Shown piece by piece: positions 1 to 64,000 of a stretch of 64,000 bases of DNA. This DNA comes from Mobula hypostoma. Taxonomy: Eukaryota. The translations under genes and the position numbers were made by a program. The DNA lies in NCBI RefSeq assembly GCF_963921235.1, contig NC_086108.1, positions 49,106,001 to 49,170,000 of the forward strand. The letters run 5' to 3'. Positions within the stretch are counted from its first letter, which is position 1. Each line of letters opens with the position of its first letter. The notes below the pieces were generated by a model. That model ran no database searches. It worked only from the letters and a program-made list of their open reading frames with translations, and had not been told where the DNA came from.

Positions 1-190
1 TGCCCACCCACCTGGTTTCACCTATCACCTTCTCACTTGTTCTCCTTCCTCTTCCCCACCCTTTTTATTCTGGCAACTTCCTGCTTCCTTTCCAGTCCTG
101 AAAAAGATTCTTGGTCCGAAACATCGACTGTTTGTTCATTTCCATAGCTGCTGCTTGACATGTTGAGTTCCTGCAGCATTTTAAGTGTGT
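1..190 (+). mobile_element. Penelope-like element terminal fragment with degenerate hammerhead motif
   Basis: CAGTCCTGAAAAAGATTCTTGGTCCGAAACATCGACTG (93-130) and its flanks resemble the termini at 22789-22900 and 48780-48921. Confidence 0.7.
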
Positions 191-879
191 TGCAGTTGCT
201 GATATAACTCTTTCAGGATAAGGTCTGCTAATGTAATTTGATCTTTATTAATCATTACATAATCAACAGCCACATCCTTGTTTGTTCTGAACATATTGTA
301 CAATAATTCTTCCATTTTGTGTGGCAAATAACCATTGTATAACACAGGTAAAAGCTGATGTAATGCCAAAAAAGGGATTTTTAAAAAAATATTTTCCTCT
401 GAGAAAAGGGTAAAGTAATTTACTGATCTCTAAAGTGACCTTGTATTGGAAATCATTGAAATCAAATGGCTTCTTCTTTCTGGAGCACCACAGGAGTTCC
501 ACTTGTGCATACTCTGCAATTAAGATTGAGCTACTTTAGATCAATGTTATTTCTAGGAATATATTAATTCATGTCTGAGCAAAATTTTAATGAACTAAGC
601 TTTCCATGGCAGTAACACAGCCCTAGAATTTTCATAATAAATACTCTTCTCATTATTTACAAAGTAACTTGAAAAAAAAACTGCCTAATTTATTTTGATT
701 CTGTAAGGATAGAAGCTTTCACAATTTGGTTAACAGTCAAGAACACTGATGTTGAGGAAATGATGACAATACAGACCCTGATAAAATTTTCTGCACATAG
801 ACAAGACTAGAACAAACTTGCTCTACACCTTTCTGTAATGTAGCACTTCTTTCAAGTTGAAAGTACTTTGTGTACATTC

Positions 880-1510
880 TCTGAACTAGGATTCCTGCGA
901 GGAAAGAGGACTGGGTCGAGACAACAGAGACTTATGGAGAAAAGGAGTTCAGTGGGTATTAAAATGGACGAGTTGACGGCACTAGCCAGGAGTCAAAGAA
1001 CATTTCGGGAGTGCAGTGTTATGTGTTTTACTGAAACAGGGCTGCACGAGGACATATCCGACCAAAACTTTTCCATGGAGGGCTTCCAGACCACTTGGGC
1101 TGACTGGATGTGCACTGAGAGCGGTAAGCGTAAAGCAGTTGGGGGCTTGCTGTTCTGGTTAACAATGGATGGTGCAATCCTAGTCATATTACGATCGAGG
1201 AACGTGTTTGTAGACTGGATATTGAACTTTTTGCTGTTGGGCTCCGGCCATATTCCACCGAGATACAACACTGGGCGTAATGGGAGGTTGTGCCTGCCTG
1301 TGGCCATCAAACTTTGCAGCTCCTCCCGTGGAGGATCAGACACCCTGAGCCAATAGGCTGGTCCTGGACTTATTTCCATCTGGCATAGTTTGCATATTGT
1401 TGTTTGATTGTTTGTGGGTTTTGTATTGCTATATATGCTCTATTCTTGGTTGGTACAGCTGTAACGAAACTCAATTTCCCTCGGGATCAATAAAGTATAT
1501 CTATCTATCT
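880..1510 (+). mobile_element. Internally deleted Rex1/Babar-like LINE (APE start fused to 3' end)
   Basis: KMDELTAL...ECSVMCFTETGL (APE-like) is joined directly to a 3' end finishing GGGATCAATAAAGTA(TATC)n. Confidence 0.65.
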
Positions 1511-4324
1511 GCAAGACAAAGAAAAAACTGTGCGGGTGAAGGTGGTTTCTCAAATCATCTGTCGCCAAATTTCCAAAGTGTTGGGAAACATGACAATATA
1601 ATGGTTAAAATTAAGACAGGGTGTCTTTTTTATTGTATTTATAACATCTACCTGCATGCAGATTAATATCCATTTAGATCAGAAATGGCTTTCATAGAAT
1701 GTCCTTTTTCTACATCAGAATTTCTGAATCTTAATTTCTCACATAACATCAACTCAAGGGAGACATTTTTGAAGGTAACAATTAATTGGTCCAGACAAAA
1801 ATGGGGATCTGTATTTGAATGGCTGGGTTTTCCTTTAACTAGTGATAAAATGACATGATTCATACTGCATTTTGTCTAAGATCTGGTAAGAATAAAAATG
1901 CTTTACATATTCTCCCTGAGATTATCTGCATTTCTTCTAGTACTTTGGTTTCATCACATATCCCAAAAACAGTGGGTTGCTAAATGGTACAGTCTAGGGG
2001 AGGGTTTGATGGGAATGAGGGGAAAATGAAATGAGATCACTGTGAGATAAACATGAGGAGACCTTGAGAGGTGGCATGGACTTGTTCAGCTAAAAAGCTT
2101 GTTTCAGTGTGCAAGGCTTTATCAGTGGGACATTCTCCTATTTAAAATAATGGTGGCCCAATTTAGAGAACTGGCCAGTCAATGTAAGTATACTGTATAT
2201 TATTCCAATCAGATTCTTTCTACTGGCTGATATTCTGTCTTGAAGTTGGATATTCTTCTACAAAAAAAAAGGTTTTTTTCCTGAAGGTAATTTAAAATGC
2301 AGTAAGATGATCAATAATCACAAATCTTCACATTCTCCTACAGACAAAACCAGAAGTATTTAACAATTTACACCTAGCCTTATTTAATTAGAAGAGTTCA
2401 TGGTAGGCCATCTCAAGTCTGAGGAAACACGTGTCCTTTGGCTTTGTCTTTGTCTTTGATCATATATTTGGCAGACTATATATTGAATAACCATGTATTA
2501 GGAGGCTCAGCAAAACTTCTGATTCAGGGAGATAGTGGTGACAATAAACCAAACTAAACATGAACAGGATTTTTGAAATTTCTAGTACGGTACTACCTTC
2601 TCATTGAAGTCAGTGCTTCAAAATTCAACTCTCCTTCACAAAAAGACATCTGCAGTTCTGCCTTAACTCCTGCTGCAACTTGCTTCCTGATGAAACCCTC
2701 AATTATTCTGTTGCCTCTAAGCTTGCCTATTCTTTGCATTCTTGATCAGACCATCGTCTTTTACCTTCTGCAAATAAGGCACATTCACATTCAAAACCCC
2801 GCTGTCCACATCCCTGCCTGATTACCTAAGTTGGCCCCAGCAGAGCAAAGACTTGATTTTAGGATATTTATTATTGATCCTTTCATCACCATTTCTGAAA
2901 TCTCAAGCCTCACAAAACTGCATTATCTCCACTCGTCCAGTTCTTGAGGAAGCAGAGTTTTTATAGGTGGCAATACCATCAATTGCCATGGATTCAAGCC
3001 CGAAAAGTTTTCTGAAAACATTCCTGCTTACTTTCCCCTATTATGAGGCCCCTTAAAACATTCCTCTTTGACCTCTTAGTCTAATCTTTCAAATATGGAT
3101 ACATTTTAAATATTCCAAGAAAATATTTTATAACACTCCAATGAAAACTTTGAGTTAGGTCATATTTATCCCAACCTGCAAATCACAGTTGCCTAATCCA
3201 CAACCCTAACACAATCCCTGTGGCCACAATAACTACTTGCAGTCCTACATGACCAGATGAGCTGGCCTTGATGTCACATTCACCCCACAATGCAATGAAG
3301 TCTGCAAGAGGCACATATCCTTCCGTCAGCACATCCCACAGTGCCACAACCTGACAGTATGTGCTCTCGACCTTTTTAATTATTTCTGAATTTTATGACA
3401 GTTAGCAACATTTAAAGATTCAAAGCATTTAGATTTAAATATTAACTTAAACATTTTAATTGTTATAATTAATTACAAATAACATTAATTAACATTAAAA
3501 CATTCACCTTTACTATCTGGATCTAATCAAAAAAAAATCATACAACATAGCCGTTAAGCTGAGAGGGCCAAACACAAATTGGCTTTGATGCCTTAATTTA
3601 TCACAGTTGACTACCGCGCCCCCCCCAACCCACTCTGAACTCAGTGCTCGATCCAATGGTAGAGCAGAAGGGCAGACGCACCAGACTCTGATCTCCAGTG
3701 GATTCCATACTTTCATGCAGCAATGAATAGGTATAGAAATGAGGTACGTACAGTGTTGTTAGCCTGTGGTTTTCTGTTGAACAGCTGATTCTATATAAAT
3801 GGAAGTTGTGGTGGTATGTTGGACCATCATAAGCAAGTCACTTTCTACTTTGTGGAAAAAATCTCACAAGTTCCTTGCAGTTAACATAGGACATAAAAGA
3901 ATCCTGAATTACAAGATCCATTCAGACTTTCAGACCCATTCAGTCAGAAAATTACATATAATTGTTCAACATACACCACCTCTCTTGGAATACTTGGAAG
4001 TGCATTGAAGAATTCCCTAAATTCCCATAGAAATAAACATCTACAATGCTGCAAATTAAATACCATACCTGAGACTTCTATATTTTAAATACTTTTATAT
4101 TTAGTCCTGATCAAATAATCTTTCTTTCCGTGCCTAAATCTCTCTGAATCATCTTCTTGTGCCTTTGAAGCTGGGAAACAAAATCAAGCAGGTATATTCG
4201 AGTATATTTCCACAAAATATTCCACACAGTCTCCAGTGAAAGCACAACAACAATCCTTAATGTGATTGCCATTGTACCACATCATAAAGTTCCCCGAGTT
4301 AACCTTCTTGACCATCACAGGTCT

Positions 4325-4600
4325 TACTGGTGAGATGCAACGCAGGCTGAGTGACTTCTTTGGCCAGAACCTGTGCTCTGTCTGCCATGGCCAACTGGAG
4401 TTTTTGGTTGCAAGCCAATTAATTCTCCTCCCCATTCCCACATCGATCTGTCCATCCTCAGCTTCCCTCATTGCCAGGTGAGGCCAAGCGCAAACTGGAA
4501 GAACTTCACTTCATAGTTTTTGCCTGGGTAGTGCTTAAGCTGATGGCATGAATATTGAATTCTCCAATTCAGGTAACATGCTTCCTCTCTGTACCTTTCT
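4325..4600 (+). mobile_element. Decayed Penelope-like GIY-YIG fragment
   Basis: TGEMQRRLSDFFGQNLCSV is a degenerate match to IGETRCRLGDRFAEHLRSV of the 23180-23920 ORF. It ends in the same GATGGCATGAATATTGAATTCTCCAATT motif. Confidence 0.65.
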
Positions 4601-4699
4601 CTCCTCTACTAATCTAGATGTGAGGTGCTCTTCATATTGCTTTATTCAAGCCACATTCAGAGCTACTGCAGTCACCTGAGCAACTTTTTTTTTTATAAA

Positions 4700-7600
4700 A
4701 AGAATCAGAATCAGGTAAGCAAGTATATATCACTTTGGATACTATTGGATAGAAAGACCTACTGGGAAAAGCATAGCGACCAAGTCTCTGGCATGGAGTT
4801 TGGCTCTATGGCTCAGAAGGAAAGGGGGGAGAAAAGGATTGAGAATTCAATATATAGGAAATCAGGCAGGAGATCCTGTGAACATGAAAGAGGTGGTATG
4901 TTGTCTTCCGGGTGCCAGATTCAGGGACATCTCGGATCGAGTCAACAGGATTCTTAAGGGGGAGTGAGAACAGCCAGTTGTGGTACATATCGGTACCAAT
5001 GACACAGGAAGGAAAAGGGATGAGTTCCTGAAGAGTGAATATAGGGAGCTGGAAGGAAGCTAAAAAGCAGGACCTCAAGGTTAGTAATCTCAAAGCAAAA
5101 CATCAAAACCCCAGAACATCCAGCAGCCATTCAAAGCACTGCCAGTGCCATGCCCAAGTGAGGGTAAAAATAGGATTATATGGCAGATGCATGTGTGCGG
5201 AGGAAAGGTTCCAAAGTTGTGTATCATTGGGATCCCTTCTAGGGAAGGTATGACCTATATAAAAGGGATGCATTACACCTGAACTCGAGAAGGACCAATG
5301 TCCATGCGGGCAGGCTTTCTGGAGCCGTTGGGGAAAGTTTAAGGTAGATTTGAAAGGGATGGGAACTAGAATGATAGGTCAGCTGATCGAGCAGTTGGTG
5401 TAAAGATAGTTGCAATATATAGAGAGACTGTGAGGAAGGACAGGCTGTAAATAGGGTATAAATATGGCCATTTGGATGAGTTGAAATGTGTTTACTTTAA
5501 TGCGAGAAATAACAGGAATAAGTATGATGAAGTGGGAATATGAATCAGTACTTGGAGCTATGATACTGTGGCCAATACAGAGCCTTGGCTGTCACAAGAG
5601 CAGGAATGGCTGCTGTATGTTCCGGGGTTTTGATTTTTTAAAAAGAGATAAAGAGGGTGATAAAATTAGTAGGGGAGTGACATTGCTAATCTAGGATAGT
5701 ATCACAGCAGTATAAAGGGAGGATGTCCAAGAAGAAATGTCTAGTGAGTCAGTGTGGATGGAAGTCAGAAATGGGAAGATTCAATCACTCTGCTTGGAGT
5801 ATTCTATAGATCCTCCAATAGTAACAGGGTCACTGAGGAGCAGATTTGTATGCAGATTTTGGAAAGCTACAAAAATAACAGGGTTATTGTCATGGGTGAC
5901 TTCAACTTCCCTAATACTGATTGGCACGTCCTTAGTACAAGAGATTTGGATGGGGCAGAATTTGTAAAATGTGCCTAGGAAGAATTCCTGACACACTATG
6001 TGATCAGGCCAACCGTAGGAGAGGTCATACTGGATCTAGTACTGGTACTAATGAACCTGGTCAAGTAATAATTCTCAGGGTGGGTGATCATTTTGGACAC
6101 CCTGATCTTTAGAACAGCCTTGGACAAGGATAGGAGCAGAAAGTATGGGAAAGTACTTTGGGGAGGGCTAATTATGATATCATTAGGCGGGAAGTTGGGA
6201 ATATAAATTGGGAACAAATGTTCTCAGGGAAAATGTGGAGGTTGCCTACAGAGTACTTGCATGGGGTTCTGAATAGGATTGTCCCATTGAGACAGGGAAA
6301 AGACGGTAGGGTGAAGGAAGCAAGGCTGATAAGGGATGTGAAACATATAGTCAAGAGGAAGAAGTGAGCATACAAAGTTTAGGAAACAAAGATTAGACAG
6401 GGCTCAAAAGTTAGAAAGTACAAACGTTTGTAGCTGGAATCAACCCTCAGGAGGACTTAGGAGAACCTGTTGGACATGAGAAATCCTCGGTGAGGAGGAT
6501 TAGGGAAAACCCCAAGATATTCTACAAATACGTGAAGAACAAGAGGGTAACTAGAGTGAAGGCAGGATAGATCAGGGATAAAAGAGGAAACGTGCCTGTA
6601 GTTGGAAACGTTGTGTATTTGTGGGCGGAGGGGTGTCCATAGTGAATACTTTGCTCCTGTATTCACTAGAGAAAGGGAACTTGAAAAATGTGAGTTCAGT
6701 GTAGAACAGGCTAACGTGCTGGAACATGTTGAGGTTAAAAGGCAGTGTTAGAATTTTGAAAATATTAGACAAGTCTCAAGGGCCATGCCTTAGGTTACTA
6801 TGCAAAGCAAGGAAAAGACTACTGCACCACTGACAATGATCTTTGTGTCCTCACTGGCCAAAGGAGCAGTACCAGAAGACTGGAGAGTGTCAAATGTTAT
6901 TCCTTTGTTCAAGCAAGGTAATAAGGACAATCCTAGGATTATAGGCCAGTAAGCCTGGCAGCAGTGGTGGACAAATTATTGGAAAGGATTCTTAGAGAAA
7001 GTATATGAGCATTTGGAGAAGCATTGCTTGAACAGAGATAGTCAGCATGGCTTTGTGAGGGACAGGTCATGCCTTACGAGCCTGATAAGCTTTTTTGAGA
7101 AAATGACAAAACAAAAAGATGAAGGTAGAGTAGTGGGTGTGGTGTATATGAATTTTTGTAAGGCGATTGTCAAGGTTCCCCATGACAAACTCATTCTAAA
7201 TAGGAGGTATGGGATCTAGGGAGGCTTGGCTGCGTGGATCTGGAATTGGCTTGATAGAAGGTGGAGCAAGTTGAGCCAGGAGATCCATGACTAGTGGCAT
7301 TCTGCAGGGAAATATTCTGCAATCCCTGCTCTTTGTGATTTTTACAATAACTTAGATAATGAATTGAAAAGGTGTGTCAGTAAGTTTACAGATGACATAA
7401 GGATTGGTGGTGTTGTGGATAGTGCAGGTTAACGCATGTCACAACGGGAGACTGACAGGATGCGGAGCTGAGCTGAGAAGTGGTAGATAGAGTTCAGTCT
7501 TGAAGAGTGTTAAGTGATACAATTTGGAAGGTTGAACTTGATTGCAGAGAATAAAGTTAATGGCAGGATTCTCAGTAGTGTGGAGAAACAGAAATCTTGG

Positions 7601-8150
7601 GGTCCAAGTCCACAGATCCCTCAAAATTGCTGCAAAGTCAATAGGGTGGTGAAGAAAGTATAAAAATGGTGTGTTGGCTTTTACTGGTCAAGGGATTGAG
7701 TTCAAGAGCCACGAGGTAATGTTGCAGCTCCGTAGAACTCTGGTTGGACCACACTTGTTCAGTTCTGGTCGTCTCATTATAGGAAGGATAAGTAAACTTT
7801 AGGAGAAGTGCAGAGGAGGTTTACCAGGATGTTGCCTGGATCAGAGAGCATGTCTTATGAGATAAGTTTGAGTGAGCTAGGGCCACTCTCTTTAAAGTGA
7901 AGGAGGATGACAGAGAGGACATACTTTTAAGGTCATTGGAGGAAGGCACATAGTGGTGAATGCATGGAGCACACCGCCAGAGTGGCGATAGAGGCAGATA
8001 CATTAGGTACATTTAAGAAACTCTTAGATAAGCATATGGATAAAAAAAAATGGAGATCTATCTGGGAGGGAAGGGTTAGATTGATCTTAGAGAAGATTAA
8101 AAAGTCAGCAAAATATTGTGGGCCAAAGGGCCTAAATTGTTCTGAAATGT
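4700..8150 (+). mobile_element. Long decayed CR1-clade LINE (ORF1 esterase, APE and RT remnants)
   Basis: Fragments VVVHIGTND (esterase), VIVMGDFNFP (APE) and SQHGFVRDRSCLTSLI (RT), with many stops and frameshifts. Confidence 0.85.
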
Positions 8151-8715
8151 TCCCCAAACAAACTGTTGAGGTCATTTAGCCTCATCATCAGAACTTTCAA
8201 TTAAGTGCCATGATCCTCCTTGGCTGATGGTAAGAAAGGTCCTTCCTTCTTGTCAGGCATCTCCAGCGCAGCCAGTCTCAGCATCGTTACACTATCCTCA
8301 AGCTGAACGGGATCCAACCATCAGACTCCTGAACCAGAGTGGAAAAATTCACTCACCCCCAACACTGAGCTGATTCCACAACCTATGGACTTATTTTCAA
8401 GGATTCTGCAACTCATGTTGTCAATATTATTTCTTAATATATTATTTTGTTTTTTTTTTGTATTTGCACAATTTTGTACATTGGTTGCTTGTCCATCATT
8501 GATTCTACTATGTTTCTTTGTATTTACTGTGAATGTCTACAAGAAAACAAATCTTAAGGCAGTATATGTGACTTATACAGTATGTACTTTGATAACAAAT
8601 TTAGTTTGAATTTTGAGTTAGGAAAGAGAACGTTATCCACCTACTTTTGAAATACCCATTCACAAAGAAAATCTGGATAAAGATTCAGAGGCCTTTGTCA
8701 AAGCTTATCTCCAAC

Positions 8716-11700
8716 AATTCAGAATCAAGTTTGTTATCCCCGGCAAGTGTCGTGAAATTTGTTAATTTAGCAGCAGCAGTACAATGCAATACATGATAAC
8801 ACAGAAAGATAAAAAGTAATAAGTATATAAATGTATATTGAATAGATTAAAAAGAACAAAAACATAAGTGATATATATATTTTAAAAAGTGAGGTAGCGT
8901 TCATGGGTTCAATGTCCATTTAGAAATCATATGACAGAGGGGAAGAAGCTGTTCCTGAATCACTGAGTATGCACCTTCAGACTTCTGTACTTCCTTCCTG
9001 AAGGTAACAATGAGAAAAGGACTTGCCCTGGGTGATGGGGGTCCTTAATAATGGATGTCACCTTTCTGATGCACTGGTCCCTGAAGATTTCTTAGATATT
9101 ACAGAGTCTAGTACCCAAGATGGAGCTGACTAATTTTACAACTCCTGTAGCATCTTTCGGCCCTGTGCAGTAGCCCCCCCCCCCACCATACAAGACAATG
9201 ATGCAGCCTATCAAAATGCTCTCCATGGTACATCTATAGAAGTTTGAGTGTTTTAGTAGACAAACCAAATCTCTTCAAACTCCTAATGAACTATAGCTGC
9301 TGTCTTGCATTCTTAAGAACTGCATTGATGTGTTGGGACCAGGTTAAATCCTCAGAGACCTTAGAACATAGAATAGTACAGCACAGTACAGGCCCTTCAG
9401 CCCACAATGTTGTGCCAACCCTCAAACCCTGCCTCCCATATAAGCCCCCACCTTAAATTCCTCCATATACCTGTCTAGTAGTCTCTTAAACTTCACTAGT
9501 GTATCTGCCTCCACCACTGACTCAGGCAGTGCATTTCACGCACCAACCACTCTCTGAGTAAAAAACATTCCTCTAATATCCCCCTTGAACTTCCCACCCC
9601 TTACCTTAAAGCCATGTCCTCTTGTATTGAGCAGTGGTGCCCTGGGGAAGAGGCGCTGGCTATCCACTCTATCTATTCCTCTTATTATCTTGTACACCTC
9701 TATCATGTCTCCTCTCATCCTCCTTCTCTCCAAAGAGTAAAGCCCTAGCTCCCTTAATCTCTGATCATAATGCATGCTTTCTAAACCAGGCAGCATCCTG
9801 GTAAATCTCCTCTGTACCCTTTCTAATGCTCCACATCCTTCCTATAGTGACCTTGACACCCAGAGACTTGAAATTGCTAACTCTCTCCACTTCTGATCCT
9901 TCTATGAGGAATGGTTTGGGTTCCTTTGTCTTACCCTTCCTGATCCACAATCAGCTCTTTCATCTTACTGACATTAAGGACAAGGTTATTACTGTGACAC
10001 CACTCAACTAGCAGGTATATCTTGCTCCTGTACACCCTTTCATCTCCATCTGAGATTCTGCTGACAATGGTTGTAACATCAGCAAATTTATAGATGGTAT
10101 TTGAGTTATACCTAGTCACAAAATCATGGGTATAGAGGGAGTAGAGCAGTGGGCTAAGCATACACCCCTGAGCTGCGCCAGTGTTGATCATCAGCGAGGA
10201 GAGGATAATATTACCAATTCACACAGACTGTGGTCTTCTGGTTAGGAAGTCGAGGATCCCATTGCAGAGGGAGGTATAGAAGCCCAGGTTCTGTAGCTTA
10301 TTGATCAGAACTGTGGGAATGATAGTGTTTACTATTGAGCTTTAGTCAACGAAAGCATCCTGACATATGTGTTTGTATTGTCCAGGTGATCCAAGGCCAT
10401 GTGAAAAGCAATTGAGATTGTACCTGCCATAGAGCTATTGTGGCAACAGGCAAATTGCAGCAGGTCCAGGTCCTTGCTGAGGCAGGAGTTCATTCTAGCC
10501 ATGACCAACCTCTCAAAGCTTTTCATCACTGTAGATGTAAATGCTACTGGGTGATTGTCATTAAGACAGCTAACACTGCTCTTCATAGGCACTGGTATAA
10601 TTGTTGCCTTTTTGAAGTAGGCGGGAACTTCCGACCATAGCTGTGAGAGGTTGTAAACATGCTTGAACACTCTCACCAGTTGATTGGCACAAGTTTTCAG
10701 AGCCTTATCAAGTACTCCATTGGGGCTGTTATCTTGTGAGGATTCATCGTCCTGCAAGACAGCCTAACGTCAGCGTCCCAGACAGAGATCACAGGGTCAC
10801 CAGGTATCTTCACAGCTGTAGTTATATTCTCCCTTTCAAAGTGGGCATAGAAGGTGCTGACTCAGCTGGTAGTAAAGCATCACTGTCATTCATGTTATTG
10901 GGTTTTGTTTTGTAGGAAGTAAACCCTGCCAGAGTTACTGTGCACCTGATGTCACTTGGCATTGTCTCACTCTTGAAATAGCCCTCTGCAAGTCATGCCT
11001 GGTTTTCTTGTACTGACCTGACTCACCAGACTTAAATGCCACAGGTCTAGCCTTCAGTAGATGACAAACCTCCTGGTTCATCCACAGCTTTTGGATTGGA
11101 AATGTACAAGTTTTCATAGACACACACTCATCCACACAGGTTTTAATGAAGTTGGTAACACTGTGGCATACTCATCCAGATTTGAAGATGAATCCCTGAA
11201 TACAGTCCAGTCCACTGATTCAAAGCAGTCCTGTAAGCACTCCTGGGCTTCCCTTATCCATACCTTCTTGGTCCTCACTACTGGGCTGCAGTCTTCAGTC
11301 TCTGCCCATACTCAGAGAGTAGAAGTGCAGCCAGGTGATCAGACTTTCCAAAGTGAGGGTGTGGAATAGCACGGTGGGCATTCTTGATGGTGGTATAACA
11401 GTGGTCTAGTGTGTTTTTTTTTCTCTGGTACTACAAATAATTTGTTCATGGTGATTATTTAAGTGACTTTCTCAGGCAGACCTGGTTAAAATACCCCAAA
11501 ATGATGGTGAGGGCATCAGGGTATGCTGTTTTGTGCATATTAATCCCATTGCTCAGATCATCTAGAGCCTGTTTAACATTGGCCTGAGGTGAAATATACG
11601 CCTCTACCAAAATGATTGCAGAAATCTCCCACGACAGGTAAAATGGATGACATTTAATTGTGAGATATTTCTAGTCTGGTGAGCAGAATTGGGACAACAC

Positions 11701-12200
11701 TGACATATTTGTGCACCACGAGGAGTTAATCATGAGGCATACACCTCCACCTCTGGTTTTGAGAGACTAGATAGTCCTGTCCTGACAGTGTATAGTGAAC
11801 CCGTCAATCTGAATCTCTGCGTCCAGTATGGAAGGGGTTAACTGGGATTCTGTGGAACAAAGGCTACACGCGATCCTAATATCCCTCTAATTTAGCACCC
11901 TAGCTCTGACATCTTAGATTTTATTTATTAGAGACTGTAAGTTTGCCAGCAAGATGGTCAGTACTGGGAGTCTAAAACCCGTTTTCTTAAACGCAGCTGT
12001 ATCCCTGACCTGCAGCCATGTTTCCTATGAGGGATCCAGCAGGAAGTATGGTCACAGTTAGCATTGTTTCTGCCAGTTTTAAGCAGCAATAGTTTATTTA
12101 ATCGCATTGAGACATCTTTATTAACTGTACAGACCTTGGAAACAGCTGTGATTCTCAGATGTATCAGGCCGAAACGGCAATATTTAATCACATCCATTGG
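8716..12200 (-). mobile_element. Near full-length decayed Rex1/Babar-like LINE
   Basis: KATIIPVP...VMKSFERLV...LDHLDNTNTYVRML and GAAQGCMLSPLLYSLYTHD...YKFAD. APE remnants at 11300-11960 and a 3' tail near 8720. Confidence 0.85.
9363..9848 (-). mobile_element. 5'-truncated CR1 3' end inserted into the Rex1 copy
   Basis: LYSLERRRMRGDMIEVYKI...TRGHGFKV...FFTQRVV. Flanked by GACCTT at 9357-9362 and 9849-9854 (TSD), and the host reads through when it is removed. Confidence 0.85.
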
Positions 12201-12639
12201 CCTGTGCCACATATTTAATCATATCCATTTCCAAGGTGCCCTGGAAGTGCTTCACAGGACTATGCACCATGTGTTGTTTTCAGGGATATAATTAGATAAA
12301 CATGAAAGGCTGTTGGAAGATCATTAACGGTGTAAGTTCCCCCAATTCTGCTGAAAACTTCTGTATTTTCCTGGGCACGAAGCTACCTATAACTTAATGT
12401 TGCATATTCCATGACTGAACATTAGACACTGTGGTAAATTATAAAGCCTAGTGCTGCCACCACAGAAGTTCAAGACTTATAAACCCTCCTGCGATTGCAC
12501 ACTAAGGAGCTATAGCCAATGTAAAAATAAATCTTTGGGTGGCCTAACTAGTAGAGGATTATAGTACCTATAACTAGGGTGTAACCCTGAACTTGGGTAC
12601 TATTTATGCAGTGTTGATAGTTTCTCTCTGACCATAAAC

Positions 12640-12885
12640 GTTTCCAACAGCTGGTTCAGTTTTCTTCCACATCCCAAAGATGCGTGGTTTGGTAGATAAA
12701 TTAGCCACTGTATATCACCCATTGTGCACAGGTGAATTGTGGAATCTGGATGTGGGGGAGGGAGAAGATTTGATTAGAATGTGAGGAGAATAAAATGTGG
12801 GATTATTGAAGGAATAGTGTTAATGGTATTTTGTAGCACTGGTTTCGTGCGCTGAAGATTCCATTCTGTATTTTTCTATGACAAT
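12640..12885 (+). mobile_element. Decayed V-SINE/HE1-like SINE
   Basis: CAGTTTTCTTCCACATCCCAAAGATGCGTGGTTTGGTAGATAAATTAGCC resembles the recalled V-SINE central domain. Related copies at ~16375-16455 and ~1940-2110. Confidence 0.5.
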
Positions 12886-13497
12886 GAATGTTTGCAGAAG
12901 GAATGTAGCAAACGGGAAATTAATGACATGCTGATGTGATATAAATGAAACAATGTAGATTGTATTGAGAAAGGTCATATACAAGAGTACTCCATTTTAT
13001 ATACATATGTGAATTTGAAACGTAAAGTAATATTTCTGAAAAAAAAATCAAGGTCACAGAATTCTTACATTAGCAACATTACTAATTTGATGAATTAGTA
13101 AAAGGCGAACAACAGCTATAAAGTAAAAAAAAACTAAAATGCTAGAGATGTTGGAAATCTGAAACATGACGAAAAAATGCCAGAAAGGTCAATCATCAGT
13201 GATTTTTCTGATGAAAAGTCATCAGAAAGGTCATCAACCTGACAGACTGTCTATTTCTCTTGTTACAGGTGCTAGCTGACCTGCTGTGCCATAAATTCAG
13301 TCTGGGTAGCAACTGCAAATAACAAATGGAAGAGGTAAGTGATTAGAATTTTTTTTAAATGTTCAACATACAGTGAAGATGATTTAATTATTATTAATTG
13401 TCAACAATAGATGGAGCACAACTACTGAAGGTGAATGATAACAATTCTTCCCACTTCTATTTTCAGGCAAACAGATCAAAGGAATAATAAAAATTTA

Positions 13498-13740
<243 letters not shown>

Positions 13741-14041
13741 TTAGGATTGTTTTATTGCACATAAATGCAATCTATTTAATATAGAGATATAAACAGCTTA
13801 AGAATAGGTCCTTCTACCCAAATTGTCCAGGCCAACCAAATTACCCACCCAAGCTCATCCCATTTACCTGCATTTGGCCCATAACCATCTCAACCTCTTC
13901 CACCCTTGTACATGTCCAAATGTCCTTTAAATACTGTAATTGTATCTGCCTCCAACACTTCCTTCAGCACCATATTCCAAGTAACCAACACCCTTTGCTT
14001 GAACCCTCAGATTCCCTTTAAATTTTTACCCTCCCTCCTTA

Positions 14042-14920
14042 GAAGATGTTACTAGTGAACAATGCTACCAAAGGTGACATCATCAAGACAGTTCACGAAG
14101 CAACTCCTTCTACTTCTTTTTATTTCAAATGTGGTTCTGCTAATGTTGGAGCCTCTTATCTACATTCTGGTGGTGTTTTCTGGCCCTTTGCTGTCTCTGA
14201 GAAGGTTCCATGAGGCTATGAGCAAAGCATGCGGCATGAAGGCCAGGAAGCCAGGAGACAGGGCGTGAGCCCATGATCGATTCCATCTCTCGCCAATTAA
14301 AGCACCAAAGAAGATTGAAATCATTGAGGTACACATGGAGGGCGAGCGAGTGTTTAGCACCATCTACTAGACTCTTACTCGCTGCTGCTGGAGGTGTCTG
14401 CATGTGGCAGTCTGTGTGTGTGTGTCTGTCTGTCTGTCTCTCTCACTCTCACTCTCCCACTCTCCCACTCTCAGTTGCTCCTCTCAAGGGAAGGGCACTG
14501 TGTTCGAGTGAGCTCTCTCTCCCTCGATGCTGTTGGAGGATGGTGCTGGAGCAAGATTTAATTGCTGCAGTTTGTAGATTTAGATTCTAATTCACATTTA
14601 TGTGTTCTAGTTCTGGTCGCTTCTTTTTTTTGTTGCTACTTTCTGAGCAATTTTTTTGAATCAGACAGCCTTCAGATAACGATCACTGAGCTGAATTGAA
14701 ATATGCCTCTTGATTGTGTGCTTTATATTGTGTTTTTGCTCAGTTTTTTTTGTTAGTTTGCATGATTTTTCTGTGTGCAGTGGGAAGGAGTTAGATGTTT
14801 TTCTTTGAACATGGCTGGTTGCATAGCTCTTTGTTTCATGGCTGTCTGTGGAGAAGATGAATTTCAGGGTTGTATGCTGCATAAATACTTTAATAATAAA
14901 TGTACTTAGTATCTTTGAAG
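14042..14920 (+). mobile_element. Non-coding element ending in the Rex1-type 3' tail
   Basis: No RT remnants and an internal (TG)n(TC)n run. Ends GAAGATGAATTTCAGGGTTGTAT...ACTTTAATAATAAATGTACTT like the LINE tails elsewhere in the window. Confidence 0.5.
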
Positions 14921-14989
14921 GCTATACTCTTGTTTCAGACTTCTCTACAATGGGAAAATGACTGTGACTATCTAAATGGTCTCTGCCCC

Positions 14990-15920
14990 TCACGATTTTA
15001 TAAATATTTTCATCAATTCTCAGTCTCCTTTTCTCCAGGGAAAACAGTTCCAGTTTATCCAGTCTCTCCTTGGTGCTCTGATCTTAGCAGCATTCTTGTT
15101 CAACTTTTCTACACACACTCTAGCTTAATCATATCCTTCCTGTAGCATGGCAACCACACTGCACTCATTATTTCAGGTATGGTCTCATCAATGCCTTGTA
15201 CAGCTGTAACACGATGGCCCAACACCAGTACAAAGTGCCCCAACAAATGAAGACAAGCATACTGTATACCTCCTTCATCACTATGTTTATCTGTGTTGTC
15301 TCTTTCTGGGAACTATGCCCTGTCATTTACAGTGCATGTCCTGACCTGGTTTAACTTCCAAAATGCATCACTTTCAATTGTCCGAGGTAAATTTCATTTG
15401 TCATTTCTTTGCTTAGTTTTCTAATTGATAAAAATCCTGGTGCAACCTGAGACAATTTTCTCTAGCATCCAATATCCCACTAATTTTGGTGTCATCTGCA
15501 AAGTTACTAAGTCTTAGATTTGAGTTATGCTATAACAAGCCCTTCAGCCCAACTCATCCTTGGCAACCAAAAGGCCCATCTAAGATTTCCATTTCCCTCA
15601 TTTGACCCATATCCCTTTAAAACATTTCCGGCCATTAAACACTTCCTCTGGCAGTTCAGTCTATATGTATAACACCCTCTATGAGGAAAAGTTGCACCTC
15701 ACGTTCCTATTAAATCTTTCCCCACTTACCTTAAACCTATGTTCTTGAGTTTTGATTTCTCCAACTTTAGGAAGAAGATGTACATTCATCCGAACTACAC
15801 TCTTTATCCCTAGTCTCTCATCCCTCAGTCTCTTATTCTCCAAGGAATTAAATACTAGCCTGCCTAACCTATTCCCTATAACCCGGTCCTTTGAGCCCTG
15901 GCAACATACTCCTAAATCTT
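14990..15920 (-). mobile_element. Decayed CR1 fragments
   Basis: SLENKRLR...KTQEHRFKVSGERFNRNVRCNF and FADDTKI-like remnants. Confidence 0.65.
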
Positions 15921-16454
15921 CTTCAAAGTTCAAAGTAAATTTATTATCAAAATATATACAGTATGTGTTACTATAGACTACCTTGAGATTCATTTTCTTG
16001 CAAGCAATCACAGTAAATACAAGAAACACAATGGAATCATCACTGAACAGTGCTACATGAACTATTCCTATAACTCATTTTCATGGACTCTTCATCTCAT
16101 AGTCTTGATATTTACTGCTTATCATTTCTTAATTTTTATCATAGCATCTGCAGAAGAGAGTAAACAGTCAAAGTTTCAGACCGACACCCTTCATTCTCCA
16201 GTCCTAATGAAGGGTCTCGCCTGAAATGTCTACTGTTTACTCTTTTCCATAGATGTTGCCAGGCCTGCCAAGTTCCTCAAGCATTTTGCGTGCGTTGCTT
16301 GGATTTCCAGCATCTGCAGATTTTCTCTTGTTTGTAACAGTACCAGCGACCCTTGTTCAGGTCGTGCCACTGAACTCCTCCAGATGCTCTGGTTTCCCTC
16401 CATAGTCCAAAGACATACTGGTTGGTAGATTAATTGGTCTTTGTAAATTGCCCC

Positions 16455-17765
16455 GTGTTTCAGCTATCCACCTCCATATTCTTCGATCTCGCGTTCTTTT
16501 TCTGGCCTCAGCATAACTCACCCCAGTCCATTGCCTCACATTATCGTACCAAGTGGTTCGCTGCCTTCCTCTTTCCCTCTTTCCTTCTATCATCCCTTCC
16601 AATAACAATTTCTGCAGTCCACCACCTCTTAACAAGTGCCCGGCATATTCTAGCCTCCTTTTCTGCACATTCTTCAGCAACTCCTTTTCTCTCCTCGCTT
16701 TCTTCAACACTTCCATATTACTGACCTTCATCACTCATCTAATTTTCTGCATTCTCCTTAAACACCATATTTCAAATACCTCCAGTGGTCGTTGCGCTTC
16801 CTTGCATAAGGTCCACGATTCGACTCCATACAACAGACTGCTCCAGACGTAGCATTTCCAATTCTACAACACAGCCCAAAGTCCAACCTCTAGCCACACA
16901 GTACGTCACTCAGGCTCCAGAATGTTGATCTTGCAATCTCAATTCTTCGTCTAATTTCTGTATCACATTTCCCATCCTCTGTGACCATCTGTCCCAAGTA
17001 CACAAACTTCTTGACTTGCTCTATGCCTACGCCGTTAATTTTGATACTGATTTTGGGGACTTCTCTCTTCCATAATACTACCATCATCTTCGTCTTTGCA
17101 GCATTTATTTTCATTCCAAATTGTTCTCCTTCAGCATTTATCTTATCTACTATTCTGAGTAACTCGTCCTCAGTCTCAGCTAACAACACTGAATCCTCTG
17201 CATACCTCAAGTTGTTCACCGTCACTCCACCAATTTGGATACCAGCTTCATCGTTCAACACCCTGAAGATTACCTCTGAGTACATGTTAAATAATAAAGG
17301 GGAGATAATGCAGCCCTGGTGAACCCCTTTTTGGATCTCAACTTCCAGTGAATTCCCACCACTAGTTCTTATTACTGCCTTTTGATGCCAGTACAGACTT
17401 GTAATCAGTCAAACATCTTTCCCTTCCAGCCCCAATGAGTTCAGGCAATTGACCAGCTGTTCATGATTGACTCGATCAAAAGCTTTTTCGTAATCCAGGA
17501 AGCACATGTAAATGTCTTTTTTTTTTCTAGATCTCATTCCACAATCATTCGCAAATTGAAAATCCCTCCACGGGTACCCTTACCCGGTATAAATCCGCTC
17601 TGGCACTCATTAAGAACTGTCCTTTTTATTCTGCTTAGAAGTATTAATAACAAGATCTTGGAGGCATGACTTATAAGACTTAATGCTAAAGTTTCAGCAA
17701 TTCATGACAAACTCTGACACTACAAAATTTGTTGGCCACTTTCCTGTTGAGTAGATTGTATTGCA
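16455..17765 (-). mobile_element. RTE-clade LINE fragment (RT and C-terminus)
   Basis: QGCIISPLLFNMYSEVIF...VNNLRYAED...KINAAKTKMMV...FVYLGQMVTEDGKCDTEIRRRIEIAR and RRLEYAGHLLR...EGMIEGKRERGRQRTTW. Confidence 0.85.
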
Positions 17766-18109
17766 AAATAAAAAATACTCAATAAATTGAAGAATCCTTG
17801 AAAATGAGTTCATAGGTTCTGGGAACAGTTCAATAATGGGGTGAAGAGGCAATTCAAGAGCCTGCTAGTTGAGAGATAATAACGGTTCCTGAACCTGGAG
17901 GTATTGGTCCTGAGGTTCCTGTGCCTTCTCCCTGATGGCAGCAGTGAGAAGCGAGCTTAACCTGAATGAAGGGAGTTCTTGATGATGGTTGATGCTTTCT
18001 TGCAACAGTGCTCTGTATAGGTGTGCTCAATGGTAGGGAGAGTTTTATCTGTGATGGGTCATATTCACTACTTTTTACCGGGCTTTCTGTTCAAGGGCAA
18101 CATTTGAAC

Positions 18110-19035
18110 ATCCTCATTAATCCTTTTCTGCTCTCCTTCCAGTTTAATGGCAGGGTGACTGAAACTGAACACCATACACCAAGTGATAGCTCATCAACAT
18201 CTAATTCAACTGCAACATAACAACTCAATATCCCCTCTCAATGCCTTGATTGATAAAGGCCAGTATACCAGAAGTCTTCTTCACTGCCCTGTTTACCCGT
18301 GACATCACCTTCAAGGAACAACATACTTGTATTCCTCCGTTCCTCAGTTTGACAACATTCTACACATTCACTGAACGTCGTACCCTAATTTGACTTCCCA
18401 AAATGCAACACATTGCACTTAGCTGTATTAAACTCATTTGCTGATCCTTAGCCCACTTACCCAGCTAAAGTACCATAAATCCCACTAGAATTGTTGATAA
18501 CATTCATTGTCTGTGATAGCACATATTTGGTGTTATGTACATAATACTAACCAAGGCTAGAATATACTAACTAATTAATCCTTGTACATTCTTGTACATA
18601 TTGTTGATATAAATAACAATGGGCTCAGCACCAATCCCTTAGGCATACCATCAGTCACAAGCCTCCAGCCTTGAAAAGAGTCCTCCAGCAGCATCCTTTG
18701 CTCTCTGTTATTAAGTCAATTCTGTATCCTGGGTCCCATGTGATCCAGCCTTCCCGATCAGCCTACAATGCAGAATCTTATAAAAGGCTTTGCTAACATC
18801 CCTATAGGCAGTGTCAATTGTCCTACCCAATTTATCTTCATGGTTTCTTGCTGGAAAAACTCAAATTTGAGGGTCATGATCTCCCTTGCAGTGCTGACTA
18901 TCATCCCATCTGCCCCCTATGTAACCTATCTATCAACATTCGGCTTACTGGTCTATAGTTCACAGGATTTTTTTGCAGCCCCTTCTTAAGATAAGGCACA
19001 ACATTAGCCAGCCTCCAGTCTTCCATCACTTCACA
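18110..19035 (-). mobile_element. Decayed CR1 RT region
   Basis: Degenerate nucleotide similarity to the RT region of the 39770-43055 CR1. Confidence 0.55.
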
Positions 19036-19069
19036 CATCACTGATAATGATTAACACAATGAATGAAAA

Positions 19070-19300
19070 CACAAAAGATTCTGCAGATGCTGGAAATCCA
19101 GAGCAACACACAAAATGCTGGAGGAACTCAGCATGTCAGGCAGCATCTATGAAAATAAATAAATAACCTGTTTCAGGCCGAGGCCCTTCATTAGTACTGG
19201 AAAGGAAGGAGGAAGATGGCAGAATATAAAGGTGGAGTGAGGGGAAAGAGAACAAGCTAGAAGGTGATAGGTGAAGCCAGATGGGTGGGAAAGGTGGGAT
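19070..19300 (-). mobile_element. Penelope-like terminal fragment (degenerate hammerhead)
   Basis: Minus strand CCAGTACTAATGAAGGGCCTCGGCCTGAAAC followed by GATGCTGCCTGAC...CCAGCATCTGCAGA. Confidence 0.7.
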
Positions 19301-20314
19301 TTGCCTTGATTCACAGATTCAAGATTCAAAGTACATTTATTATCAAAATATGTATGCAAATATACAACCAAGATTAGTCTTCCCATAGACGGCCACAAAA
19401 AAGAAAACCATGGAACCCGTTCAAAGAAAAACATCAACACCGTCCCCCATGCACAAATAAAAACGAATCACACAAAAGGCAAGAATTGAGTGAAAAACAC
19501 AGAATATAAAACATAAACCCACAAAATCATTGAGGCAGTCTAGAAATGTTCAGTTTAGTTCAATTCTTGAACAGAAAATCCTGCAAAAAAAATACGCAGT
19601 CCATCACAAGTAAAGCTCTCTCTGCCATTAATCATATCTACACAGAATGTTTGTTGCAGGAAAGCAGTTTAAATCATTGGGTACCCCACCACCCAAGTCA
19701 CGCTTTCTTCTCGCTGCTGCCTTCAGGAACTAAATCGACTCATACCACCAGGTTCAGGGTCAGATATTACCCCCAACCATCAGGGTCCTGAACCACAGGA
19801 GATAACTTCACTCGCCCCATCACTGAACTGTTCCCATAACCTATGGTCTCATTTTCAAGGATGCTTCATCTAATGTTTTCTATATTTATTGCTGATTTCT
19901 TTTTTATTATTATTTCCTTTTTTTTGGATTTGCAGCTTGCTGTCTTTTGAATCCTGGTTGTCCACCCTGTTGCGTGGTCTTTCATTGATTCTATTATGGT
20001 TGCTGGATTTATGGAGTATGCCCACAAAAAATGAACCTCAGGGTTGTATGTAGTGATATACAGTACAAGTATTTTGATAATAAGTTTACTTTGAACTTTG
20101 AAAGATTAAGGGCTGGAGAAGAAGGAGAAAGAAGAGCTTTCTGCAGGGATTGCTCCCTTTATGATTCCCTTCTACATTCATCCATCCTCACTAATCTCCC
20201 TCCTGGCATGTATCCCTATAAGTGAGATTCATTCCTCCCTCAACTCCATTCAGGGCCCCAAAAAGTCCTTCCAGGTGAGGCAACATTTCACGTGTAAATT
20301 TTTTTGGGGTCTAT

Positions 20315-21630
20315 TGTACCTGGAGGCATATGACAAGACAGGCAGAACTCAGCAAGGATTCCTTAAAGGAAAATCCTGCCTGACAAACCTATTACAATTT
20401 TTTGAAGAAATTACAAGTAGGCTAGACAAGGGAGATGCAGTGGATGTTGTATATTTGGATTTTCAGAAGGCCTTTGACAAGGTGCCACACATGAGGCTAC
20501 TTAACAAGATAAGAGCCTATGGAATTACGGGAAAGTTACATACGTGGATAGAGCATTGGCTGATTGGCAGGAAACAGAGTGGGAATAAAGGGATCCTATT
20601 CTGGTTGGCTGCCAGTTACCAGCGGTGTTCCACAGGGGTCCAAGTTGGGGCCGCTTCTTTTTACATTGTACATCAACGATTTGGATTATGGAATAGATGG
20701 CTTTGTGGCTAAGTTTGCTGATGATACGAAGATAGGTGGATGGGCTGATAGTGCTGAGGAAACAGAGAGACTTGGATAGGTTGGAAGAATGGGCAAAGTG
20801 GCAAATTAAATACAATGTTGGAAAGTGTATGGTTATGCACTTTGGCAGAAGAAATAAACGGGCAGACTATTACTTAAATGGGGAGAGAATTCAAAGTTCT
20901 GAGATGCAACGGGACTTGGGAGTCCTTGTACAGGATAAACTTAAGGTTAACCTCCAGGTTGAGTCTGCGGTGAAGAAGGCGAATGCAATGTTGGCATTCA
21001 TTTCTAGAGGAATAGAGTATAGGAGCAGGGATGTGATGTTGAGGCTCTATAAGGCGCTGGTGAGACCTCACTTGGTGTACTGTGGGCAGTTTTGGTCTCC
21101 TTATTTAAGAAAGGATGTGCTGACATTGGACAGGGTACAGAGAAGGTTCACTAGAATGATTCTGGGAATGAGAGGGTTAACATATGAGCAACGTTTGTCC
21201 GCTCTTGGACTGTATTCCTTGGAGTTTAGAAGAATGAGGGGAGACCTCAGAAACATTTTGAATGTTGAAAGGCATGGACAGAGTGGACGTGGCAAAGTTG
21301 TTTCCCATGATGGGGGAGTCTAGTACGAGAGGGCATGACTTAAGGATTGAAAGGCGCCCATTCAGAACAGAGATGCGAAGAAATTTTTTTATCCAGAGGG
21401 TGGTGAATCTATGGAATTTGTTGCCATGGGCAGCAGTGGAGGCCAAGTCATTGGGTGTATTTAAGGCAGAGATTGATAGGTATGTGAGTAGTCAGGGCAT
21501 CAAAGGCTATGGTGAGAAGGCTGGGGAGTGGGACTAAATGGGAGAATGAATCAGCTCATGATAAAATGGCGGTGCAGACTCGATGGGCTGAATGGCCGAC
21601 TTCTGCTACTTTGTCTTATGATCTTATGGT
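20315..21630 (+). mobile_element. Young 5'-truncated CR1 (RT to 3' tail)
   Basis: QGFLKGKSCLTNLLQFF...YLDFQKAFDKVPH...KFADDTKIG...LVRPHL. Ends in (TCTTATG)n-type repeats. Closely similar to the reverse complement of 39770-40391. Confidence 0.92.
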
Positions 21631-22697
21631 ATCTTCTTTTCTATTACTGGCTAGCTTACTTTCATATTCCATCTTTACTGTCTTAATGACTTTTTAGTTG
21701 CCTTCTGTTGGTTTTTAAAAACTTCCAATTCTCTAATTTCCCACTAATTTTTGCTCTATTATATGTCCTCTCTTTGGCCTTCATGTTGGCTTTGACTTCC
21801 CGTTAGCCATGGTTGTACCATTTAGCTTTAAGAATACTTCTGCCTCTTTGGGATGTATATATCCTGTGCCTTCCAAATTGCATCCAGAAATTCCAGCCAT
21901 TACTGTCTGCCATCATCTCTGCCATCTTTTCCAATCAATTCTGGCCAACTCCTCTCTCTTGCCTCTATAATTTCCTTTACTCTACTCTGATTTTAGCTTC
22001 CCCTTCTCAAATTTCAGGGTGAATTCCATGTCCATAATACATAGGAGCAGAATTAGGCCATTCAGCCCATCGAGTCTGCTCCATCATTCTGATCCTGGGC
22101 ATACACCTACCTTCTCGCCATATCATTTGATGCCCTGTCTGATCAGGAAACTATAAATATACCCACAGACGTGGCCTCCACCATAGTTTGTGGCACAGCA
22201 TTCCACAGATTCACTACTCTCTGGCTAAAAAAAATTCCTCCTTACCTCTGTTCTAAAGGGTTGCCCCTCAATTTTGAGGCTGTGCCCTCTAGTTCTGGAT
22301 ATCCCTACCACAGGAAACATCCTCTCCACATCGACCCTATCTTTCCCACTCCCTGTTTCCTGCCAATCAGCCAACACTCCATCCACGTACGTAACTTTCC
22401 TGTAATTCCTGTAAGGATTCCATGGGCTCTTATCTTGTTAAGTAGCCTCATGTGTGGCACCTTGTCAAAGGCCTTCTGAAAATCCAAATATACAACATCC
22501 ACTGCATCTCCCTTGTCTAGCCTACTTGTAATTTCTTCAAAAAATTGTAATAGGTTTGTCAGGCAGGATTTTCCTTTAAGGAATCCATGCTGAGTTCTGC
22601 CTATCTTGTCATATGCCTCCAGGTACTCTGTAACCTCATCCTTGACAATCGACTCCAACAACTTCCCAACCACGGATGTCAAGCTAACAGGTCTATA
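21630..22697 (-). mobile_element. Cluster of CR1 fragments including a young RT piece at 22345-22697
   Basis: 22345-22697 is nearly identical to 40123-40463 (YRPVSLTSVVGKLLES...AFDKVPH). 22035-22340 is a CR1 3' end. Confidence 0.8.
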
Positions 22698-22847
22698 AAA
22701 CAGTACACAATATGCGATTAAACGATTGAGCTTTATAATTCTTAATTTGATTATATGGTTAGTAAAGAAAACAAAAAAGACAAAGGAGCATACATCAAAG
22801 TTGCTGGTGAACGCAGCAGGCCAAGCAGCATCTATAGGAAGAGGTGC

Positions 22848-22883
22848 AGTCGACGTTTCAGGCAGAGACCCTTCGTCAGGACT
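22848..22883 (-). ncRNA. Minimal type I hammerhead ribozyme motif (Penelope-associated)
   Basis: AGUC-CUGACGA-AGGGUCUCUGCCU-GAAA-CGUC-GACU: intact core boxes, stem I AGUC/GACU, palindromic ACGU in place of stem III. Confidence 0.7.
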
Positions 22884-23179
22884 AACTAAAGGAAGAGTGA
22901 GTAAGGGATTTGAAAGTTGGAGGGGGAGGGGGAGATCCAAAATGATAGGAGAAGACAGGAGGGGGAGGGATAGAGCCGAGAGCTGGACAGGTGATAGGCA
23001 AAAGGGGATACGAGAGGATCATGGGACAGGAGGTCCGGGAAGAAAGACAAGGGGGGGGTGTGACCCAGAGGATGGGTAAGAGGTATATTCAGAGGGACAG
23101 AGGGAGAAAAAGGAGAGTGAGAGAAAGAATGTGTGCATAAAAATGAGTAACAGATGGGGTACGAGGGGGAGGTGGGGCC

Positions 23180-23920
23180 TTAGCGGAAGTTAGAGAAGTC
23201 GATGTTCATGCCATCAGGTTGGAGGCTACCCAGACGGAATATAAGGTGTTGTTCCTCCAGCCTGAGTGTGGCTTCATCTTTACAGTAGAGGAGGCCGTGG
23301 ATAGACATGTCAGAATGGGAATGGGATGTGGAATTAAAATGTGTGGCCACTGGGAGATCCTGCTTTCTCTGGCGGACAGAGCGTAGATGTTCAGCAAAGC
23401 GGTCTCCCAGTCTGCATCGGGTCTCACCGATATATAAAAGGCCACAACGGGAGCACCGGACGCAGTATATCACCCCAGTCGACTCACAGGTGAAGTGATG
23501 CCTCACCTGGAAGGACTGTTTGGGGCCCTGAATGGTGGTAAGGGAGGAAGTGTAAGGGCATGTGTAGCACTTGTTCCGCTTACACGGATAAGTGCCAGGA
23601 GGGAGATCAGTGGGGAGGGATGGGGGGACGAATGGACAAGGGAGTTGTGTAGGGAGCGATCCCTGCGGAATGCAGAGGGGAGGGGATGGAAAGATGTGCT
23701 TAGTGGTGGGATCCCATTGGAGGTGGCGGAAGTTACGGAGAATAATATGTTGGACCCGGAGGCTGGTGGGGTGGTAGGTGAGGACCAGGGGAACCCTATT
23801 CCTAGTGGGATGGTGGGAGGATGGAGTGAGAGCAGATGTACGTGAAATGGGGGAGATGCGTTTAAGAGCAGAGTTGATAGTGGAGGAAGGGAAGCCCCTT
23901 TCTTTAAAAAAGGAAGACAT
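23180..23920 (-). pseudogene. Penelope GIY-YIG endonuclease ORF remnant
   Basis: CKRNKCYTC, FTCESTGVIYCVRCSRCGLLYIGETRCRLGDRFAEH, VATHFN and LQPDGMN. Confidence 0.9.
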
Positions 23921-24479
23921 CTCCCTCGTCCTAGAATGAAAAGCCTCATCCTGAGAGCAGATGCGGCGGAGACGGAGGAATTGCGAGAAGGGGATGGCGT
24001 TTTTGCAAGAGACAGCTCCAGTTCCTTATTACATTAGCTCAGTACACCTGGTGCATGTGTTTATCCAGGAAACCTCCAGTCTCCTGGACTTCCCACATCC
24101 AGTACAAAATACTGTCCTTGGAGCCATTCTCACTAAACTATGCACTAATAGATGAGGAATGAACAAATAAGAATACAGATAAGAGTAACTTAAAAGACAA
24201 CGTACCTCATCCAAGCCTGATCTCATTTAAGTCTGATGAGCCAAAGCCACTCTAAAGACTAGCAAACTCACAAGATCGCCACTCTGCTTGCACTTGAATT
24301 ATTCTTATTGGCTCTTTCTAAAGAATCCCTTTTGCTGATTGGTCACTCCTCAAATCAGTAAAAATGCTATTAAACTCCACTTTTGAAATCTCATTTGCCA
24401 CCCTGATTAAAGTAGATCTTTTCATGCACCACTGGTGTGGATTGTCCAACTCATACTACTTGCATTCTCATGTTACCTC

Positions 24480-26790
24480 AGAAGGCAAATGCAATGTTGA
24501 CATTTATTTCAAAGGGAATAGAATATGAAAACAAAAAGATAATACTGAGGCTCTATAAGACATTAGTCAGGCCGCACTTGGAGTACTGCCGACAGTTTTG
24601 GACCCCAGATCTCAAAAGGGACGTGTTGTCATATAAGAGCCCAGAGGAGGTTCACAAGGATGATTCCAGGAATGAAGGGGTTTGCATATAAGGACCATGT
24701 GGCAGTTTTGGGCCTGTACTCACTGGAATTTAGAAGAATGTGGGGGGGATCTCACTGAAACCTACCGAAAGTTGAAAGGACTGGATACGGTGGGTGTGGG
24801 GAGGATGGTATGGTGGGGGTATCCAGAACTAGAGGGCACAGCCTCTAAATTGAGGGGCAACCTTTTAGAACAGAGCTAAGGAGGTTTTTTTTTAGCCAGA
24901 GAGTAGCGAATCTGTGGTATGATCTGTCACAGACTGCGGTAGATGCCAAGTCCGTGGGTATATATAAAGTGAGAGTTGATAGTTTCCTGATTGGTCAGGA
25001 CATCGAATGATATGGCAAGAAGGCAGGTGTATGGGATTGAGTGGGATCTGGGATCAGCCACGATGGAATTGCGGAGCAGACTCGATGGGCTGAATAGCTT
25101 AATTCTGCTCATTTGTCTTATGGTCTTCTACCACCTATACCTAATCCATTCTGCCCTTGTTAATCATTTCAGTCACCTGTTAAAAAAAAACTTGACCAAT
25201 TTTGAAAGTCATGATTTCCCACAGACAAAACCATAACATTTCAAAATAGTTATTGCAAGTGTAGATAGATCCTGTCTGTCAGAATCCCTTTCAGTAGTTT
25301 TCTACCACTAATGTTAGGCATACCATACTGTGGTTCTCTTGTTTGAAGTAAAGTCACAACATTAGTCACTTTCTTGTCTTCTGGTACAAAGATATAAGAA
25401 TCTGCAAAGGTCACACCAATTTCTTCCTTTACTTCCCACAGAATCATAGATTACACCTGGTCAGAGCCTAGGGATTTAACTACATTTGTACACAAGACTG
25501 CCAACACTTCTTCTATAATATGTTTCAAGACATCACTGCTCTCTTCTTTGAAATCAGTAGTTTCCATGTCCTTCTCCACAGTAAATACAGAAAAAAATTA
25601 TTCATTTAAGACCTCGCCCATCTCCCTTGGCTCCACACATAGATGACATTAATCCTTAAGGAGACTTACTCTCTCCCCAGCTACAATTTGCTCTTAAAAT
25701 ACTTATAGAATCATTCAGGGTTTTCCCATACTTTATCTACCAGGGATACCTCATGTTCCCTTTTTGCCCTTCTATGTTTCTTCTCAAGTATACTCCTATA
25801 ATTCAAAAAAACTCACCTGATCCAAGCTGCCTATACCTGACATATGCCCAAGTATTGTGTTCAATTCTGGTCACCCAGCTATAGACAAGATTTTATTAAG
25901 CTAGAAAGAGCACAGAAAAGATGTATAATGATGTTGCCAAGACTCAGGAGAGTTATAGAGAGAGGTTGGACAAGGTAGGAGTGATTATCTTGAGGTCCGG
26001 GAGACTGGGAGGTGATCTTGTAGAGGTATATAAAATCAAGAGGACAATAAATAGGTTAAATACAGTCATTTTTTTTTTAAATCAGAGTTGGGGAAAGAGT
26101 TAGTAGGAATCTAAGGGGCAACACTTTTTTTTTTAAATACAGAAAGTGATATGTATATAGAATGATCTGCAGAGGAAGTGGTTGAGGAAGGTACGATAAC
26201 AACCTTTGCAAGACAGTTAAGACAAGTACATGGATAAGAAAGGTTTGCAAGGATATGGACCAAACCTAGATGAATGAGCCTAGTTAGAATAGACACCTTT
26301 CAGTGTAGATCAGTTGGGCTGAGGGGCCTATTTCTGCATCGTATGAAGCTTTGTGCCTCCTCTTTACTTGAACAAAGCTCAGAAGTTTCCTTAATCTTGC
26401 CAGCCTTGCCCTTCATTTGAATTATCCCCATCTCACTTTTAAAAACATCCCACATGCCAGAGGTCCCTTTTCCTCCTAACAGTCTCTTACAATCAATCCT
26501 TTTAATTTCCTGTCTAATACCATCAAAATTAGCCTTCCTCCAATTTAGGACATTAACTTGTAGACCAGTTCTCTTTCCACAAATGCTTAAAATTAATAAA
26601 ATTGTGGTTACTAGTCCCAAAGTACTCCCCCACTAACACATCAGCCACTTGCCCAGCCTCAATTCTTAAGAGGAAATCAAATATTCTCCAGTAGGTCCTT
26701 CTACATGTTGCTTTCAGAAGGATTTCCTCAACACAGATAACAAATGCTGCCAATCTAATTCCTTTGCACCCTAGCAGTCCAGGTCCCATA
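24480..26790. mobile_element. Nested decayed CR1 fragments on both strands
   Basis: KANAMLTFISKGIEY...LVRPHLEYC (+, 24480-25125). A minus copy 25130-26790 (LNWRKANFDGIRQE) is interrupted by a plus 3' fragment at ~25850-26350. Confidence 0.7.
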
Positions 26791-27289
26791 ATTCTGTCGT
26801 GCAAGATACTTCTTTAAGCATTGCAATGTTCTCCTCCAAGGGAACACTTACACATCAATCACTTCATTATTTGCAAGTTAACAAATTTTGGGAAATCACA
26901 ACTAAGTTGCACCCAGTTCAAACTTACTGATCTTCTTCACTGGAAATTTCTCATTTGTGTTCTGACATGGTACTCCTTATGGAAATCAGCAACCAAGTAC
27001 ATATTAGCAGCAAAAACCCAGCAACTTTGCTGGGAAATCTATCTTGTTTCAGTTGTACCAGGATAGACTTTGCACAGGAAGATCAAATCTATGAATATCA
27101 ATAAAGAGTATTCATTGCAAAGAGCAAGTTCATTTGCTTTCTTTTAATGTCCCCTGAATTTACATGCAGGGACCCTTGTTTTGGTTTCTTTAATTAGGAC
27201 ATAGGAACAAAAGGAACTATATTGTATCCTGACGATGATGAGAAAGAATGAGATATTGCAAAGTTAGAGGAACATTGGTTAGGAACAAA

Positions 27290-27650
27290 GTTAGAGGAAA
27301 TTTGGCCTGTCCCCTAAAACCCTCACTAATTTTTATAGATGCACCGTAGAAAGCATTCTCCTAGGGTGTATCACAATCTGGTATGGAAGTTGTCCTGTCC
27401 AAGAGCGAAAGAAGCTGCAGAAGATCATGAACACGGCGCAGCACATCACACAAACCAATCTTCCGTCCTTGGACTCACTTTACACAGCATGCTGTCGGAG
27501 CAGTGCTGCCAGGATAATCAAGGACACGACCCACCCAGCCAACACACTTTTCGTCCCTCTTCCCTCCAAGAGAAGGCTCAGGAGCTTGAAGACTCGTATG
27601 GCCAGATTTGGGAACAGCTTCTTTCCAACTGTGATAAGACTGCTGAACGG
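27290..27650 (+). mobile_element. Rex1/Babar-like 3' part, split by the L1 (continues 33487-33730)
   Basis: AARIIKDTTHPANTLFVPLPSKRRLRSLKTRMARFGNSFFPTVIRLLN. Resumes after the TSD and ends CAATAAAGTATAAAGTA. Confidence 0.85.
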
Positions 27651-27690
27651 GGCCTCAACTTCCGGGTCATCAAGAGAATGGCGGCGTAAG
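27651..27690 (+). promoter_or_regulatory. Putative L1 internal promoter motifs
   Basis: ETS-like ACTTCCGG (27658-27665) and YY1-like AATGGCGGC (27677-27685) at the extreme 5' end. Confidence 0.45.
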
Positions 27691-27787
27691 GAAAAGGTCT
27701 CTCGACAAAAAAGAAGGTAAACTGCCCCAAAATCGAATTTAGACAAATACTTAATATTGCATAACTATATTAATAAAAGGGGCAAGG

Positions 27788-28774
27788 ATGATGCCTAAGA
27801 ACAAGAATAAAAAGCCCGCTCCGAAGGCTGATAAACATAAAGAGACGCAGCAAGGCGACGGGCCTAGCTCCCCTACGGCAAGCCAGGACGGAGATAATGA
27901 GGGGGAATCGGTGACTCTGTCTTTGATTCTCGGAGAGATTCGCGAGTTCCGACAAGATAACAGCAAACAGCTGGAAGATATTAAAGGAGAAATAGTAAAA
28001 ACTAACTCGCGGATAGATGAAGCCGAAGCGAGGATTGTTGGAATTGAAGAGAAGCTACAAAACACCGAGGAAGTGATAGCAGAAATGCTGAAGCTGCAAG
28101 ACCAACTCCAGTGGAAACTAATAGATCAAGGCGGCCGCTCAAGAAGGGAAAATGTGAGGATCTACGGAGTTCCCGAAGGAACCGAAGGTAAACCCGGATT
28201 GATGATTCCCTTCGTGGAGAAGCTGCTTAGAGAGAACCTTGATATACCGGCCGCAAAAGACCTACAGATAGAAAGGGCTCACCGCGCGTTGGCACCACAG
28301 CCCCCGGCAGGCGCCCAGCCCAGATCGATTCTGATCAGATTTCTCAGTTACAGAACGAAGGAAGAGGTGCTTAAACGGGCATGGCAAAAGAAAGGTTTAA
28401 TGTGGAACAACTGCAAAATCAGTTTAGACCACGACTACGCACCGGGGATTCTTGCCAGACGGAAGGAATATACGGAAACACGGAGAGTCCTGAAGGAAAA
28501 CAACATCAGATTCCAGACCCTGTATCCAGCTCGGCTGAGAGTCTTTTACGACGAAGGGACAAAAACTTACGCTACGGTGGAGGAGGCAACGTCGGACCTG
28601 GCGGACCGGGGACTACCTATTAAAGTTATCACCCAACCGGAGTCGCTACTGGAGAGGATTCGGCAGAAGTCGTGGCAGTTAGTGGGGCGAGGACGCTCCG
28701 CTCGAACCAGAGTGTCAAACTACAAGGAAAAGCTGCAAATATTCAGACGCGAATGTACAGAGAATACAGATTAA
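27788..28774 (+). CDS. L1 ORF1p (coiled coil plus RRM/CTD, Transposase_22-like), 328 aa, open
   Basis: Heptad-rich N-terminus, RSRRENVRIYGVPEG, IERAHR, PRSILIRF, ARRKEY and LYPARLRV. Confidence 0.93.
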   Translation: MMPKNKNKKPAPKADKHKETQQGDGPSSPTASQDGDNEGESVTLSLILGEIREFRQDNSKQLEDIKGEIVKTNSRIDEAEARIVGIEEKLQNTEEVIAEMLKLQDQLQWKLIDQGGRSRRENVRIYGVPEGTEGKPGLMIPFVEKLLRENLDIPAAKDLQIERAHRALAPQPPAGAQPRSILIRFLSYRTKEEVLKRAWQKKGLMWNNCKISLDHDYAPGILARRKEYTETRRVLKENNIRFQTLYPARLRVFYDEGTKTYATVEEATSDLADRGLPIKVITQPESLLERIRQKSWQLVGRGRSARTRVSNYKEKLQIFRRECTENTD

Positions 28775-29136
28775 TTAAGAGAAATGACTGAAAAGAGTAA
28801 ATTGGACTTAAAAGTAAAATGAAAACTGGTAACTGAAAATAAACTAGGTGGAATAACTTGAATGATAGCAATATGGTCGAGACATAAATAGGAGAAAATT
28901 CTCTATGATTATTCAAACTGCTGAGGGCCCTCTAACCCAGGGTGAAGATAGAGGTTATCCCTCTGAACTGAGGCGGGTCGGTGCTCAGGCCTCACTGTGG
29001 GAAGTCGGGAAAAATTTTCAAATGTTATACGTTCAGAAATGTCTAGGGTGTGGTTATATGTCTTGGTTTACTGTTGAGAAGGGATTGCTTACTGTTTGGT
29101 TAGAAAAGGAGAGTGCTTTTTTTCTACTGGAGAAAA

Positions 29137-32100
29137 ATGCAAACTGAATTGGTAAAAATAATTTCCTAGAATGTTAATGGGGTTTTGAATCCAATTAAAA
29201 GAAATAAGATTATGTCTAAATTGAAAAAAGAGAGGGCACAAATAGCTTTCCTCCAGGAAACACATATGAGCCAATCTGAACATGGAAAATTAAAAAGAAT
29301 GGGCTTTAAGCATGTATTTTATTCATCATATAAATTGAGTCACAAAAGAGGGGTAGCTACTTTAATATCAAGTACTCTTAATTATGAACATATTTCAGAG
29401 ACTAGAGACAAAGAAGGACGGTTTGTAAAAATCACAGGAAGAATAGAAGGTACAGAAATAACATTGCTGAATGTTTATGCTCCTCCAGGTAGTGAATGGT
29501 CATTTTATAGACACATTTTTGACCTAATGGTCAGTTCTCGAGGGGTAGTAATTTGTGGAGGGGATTTTAATATTAGATTAAATCCTATATTAGATTCTTC
29601 AAGAATAGTTACTCAGAATAAACCTCTGACTCGGAAAGTGAATTCATTGATGGAGGAGTTGGGAATTATAGATGTCTGGAGGGAATTACACCCTACTAGT
29701 AAAGATTATACATATTACTCTTTCCCTCATTCAGCCTATTCAAGGATAGACTATTTCTTTATCTTTAATACAGATAGACTCAGGATAAAAAACTGTAATA
29801 TTGCAACAATTGATCTGTCGGATCATAGCCCAGTCTCTATGTCTCTAATCCTGGAAAGGAAAATGAGGAAAACACTATGGAGGCTAAACTCACATATACT
29901 CAATAACCCGAAAGTAATGGAGAGATTAAGGGGAGAAATCAAAGAATATCTAGACCTTAATGACACGGGAGAAACATCACCAGTGATTTTATGGGATACA
30001 TTGAAAGCTGTACTGAGAGGGAAAATTATTTCCATTACTACTCACATGAAAAAAATTAATGCACAAAAATTAGCAGACCTTCAAGGAAAATTAAAACGAC
30101 TTCAAGTTGTAGATAGCAACAAAAGTAATTCAAATCGAAAACAGGAAATTAGGAAATTGCAAAGTGAAATTGATGATATTTATACGTTGGAAACTCAAAG
30201 AAATTTTCTTTACCTGAGACAAAAGAATTATGAAGTAGGAGGTAAATCAGCTAGATTATTAGCATATAAATTACGAAAACAACAAGCAGACAATACAATT
30301 CATAAAATAAAGAATCCAAAGACAAAGCTTGTGGAGAGTACAATAGGGAAAATTCAAGAGAGTTTTGAAACATATTATCGAGAGCTGTACTCCCGGGCCC
30401 CCAATGAGCCCTATATAGACAGTGTATTGAATTTTTTAGATCTACCTAAACTTACAGATTTACAAAATGAAAGTTTATTAGAACCAGTAACTGTCAAAGA
30501 ACTGAACATGGCCATCTCCAGGTTAAAGGCTGGAAAGTCCCCGGGTTCTGATGGGTTTACCTCAGAGTGGTACAAGTCCCTGAAGACACAGTTAGCCCCA
30601 TTACTACTTAACACCTTTAATTGGATCTTGCAGAGAGGAGAAACTCCACCTTCCTGGAGAGAAGCGATTATTTCAGTTATTCCTAAAGAGGGTAAAGATA
30701 AACTAGAATGTGGCAATTATCAGCCAATTAGTGTTCTTAATTTAGATTACAAACTATTTACATCTATATTAGCGCGCAGATTGGAAAAGCTTTTACCTGG
30801 CCTAATCCATTTAGACCAGACTGGATTTATTCAACAAAGACAAACACAGGACAACATAAGGAGAACTCTGCACATATTAGAACAGGTTAATAAGAACGAG
30901 ACAGAGACAATGGTAGTAGGATTGGACGCTGAGAAAGCTTTTGATTCGGTTAGTTGGGCATTCCTATACAGAGTGTTAGGAAGATTCGGCTTTCAAGAAA
31001 GGTTTATTAAAGTAATTCAGACTCTATATGACAGCCCTACAGCCCAAATTAAGATAAATGGGGACCTCTCTGACTCCTTCATTTTAGAGAGAGGCACTAG
31101 ACAGGGATGCCCAATTTCTCCTCTCCTTTTTGCGCTATATATTGAACCACTTGCCCAACTAATAAGACAGAGCGAAATCGTAAAAGGTATCAAGGTGGCA
31201 GGGATTGAACAGAAAGTGGCGTTATTCGCAGATGATGTTTTGGTCTATCTGAGTGAACCAGAAAAATCATTTATAGGATTGTTTACACTGTTGGATGACT
31301 TTGGGAAAATATCAGGTTATAAAATAAATGTAAAGAAAACGCAGGTTATGTCCCTAAATTATACACCATCCAAAAAATTGCAGGATACATACGATCTTAA
31401 GTGGGAAGCTAAATCATTAAAATATTTAGGAATAACCCTGCCGAAGGATCTTTCAATACTGTCACAGGTAAATTATGGGCCATTAATCTCAGAGATAAAA
31501 GCAGATATGCATAGATGGAATCTTATCCCCTTTTTAAGTTTAAATTCAAGGATAAATACTATAAAAATGAATATTCTTCCTCGGTTATTATATCTTTTCC
31601 GTACTTTACCAGTGGAGGTGGATGATAATCAATTCAGGGAATGGGACAAATGGATTTCCCGCTTCATTTGGCAAGGAAGGAAACCTAGAATTCGATATAA
31701 CACCTTACAGTTAGGGAAGGAAAGAGGAGGTATGGTTCTTCCTTGCCTGAGAAATTATTTTTATGCCTCACAGATAACCCCTCTGTTATATTGGTGTAAT
31801 AGGGAATATAAGGCTAGATGGAAGGAAATAGAATTTGGATTAGTTGACAGTTTTCCTCTTCAGGCCTCAATAGCTGACAAAGGATTGATGGCCCAGTTGG
31901 AAAAATTTAATAATGCTTGGATAATTCTTACATTAAAAGTATGGCAGAAGGTGGTTAATTCATGTGGAATTAATAACATGCTAAAACTCTTTAGATGGTG
32001 TGCATATGATACCGAATTCCTTCCCAACAGAGGAGATAAAAGATTTGAGCTATGGATAAAGAAGGGTCTTACAACCTACCTCTCATTTATAGATAAAAGA

Positions 32101-32904
32101 GTATTACAAAGTTTCCAAATCCTGCAGGACAAACATGGCCTAGAACATAATGACTTTTTTTAGGTACCTTCAAATACGAAACTATGTTAACCAGAGTTGT
32201 AGATATACAGACCTATCAACAGTAGAATTAGAATTTTTCAAGATTCTGAATTCGGCTTGCAGTTCAATACCTAGTAAATCAGTTTCTCGCCTATATGATG
32301 CACTCTCCCATGCTAAAAATGTAAATACACTGTATATTAAAGAGAAGTGGGAGAAAGAAGCGGGGTTGGTACTTTCAGAGGAGGCTTGGCGGAAAATCTG
32401 CAGCTTTCAATGGTCCTCGACTAATTCTTTGACTTGGAGAGAACATTGTTGGAAAAACATTATAAGATACTTCAAGACCCCATATCAGGAAAAATATAAA
32501 GATACAATGTGATGTGTTGGAGAAGGTGCGGCTCCAAGGAGGCAAATCATTTTCATATTTTCTGGGATTGCCCTAAATTAAGTCTATTTTGGGAAGGTAT
32601 TCATAGAACATTAGTTAAGGTACTTAGGTCCCAGATACCTCTGAACTTTGAGACGCTCTATTTGGGGCATGTATTGTTCCTTGAACAGAAGGAAGATATA
32701 AAGTTGCTGCAGGCCCTCTTAGCGGCAAGTAAGAAATCAATCACTAGAAAATGGCTAAATCCAATACCACCTACATTAGAAGATTGGTACGAAATTATCT
32801 TGGAAATATTTAAAATGGAAAAGTTGACTTACTCCCTGAGAACTCAAAAAGAAACATTTTATCAAATCTGGAATAAATGGATTGAATATATAACCCCAAT
32901 GTGA
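29137..32904 (+). pseudogene. L1 ORF2p (APE endonuclease, RT, CCHC knuckle) with one nonsense codon and two frameshifts
   Basis: ATG 29137 reads MQTELVKIIS*NVNG (TAG at 29167-29169). Motifs FLQETH, GGDFN, SRIDYF, SDH, GLDAEKAFD, GTRQGCPISP, LFADD, YLG and CWRRC...HIFWDC. Frame changes at the T7 run 32155-32161 and at ~32508. Confidence 0.93.
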
Positions 32905-34294
32905 GCAGACTTTAGATGACTCTCCTAATGATTTATATTGCTCTTCTCATCAACACAGTAATATTGCTAACGTAAGCACCCCTAGTCTAAATGTTTGTTG
33001 TTTTTTTTTGGAAAATAGAGAATTAACACAAGTAAAGGGAAAGATTTGGGAAAGGGATAAAAAAAATGAAAAAATTAAGTAAATAAGTACATAGGGATTG
33101 GATAATTATGTCTGCGGGCAGGAACACGCACGAACAAATTGGGATATAAACACCTACAATGGTTGGTATATAGGCTTGTATGCAACATTTTGGACCAGTG
33201 GAAATGGTCCAGAAGGGTTGTATGGAAACTATTATTACCATTTTTCTTAACAACTAATTTCATTACTTAGCCTAATAGGTTAGATTTACCACAGTACATA
33301 ATTATCTATTTAAATGTTTATTTTCCTTTTATATCATCTCAATGTGTACTTAAGAATGTATAAATAATTGTAGTTTTATACATATAAAAAAATGGAAAAG
33401 GTTATATGTGTGAAAAAAGTACATGATAATTGTGAATTCCTTATCCAAATAAAACTAAAATTTAAAAAAAAAAGACTGCTGAACGGATCCTGACCCGGAT
33501 CTGGGCTGTACCCTCCAAATATCTGGACCTGCCTCTCGGTTTTTTTGCACTACCTTACTTCCCATTTTTCTATTTATGATTTATAATTTAAATGTTTAAT
33601 ATTTACTAATTTTAACTATTTTTAATATTTAATATTTGTAATCTAGGGAGTGGGAAGTACAGAACCAAATATTGCTGTGATGATTGTACGTTCTAGTACC
33701 AATTGTTTGGCGACAATAAAGTATAAAGTACATTGCGGAAGAATGTAGACTGAGTGATTGAATGCAAGAGCACAGACTGCAAGAAGAGTTATGTCAGCTG
33801 AGAGGCCGGAGCAGCTTTACAGATGAAATTTACAATGAAGGGTTCTGGAAGATGCAGTTCAATGCAGAAATTACAAGTTTTGTATATTGGGGAAAAGAAC
33901 AATGATAAATATTATTAAATAGTAAACATCTTAACAATATGGAAGGTGTAGGTTCTAATGCTGGTGATAAATTTGCAGTAGGCAAATAAGATTCAGGATG
34001 TATACACAGAGATATTGATTATAAAATCAAAAACAACAGGAGAGAAAGAGGCTCTTGGCATTTAAAAACATCGTGAAATAAAGAGGCCACTTGAATTAAA
34101 AAATACCATGAGCAAGAGAGGTTCCAAGTGTTTAAAAACAACATGGGAGAGGAGTTTTACAAGTTCAAAAACAGGAAAGAAAGATTATTTGAGTTAAGAG
34201 AGTGTGGAATAGGTGCGGGATAATTCAAGTATTCAAAAACAGCTTTGGAAAGAGGAGTTCCATGAGCTTAAAAACATCATGGTACACAAAGAGG

Positions 34295-34920
34295 CATAGA
34301 CCATTAGATGGAGGAACATAATCAGGCCATTCAGCCCATCAATTCTGCTCTGCTGTTCCATCCTGGCAGATTTATCATTCCTCTCATCCCCATGCTCCTG
34401 CCCTCTGCCCATAACCTTTGACATCCTTACTAATCAGAAGCCTATCATCCACCACTTTAAATATACTGAATGACTTGGCTGCACAGCCATCTGTGGCAAT
34501 GAATTCCACACAGTCACCACTCTCTGGCTACAGAAATTTCTCTTCATCTCTGTTCTAAAGGGAAATCCTTGTATTCTGAGATTGTGCCTTCTGTTCCTCA
34601 ACTTTCCCACTATAGGTAACATCCTCTCCATGTCCATCATAACTAGGGCTTTCACTAGGTTTCAATATCATCCTCATTCCTCTAAGCGCCAGTGAATACA
34701 GTCCCAAGGTCAACAAATGTTCCTCAGACATCAACCCTTTCAATCCCATATCATTCTCATAAACCTCCTCTGGACCCTCTCCAATGCCACCATGTCCTTT
34801 CTTAGATAAGGGGCACAAATCTGCTCACATTACTCCCAAATGTGGTCTGACCAATGTCTTATAAAACCTCAGCATAAATCCTTGCTTTAATATTCTAGTC
34901 CTCTCAGAATGAATGCTAAC
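34295..34920 (-). mobile_element. CR1 3' fragment
   Basis: LGLYSL...RRHNLRIQGFPFRTEMKRNFCSQRVVTVWNSLPQ. Confidence 0.8.
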
Positions 34921-36306
34921 AAAACAGAGAAGCGGAGCAATGGAAAAAATATTAGGGAGGAGAATTATTGAAGAACAAATAGAGTTAAGAACACTCATCT
35001 AATAGGATAATTAAATATAAAATGAGAGGAAATCATGTTAAGAATGAGTTAAACTATTAGCAGACAATATTTATATAACATAAGTGGAGATAGTCATGCA
35101 TATGGTAAAATTAGATATACAAATGATTACAGAAACGTGGTGTTAGAATAATCAGGAATGCAAAAACTATTTAAAATTTTAAATTTAGAAAAGGTACATT
35201 GAGAAATGGAGAAGACAGAATTGTAATACTCGTTAGGAATAAAGCAAAAACAATAGAAAAGGGGCTCAGCTATAATGAAGACAAAAACATAGTTAAAATA
35301 AACTTTAATAAAAGTCACATACGTCACTTCATATTTGATTATAAATGGAGAAACAAATATGCAGACAAATTAGTGAAAAACAAAATAAATAGAATAACCA
35401 TAGATTCCAACTACAAAGCATCTGAAGTGAAAAGATAAAGAATAATGGTAGTTCCGAATTATATGTTGTTATAACTAACATATAAAAATACCAAAGGACA
35501 ATTGCTCCTTGACCTATTTATAATGTGGAATAAATAAGAACAGATGAAAACAGAAATGTCAAACAATATTTTGTCAAATGTGTCCACTACAATATATATT
35601 GAGAGGGTCAGAATGTAACTGGAGGTCTTCATTGCAAGACAGTCCCCCAAAAAATCTAGCAGGGAATCCCATAGGATCGGCTTTACCAATATGATGAGAA
35701 TGTGAAATTCACCACCACAGGTTGGCTGAAATGAATAGATACATTTAAGGTGAGGAGAAGAGCTGCTGGGCAATATGCAAAATAGTTTACAATTATGATG
35801 AGAACCAAATTAATATGTTGAAGAAAAACTGATTTTGATGGGTTGAGAATAGAAGTTGGCAAGGATCTTGAAAAAGAATTTTGTTGAACAATCTGAAATA
35901 TTTAAAACAATGTTCTACAGAATGCAGACAATTTTACTTATGGAGTAAATCAAACATCTTTGAGATCAGATGAATAGACAAAAAAAGAACTGAGAGTAAA
36001 GAAAAAGCCATATACAGTATTAACTATAGAGAAAAGAGAGAATACAAAGTGTGAAAAAACAATTAGGTAGATGAAGAGCCATGTAATTAAGTTATCAAAC
36101 ATAAGGAAAAACATTTTACAAATATTGATAAAAAGCTAGAATGGACATAAACCCATTAAGGAATAGACAGGACAATACGCACTGATACAGCAGTAAGCTG
36201 ACATTAAAATTAAATAGAGATTCAATATTTGAGAGAAGAAATTAATGCACTTTAAAGTGGATATAAATCAAAGATGATAAAGCCATAGTCAGATATATCA
36301 GAGAAA

Positions 36307-36726
36307 TGTTTGGCGTTAGAGGACTAGCAGACAGATAATACATTTAGGGAAAGTGAGAGCGAGGAATTATATGCAGAATTAAAACAGTTAACACCTGACA
36401 TTTGCAGCTTGTCTATTAATGTTGCACGATAACTAATCCGCTAACCGTGAAGCAGATGCAGGGAACAAAGGAGTGTTTGTGCATGAGAAAGCTGCTTTGT
36501 GTAAACACTAATCAAGGATGCCTGGTAACCATCAGAGTATGTATGTGATAACGAATGTTTAACAAGCAACCCCAGACATATATCCGGGCTCTATGCGTGG
36601 AACTCTGTAGATCAACTGAGCGACGCAAGCTTGCTAATAAATCATATGTAATTTTAAGTAAATTGTGTTTGACAATTATTTCCTGGGTCTGAACCTAAAG
36701 TTCTCTGATAGAGAGGCAGATCAACA
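36307..36726 (+). mobile_element. Putative solo LTR (~420 bp)
   Basis: TGTT...AACA ends, flanks AGAAA/AGAGA (4 of 5 match), a TATA-like CATATAT then AATAAA near 36636, and a composition distinct from the A-rich surroundings. Confidence 0.45.
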
Positions 36727-36794
36727 AGAGAACACATTATCTGAAGAAAACCCAATCGGTTTAACTGATGGTATGAAAATCCTACCATGGTAGG

Positions 36795-37050
36795 CTGATA
36801 GGATGGCTCTGAGGCTATACTCTCTGTAGTTTAGAAGAATGAAGGGGGATCTTATCGAGCAGGAACTTCTTAAGCCAGAGGGTAGTGAATCTGACGAATC
36901 CATTGCCACAGACAGCTGTGGAGGCCAAGTCATTGGGTATACTTAAAGTAGAGGTTGATAGGTTTTTGATTTGTCAGGGCATCAAAGGTTACAGGGAGAA
37001 GACAGGAGAATGAGGTTGAGAGGGATAATCAATTAGCCATGACAGAATGG
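36795..37050 (+). mobile_element. CR1 3' end
   Basis: CAGAGGGTAGTGAATCTG...GGAGGCCAAGTCATTGGGT...AATTCTGCTCCTATGTCTTACGG tail. Confidence 0.75.
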
Positions 37051-38746
37051 CGGAGCAGACTCGATAAAAGCCAAATGGCCTAATTCTGCTCCTATGTCTT
37101 ACGGTCTAAAAGTAATGGAATCCTGATTAAGGGGGAGTAGACTTCTGCTGCCTGGAACTCAGTTTGCAGTGCACTTGCGACTTGTGAACTATCTGAGTTA
37201 TGAATAGTTCACAGGAACGGACCTAATGAAGATCTGAATAGAAGATACGACAGTGTAGATTTTAAAGGAAAAGCAATAGCTTAATCCACCTTATTGATTT
37301 TGATTTGGTAACAGCAAGAGTTATCTAGTGGAAATTATTTACCTCGAATTTCAAAAATCCCAGCTAAGTTATTGACAAATGACTAGGTCAGCGACTTGTG
37401 GTGTCAAGTAAATCCAAGAAACATAATAGAATCAATGAAAGGATGGGTATACAACCAACGTACAAAAAACAAACTGTACAAATACAGAAAGAAATAGTAG
37501 TACTAATAATAAATAAGCAATAAATATGAAGAATATGAGATGGAGTCCATGAAAGTGAGTGCTTAGGTTGTGGGAACAGTTCAGTGATGATTCTATTGTG
37601 TCTCCTTGTATTTACCGGTAATACCTACAAGAAAATGAATCTCAGGGTTGTACATGGTGATATATATGTACTTTGATAATAAATTTACTTTGTACTTCCC
37701 CCATTAGTAGAAATGGTTGCCTCAGGCGTATGTAGCTAAGCCACATGTGAAGACTAGGAACTGAATTTGGTTGTCAGCGGCTATTTGAGATGGACACCAC
37801 TGGGAGCATTTAGTAAGTCATGGGCGCATATCCCCATAACCTCCCTGGCTGTAACAATCTTAAGGAACCCTTCACTGAAGGCGGCTGATAATTAATCAAA
37901 TGAAATGATTAACAATTTAATATAGTGCAGAGAAATCATTTATGCTTCTGAGTTAGAAAAAAAACTAGTGATCTTCAGGTAACAGCATCCCCAAGAATGA
38001 GAATTCAAAATAATGTTAGGAGTGGTGAGAATGTGCAACTCACCATGGGAGGGTATTTGAAATGAAAAGATGCATTTAGGTGGGGAGAAGGTCTGCAGGA
38101 CAAACAATTGAAGGAAAGGGAATGAAAGAATTAGGCAAGGAGAGAAAGGATGACATTTCAGTGGAACATGAATAGCCGATTTCTGCATTGGTCATTTTAT
38201 CTATGTCGTTGGTTCTGTAACAATTGGCTTCTTACATACAGTATAGAAAAAATATTAATTCACAGAAAAAGCATGATGAATTATTGAAAAGATACTCAAG
38301 ATGGCAAATGCTGCCTAGAAGGCAGTCCTAACAGTATCAACTGAAAGAAAGTTAAATTAACAGGTTTTTTTTATGTTGTATAATTGCAATAATTCCTATT
38401 GAGATATCAAAGACTATTAAAAAGGACACAAGGTTATGGAGTTTTAAAATACGTATTTGTAAAAGATGATAGGTAAATTAAGTTAGAGCTACTAACACAA
38501 CATGCCAAAATGTCTTTGCTACTCTTTTCTTTTCTATCTTGTTTATATAACAAAAAATACCCCAAGCATGATCATTCTTCCAGGATCAGAATCACTTGAA
38601 ATGGAGACATGGCCTACAACCAGAGATGGACAAACATATTTCATGTTTCATTCAACAAACATGGTTTGCCTCCTTTGCCATGGAATTGAATGTCATAGTG
38701 ATACATGAATTCCCATTCCTTTTTGTGCTACTTTAAATCTTAGTAC

Positions 38747-39022
38747 CTTATAAGAAACTAAAATCTGATCGCAGTACAGGTTCATCCTGCTCTCTGGGGT
38801 GAATTTGGCGGTCGACACGTAAACGGGCGGCAGAACACGCGCTCCTTCAACTTCCTCCGACTTCTCTTGTGCCGCTTTAACCGACTGAGGAGATGAAGTC
38901 AGCGGGCGGACAAATGTGGATCCACTGCTTTCCCCTCTGCTTTTATCGTCTAATTCAACGTCTGCCTCCTGGTCTACTTGTGCCTCACTGGCCATCTCCC
39001 TCTCGGAGGAGTGCGACGCCAT
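38747..39022 (-). CDS. SHCBP1L: SHCBP1L (SHC SH2-binding protein 1-like, testicular spindle-associated) coding exon 1
   Basis: ATG at 39022 gives 92 codons, MASHSSERE...VLPPVYVSTAKFTPESRMNLYCDQILVSYK, ending at a phase-0 donor AAG|gtactaag. The C-terminal part matches my recollection of mammalian SHCBP1L (LPPVCVS...VSLYCDEVLQDCK). Lies in a CpG island. Confidence 0.88.
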
Positions 39023-39530
39023 GACTGCGTTTCGCCCGTTGCTCTGGAACTGTCCAACGGCCCACAGGAGCGCGAGGCACGAGCTCGATCCGGAGAGCAA
39101 AGGGCTCGAAGGCAAGGCCAGCTAATCGGCGCGGAAACTCAAATCCACCCCAGCTGAAGCGAGCACTATATAACCGACAGTCGCCAACAAGCTGACCTAA
39201 AACAACACACATGCACCACAGTATAAAAACATGCGAGGCTTCCAACTCACAGAGCGCGAGCGAGCCCTGATTTAAATAGGCGCGTGGGCAAACGCACGGT
39301 CTCGTGGATGGGGTGCCTTCGGACCCCGAATGACGATGAGACGCTGCAGCAAAATCTGCGTGGTGCGTGCGAGAGCTGCTAAGCGTTGTACGTTTGGAAT
39401 TCCGTTTTCTTTCCACCCTTACTGTGCTGTCTCATGAATCCAGAGTAGCACCCGGTTCACGCTCCGATTTCCAGGATTACCCTCAAGGACGGGAGGATCA
39501 CATAATCTGTAAGGTCCTGTCGGGGGCTAT
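38770..39530. promoter_or_regulatory. CpG island / probable SHCBP1L promoter
   Basis: Locally GC- and CpG-rich non-repetitive sequence over exon 1 and upstream, in a CpG-poor background. TATA-like words at 39167-39172 (TATATA), ~39223 (TATAAA, +) and 39271 (TTTAAATA). Confidence 0.7.
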
Positions 39531-39769
39531 TTTAAACAAACAAGTTCTTCTTTGGTATAGTTTCATGTCCATTCTTTTATAAATAAGTTCAAAGTGCAAT
39601 TACCTATTTTGGGGTGGAGAACGAATGTGAAACAGTGTACTTTGTTTTCTGTTGACTAATCAGTTTTATGTTGTGCAAGCAAATCACTGTATCACCTGCA
39701 AGGTTTGTTTGGGTCCCTAGATGATGGGAAGGGAGGAGTTGACATTACATGTTGCATCCTGTACGAGGA

Positions 39770-42700
39770 CTCCCAAGTCCCGTTACATCTCAGAACTTTG
39801 AATTCTTTCCCCATTTAAATAACAGTTTGCCCGTTTATTTTTTCTGCCAAAGTGCATAACCATACACTTTCCAACATTGTACTTCATTTGCCACTTCTCT
39901 GCCCATTCTTCCAATCTATCCAAGTCTCTCTGCAGACTCTCCATTTCCTCAGCACTACCGGCCCCTCCACCTATCTTCGTATCATCAGCAAACTTAGCCA
40001 CAAAGCCATCTACTCCATAATCCAAATCGTTGATGTACAATGTAAAAAGAAGCGGCCCCAACACTGATCCCTGTGGAACACCACTGGTAACTGGCAGCCA
40101 ACCAGAATAGGTTCCCTTTATTCCCACTCTCTGTTTCCTGCCAATCAGCCAATGCTCTATCCACGTATGTAACTTTCCTGTAATTCCATGGGCTCTTATC
40201 TTGTTAAGTAGCCTCATGTGTGGCACCTTGTCAAAGGCCTTCTGAAAATCCAAATATACAACATCCACTGCATCTCCCTTGTCTAGCCTACTTGTAATTT
40301 CTTCAAAAAATTGTAATAGGTTTGTCAGGCAGGATTTTCCTTTAAGGAATCCATGCTGAGTTCTGCCTATCTTGTCATATGCCTCCAGGTACTCTGTAAC
40401 CTCATCCTTGACAATCGACTCCAACAACTTCCCAACCACCGATGTCAAGCTAACAGGTCAATAATTTCCTTTTGCTTCCTTACCCCCTTCTTAAATAGCG
40501 GAGTGACATTTGCAATCTTCCAGTCCTCTGGAACCATGCCAGAATCTATCGACTTTTGAAAGATCATTGTTAATGCCTCCGCAATCTCCACAGCTACTTC
40601 CTTCAGAACACGAGGGTGCATTCCATCTGGTCCAGGAGATTTACCTACCTTTAAACTATTCAGCTTCCTGAGTACTTTCTCTGTCGTAATTGTGACTGCG
40701 CACACTTCTCTTCCCTGCCACCATTGAGTGTCCGGTATACTGCTGATGTCTTCCTCAGTGAAGACTGATGCAAAATACTCGTTCAGTTCTTCTGCCATAT
40801 CCTTATCTCCCATTACAATTTCTCCAGCATCATTTTCTATCAGTCCTATATCTACTTTCACCTGTCTTTTACTCTTTATATACTTGAAAAAGCTTTTAGA
40901 ATCCTCTTTGATATTATTTGCTAGCTTCCTTTCATGGTTAACCTTTTCTCTCTTAATGACCTTCTTGGTTTCCTTTTGTAAGGTTTTAAAAACTTCCCAA
41001 TCCTCTGTCTTCCCACTAATTTTTGCTTCCTTGTATGCCGTCTCTTTTGCTTTAACTTTGGCTTTGACTTCTCTTGTCAACCATGGTTGCATCCTTTTTC
41101 CACTTGAAAATTTCTTCTTCTTTGGAATATACCTGTCTTGCACCTGCCTCATTTCTCGCATAAACTCCAGCCACTGCTGCTCTGCCGTCCTTCCCGCCAG
41201 TGTCCCTTTCCAGTCAACTTTGGCCAGTTCCTCTCTCATGCCACTGTAATTTCCTTTACTCCACTGAAATACCGACACATCAGATTTTGGCTTCTCTATT
41301 TCTATTTTCACAGTGAACTTAATCATGTTATGATCACTGCCTCAGGGGTTCCTTCACCTCAATCTCTCTAATCACCTCCGGTTCATTACACAATACCCAA
41401 TCCAGTACAGCCAATCCCCTAGTGGGCTCAACAACAAGCTGTTCTAAAAAGCCATCTTGCAGACATTCTACAAATTCTCTCTCTTGAGATCCAGTGCTGA
41501 CCTGATTTTCCCAATCTACTCGCATGTTAAAACCCCCCACGATTATCATAACACTGCCCTTCTGACAAGCCTTTTCTATTTCCAGTTGTAATTTGTAGTC
41601 CACATCCCTGCAGCTGTTTGGAGGCCTATAAATAACTACCATCAGGGTCCTTTTACCCCTGCTATTTCTTAGTTCAATCCATAAAGATTCTGCACCTTCC
41701 GATCCTATATCACCTCTTTCTAATGATTTAATATCATTTCTTACCAATAAAGCCACGCCTCCCCCTCTGCCTACCTTCCTATCCTTCAGATACACCGTGT
41801 ATCCTTGGATGTTCAGCTCCCAGAGACATGCATCCTTTAGCCACGTCTCAGTGATGGCCACAATATCATACCTGCCAATCTGTAGCTGTACAATAAGATG
41901 ATCCACCTTATTCTTTATGCTGCGTGCAACACCTTAAGACCAGTATTTGATACTTTTTGCTTTGATTTCACTGCAACTTTATTGCACTGCAACTCATCCC
42001 AATGGCTACAAATTTGCCCCATCACCTGTCTGTCTTTCCTGACATCTTTACTGCTCACTATCTTGGATTTATTTCTGTTTTCCCCTTCCTCTGCTCTATC
42101 ATTCCGGTTCCCATCCCCCTGCCAAATTAGCTTAAACCCTCCCTGACAGCTCTATTAAACTTTCCCGCCAGGATATTGGTCCCCTTTGGGTTCAGGTGTA
42201 ACTTGTCCTTTTTGAACAGGTCATACTTCCCCCAGAAGAGATCCCAATTATCCAAGAATCTGAAGCTCTGCCCCCTACACCAGTCTCTCAGCCACGCATT
42301 CATCTGCCTGATCCGACTATTCTTGCCCTCGCTAGCACGTGGCACAGGTAGCAATCCCAAGATTACTACCCTGGAGGTCCTGCTTCTCAGCTTCCTTCCT
42401 AACTCCTGGAAATCTCTCTTCAGGACCTCCTCCTTTGTCCTATCTATGTCATTGGTACCAACATGTACCAAGACAACTGGCTACTCACCCTCCCCCTTTA
42501 GAATATTCAGGACCCGATCCGAGACATCCCGTACCCTGGCACCTGGGAGGCAACACACCATGCGGGTATCTCTGTCAGGCTCACAGAATCTCCTGTCTGT
42601 TCCCCTGACTATGGAATCCCCTACGACTACCGCATTTCTCTTCTCCCTCCTTCTCTCCTGCACAACAGCGCCAGGCTCAGTTCCAGAGACCCGGTCACCG

Positions 42701-43055
42701 TGGGCGTCCCCTGTCAGGTCATCCCCCTCAACAGCATCCAGAACAAGATATTTGTTGCTGAGGGGGACAGCCACAGGTGTGCTCTCCACTATCTGGGCAT
42801 TTCCCTTCCCTCTCTTGACAGTGACCCAGTTTTCTGACCCCTGTAGCCTAAGGGATGACTACCTCTCTGTAGCTCCTGTCTATCACTTCTTCACTTTCCC
42901 TAATAAGCCGTAGGTCATCAAGCTGCAGCTCCAGATCCGTAACATGGTCTCTGAGGAGCTGCATCTCGGTGCACCTGGCGCAGATGTGGCCATCAGGGAG
43001 GCTGGAGGTCTCCCAGGATTCCCACATCTGACACCCTGAACAAAGCACGATCCCT
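39770..43055 (-). mobile_element. Young CR1-clade LINE: ORF1 (Zn finger and SGNH esterase) and ORF2 (APE, RT), lacking 5'UTR and 3' end
   Basis: CSGCQMW...HICARC, VVVGDSIVRG, VHVGTND, HLNPKG; VAITETWL, IYRPP, KSPGPDGMHP, YLDFQKAFD and KFADDTK. Only a few stops and frameshifts. Confidence 0.95.
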
Positions 43056-43489
43056 GCAGGTAATTCCTGTAATCTCCTGTAATTCCATGTAAAAGTTCCA
43101 TAAAATGGAAAATGGCTGTAGAAGATGGGAGGACCAGGGAGTCATGAATGATGTGATCCTTTCAATATGCTCAGAGGGAATGGGAGAGTTGTTAATAGAA
43201 TCTTATTGGGGTTGGTGTACTGACTTTTATTTTGCAGAAGCTAAGCCTCAGCTGTCTGACTCACCTTCATATCTCCCTCTGCACCTTGACACAATCATCA
43301 TACAGTCTTCCATACAGTCGTGGTTCTTGTTTTCATGGAAAATTTCCTTAATAAATCAGAAGGGCATGTGGCAAACATCATCTGGTCAGCCAGATGGGGA
43401 GGTATTGGGGTTTCCCAATCTTCAGATAATGGATTACTTGACATTTACTGTAAATTTTTCTTTGCCAGAGCAAGTGCAACATCAACAAT

Positions 43490-44125
43490 CACACTTGTTT
43501 AATTCAATGTGGCAGAACCGAGGCAAAGCGAGGCAACGGTCCCGTTGCCGAGAGCAAGGTAGACCCGAGGTTCAATTGATTTAAGTGCTGTGCCAAAAAG
43601 TAGGTTACAGGGCACATCGAGGTGGCAAGGTCCCGGCACCAGTGCATACCGATTCAACTGAATTTGATGTTTGGATTGAGATTTAAGCACCGGGTTGAAT
43701 TGGAAAGATCAGGTTTAGGGTGAATTGAGGTGGTGGGGTTCTGGCCCCAGAGCGTTTTGAGTCGATTGAACTCGGTGTTTGGACATCGATTTAGGTGCCG
43801 GGCCAGATTGAAAAGCTCAGGGTATTAGGGCCCCAGGCAAGAGACAAGCCGGTTCAGATTGCTGCTCTACCACTTGGCTCTGTGCTGAACTATGCTGAAC
43901 TCTGTGCTGGACTCTCTTTGTGGACCCACATTCAGAATGCTACTTGCTTATGGTTACCATTTGCATGATGAGTTTGTTTCTCTCTGCATGTTGGGTGTTC
44001 GATGGTCATATTTTATATATGGGTTGTTTTGGGTTTCTTTGTTTCACGGCTGCCTGTTAGCAGACAAATCTCAAGGTTGTATAATGTATACATACTTTGA
44101 TAATGAATATACTTTGAACTTCGAA
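43490..44125 (+). mobile_element. Non-coding element ending in the Rex1-type 3' tail
   Basis: Internal degenerate repeats (GATTTAAGTGC/GATTTAAGCAC/GATTTAGGTGC). Ends AAATCTCAAGGTTGTAT...ACTTTGATAATGAATATACTTTGAACTT. Confidence 0.5.
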
Positions 44126-44779
44126 CAATTTCGAAAAGCCTGATACCATTCAGGAAAAAAGTAGCTGGCTTAATTGGCACAACAACCACCTTAAATATTT
44201 GTTTCTTCTTCCGTAGACATGCTATAACTGCAGTATGCATAAACTTCAAATTATACTGCATTTACTGATCAAACTACTTTGCACTTTCCAATGCTGTATT
44301 GGAACCTCTATCATAAAGAAGGACGTGGATACCTGGTATATCTTTGACTCTCTGATATATATATATGGCAACATCTAAATCCTGAAACTCTCAGCCCAAC
44401 TACACTTTTGGGAGTACCTTCATCAAAAGAATAGCAGCAGTTCAAAAAGATGACTCACCACCATCTCCTAAATGGCAATTGGAATGCGCAATAAATAGTG
44501 GCAAACAATCAGATGCTGAAAATAAATCTAACAAGAAACACTAAATTTGCTCAATTCTCTTTAACAGAATAGAATATTGGATCCCAACTAGTACTAAAGC
44601 TTATGTTCTGTCCATCTTTTTATGCTTTGTTATGGCCTTTATAGGTTAAGATTTGCATGTTTCTCTCAACCAATCCAATATTCTTGTTTTAGCAGACATG
44701 ATGATGAATAGACATCAGAAATATATTGTTCAACATCTCATGCCTGTCTGGCACTCATTAAGATCTGGCTCAAAATGGA

Positions 44780-46205
44780 GTTTAAGGACATGCCTGGTAA
44801 CCACAGGCTGGTCAGTTTAACCCGTGAGGAAAGCCTTGAGAAACAATGATCAGGGGAAAGGAACAAACAGACCCTTTAAGAAGTTTTAATGAATAATGGA
44901 GAACTGATTTGTTAAATGGAATTATATTTGACTAATATTATTTTTACATTATTGAATAGAATGTTATAGATGTTACTCAATATTTTTTCTGAAGTCACGC
45001 ACAAATGACTAATTAGCAAACTTGAATGGTAATAGGGCTGATGGTAAAAAAACTCCAGGGGAGGGGGAGTTATAGTGTGAATATGATAATTCCAGAGAGA
45101 TCACACTTGAAGTCATTATTGAACTGAGATCCTTGGAGCTGAGAGTCAACAGCACTACCTGCATTAATGAGAAACTAGTTTTAAAAGCAGAATGTAGAGT
45201 GTATAGCCACTCCTTGATGAATGAAGGGGATCCATTCCTGTAAAATGTTTCATAATTTTGTACATTCAAATTGGGTGAAATATGTTACAGGTACTTGGGT
45301 AGTGGGCAGCAAATAGTGTTCTATTCTTATAACAAAAAATAAAATTGCACATTAAGGAAACATACCCCAAGAGTCTAAGGAATTTATAGTGAAAATTCAT
45401 AAATAGAATATCTGTGAATCAAAGAATATCTGTTAACAATTGTTATTTCAACTGGGAGATGATAGTTCATGCTGTTCCCAAGATACTTTTTTTGTGTAAA
45501 AATTACTTGAACATGCTGGGTAAAATTTACAAACTTATGGTTGACACAAACTTAGAAATACAGCACGAGTGTTGAGCAATCAATGTATATCTGCATTAAT
45601 CGAGAACAGCATGGCACGTTAACAAAGTAGTTAGTATAGCATATGGGATTATAAACCATGTAATAAACCTCAGGAGCTGAAGAGCTATATTGAATTAGCT
45701 GAAAACACTGGTTAGGCCTCAAAAAGAAAATTGTGCCCTATTTTGATCACATCTTTTCAGGAGGATATGAAGGATTTGCAGATGGTGCAAAAAAGATTTG
45801 CTGGAATGGTTCTAGCAATGAGAAATATAAGCTCTTGGAGCCAATCAGGTTAGGGGGAGATTTGATAGATGTGTTTGATAAAGACTGATTCAGACAAGAC
45901 AGACAGAAGGGAGCTCATCTTGTGTATGGATAGTTATAAGACCAAAGGGAACTAATTTCATATTTTGGTGGAAGTAAATAGGAGTTGTGAGGAGATGCTT
46001 TTTTATTAACTTATGAATTAGATTACACACCATGTAAGAATCAAACAATGTTTTAAAAACAGAATTGCATTGGCAATGAGAGAAGATAATTTGAAGACTA
46101 TGGGGAAGTGACAGATGAATGGGACTGAGGGGATTGATTTACTAAGAGCTGCTATAAGCTTCTAGGGACAAATGATTGTGTTCTGTACCTTAACAATTCT
46201 ATGAT
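44780..46205 (+). mobile_element. Old, highly decayed CR1
   Basis: Degenerate colinear similarity to CR1 RT and 3' end (CTGGTTAGGCCTCA, TTAGGGGGAGATTTGATAGA). Confidence 0.55.
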
Positions 46206-47832
46206 TGTGTGATCATATGATTCTTAGTTATTATATATAGCCATTTTGACAATTGTGTATATAATACCTGAAAATCCATTTTTTGTCCTCTCTGGTTGAT
46301 CTGAAACAGGGCATATTAATCTGAACTGCTAACAATCTTTGTAACAGAGGTGGTCCAACAATAGAGTTAGATACAATAAGGAATTCTTAAGGTTAAAACT
46401 CAAGATGATGCATAACTTCCCACCACAAATTTGTACTTTTCATTTAAAACTCAACTATTCACCATTTCATTGTGGATAGTACTTCATAAACAAATGGTAT
46501 CAATTATTTCTAATTGATTCTATATAAAAGTTACGATCAAGAAATTTGGTAGAGGAGGCTTTCACTGTCAACAATATACAGACATATAGTATGCATTTTG
46601 GTATACGTGTGCCATTGCCAAAAGTTGTCAGTTTCAGTGTTTTGACAGGAGTGCTGACACTTTTGTCTTTAATAGGATTATAAAATGAGAACCATTGTAT
46701 CCATAGTTTGAAAATTATTAATGTCCACTTTTGCACCTCCTTTAGCTTCAATGGAATTTGGTTTCTTTCATCTTTTTATCTAATGTTTTCAATTTGGAAC
46801 AGGTATAGTGTTGCTTCGCTACATGATTTCCAAATTTTCAAAGGCAACCAAAACAAAATGCAATATTTATACAAAACCACTATGGAAAAAAGGCACTTTA
46901 GATTCATTTGAATTTAATCAGGATATTTTTCTCTGTAAAGGTGCTGTATAAATGTTGCACATTAGAGGTTTGGCCTATTGGAGAAGCTGAATAGCTTTTT
47001 ATTGTTTCGTCTGTTAATATTACTTCTTAAACGGAATACATTTTGGCCTGATAAACCAGTATTGCATTTTTAATTCACTCTATGATACTTTGATGTTGGT
47101 TTCTTGAAATATCCAAATGGAAAAGCAATATTATAGAACTAAAAGAATGAAATAGATAAATCAAGGAAAATGTAACAAAAATAACAAACCATTTACATTT
47201 GTTCAAATATTCTGCATTAATACAGAATTTATGCAGTTCAAATGAAGACAAATCTTGATGGAAATAGGATTTGTTTTTCTTGTTTTATTACTCAAATGGA
47301 AAATTATGATAATATGCATTTTGGAAAAATAGTCACATGATTGATTGCCACCAGAGGGCACAACTTGTACGGAATGTAATTCAGAACAAGTACATGTTAA
47401 GAAGAAAAAGTAAGAAGGTTATAAATTTAAAGGGAAGGGTGTAGATTTGAAATTTTGCCTAGGGTTTTCTCTTATTCCATGTGTAAACCTTGAAGTCAAC
47501 ATTTAAAAGTTTACTTGAATAAAGTTGCAACAGGGCTTATATGCTATAATGGACTATAAAATTAAGTCAGGCATTTGTGTCGACAATAGTACGTCCCTTC
47601 CCAATGAGCTTAAAGTATTTTATGCACATTTTGAACAGAACAGAAAAGAATTAGAACTTGCTGCCCAGCAGGATGGCTTCCAATGGACCTGAAACTACAG
47701 TAACTGTTCTGCAGGTAAGATCAGTCTTCCAGGCAAACACGAAGAAATCTGCAGATGTTGGACTTTCAAGCAACACACATAGAAGTTGCTGGTGAACACA
47801 GCAGGCCAGGCAGCATCTCTAGGAAGAAGTAC

Positions 47833-47868
47833 AGTCGGCGTTTCGGGCCGAGACCCTTCGTCAGGACT
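47833..47868 (-). ncRNA. Hammerhead motif with a core mutation (GAAACGCC)
   Basis: Identical to 48823-48858 except that the U of the NUH triplet is C (position 47838). Predicted to be uncleavable. Confidence 0.6.
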
Positions 47869-48822
47869 AACTGAAAGAAGAGCTAGTAAGAGATTTGAAA
47901 GGGGGATGGGGAAATCTGAAATGATAGGAGAAGACGAGGGGTGGGGGGGGGATGGAGCCAAGAGCCGGACAGTTGATTGGCAAAAGGGATATGAGAGGAT
48001 CATGGGACAGGAGGCCTAGGGAGAAAGAAAAGTGGAGGGGGGAAACCCAGAGGATGGGCAAGGCGTATAGTGAGAGCGACAGAGGGAGAAAAAGGAGAGA
48101 GAGAGAAAAAGAACGTGTGTAGAAAATAAATAAATAACAGACGGGGTACGAGGGGAGGTGGGGCATTAGCGGAAGTTTGAGAAGTCAGTGTTCATGCCAT
48201 CAGGTTGGAGGCTACCCAGACGGAATACGAGGTGTTGTTCCTCCAACCTGAGTGTGGCTTCATCTTTACAGTAGAGGAGGCCGTGGATAGACATATCAGA
48301 ATGGGAATGGGACGTGGAATTAAAATGTGTAGCCACTAGGAGATGGACTTTCTCCCAGTGGCCACACATTTTAATTCCATGTCCCATTCCCATTCTGATA
48401 TGTCTGTCCACAGCCTCCTCTACTGTAAGGATGAAGCCACACTCAGGTTGGAGGAACAACACCTCGTATTCCGTCTGGGTAGCCTCCAACCTGATGGCAT
48501 GAACACTGACTTCTCAAACTTCCGCTAATGCCCCATCTCCCCCTTGTACCCCATCTGTTAATTATTTATTTATATACACACTTTCTTTTTCTTTCTCTCC
48601 TTTTGCTCCCTCTGTCACTCTCACTATACCCCTTGCCCATCCTTTGGGCTTCCTCCTCCCCCTTTTCTTTCTCCCTAGGCCTCCTGTCCCATGATCCTCT
48701 CATATCCCTTTTGCCAATCAACTGTCCGGCTCTTGGCTCCATCCCTCCCCCTCCTGTCTTCTCCTATCATTTAGGATCTCCCCCTCCCCCTCTCAAATCT
48801 CTTACTTGCTGTTCTTTCAGTT

Positions 48823-48858
48823 AGTCCTGACGAAGGGTCTCGGCCCGAAACGTCGACT
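48823..48858 (+). ncRNA. Minimal type I hammerhead ribozyme motif, best-preserved copy
   Basis: AGUC-CUGACGA-A-GGGUCUCGGCCC-GAAA-CGUC-GACU. Predicted cleavage after C48854 (GUC triplet). Confidence 0.75.
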
Positions 48859-50124
48859 GTCCCTCTTCCTAGAGATGCTGCCTGGCCTGCTGCGTTCACC
48901 AGCAACTTTTATGTGTGTTGCTCAGTCTTCCAGGAGCATCTGGCCCAGATGGTATGCCTGGCCATGTCCTTGGATGCTTTACAGATAAGCTGGAGAGGGC
49001 ATAAAGAAATAATTTAACCTCTTGCAGCTTCAGTCTGAAGTTACCACCTACTTTAAGAAGACTTGTATTTACAAAAAATAAGACAATGTGCCTAAATGCT
49101 ACTGCTGGTGGCTGTGACATTCACCTTCATGAAGTGCTGCAAGAGGCTGGTCATGACATGCATTAACTCCAGCAACATTCTCTCTAAATTTTATTTACAA
49201 CTGTGTGGACCAATCATTGGTCTAAGTAGGAAATTTTTATACTGCCTGAAAACTGCATGGCATTCAAATGTTCTTTTTTTGTGATGTGCGTACTATGAAT
49301 ATTTAGAATGAAAATTGAAAATCAAATACTTTTGATTTTATTTATTATTGAAGAGTATAATGAAATACAGTACAGCAAAGAAAATCTTACACATTTTGTG
49401 AACTTTTTCTAGCTGCATTCAATTCCAGCTGTGCAGCAACAAAGACTATGTGTGGGAGCATTTCCATTACTGGGCAGCCATGCACCCACGCAGCTTCAAG
49501 GGAAGAGTGAACTCCAGCCTCCCAGACAACTTTGACCCATTGTAACTCATCTACCACTGAAACAGGTCTATGGTGCACTCCATCTCTCTGGCCTTGCACT
49601 CATCTCTGGAGCATCTAGACAATAAATAAATAAGCAAATAAAGTAATAAACTATTGTTTATTGATTACAGCCCTATGTTCAATGCTATAATTCTAAGCAA
49701 ATTCATCTTCACGCTCCCAGTCTTCGGTCTGAACATCTCTCTCCAAGTGGATCCTTGACTTCCTGACCAATAGACTGATATCAGTAAGGATAAGCAGCAA
49801 TACCTCCACCATATTTGTGCTCAACATTGGTGTCCTACAGGCTGTATCCTCAGACTCGACTCTACTTCCTATATGCTCATGACTGCATAGCCAGATTCTG
49901 TCCTAATTCCAACTACAGATTTGCAGATGAGACCACTGTAGCGGACTGTATCTCAAATAATGATGAGTTAGTGTACAAGAAGGAGATAGAAAGCCTAGTT
50001 AATTTGGTGTCACGACAACTACCTTTTCCTTAATATCACAAAAGATCATTAGCATCAGGAAGGTTGGTGGTGCATATGCTCCTGTTTACATCAATAGTGC
50101 TGAAGTTGATGCTGATGTTGAAGA

Positions 50125-50500
50125 AGATCTGCCATTTCTTTGCCCATTCTCCTATCCTGTCCAAGTCCTTCTGCAGCCTCCCTGCTTCCTCAACACTACC
50201 AATCCCTCCACCTATCTTTGTATTGTCTGCAAACTTGGCCACAAAACCATCAATTCTGTCATCTAAAACATTGGCATACAACGTAAAAAAAAGCAATCCC
50301 AACACCCGACTTCTGTGGAACACCACTAGTCACTGGCAGCCAATCAGAAAAGGCTCCCTTTATTCCCACTCATTGCCTCCTGTCAATCAGCCAATGATAT
50401 GTTCATGGTAGTATCCTGTAATACCACAGGCTCTTAACTTGTTAAGCAGCCTCATGTGCAGCACCTTGTCAAAGAGTTTCTGAAAATCCAAATATAGTGA
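50125..50500 (-). mobile_element. CR1 RT fragment
   Basis: YLDFQKLFDKVLHMRLL and VAKFADNTKIGG. Confidence 0.8.
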
Positions 50501-51097
50501 TACTACAGGGAGATGATAGAGAAAAATTGCGGTCAGTGGGATGAGTTGCATTGTAACGGGGGACAACATTGAAAATGGTGACGAATACAGGACTGAATGT
50601 GTTATATTTGAATGCACACAGTATACTGTATAAGGTAGATAATCTTGTAGCACAATTACAGATTGGCAGATATGACATTTTGTGCATGAAGCCAATGTGG
50701 GAATTGAAGTACTTCAATATTTGGGCAGGAGGTGTCTGATGGGGTGGGTGGGTAGTTTGTGAGGTGGTGTGCTCTTTCCACTATTTGTTTTGGGCTTCTC
50801 AGTGCATCTGATGCATAGGTTTGAGGTTCTCAGCACCATCCTAAATGTTCCTTCTTCTCTTTGTGCAGTCATGGCCCAAGCAGTCTAAGGGTCAGTCAGC
50901 ATATTGTTGCACGGAGTGACTGGAGGCAACTGGAATCGGACCCAAGTGCAGGACACAGGCACGGAGACGGATTTGGACATGACTTGGACTCGGAACTTGA
51001 CTAGGACTGGGACTCGGAACTGGAAATAGACGGAGTCTGGAACTTGAACTGGAACACGGAGCCGGGAACTTGAACTGGAACACTGAGCCTAGACTTA

Positions 51098-52338
51098 GGC
51101 TACATCCACACTAGACCGGATAATTTTGAAAACGCTGGTTTTGAGTAAAAACGACAGGTGTCCACACTAGGCGTTTTTCAAAATATCTCTGTCCACACTA
51201 AAACAGGTATTTGGGCGAACCTCCTTCTCCTGGGCACGCGCAGACACAGCTACAGAAAACAAGCAAAGAAGAAACGGTATAATATTTACATTTCCGCCGC
51301 GGCGTTGTGCTATTTCCATTGGTCAAAAACTGGAGTACCTACAACAACAGCGAAAGGAAGTTTTCAAAAACGTCTTGGTTCTTGATCCTCCAAAATATTT
51401 GGCATAGAATTTAAACTGGAGGTGGTGGAGGGTGGGCTTAAGAAGGAGATTTTTGAAGAAGAAAAGCTGCCTTAAATTTAGTTGGGTTTGGTTGTGTGAC
51501 TGTGTTAGGAATACAAAGAAAACCTCCGCTGGAAAAAGCAGACTGGACTTCTCTGTTTAGACAGACAATGAAGTCGAGCTGTTTCTGCGAGTTACAAATG
51601 ACTGCAAAGTCAGCAAAGCAGTGGAGAACGTGGAGGGAGATGTTTAACTCCTTCTTAAGCCCACCCTCCACCACCTCCAGTTTAAATTCCATGCGGAATA
51701 TTTTGGAGGATCAAGAACCAACAACCAAGAACTCCAAACAAGCTATTAACATAGACAATAAAGTAAGCAACACGCACATGAAGCCGTCCTCTACCCAAGA
51801 TCAACAATAGAGTAGAATCTTCTGCCGCCAGACCTGCACAGTACTTCTGACAGTAATATTTTTAAAGATAGACTCAACCAATTAATTTAGGGGATCTAGT
51901 GAAAAAAGGTTACTTTACAATTTAACTCTCATGCCATTCACACCGACTGCGTGTTATAACAGCCGTTCAGCAGTGCTTGTGCAGTACCAAGCAAAAGCAA
52001 AAACCTTCTTCAAAAATCTCCTCCTTAAGCCCACCCTCCGTCACCTCCAGTTTAAATTCCATATGGAATATTTTGGAGGATCACGAACCAAGAACCAAGC
52101 AGAAGCAGTAAAAGCATTGTTGTTGTGGTGTTGGCATAACAACATTTTAAGATCTCTCTGTTTACCCCGTCCACACTACAACGCGAAACAATCGTTTTCA
52201 AACTTACACGCTCTGGAGAGTGTTTTCGAAAATCTCTGTTTTCGGGGGATGAAAATGCCATTTCAGTGTGGACGGAGGGTCAAAACGAAGAGAAAAATCT
52301 TTGTTTTCAAAATTATCCGGCGTAGTGTGGACATAGCT
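51098..52338. mobile_element. Non-autonomous PIF/Harbinger-like DNA transposon
   Basis: TIRs GGCTACATCCACACTAGACCGGATAATTTTGAAAAC and GTTTTCAAAATTATCCGGCGTAGTGTGGACATAGCT, 3-bp flanks TTA/TCA, subterminal TCCACAC repeats and a Myb-like remnant. Confidence 0.8.
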
Positions 52339-52341
52339 TCA

Positions 52342-52450
52342 GACTTGGACTCGGACAAGGAGCCGGGACACCGACTTGGACTCAGACAAGGAGCCGGCAC
52401 TCCGACTTGGACTCAGACAAGGAGCCGGGCCTTGGATTTGGACTCGGACA
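52342..52450. repeat. 31-bp tandem repeat, ~3.5 copies
   Basis: GACTTGGACTCGGACAAGGAGCCGGGACACC units start at 52342, 52373, 52404 and 52435. Confidence 0.85.
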
Positions 52451-52455
52451 TGGAA

Positions 52456-52910
52456 CGACAAAACAACGACAGTCCATTCGAGTAGCGGCAAACGGCCTGC
52501 CTACTCAGCTGGATATGAGACGACAAAACAACGACAGTCCATTCGAGTAGCGGCAAACGGCCTGCCTACTCAGCTGGATACGAGACGACAAAACAACGAC
52601 AGTCCATTCGAGTAGCGGCAAACAGCCTGCCTACTCAGCTGGATACGAGACGACAAAACAACGACAGTCCATTCGAGTAGCGGAAAACGGCCTGCCTACT
52701 CAGCTGGATACGAGACGACAAAACAACGACAGTCCATTCGAGTAGCGGCAAACAGCCTGCCTACTCAGCTGGATACGAGACGACAAAACAAAGACAGTCC
52801 ATTCGAGTAGCGGCAAACAGCCTGCCTACTCAGCTGGATACGAGACGACAAAACAACGACAGTCCATTCGAGTAGCGGCAAACGACCTGCCTACTCAGCT
52901 GGATACGAGA
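52456..52910. repeat. 65-bp minisatellite, 7 near-identical copies plus degenerate tail
   Basis: CGACAAAACAACGACAGTCCATTCGAGTAGCGGCAAACRGCCTGCCTACTCAGCTGGATACGAGA starts at 52456, 52521, 52586, 52651, 52716, 52781 and 52846. Confidence 0.97.
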
Positions 52911-53454
52911 CGAAATCCAAACCACAACAGTCCATTCGAATCTCAGCTCAGAGTAGCGGCAATGGACAGCAAATCTCAGCTGGCCATGGAAACGGCAGAA
53001 TTCGTACCTTTGATTCGGAGTGACGGCAAACAGCCAGCAACTCAGCTGGACACAAAAACGACGAAATCCATAAAGCACCCAGGGCACCGAAGCCACTTAG
53101 AGTCCACAATGAACGGGGTCCCGAATCGGGCACAACTGCGTTTGCTCAGGTGGCGGTCCAGCATCGAGTAGCTGTAAGCCAGAACTTTTATGCTGCCGGC
53201 TCAGATGGGAAACAGGTGCCTTAATCAAGGCACCCGATGGACCACGGTGAAAAGGAAATAACTGGAATGAGGAGTCAACAGACGGAACCATGACAGATAT
53301 TACACTTATTCAAGGTTTTGACCGCATCAATAAATATATTTCTTTGTCTGCCTTATAACCTTTTCCCGTTACAATGTTTTGACTACAATGTCTCTTTTAG
53401 GAATCTTATTGCCTGGCATATGAACAAAATGTCCTGCTTGAGGGGACAAACTGA

Positions 53455-53730
53455 GTATAACACACATAACACTGGAGGAACTCTGCAGATCAGGCAGCAT
53501 CTATGGAAATGAATAAACAGTCGATGGTTTGGGCTGAGACCTTTTATCAGGACTGGAAAGGAAGAAGAAAAAAGCCAGAATTAAAAGGTGGGTGGAGGGG
53601 AAGGGCTAGCTAGAAGATTATAAGTGAAGCCAGGTGGGTGGGAAAGGTAAAAGGCTGGAGAAGAAGGAATCTGATAGGAGAGGAGAGGGGACCATGGGAG
53701 AAAGGGAAGAAGGATAGATACCAGGGGGAG
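53455..53730 (-). mobile_element. Penelope-like terminal fragment (degenerate hammerhead)
   Basis: Minus strand CCAGTCCTGATAAAAGGTCTCAGCCCAAACCATCGACTG plus the family flanks. Confidence 0.7.
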
Positions 53731-54704
53731 TATACTTAGTGCTTCCATGCTGGGGATGTTGGTATGGTGAAGGGCACTGACTTTGTTTAACATGAACTTT
53801 TGAGGATTTTTAGGAGAATGCCTTGATGGTCTATTACCAAATTGACCTCCCCTCCGTTCATTCAATCTACACTTTTTGCTGCCTTGGGGAAAGCAGCCAA
53901 CATAATCAAGGGCCTTTCCCACCCCAATTATTGTTTCATTTCCCCTCTCTACCCTACTCAAGTGTTGCTCAGAATATCAACAGGCTATCAGTACAAGTGG
54001 TCAATACAAATGGAGGGTGAATATCATCAAATTACTTGATAATGAAAACATTTTTAGCTTAAGATGAGAGAAACTAAATGGAGCAGAAGCCTCAGAGTCT
54101 GTGGAACTCCAGCACTCAGCTGAATGACAATGTTTCACTATGAACATGTATAAACATGTCCTTCAAATATGGAAGAAATCTGGTGGAAAAAGATTAAGAA
54201 AGTCATGGGAAATATCTTGGAACTAAAGAGAAAATGTAGTTTGATTTGCAGATATGCAAGACTTTCTGATTTTTGGGACTACACAAAACATAACCAAATA
54301 TTTGAAAAAGATTTGTTCAAAGCTGAAACTTTGACTATGGATTGATAAATACAGACTTTTTGATGAGTTTATCATCAGCAGTTTCCTTCCAGTTTTCAAA
54401 GGTTCAAAGGTTTCTGGTGCTTTTTGCTAAATAATTAAATTAAATGTCACAAGTAAAATATTATCCCTCGAAGTTTTATCTATAAAATTTAAATTTTATT
54501 TTGTTAAAACTGAGCAGCAGCAAAATAACATTGCAACAGTAAAAGTGTTGAAATTCCATTACAGACCTTAACCGTGGACAAATACCAGCAGACTGACAGA
54601 TCCTCTTTTGCTTTTGTTGCTGATGAACCTACTGTATATTTCCAGAAGTAGTTATCAATGTTCAAGTTCAAAGTGTAAAGTAAATTTACTATCAAAATAC
54701 CAAG

Positions 54705-57270
54705 AAGAGAAGTGCCTACTGTCCCATGCCCAGATCACGTTTCAGTAAATTGGATCACTTGGCTGTCCTCTTATCTACATGCAGGCAGAGGCTAACAAGC
54801 AAAGCTCCTGAAATTTGGATGTCAAAGAGGTATCGTGGGAGGCAGAGGAGCGGCAATGGGATTGCTTCGAGTTGGTGGACTAGGTTTGTTCAAGGACTCT
54901 TCTCTGGATCTGAATGAATACACCCTGGTTGTCATGGACTTTATTAAAACAGTTGTAGACAAGTGTGTTTCCACAAAATTATTCAGAGTCTTCCCCAACC
55001 AGGACCCCTGGATGAACTATGGGATCTGCTGTCCGTTGAGATATTCAAGTCTAGTGACTAAGAAAATTACAAGAGGTCCATATAAAATCTCCAGAAAGCC
55101 ATCTCATGGGCAAAGTGGCAATTCCAGATTAAACTTGAATCAATGAAGGATGCTTAACAATTGTGGCATGGCTTGAACACTGTCACCTCTTATGAAGTTA
55201 AATCAAGTGACCTAGGCAGCAACCAGGCTTCGCTTCAGATGAGTGCAATGCCTTCTATTTTCACTTTGACTGTGGAGGAAACATGGAGGAACTATTGCAA
55301 ACTCCCTCAGCCCCTTATGATCCTATGATTTCAGTTTCTGAGGCCAACGTGTGAGCAACCTTCAAGTAGGTGAACCTACAACAACCATTTGGCCTAGACG
55401 GGGTACCTGGCCAAGTACTAAAGACTGATGAACTGACTGGAGTGTTTACTCAGACCTTTAACCTCTCACTTCGACAGTCTGAGGTACACAACTGCTTCAA
55501 GTAAACTTCAATTATACCAATGCCTAAGAGAACATGGTAACCTGCCTCAATGACTATCATCCACCAGCACTTACATCCACTGTGATGAAGTGTTTTGAGA
55601 GGCTGGTGATGAAACATATAAGCTCCTGCCTGAGAGGTGACTTGGATCCACTCCAATATGCCTACTGGAGCAACAAATCCACAGCAGATGCCATTTTCTT
55701 GGCTCTTCACTCAACCCTGGAACATCTGACAGCAAAGGCGCATACGTACATCAGGATGCTCTTTACCAATTACAGCTCAGTTTTCAATACCATCGTCCCC
55801 TCAAAGCTAATCAATAAGCTTTAAGACCTTGGCTTCAATACCTCCTTGTGCAATTGGATCCTTGATTTCCTCACTCGTAGACCCCAGCCAGTTTGGTTTG
55901 GCAACAACATCTCCTCCACAATCTCCATCAACACAGGTGCACCATAAAGCTGTGTGCTTCCCACCACACCTCCTCCCCCGCTCTACTCGCTTTACACTAA
56001 TGATGATGTGGCTAAGCACGGCTCCAATGCCATGTTCAAGTTTGCTGACAACACCATTGTCATAGGCCAAATCAAAGGTGGTGATAAATCAGCACATAGG
56101 AGGGAGATTGAAAATCAGGCTGAGCAGTGTCATAATAACAACCAGAAAGCTATCTAATGGGCAAAATGGCAATTCCAGACTAAACTTGAATCAATGAAGG
56201 ATGTTTAACAGTTGTGGCATGGCTTGAACACTATCACCTCTTATAAAGTTAAATGTCAGCAAGACCAAGGAGCTGATTATTGACTTCAGGAGAAAGAAAC
56301 CGGAGGTTTATGAGCCAGTCCTAATTGGAGGATCAATGGTGGAAAGGGTTAGCAATTTTAAATTCCTTGATGTTATTATTTTGGAGGACCTGTCCTGGGT
56401 GCAGCACATAATGTAAGTGCAATTACAAAGAAAGCACGGCAAACTTGAGAGTTTGCGAAGATTTGTCATGCCTTCTAAAACATTGACAAATTTCTATGGA
56501 TGTGTAGTGGAGAGTATGTTGACTGGCTGCATCATATGAGAAACACCAATGCCCTTGAACAGAAAATTCTACAGAAAGTACTGGATATGGCTCAGTCTAT
56601 CAGTGGTAAAACCCTCCCACCATTAAGCACATCTACATGAAGCATTATTGCAGGAAAACAGCATCCATCATCAGGGACCCCCACCATGCAGGTCATGCTC
56701 TCTTCTTGCTGGTGCCATCAGGTAGAAGGTACAGGAGCCTCAGGACTCATAGCACCAGGTTTGAGAACAGTTATTACCCCTCAACCATCAGGCTCTTGAA
56801 CCAAAGGGGATAACTTCACACATCTCACTTGCACCATCATTGAGGTGTCCTAGATAGACTGGGAAAACAGGGTGTCGGGATCCAGGGCGAGAGCCGATTT
56901 CGCTTGCTCTTTGTGATGGTCACTTCTCTCTCTATAGCGTGAGGCTATAAAGACTGTCCTGGCTGTTGTGCTCTGTGCCTGCTGCAATGCTTTGGGTCTA
57001 TTTTGGCTCCATGGTTCAGATTTCGGGACTCGGTTTTGATTGTTGTTTTTCACCTCAGATGTTTGCATGGTTTGTGTTTTTTTTCTTTCTCTTGCTTATC
57101 AAGTGTTTGTCTTATTTATTTATTTTCTTTAATTGGGTACTTTTGGGTTTCTTGCTTTGTGACTACCTGTGAGCAAACAAATCTCAAGGTTGTATACATT
57201 CTTTGGTAATAAATGTACTTTGACTTGAATATATGTCCTTGGGTAATAAATTTAATTTGAACTTTGAACT
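54705..57270 (+). mobile_element. Decayed Rex1/Babar-like LINE with tail
   Basis: CLNDYHPPALTSTVMKCFERLV...LDPLQYAY...STADAI...YIRMLFTNYSSVFNTI and LYSLYTND...FKFADNT. Ends in (TTTGAAC)n. Confidence 0.88.
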
Positions 57271-57274
57271 TTGT

Positions 57275-58095
57275 TAGCATCAACTATATTGGGATTCATT
57301 TTCTCACTGGCATTTACAGGAAAAAAGAAATACAATAGAATTGTATGAAAAGCTCTACATAAATAGACAAAGACTAAGACAAAGATAAACTATACAAATA
57401 AAAATAATACCAAGAAAATGAGTTGTAAAGAGCCCTGAAAGGTCTTAGAATCAGTTCAAAATAAAGGGAAATGAAGTTATCCATGCCAGTTCAGGAGCCT
57501 GATGGTTGTAGGGTAATAACTTGAACCTAGTAGTATGGGAGGAAGCAAGAAGAGAGCATGGCCTGAATTGTTGGGGCCTTTGATGATGGATACAGCTTTC
57601 TTGTGCCAGTACTCCAGATAAATGTACTCATTGGTGGGGAGGGCACTGCCTGTAATGGATGGTGTGCTATCCATCACTCCCTGTAGTGTATTCTATTTCT
57701 GGGCACTGGTTTTTCCATGCCAGGCCATGATGTAACTAGTCAAGATACTCTCCACTATGCATCTATAGAAGTTTGTCAATGTTTTTGGTTGACATGCCAA
57801 ATCTACTCAAATTTCTTAGGAAGTAGAGGAACTGTAGTGACTACTTTGTGATGACACTTATACACTGGTTCCAAGATAGATCCTTTGATATCAAAACGCC
57901 AAGTAATTTAAAACTACTGATACACTGCACCTCTTTTTCCCTAATGAAATCTGGCTCCTGGACATCTGACTTCTTCATCCTATATTCAATAATCAGTTCT
58001 TTGGTTTTGCTAATATCAAGTGAGAGGTTGTCATTGTGGCATCACTCAATCTGATTTCCATTCTCCCTCCTATATGCTGATTCATCACCTGCTAA
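57275..58095 (-). mobile_element. Rex1/Babar-like 3' fragment, tail-to-tail with the previous copy
   Basis: KKAVSIIKGPNNSGHALFLL...SYYPTTIRLLN. Confidence 0.7.
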
Positions 58096-58959
58096 TTTGC
58101 CAAGGACCAAACATAAATAATGATCCCTTGTATAAAGTATTATAGACCAAGTGTTGTTGGTAGAACAAATTCCTCTGTGCTTAGTACCTGTTAAGGTGGT
58201 ATTGAACCAGAAGGAATAGGGATGAATTTTTACAATGAAATAAGGATAAAAAACATATGAAGTACACTAGTTGATCCCTTTTCAGTGGCTGAAGATAGGC
58301 CCCTGCATGGAACCAGCCTCATCATTCCACTAAAATAATCATTCATTGGAAATCCAAGTCAAAGGGTGGATAGAGTACAGAAAAATTGCATCCCAGCTCC
58401 AGTCTCATACATAGCTTTGTGTTCAACCTTCAGCACACATTCTCCAGTACTCCAGCATGGAAGTGGTGTTCTGCTTCTTGTCAATGCTCATAGCCCTGAC
58501 CCTGCTATGCTATTTAATGGTAGAAATCAAAGCCTTTATTGCAGCTAAGACAGAAACAACTTACCCTTTGATTTCTTTGTGGATGCTCTGTCTTGCGTCC
58601 TTGCTAGTAAATCTGTTACCACTCTGGACTCTACTGATTGTGGGGGCTTTATGAGATTACTCCAGTAATCTATCATTCAGCAGCTTTACAGAATTCTGTG
58701 TGATGCAGATAGACAGTGCGATGCATTGTAACTTGGCATTAAAATTGCCAAATAAAAATGGTTGTACACGAGATTCTAAATGCTGGAAATGGAGTGAAAA
58801 ACAAAATACTTTGCAGGCTGCTTCGGCTGAAGGGCCTAATTCTGCTCCTATGTCTTATGGTCTCGTAAATGATACAAGACTATAAGACATAGGAGCAGAA
58901 TTAAGTAATTTTGTATTGTCTAGTTTGTGAGAAATACGCTTCTTTATGTAATAAAAGAG

Positions 58960-61440
58960 GAAACTGCCTGGAGTCAGAGGAAGTAGGGAGGTTGTTAATG
59001 ACAACTTCGCTTCAGTGTTCGTCAGCGAAAGGACCTTGTCAAATATGAGATCAGAGTAGAACAACCTATATACTGGAACATGTCGACATGAAGAAAAAGG
59101 GTGCACAGGAAGTATTGAAAAACTTTAGAACAGGTAAGTCCCCTGGGCTGGACAGGATACACCCCTAGTTACTATGGGGAACATAGAAAGCGATTGCTGC
59201 ACCTTTAGCGATGATCTTTGCATCTTCACTGGCCACAGGAGTAATACCAGAAGATTGGAGGGTGGCAAATGTTATTTCTTTGTTCAAGAAAGGTAATAGG
59301 AATAACACAGGGATTTATAGACCTGTGAATCTTATGTCAGTAATGGACAAACTATTGGAGAGAATTCTGAGATACAGGCTTTATGAGCATTTGGAAAAGC
59401 ATAGCCTGATAAGTAATGGTCAACATGGCTTTGTGAGGGCAGGAGATGCCTCACAAGCCTGATTGAATTCTTTGAGGATGTGACAAAACACAGTTATGAA
59501 GGGAGAGTTGTGAATGTAGTATACATGGACTATAAGCCTGCTCTTTATGATTTTTATAAATGACTTCCACATTCTTGGAAGTGGAAAGGTGGGTTAGTAA
59601 GTTGCAAAATACATGAAGGCTGGTGGTGTTGTGGATAGTGTAAAAGGATATTGTAGTTTACAATGGGGCATTGATAAGAATGCAGAGTTGGGTTGAGAAG
59701 ATGCGATAGAGTTCAATCTGGAAAAGTGTGAAGTGATTCATTTTGAACAGTCAAACATGAAGGCAAAATACAGGGTTAATGGCAGGATTCTTAATATAGA
59801 GGAACAGAGGGATCTTAGGGCCCATGGTCCTAGTTCCCTTGAAGTTGCAATGCAAGTTGTTAGGGTGGTTAAAAGGACATATGGTATGTTTATAGAGTCA
59901 GAGTCATAGGCCCTTCTGTTCATCCCACCCATGCCAAACTGTTACTCTATTTTGTCCGATTGACCTGCACGGCAACCATACTTCTCCATTCCTTCCCTGT
60001 ACTTATCCAACCATCTTAAATATCGAAATTGATCCCGCATCCACCATTTCCACTGGCAGTTCGTTCCAAGCTTGCACCACTCTTTGAATGAAGAAGTGCC
60101 CCTTCAGGTTCCCCTTAAATATTTCACTTTTCATCCTTAACCTATGACCTCTAGTTCTCGTCTCACTCAACCTCAGTGGAAAAAGCCTGCTTGCATTTAC
60201 CCTATCTATACCCCTCATAATTTTGTATACCTCTATCAAATTGTCCATCATCCTTATATGCTCCAGGGAATAAAGTTGTAATCTATCTAACCTTTCCCTA
60301 TAACTCACGTCCTCATGTCCCAGCAACATTCTTGTAAATTTTCCCTGTACTCATTCAATCTTTTCTTTCGGAAGCTGACCAGAATTGCACACAATACTCC
60401 AAATTTTTCCTCACCAATGTCTTATCCAACTTTAGTGTCACTTCCCAACTGCTGTTCTCAATACTCTATTTATAAAGGCCATGTGCCAAAGCTCTCTTTA
60501 TGACCCTATCCATGTAACATCTCTTACAAGGAATTATAGATCTGTATTCCCAGATCCCTTTGTAATTCTGCACTCCTCAGTGCCCTAATGTTTAAATCCT
60601 AACTTGGTTTGACCTTCCAAAGTGCAACACGTCACACTTGTCTGGATTCAATTTCATCTGCTATTTTTCAGCACATTTTTCTTGCTGGGCCAGATCCTGC
60701 TGCAAACTTTGATAGCGTTCCTCACTGTCCACTCTGCCCCCAATCTTGGTTTCATGTGTAAATATACTGATCCAATTAGCCACATTATCATCCAGATGTT
60801 GGTCTTCATTAGTCAGAGGATTGAGTTCAAGAGCCACAAAGTAATGTTGCAGCCCTTTAAAACTCTGATTAGACCACACTTAGAGTATTGTGTTCAATTC
60901 TGGTCACCTCATTATAGGAAGGATGTAGAAACTTTAGAAAGGGTGCAGAGCAGATTTACCAGGATACTGCCTGAATTAGCAATAACGTCTTAAGAGGATA
61001 GGTTGAGTGAGCTAGAGCTTTTCTCTGTGGAGCGAAAGGGGATGAGAGGTGACTTGTTAGTGGTGTACAAGATGATAAGAGGCATTGTTAGAGTGGACAG
61101 CCAGGGTCTTTTTCCCAGTGCGAAAATGGCTAATACAAAAGCGGGCATAACTTTAAGGTGCTTGGAAGCAAGTATAGGGGGATGTAAAAGGTATTTTTTA
61201 CAGAGGGAGTGGTGGGTGCATGGAGACTAGAGACTATTGCCAGTGTTGGTGGCACAGATAGATACATTAGGGACATTTAAGAGACTCTTAAATACCAGAA
61301 GATTGGAGGGTGGCACATGGATGAATGAATGGAGGGCTATTTAGAAGGGAAGGGTTAGATTGCTCTCAGAGTAGGTTAAATGGTCTGCAAAACTTCGTGG
61401 GTCAAGGCCTGTTCTGTGCTGGACCGCTCTATGTTCCACG
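58960..61440 (+). mobile_element. Decayed CR1 (+) interrupted by an antisense CR1 3' part at 59891-60795
   Basis: IPEDWRVANVISLFKKG...QHGFV, then LIRPHLEYCVQFWSPHY. The nested minus copy is flanked by ATGTT at 59886-59890 and 60796-60800. Confidence 0.82.
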
Positions 61441-63671
61441 TTTTTCAGTCTGGTAGAATCACAGCAAACAAACTTGTAGTGGGTGGTGCTTGGCATCCTG
61501 ACTGCCTACCATAAATTTTATTTATTTGAGATTTGTTGAGGAGGTAGACATAAATTGTTTAGTTTACTAATCTGTTGAATTACATATTTGGTTCAGAAGG
61601 TCAGAAAAATAAACAAGATGGTTTTACTTGCTAAAAGGAAACTATTTGTGTTTACCTTGCAGAAAATAGAAAAGGCAAAGTATATAATTATATTGAATAA
61701 TTGCAACAGTTTTATGTTTAATCCAAAAAAAAAAGTTTAAATGTAACTGGAAAACTGTCAAAACATGCATATAAATATTTTAGGAAATAGTGATTGCTCA
61801 TGAATGACCACTTCTTTAAGTGGTTTGTATGAAGTTGTGGAATTTTTTTTGTTTTGATTGATGCCTTTATTAATCCTTAGTAGCCCAAAAAATGAAAATA
61901 TAGGGACTAAAGTCCTTGAACATGAGCACAAAGATTCTGATTTAATTTGTGCTGATCTTGACAACATGCCAATTTCCTGGTTTACATTTTCATCATTTTG
62001 TACAGTTGTATTACAGAAATTTTCCTTTAGCTGTACATAATGTTGGTGATGCCATACCTGGAATTTTGTGCACAGTTGTGGTCCCCTTCCCTAAAGCTGC
62101 AAAAAAGGAAATCATCAGGTTAATTTCTGAGATGTGCAGGTTGTCTTTTCAAGACAGGTGAGATAGTTTAGGGCAGATATTTCTTGGAGTTCAGAAGAAT
62201 GAGAGTATAAGTTCCTTTGAGAGCTTAACAGGATTGAGATGTTTTAATTGGCAGGTGAGTCACAAATAAGATGTACTTGATTTATTTAAGGTGGAGATAT
62301 ATATGAAAATATATATGCACACAGAATGTGTGTGTGTGTATTTGTAACTTTAGGGAATTGAGCATTATGGGGAAACTGGCACAGAAAAGGAGCTGAACCA
62401 GGTATGGCTCAGTCATGATCAGATCGAATGATGGGGCAGACTTGAGGGACCTTGTGGCCTTCTCCTGTTCTTATTTTCTTATGCTTCTTTATGCTCAAAA
62501 ATGGATCAACTGGAACAGCCATAAGTGTATGTGCTTTTTGAAAGCAATTCAATCTTTATAGACGTAGTATTTTATTCAGAAACTGGTGATTAATAGAATT
62601 CAAATACAATACCACTTTTTTGAATTTACTTAAACTATTTTTAAATTTTATTGGAAGTCTTTCACGTCCTGCTTATTCATTGAAACACTGAAGATTATAA
62701 GTTGTAGTTTAGAAGTAGAAGCAAAAAAAAATGGGACCAGAAATCTAAAACATTCTAATGTGGAAAATTGAATTACAAAATGTGATTGGTATTTCTGATT
62801 GCTATGATATACTGTATTCCTTGTGCAGGGACACATTAGAGTGAATTTATGGAGCCTTGAGTATATAGAAAAAATACGTGTAATGCTTCTGTTTTGAAAT
62901 CTGTTTCTTGTTAACTTCCTTTATAGTTTCTTGAAAGTTTTGGTGTAAATCTATTAAAAAATAATCAATGGCTTATCACATGTTCAGGGCAACTTCACAG
63001 GGCTGAGATAAATTGGGTATGAGGAAGATATTTGGTTAGTTGCCTCGCTTTTGAAGTATGCTGTGGATGTGGAGCATATAGTGTCCACTCATATACTTTG
63101 GATTTCATCAAGCAATGTCCACTATAGTATATATTTTGTAATTAAAGTAGATAATAATTTTCAAATTTCATAGAATACTTTATTATTTCCATTATTCAAT
63201 TCTCTATTTAGAATATTAAAGGAACTCCTGAAAAAGGAGTTCTTCAATGGCATTGGACCCCCTAAAGAACATACATATGACTTCCAAACAAATATAGAGT
63301 GGGATCAATATTTGAGGAGATTGTGTTTCGGATCATCCAAATACTCGACGGATACATATTGCATTCAATACGTTTCATTCAAACAAAAAGTGCAATGCAT
63401 ACCTATTCAACCCTGCATATTTCAGCCTGTATTGCAATGATGTTTGTCAGGTTCATTTTATTCACATTTTTCTATCAGAACTAGAAAAGCTGAATACTAA
63501 TTTTCTCCCCACACAACCTTTCTGTATCCAGTATTTGAATGCAGGGACGTTGCAGATAGCAACGTTTGTCACATTTATTCACTCATTCTGCAAACATGAA
63601 GTAAAATTTTTACTCTTTGTCTGTGATATTAATATTGAAAGACATATACTTAATATCATAAATAGACAGAC

Positions 63672-64000
63672 TGTAGCGATGTGCTACACACAGCGCTAGA
63701 ATAACCACACGGAGTCGGTGAGTTAGAGTTGCGATGAAAGAGATTTATTCAAACTTCGCGGCCCGCTTTAAAGCCTTCCCGTTCCCGCCCTCCCTGAGCA
63801 GGACTACTGTGGAGAATGCATATTCCCAGACCCTTTCTGCGCGCGGGATTTTCCCCCTGCTGGTGAAGATGGCCTGGCGCCCTTTTTGCTGCCGGCCCTC
63901 TGCCTGGGTGCGCTGTTTCGTGAGCCGGTTCGTGGGTGCCAGAAAGTGGGTCGCCACATAACCCCCCCCCCCAGAACTGGCGATACCTCCCCCAATGTCC
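63672..64000 (-). mobile_element. 3' LTR (63672-63958, 287 bp) and polypurine tract of a Gypsy-type LTR retrotransposon extending beyond the window
   Basis: Minus strand reads a G-run, TTA, then TGTGGCGA...AATAAA...TCGCTACA, with terminal inverted repeats TGTRGCGA. CpG-rich, so probably young. Confidence 0.85.

Follow-up and report, generated by a model that had tools for sequence, protein, structure and literature searches.

The 64-kb window (the whole stretch of 64,000 nucleotides analyzed here) contains a two-armed insertion of a Penelope-like element (PLE), which lies in a decayed LINE-like fragment and is bounded by a single target site duplication (TSD) of 13 bp (Table 1). Each arm is a 5′-truncated PLE 3′ end. 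The two arms stand head to head and are joined by a 7-nt spacer. They begin at one and the same base within the GIY-YIG ORF, near residue 224 in the 281-aa frame that a third, longer family copy carries. Alignment and BLAST both bear out this arrangement, which a first-pass annotation had described from the letters of the sequence. A BLAST match starting at query base 1 had raised the idea that the common start of the arms is a fixed pLTR boundary. This was ruled out: the third copy continues upstream of the shared start, which is thus a true truncation.

Table 1. Features of the two-armed insertion, its host fragment, and the third copy of the family (window positions).
Feature	Positions	Strand	Basis or remark
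Third copy of the arms' PLE family, longer and more distant	22783..24025	-	86-87% to arms
Decayed LINE-like host fragment, left flank	47560..47733	+	In register with two other copies only jointly with right flank
TSD, left copy, 13 bp	47721..47733	+	Exact repeat
PLE tail, 36 nt	47734..47769	-	Left arm only
Left arm, 5′-truncated PLE 3′ end (GIY-YIG C terminus and pLTR)	47770..48343	-	tblastn, 90% versus third copy's ORF
Minimal hammerhead motif, changed core base (GAAAC-GCC, position 47838)	47831..47870	-	Motif scan
Spacer TGGACTT, 7 nt	48344..48350	.	Arm comparison
Right arm, 5′-truncated PLE 3′ end without tail	48351..48921	+	tblastn, 91% over residues 224-281
Minimal hammerhead motif, intact core (CUGACGA ... 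GAAAC-GUC)	48821..48860	+	Motif scan
TSD, right copy, 13 bp	48922..48934	+	Exact repeat
Decayed LINE-like host fragment, right flank	48935..49075	+	About 16 nt missing two bases after TSD

The exact duplication reported to bound the unit was also recovered. The word TCAGTCTTCCAGG occurs exactly twice on the plus strand of the window, at the two TSD copies, and never on the minus strand; the probability that 13 bases match by chance at a given place is about 1.5e-8. The border of the right copy is uncertain by 1 base, since its first T also fits the element. Without the tail, a pairwise alignment of the two arms over 576 columns shows 37 mismatches and 4 gap events spanning 7 columns, in agreement with the scattered substitutions and indels first noticed; 25 of the differences are transitions and 7 changes are at CpG. 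The identity between arms given by BLAST is 92.4%. The substitution count was taken from the pairwise alignment, and a three-way alignment giving 43 was set aside, its purine tracts being misaligned. The outer ends are unequal, with the left arm longer as claimed (47734-48343 on the minus strand, tail included), but its extension measures 36 nt and not about 40. About 106 nt (48159-48264 and the mirror stretch of the right arm) are identical between the arms despite the overall divergence of 6.5%, which may be chance or gene conversion.

The left flank alone gives an alignment score no better than shuffles. When the empty site is rebuilt, it can be aligned over its whole length with another LINE-like copy, scoring 124 versus 80 for the best of 300 shuffles, and a window copy related to the host fragment has a weak RVT_1 match (E = 1.5e-4, below the cut-off). 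The proposal of a Rex1 host thus stands in part: the alignment makes the flanks collinear parts of one decayed retroelement bearing reverse transcriptase (RT), while the name Rex1 (Rex1/Babar) is a label we assume for this LINE fragment. At 48935-48937, the host shows a gap of about 16 nt relative to the copy at 55150-55560, which may predate or accompany the insertion. The dsRNA proposed to arise by read-through gained no support, and no host gene for read-through was found among the 20 frames scanned out of 179 stop-to-stop frames of at least 75 aa; 5 of these 20 gave matches, all to RT or APE domains. The insert is a dead relic without demonstrated function. Elsewhere in the window, an open frame of 997 aa (29170-32163, plus strand) encodes APE endonuclease and RT domains and corresponds to a LINE ORF2 that is almost intact; before it lies a 339-aa frame (27755-28774) without a Pfam match. 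A 1.26-kb element at 51088-52348, flanked by related short tandem repeats, has inverted ends (55 nt, 78%) and both inverted and direct repeats in its interior, and resembles a non-autonomous DNA transposon, presumably Harbinger-like. It is followed by a tandem array (52381-52991) with a 65-nt period and about 7 copies, up to 97% alike.

We used the third copy as the reference for the sequence across the turn of the palindrome and for clade placement. Its 281-aa open frame carries a GIY-YIG domain (PF01541, E = 5.5e-4, 20.6 bits, slightly below the cut-off of 22.6), and its residues 224-281 are the part encoded by the arms. Pfam gave no match for the arm fragments alone, and the same fragments are 90-91% identical to the third copy's frame by tblastn. 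This frame has 27 longer homologues, including proteins with RT and GIY-YIG and two shark proteins, and one homologue (P0003, 43% identity) is above the cut-off for both GIY-YIG and RVT_1. None of the PLE copies within the window reaches the RT core, which is seen only in the homologues. A CX2-5CxxC linker precedes the GIY-YIG motif in the third copy's frame, in the form CKRNKCYTC (CX4CxxC). This linker is a mark of Neptune and Nematis that is missing from Penelope/Poseidon (PMC8557442). Because of the linker, we assign the arms to an endonuclease-bearing (EN+) PLE of the Neptune/Nematis type, the two not being separated; the Penelope/Poseidon clade in the strict sense was ruled out on the same ground. 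The family is very abundant, with a summed depth of millions versus 8 on the unique flank in run X1 (a measure of depth, not of copy number). Scans of collections of metagenome contigs, viral contigs and prokaryote genomes found 0 loci with the junction or the family.

The outer ends of both arms coincide with the two end classes of the family. Among the PLE copies of the window, two older ones finish at the tail end, like the left arm, and one other finishes at the tail-less site, like the right arm. The depth of the tail at 47763 is 23-38% of that at 47798/47782 in run X1, and across four public runs the depth of the extension is 20-75% of the depth just inside the pLTR. A tail of 30-40 nt at one end only is a described signature of PLEs (PMC3846280, PMC8557442), and in an anole element the tail is placed between two reverse-transcription start sites (PMC11167929). 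The 36 extra bases of the left arm are the known optional PLE tail and no oddity.

Read against the hammerhead core pattern and numbering, a motif scan predicted a minimal hammerhead motif in both arms and in the third copy. The claim of a hammerhead in each arm therefore needs qualifying: the motif is present in both, but among the arms the core is intact in the right one only. The right arm reads GAAAC-GUC, as does 98% of the family depth in run X1, and the left arm is changed at 47838 to GAAAC-GCC. A search of Rfam with E values of up to 1 returned no hammerhead family. Candidate microRNA or other Rfam hairpins were rejected, since all 5 matches were far below the cut-off (best, 50.2 versus 85 bits); they arise from the palindrome center. 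When the two hammerheads, the region of the parent turn and that of the tail were folded, none gave a better result than shuffles (z of -0.28 to 0.29). PMC4209133 describes a minimal hammerhead class with a CUGANGA ... GAAA core, helix II and no stable helix III, situated in the pLTR and found in fish Xena, Poseidon and Neptune. The motifs of the arms resemble these metazoan hammerheads in core and placement, and differ from them in lying on opposite strands and, on the left, in the changed core (PMC4209133). Since they are on opposite strands, one transcript could not form a dimeric ribozyme from the two.

To place the insertion among relatives, contigs of four public runs were aligned to 46900-48400, and the statements on contigs hold among the 32 pieces (of 320,789) and 15 joints (of 298) listed. 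One contig of organism A covers 46900-47779 with 0 differences, running through the left flank, the TSD and the tail, and one of organism B covers 46900-47773 with 6 differences, crossing the left junction. From organism C, a 366-nt contig agrees with 47582-47733 apart from 5 differences, a divergence near that of this organism's flank; its match ends at the last base of the TSD, leaving 214 letters. No listed piece of organism D covers the TSD, and none of the 32 listed contigs bridges the center of the palindrome. The organism C contig is what an empty site would give, although it might come from a paralogous LINE copy. The empty site expected in relatives thus gains a candidate that stops matching exactly at the TSD, with the same reservation about a paralogue.

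Variants at the element point to a common origin of the arms. Of 122 variant rows, 40 were listed, 28 of them in the element, and 26 positions were used (the tail row at 47763 and a second row for 48064 were left out). Among the rows listed, there are 15 positions at which the letter of the left arm makes up at most 15% of the depth of run X1; the right arm agrees with the left at 5 of them, follows the family at 8 and shows a third letter at 2. These 5 of 15 shared rare variants compare with 0.9 expected for independent sites, an expectation that overstates the test because the shared variants are linked. They include C47966 (0.2%) and a 6-nt deletion relative to the third copy and the family loose end. 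Among the positions listed, 8 have a left-arm letter that is common in organism A and a minority in organism C; the arms agree at 7 of these, which fits an insertion after the split from organism C. The arms have the same letter at 48105 and carry alternative common alleles at 48045. The shared variants show one source lineage, not necessarily one molecule. The divergence between the arms (6.5%, 37/~570) exceeds the flank distance between organisms A and C (29/800; Fisher test, P = 0.02), a difference that weakens once CpG changes are removed (P = 0.14) and is absent against the flank distance of organism D (29/569; P = 0.37). Given the divergence above the A-C flank distance, the arms may not have been identical at the start, and the excess may also reflect the 50% versus 32% GC.

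We conclude, with a probability of about 0.92, that the whole unit arose by one retrotransposition event of a Neptune/Nematis-type PLE. The single TSD, the shared rare variants and the organism C contig support the earlier proposal of one event from one source lineage. Tempering this, the center is spanned by none of the contigs listed and the organism C contig might be a paralogue. Two separate insertions that hit one spot, or a rearrangement that later doubled one copy, would be helped by the great abundance of the family and by the host gap beside the right TSD, a possible repair scar. We consider them highly improbable given the one TSD, the same truncation base, the shared rare variants and the outer ends at the end classes of the family. 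An artefact of assembly or of a chimeric read folding back is the least probable of the explanations. It draws on the unbridged center (in the 32 contigs listed of 320,789 pieces) and on the stretch compared, which ended at 48400, short of the right junction. Such an artefact should yield identical arms, whereas there are 37 differing sites and 4 gaps, unlike outer ends and a TSD, and the left junction is present in two species (organisms A and B).

The two routes proposed at the outset, dual priming and fold-back, are both still the live ones. The likeliest, to which we give about an even chance, is dual priming by both nicked target ends on one RNA. The GIY-YIG nuclease would nick both target strands, 13 bases apart, and both target 3′ ends would prime reverse transcription on RNA from one source copy. 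The left arm would be primed at the start site of the tail end and keep the tail, and the right arm would be primed 36 nt further in and lack it. Both cDNAs would halt at the same base, most simply at the 5′ end of one broken RNA, and their 3′ ends would be joined by the 7-nt filler, each then being copied on the other. This route rests on an analogy with the anole element, whose protein, in vitro, cuts both strands and extends them from two start sites, and for which a dimer is predicted (PMC11167929). Dual priming on one RNA would explain the TSD, the outer ends at both end classes, the shared variants and the non-parental spacer.

The spacer carries much of the choice. On the minus strand it reads AAGTCCA, and the family sequence at that place is AAGCAGGA; the two are not equal and differ by a replacement of 4 bases for 3. 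A plain snap-back would keep the family sequence in the spacer, so that the non-parental AAGTCCA counts for dual priming, and this comparison moved our weight toward it from fold-back. In the fold-back route, a cDNA primed at the tail end would halt just past the turn, snap back on the weak GAGA/TCTC inverted match and copy itself, the nuclease trimming the second arm at the tail-less site. We regard this as a serious contender of lesser probability. It makes the base-exact symmetry and the short loop automatic, where dual priming needs the extra assumption of one RNA end. It also accounts for the rare variants common to both arms, and at the turn the third copy itself carries an inverted match of 4 bp around an 8-nt loop (GAGA-8-TCTC), a weak hairpin with whose loop the spacer shares AAG and the final A. 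The 6.5% difference between the arms and the alternative alleles at 48045 sit uneasily with a single RNA template. The self-priming reading of such junctions is published and preferred in PMC3846280, and PMC8557442 ascribes the tail to nuclease resolution. Against fold-back, a 4-for-3 replacement would be unlikely at a drift of about 3% per arm, the upstream family majority is GAAA and not GAGA, and folding of the parent region does not outdo shuffles (z = 0.03). A separate cut would also be needed for the right arm to finish where it does, at a start site of the family. A second, older two-armed PLE piece lies at 16145-16334 (72% inverted match, short left arm), with a 10-nt spacer resembling its family's parent sequence, as fold-back would have it, a tail on the right arm only and no TSD by eye. 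Dual priming on two RNAs of one sub-lineage would suit the mild excess of arm over flank divergence (P = 0.02 versus organism C) and the alleles at 48045. It is nevertheless improbable, since it leaves the same stop base without a reason, the excess shrinks when CpG sites are left out and may stem from base composition, and 7 of the 8 lineage-marking sites listed agree.

Within dual priming on one RNA, the filler itself offers a lead. The spacer and its two next bases (48344-48352) read TGGACTTTC, an exact 9-nt match to 47759-47767 in the unit's own tail that includes C47763, where 98-99% of the family depth has A. Of 12,288 possible spacers, 282 (2.3%) reach a 9-base match within the unit, and 3.1% do so when 200-base flanks are added; the match was noticed before testing and serves as a lead only. 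One RNA might thus have been primed twice at internal start sites by both nicked strands, with the filler copied from the tail in a brief re-initiation, a version that we hold tentatively and think rather unlikely as a whole. This model of double priming from two start sites was not found in the literature searched, whose scope excluded subscription papers (e.g., Arkhipova 2006).

The two-armed unit is a new instance of a described inverted insertion form of EN+ PLEs. PMC3846280 names the head-to-head arrangement the "typical Penelope structure", and Fig. 2 of Craig et al. 2021 (PMC8557442) draws it as typical. The unit resembles Pen2a_Av and the Pen2 derivatives of Adineta vaga (PMC3846280) and the elements of PMC8557442 Fig. 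2 in having an inverted 5′-truncated copy at the 5′ end, one TSD around the whole (9-10 bp in the inverted-pLTR PLEs of these two sources, 13 bp in Mobula), a 30-40-nt tail on one end only and a palindrome at the junction. Unlike them, the Mobula unit has neither a full ORF nor an upstream direct pLTR, both of its arms are cut at the same base inside the endonuclease region, and its host is a cartilaginous fish. The Poseidon element of Anolis carolinensis, PAc, shares with the unit's family two end classes split by the tail and a pLTR hammerhead, and its cutting and extension of both strands in vitro supply the dual-priming route. PAc belongs to the Penelope/Poseidon clade, whereas the family has the linker of Neptune/Nematis, and it prefers AT-rich ATT sites, whereas the TSD of the unit is 54% GC; the part of the PAc paper available does not discuss head-to-head products (PMC11167929). 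Likewise, the accessible part of bioRxiv 10.64898/2026.07.22.740005 has nothing bearing on inverted insertions.

Among the joints listed (15 of 298), head-to-head-like ones occur at other positions in runs X5, X9 and X10, with short sides of 21-34 letters, and the pattern probably recurs in the PLE family. In the twin priming of L1, reportedly described by Ostertag and Kazazian in 2001, both target ends are said to prime RT and to leave an inverted junction inside one TSD; the second primer reportedly starts internally, so that the inverted part is not a second copy of the 3′ end. Unlike in that process, both arms of the Mobula unit copy the same 3′ end. The single locus is of little weight, as a dead copy in a described arrangement within a decayed LINE host, and it is one data point on the open question of how PLEs make inverted insertions. 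If double priming with a tail-copied filler were true genome-wide, it would provide one model for the one-arm tail in head-to-head Penelope insertions, replacing self-priming. The family is apparently abundant and related genomes with empty sites are apparently available, so that a genome-wide count could separate dual priming from fold-back.
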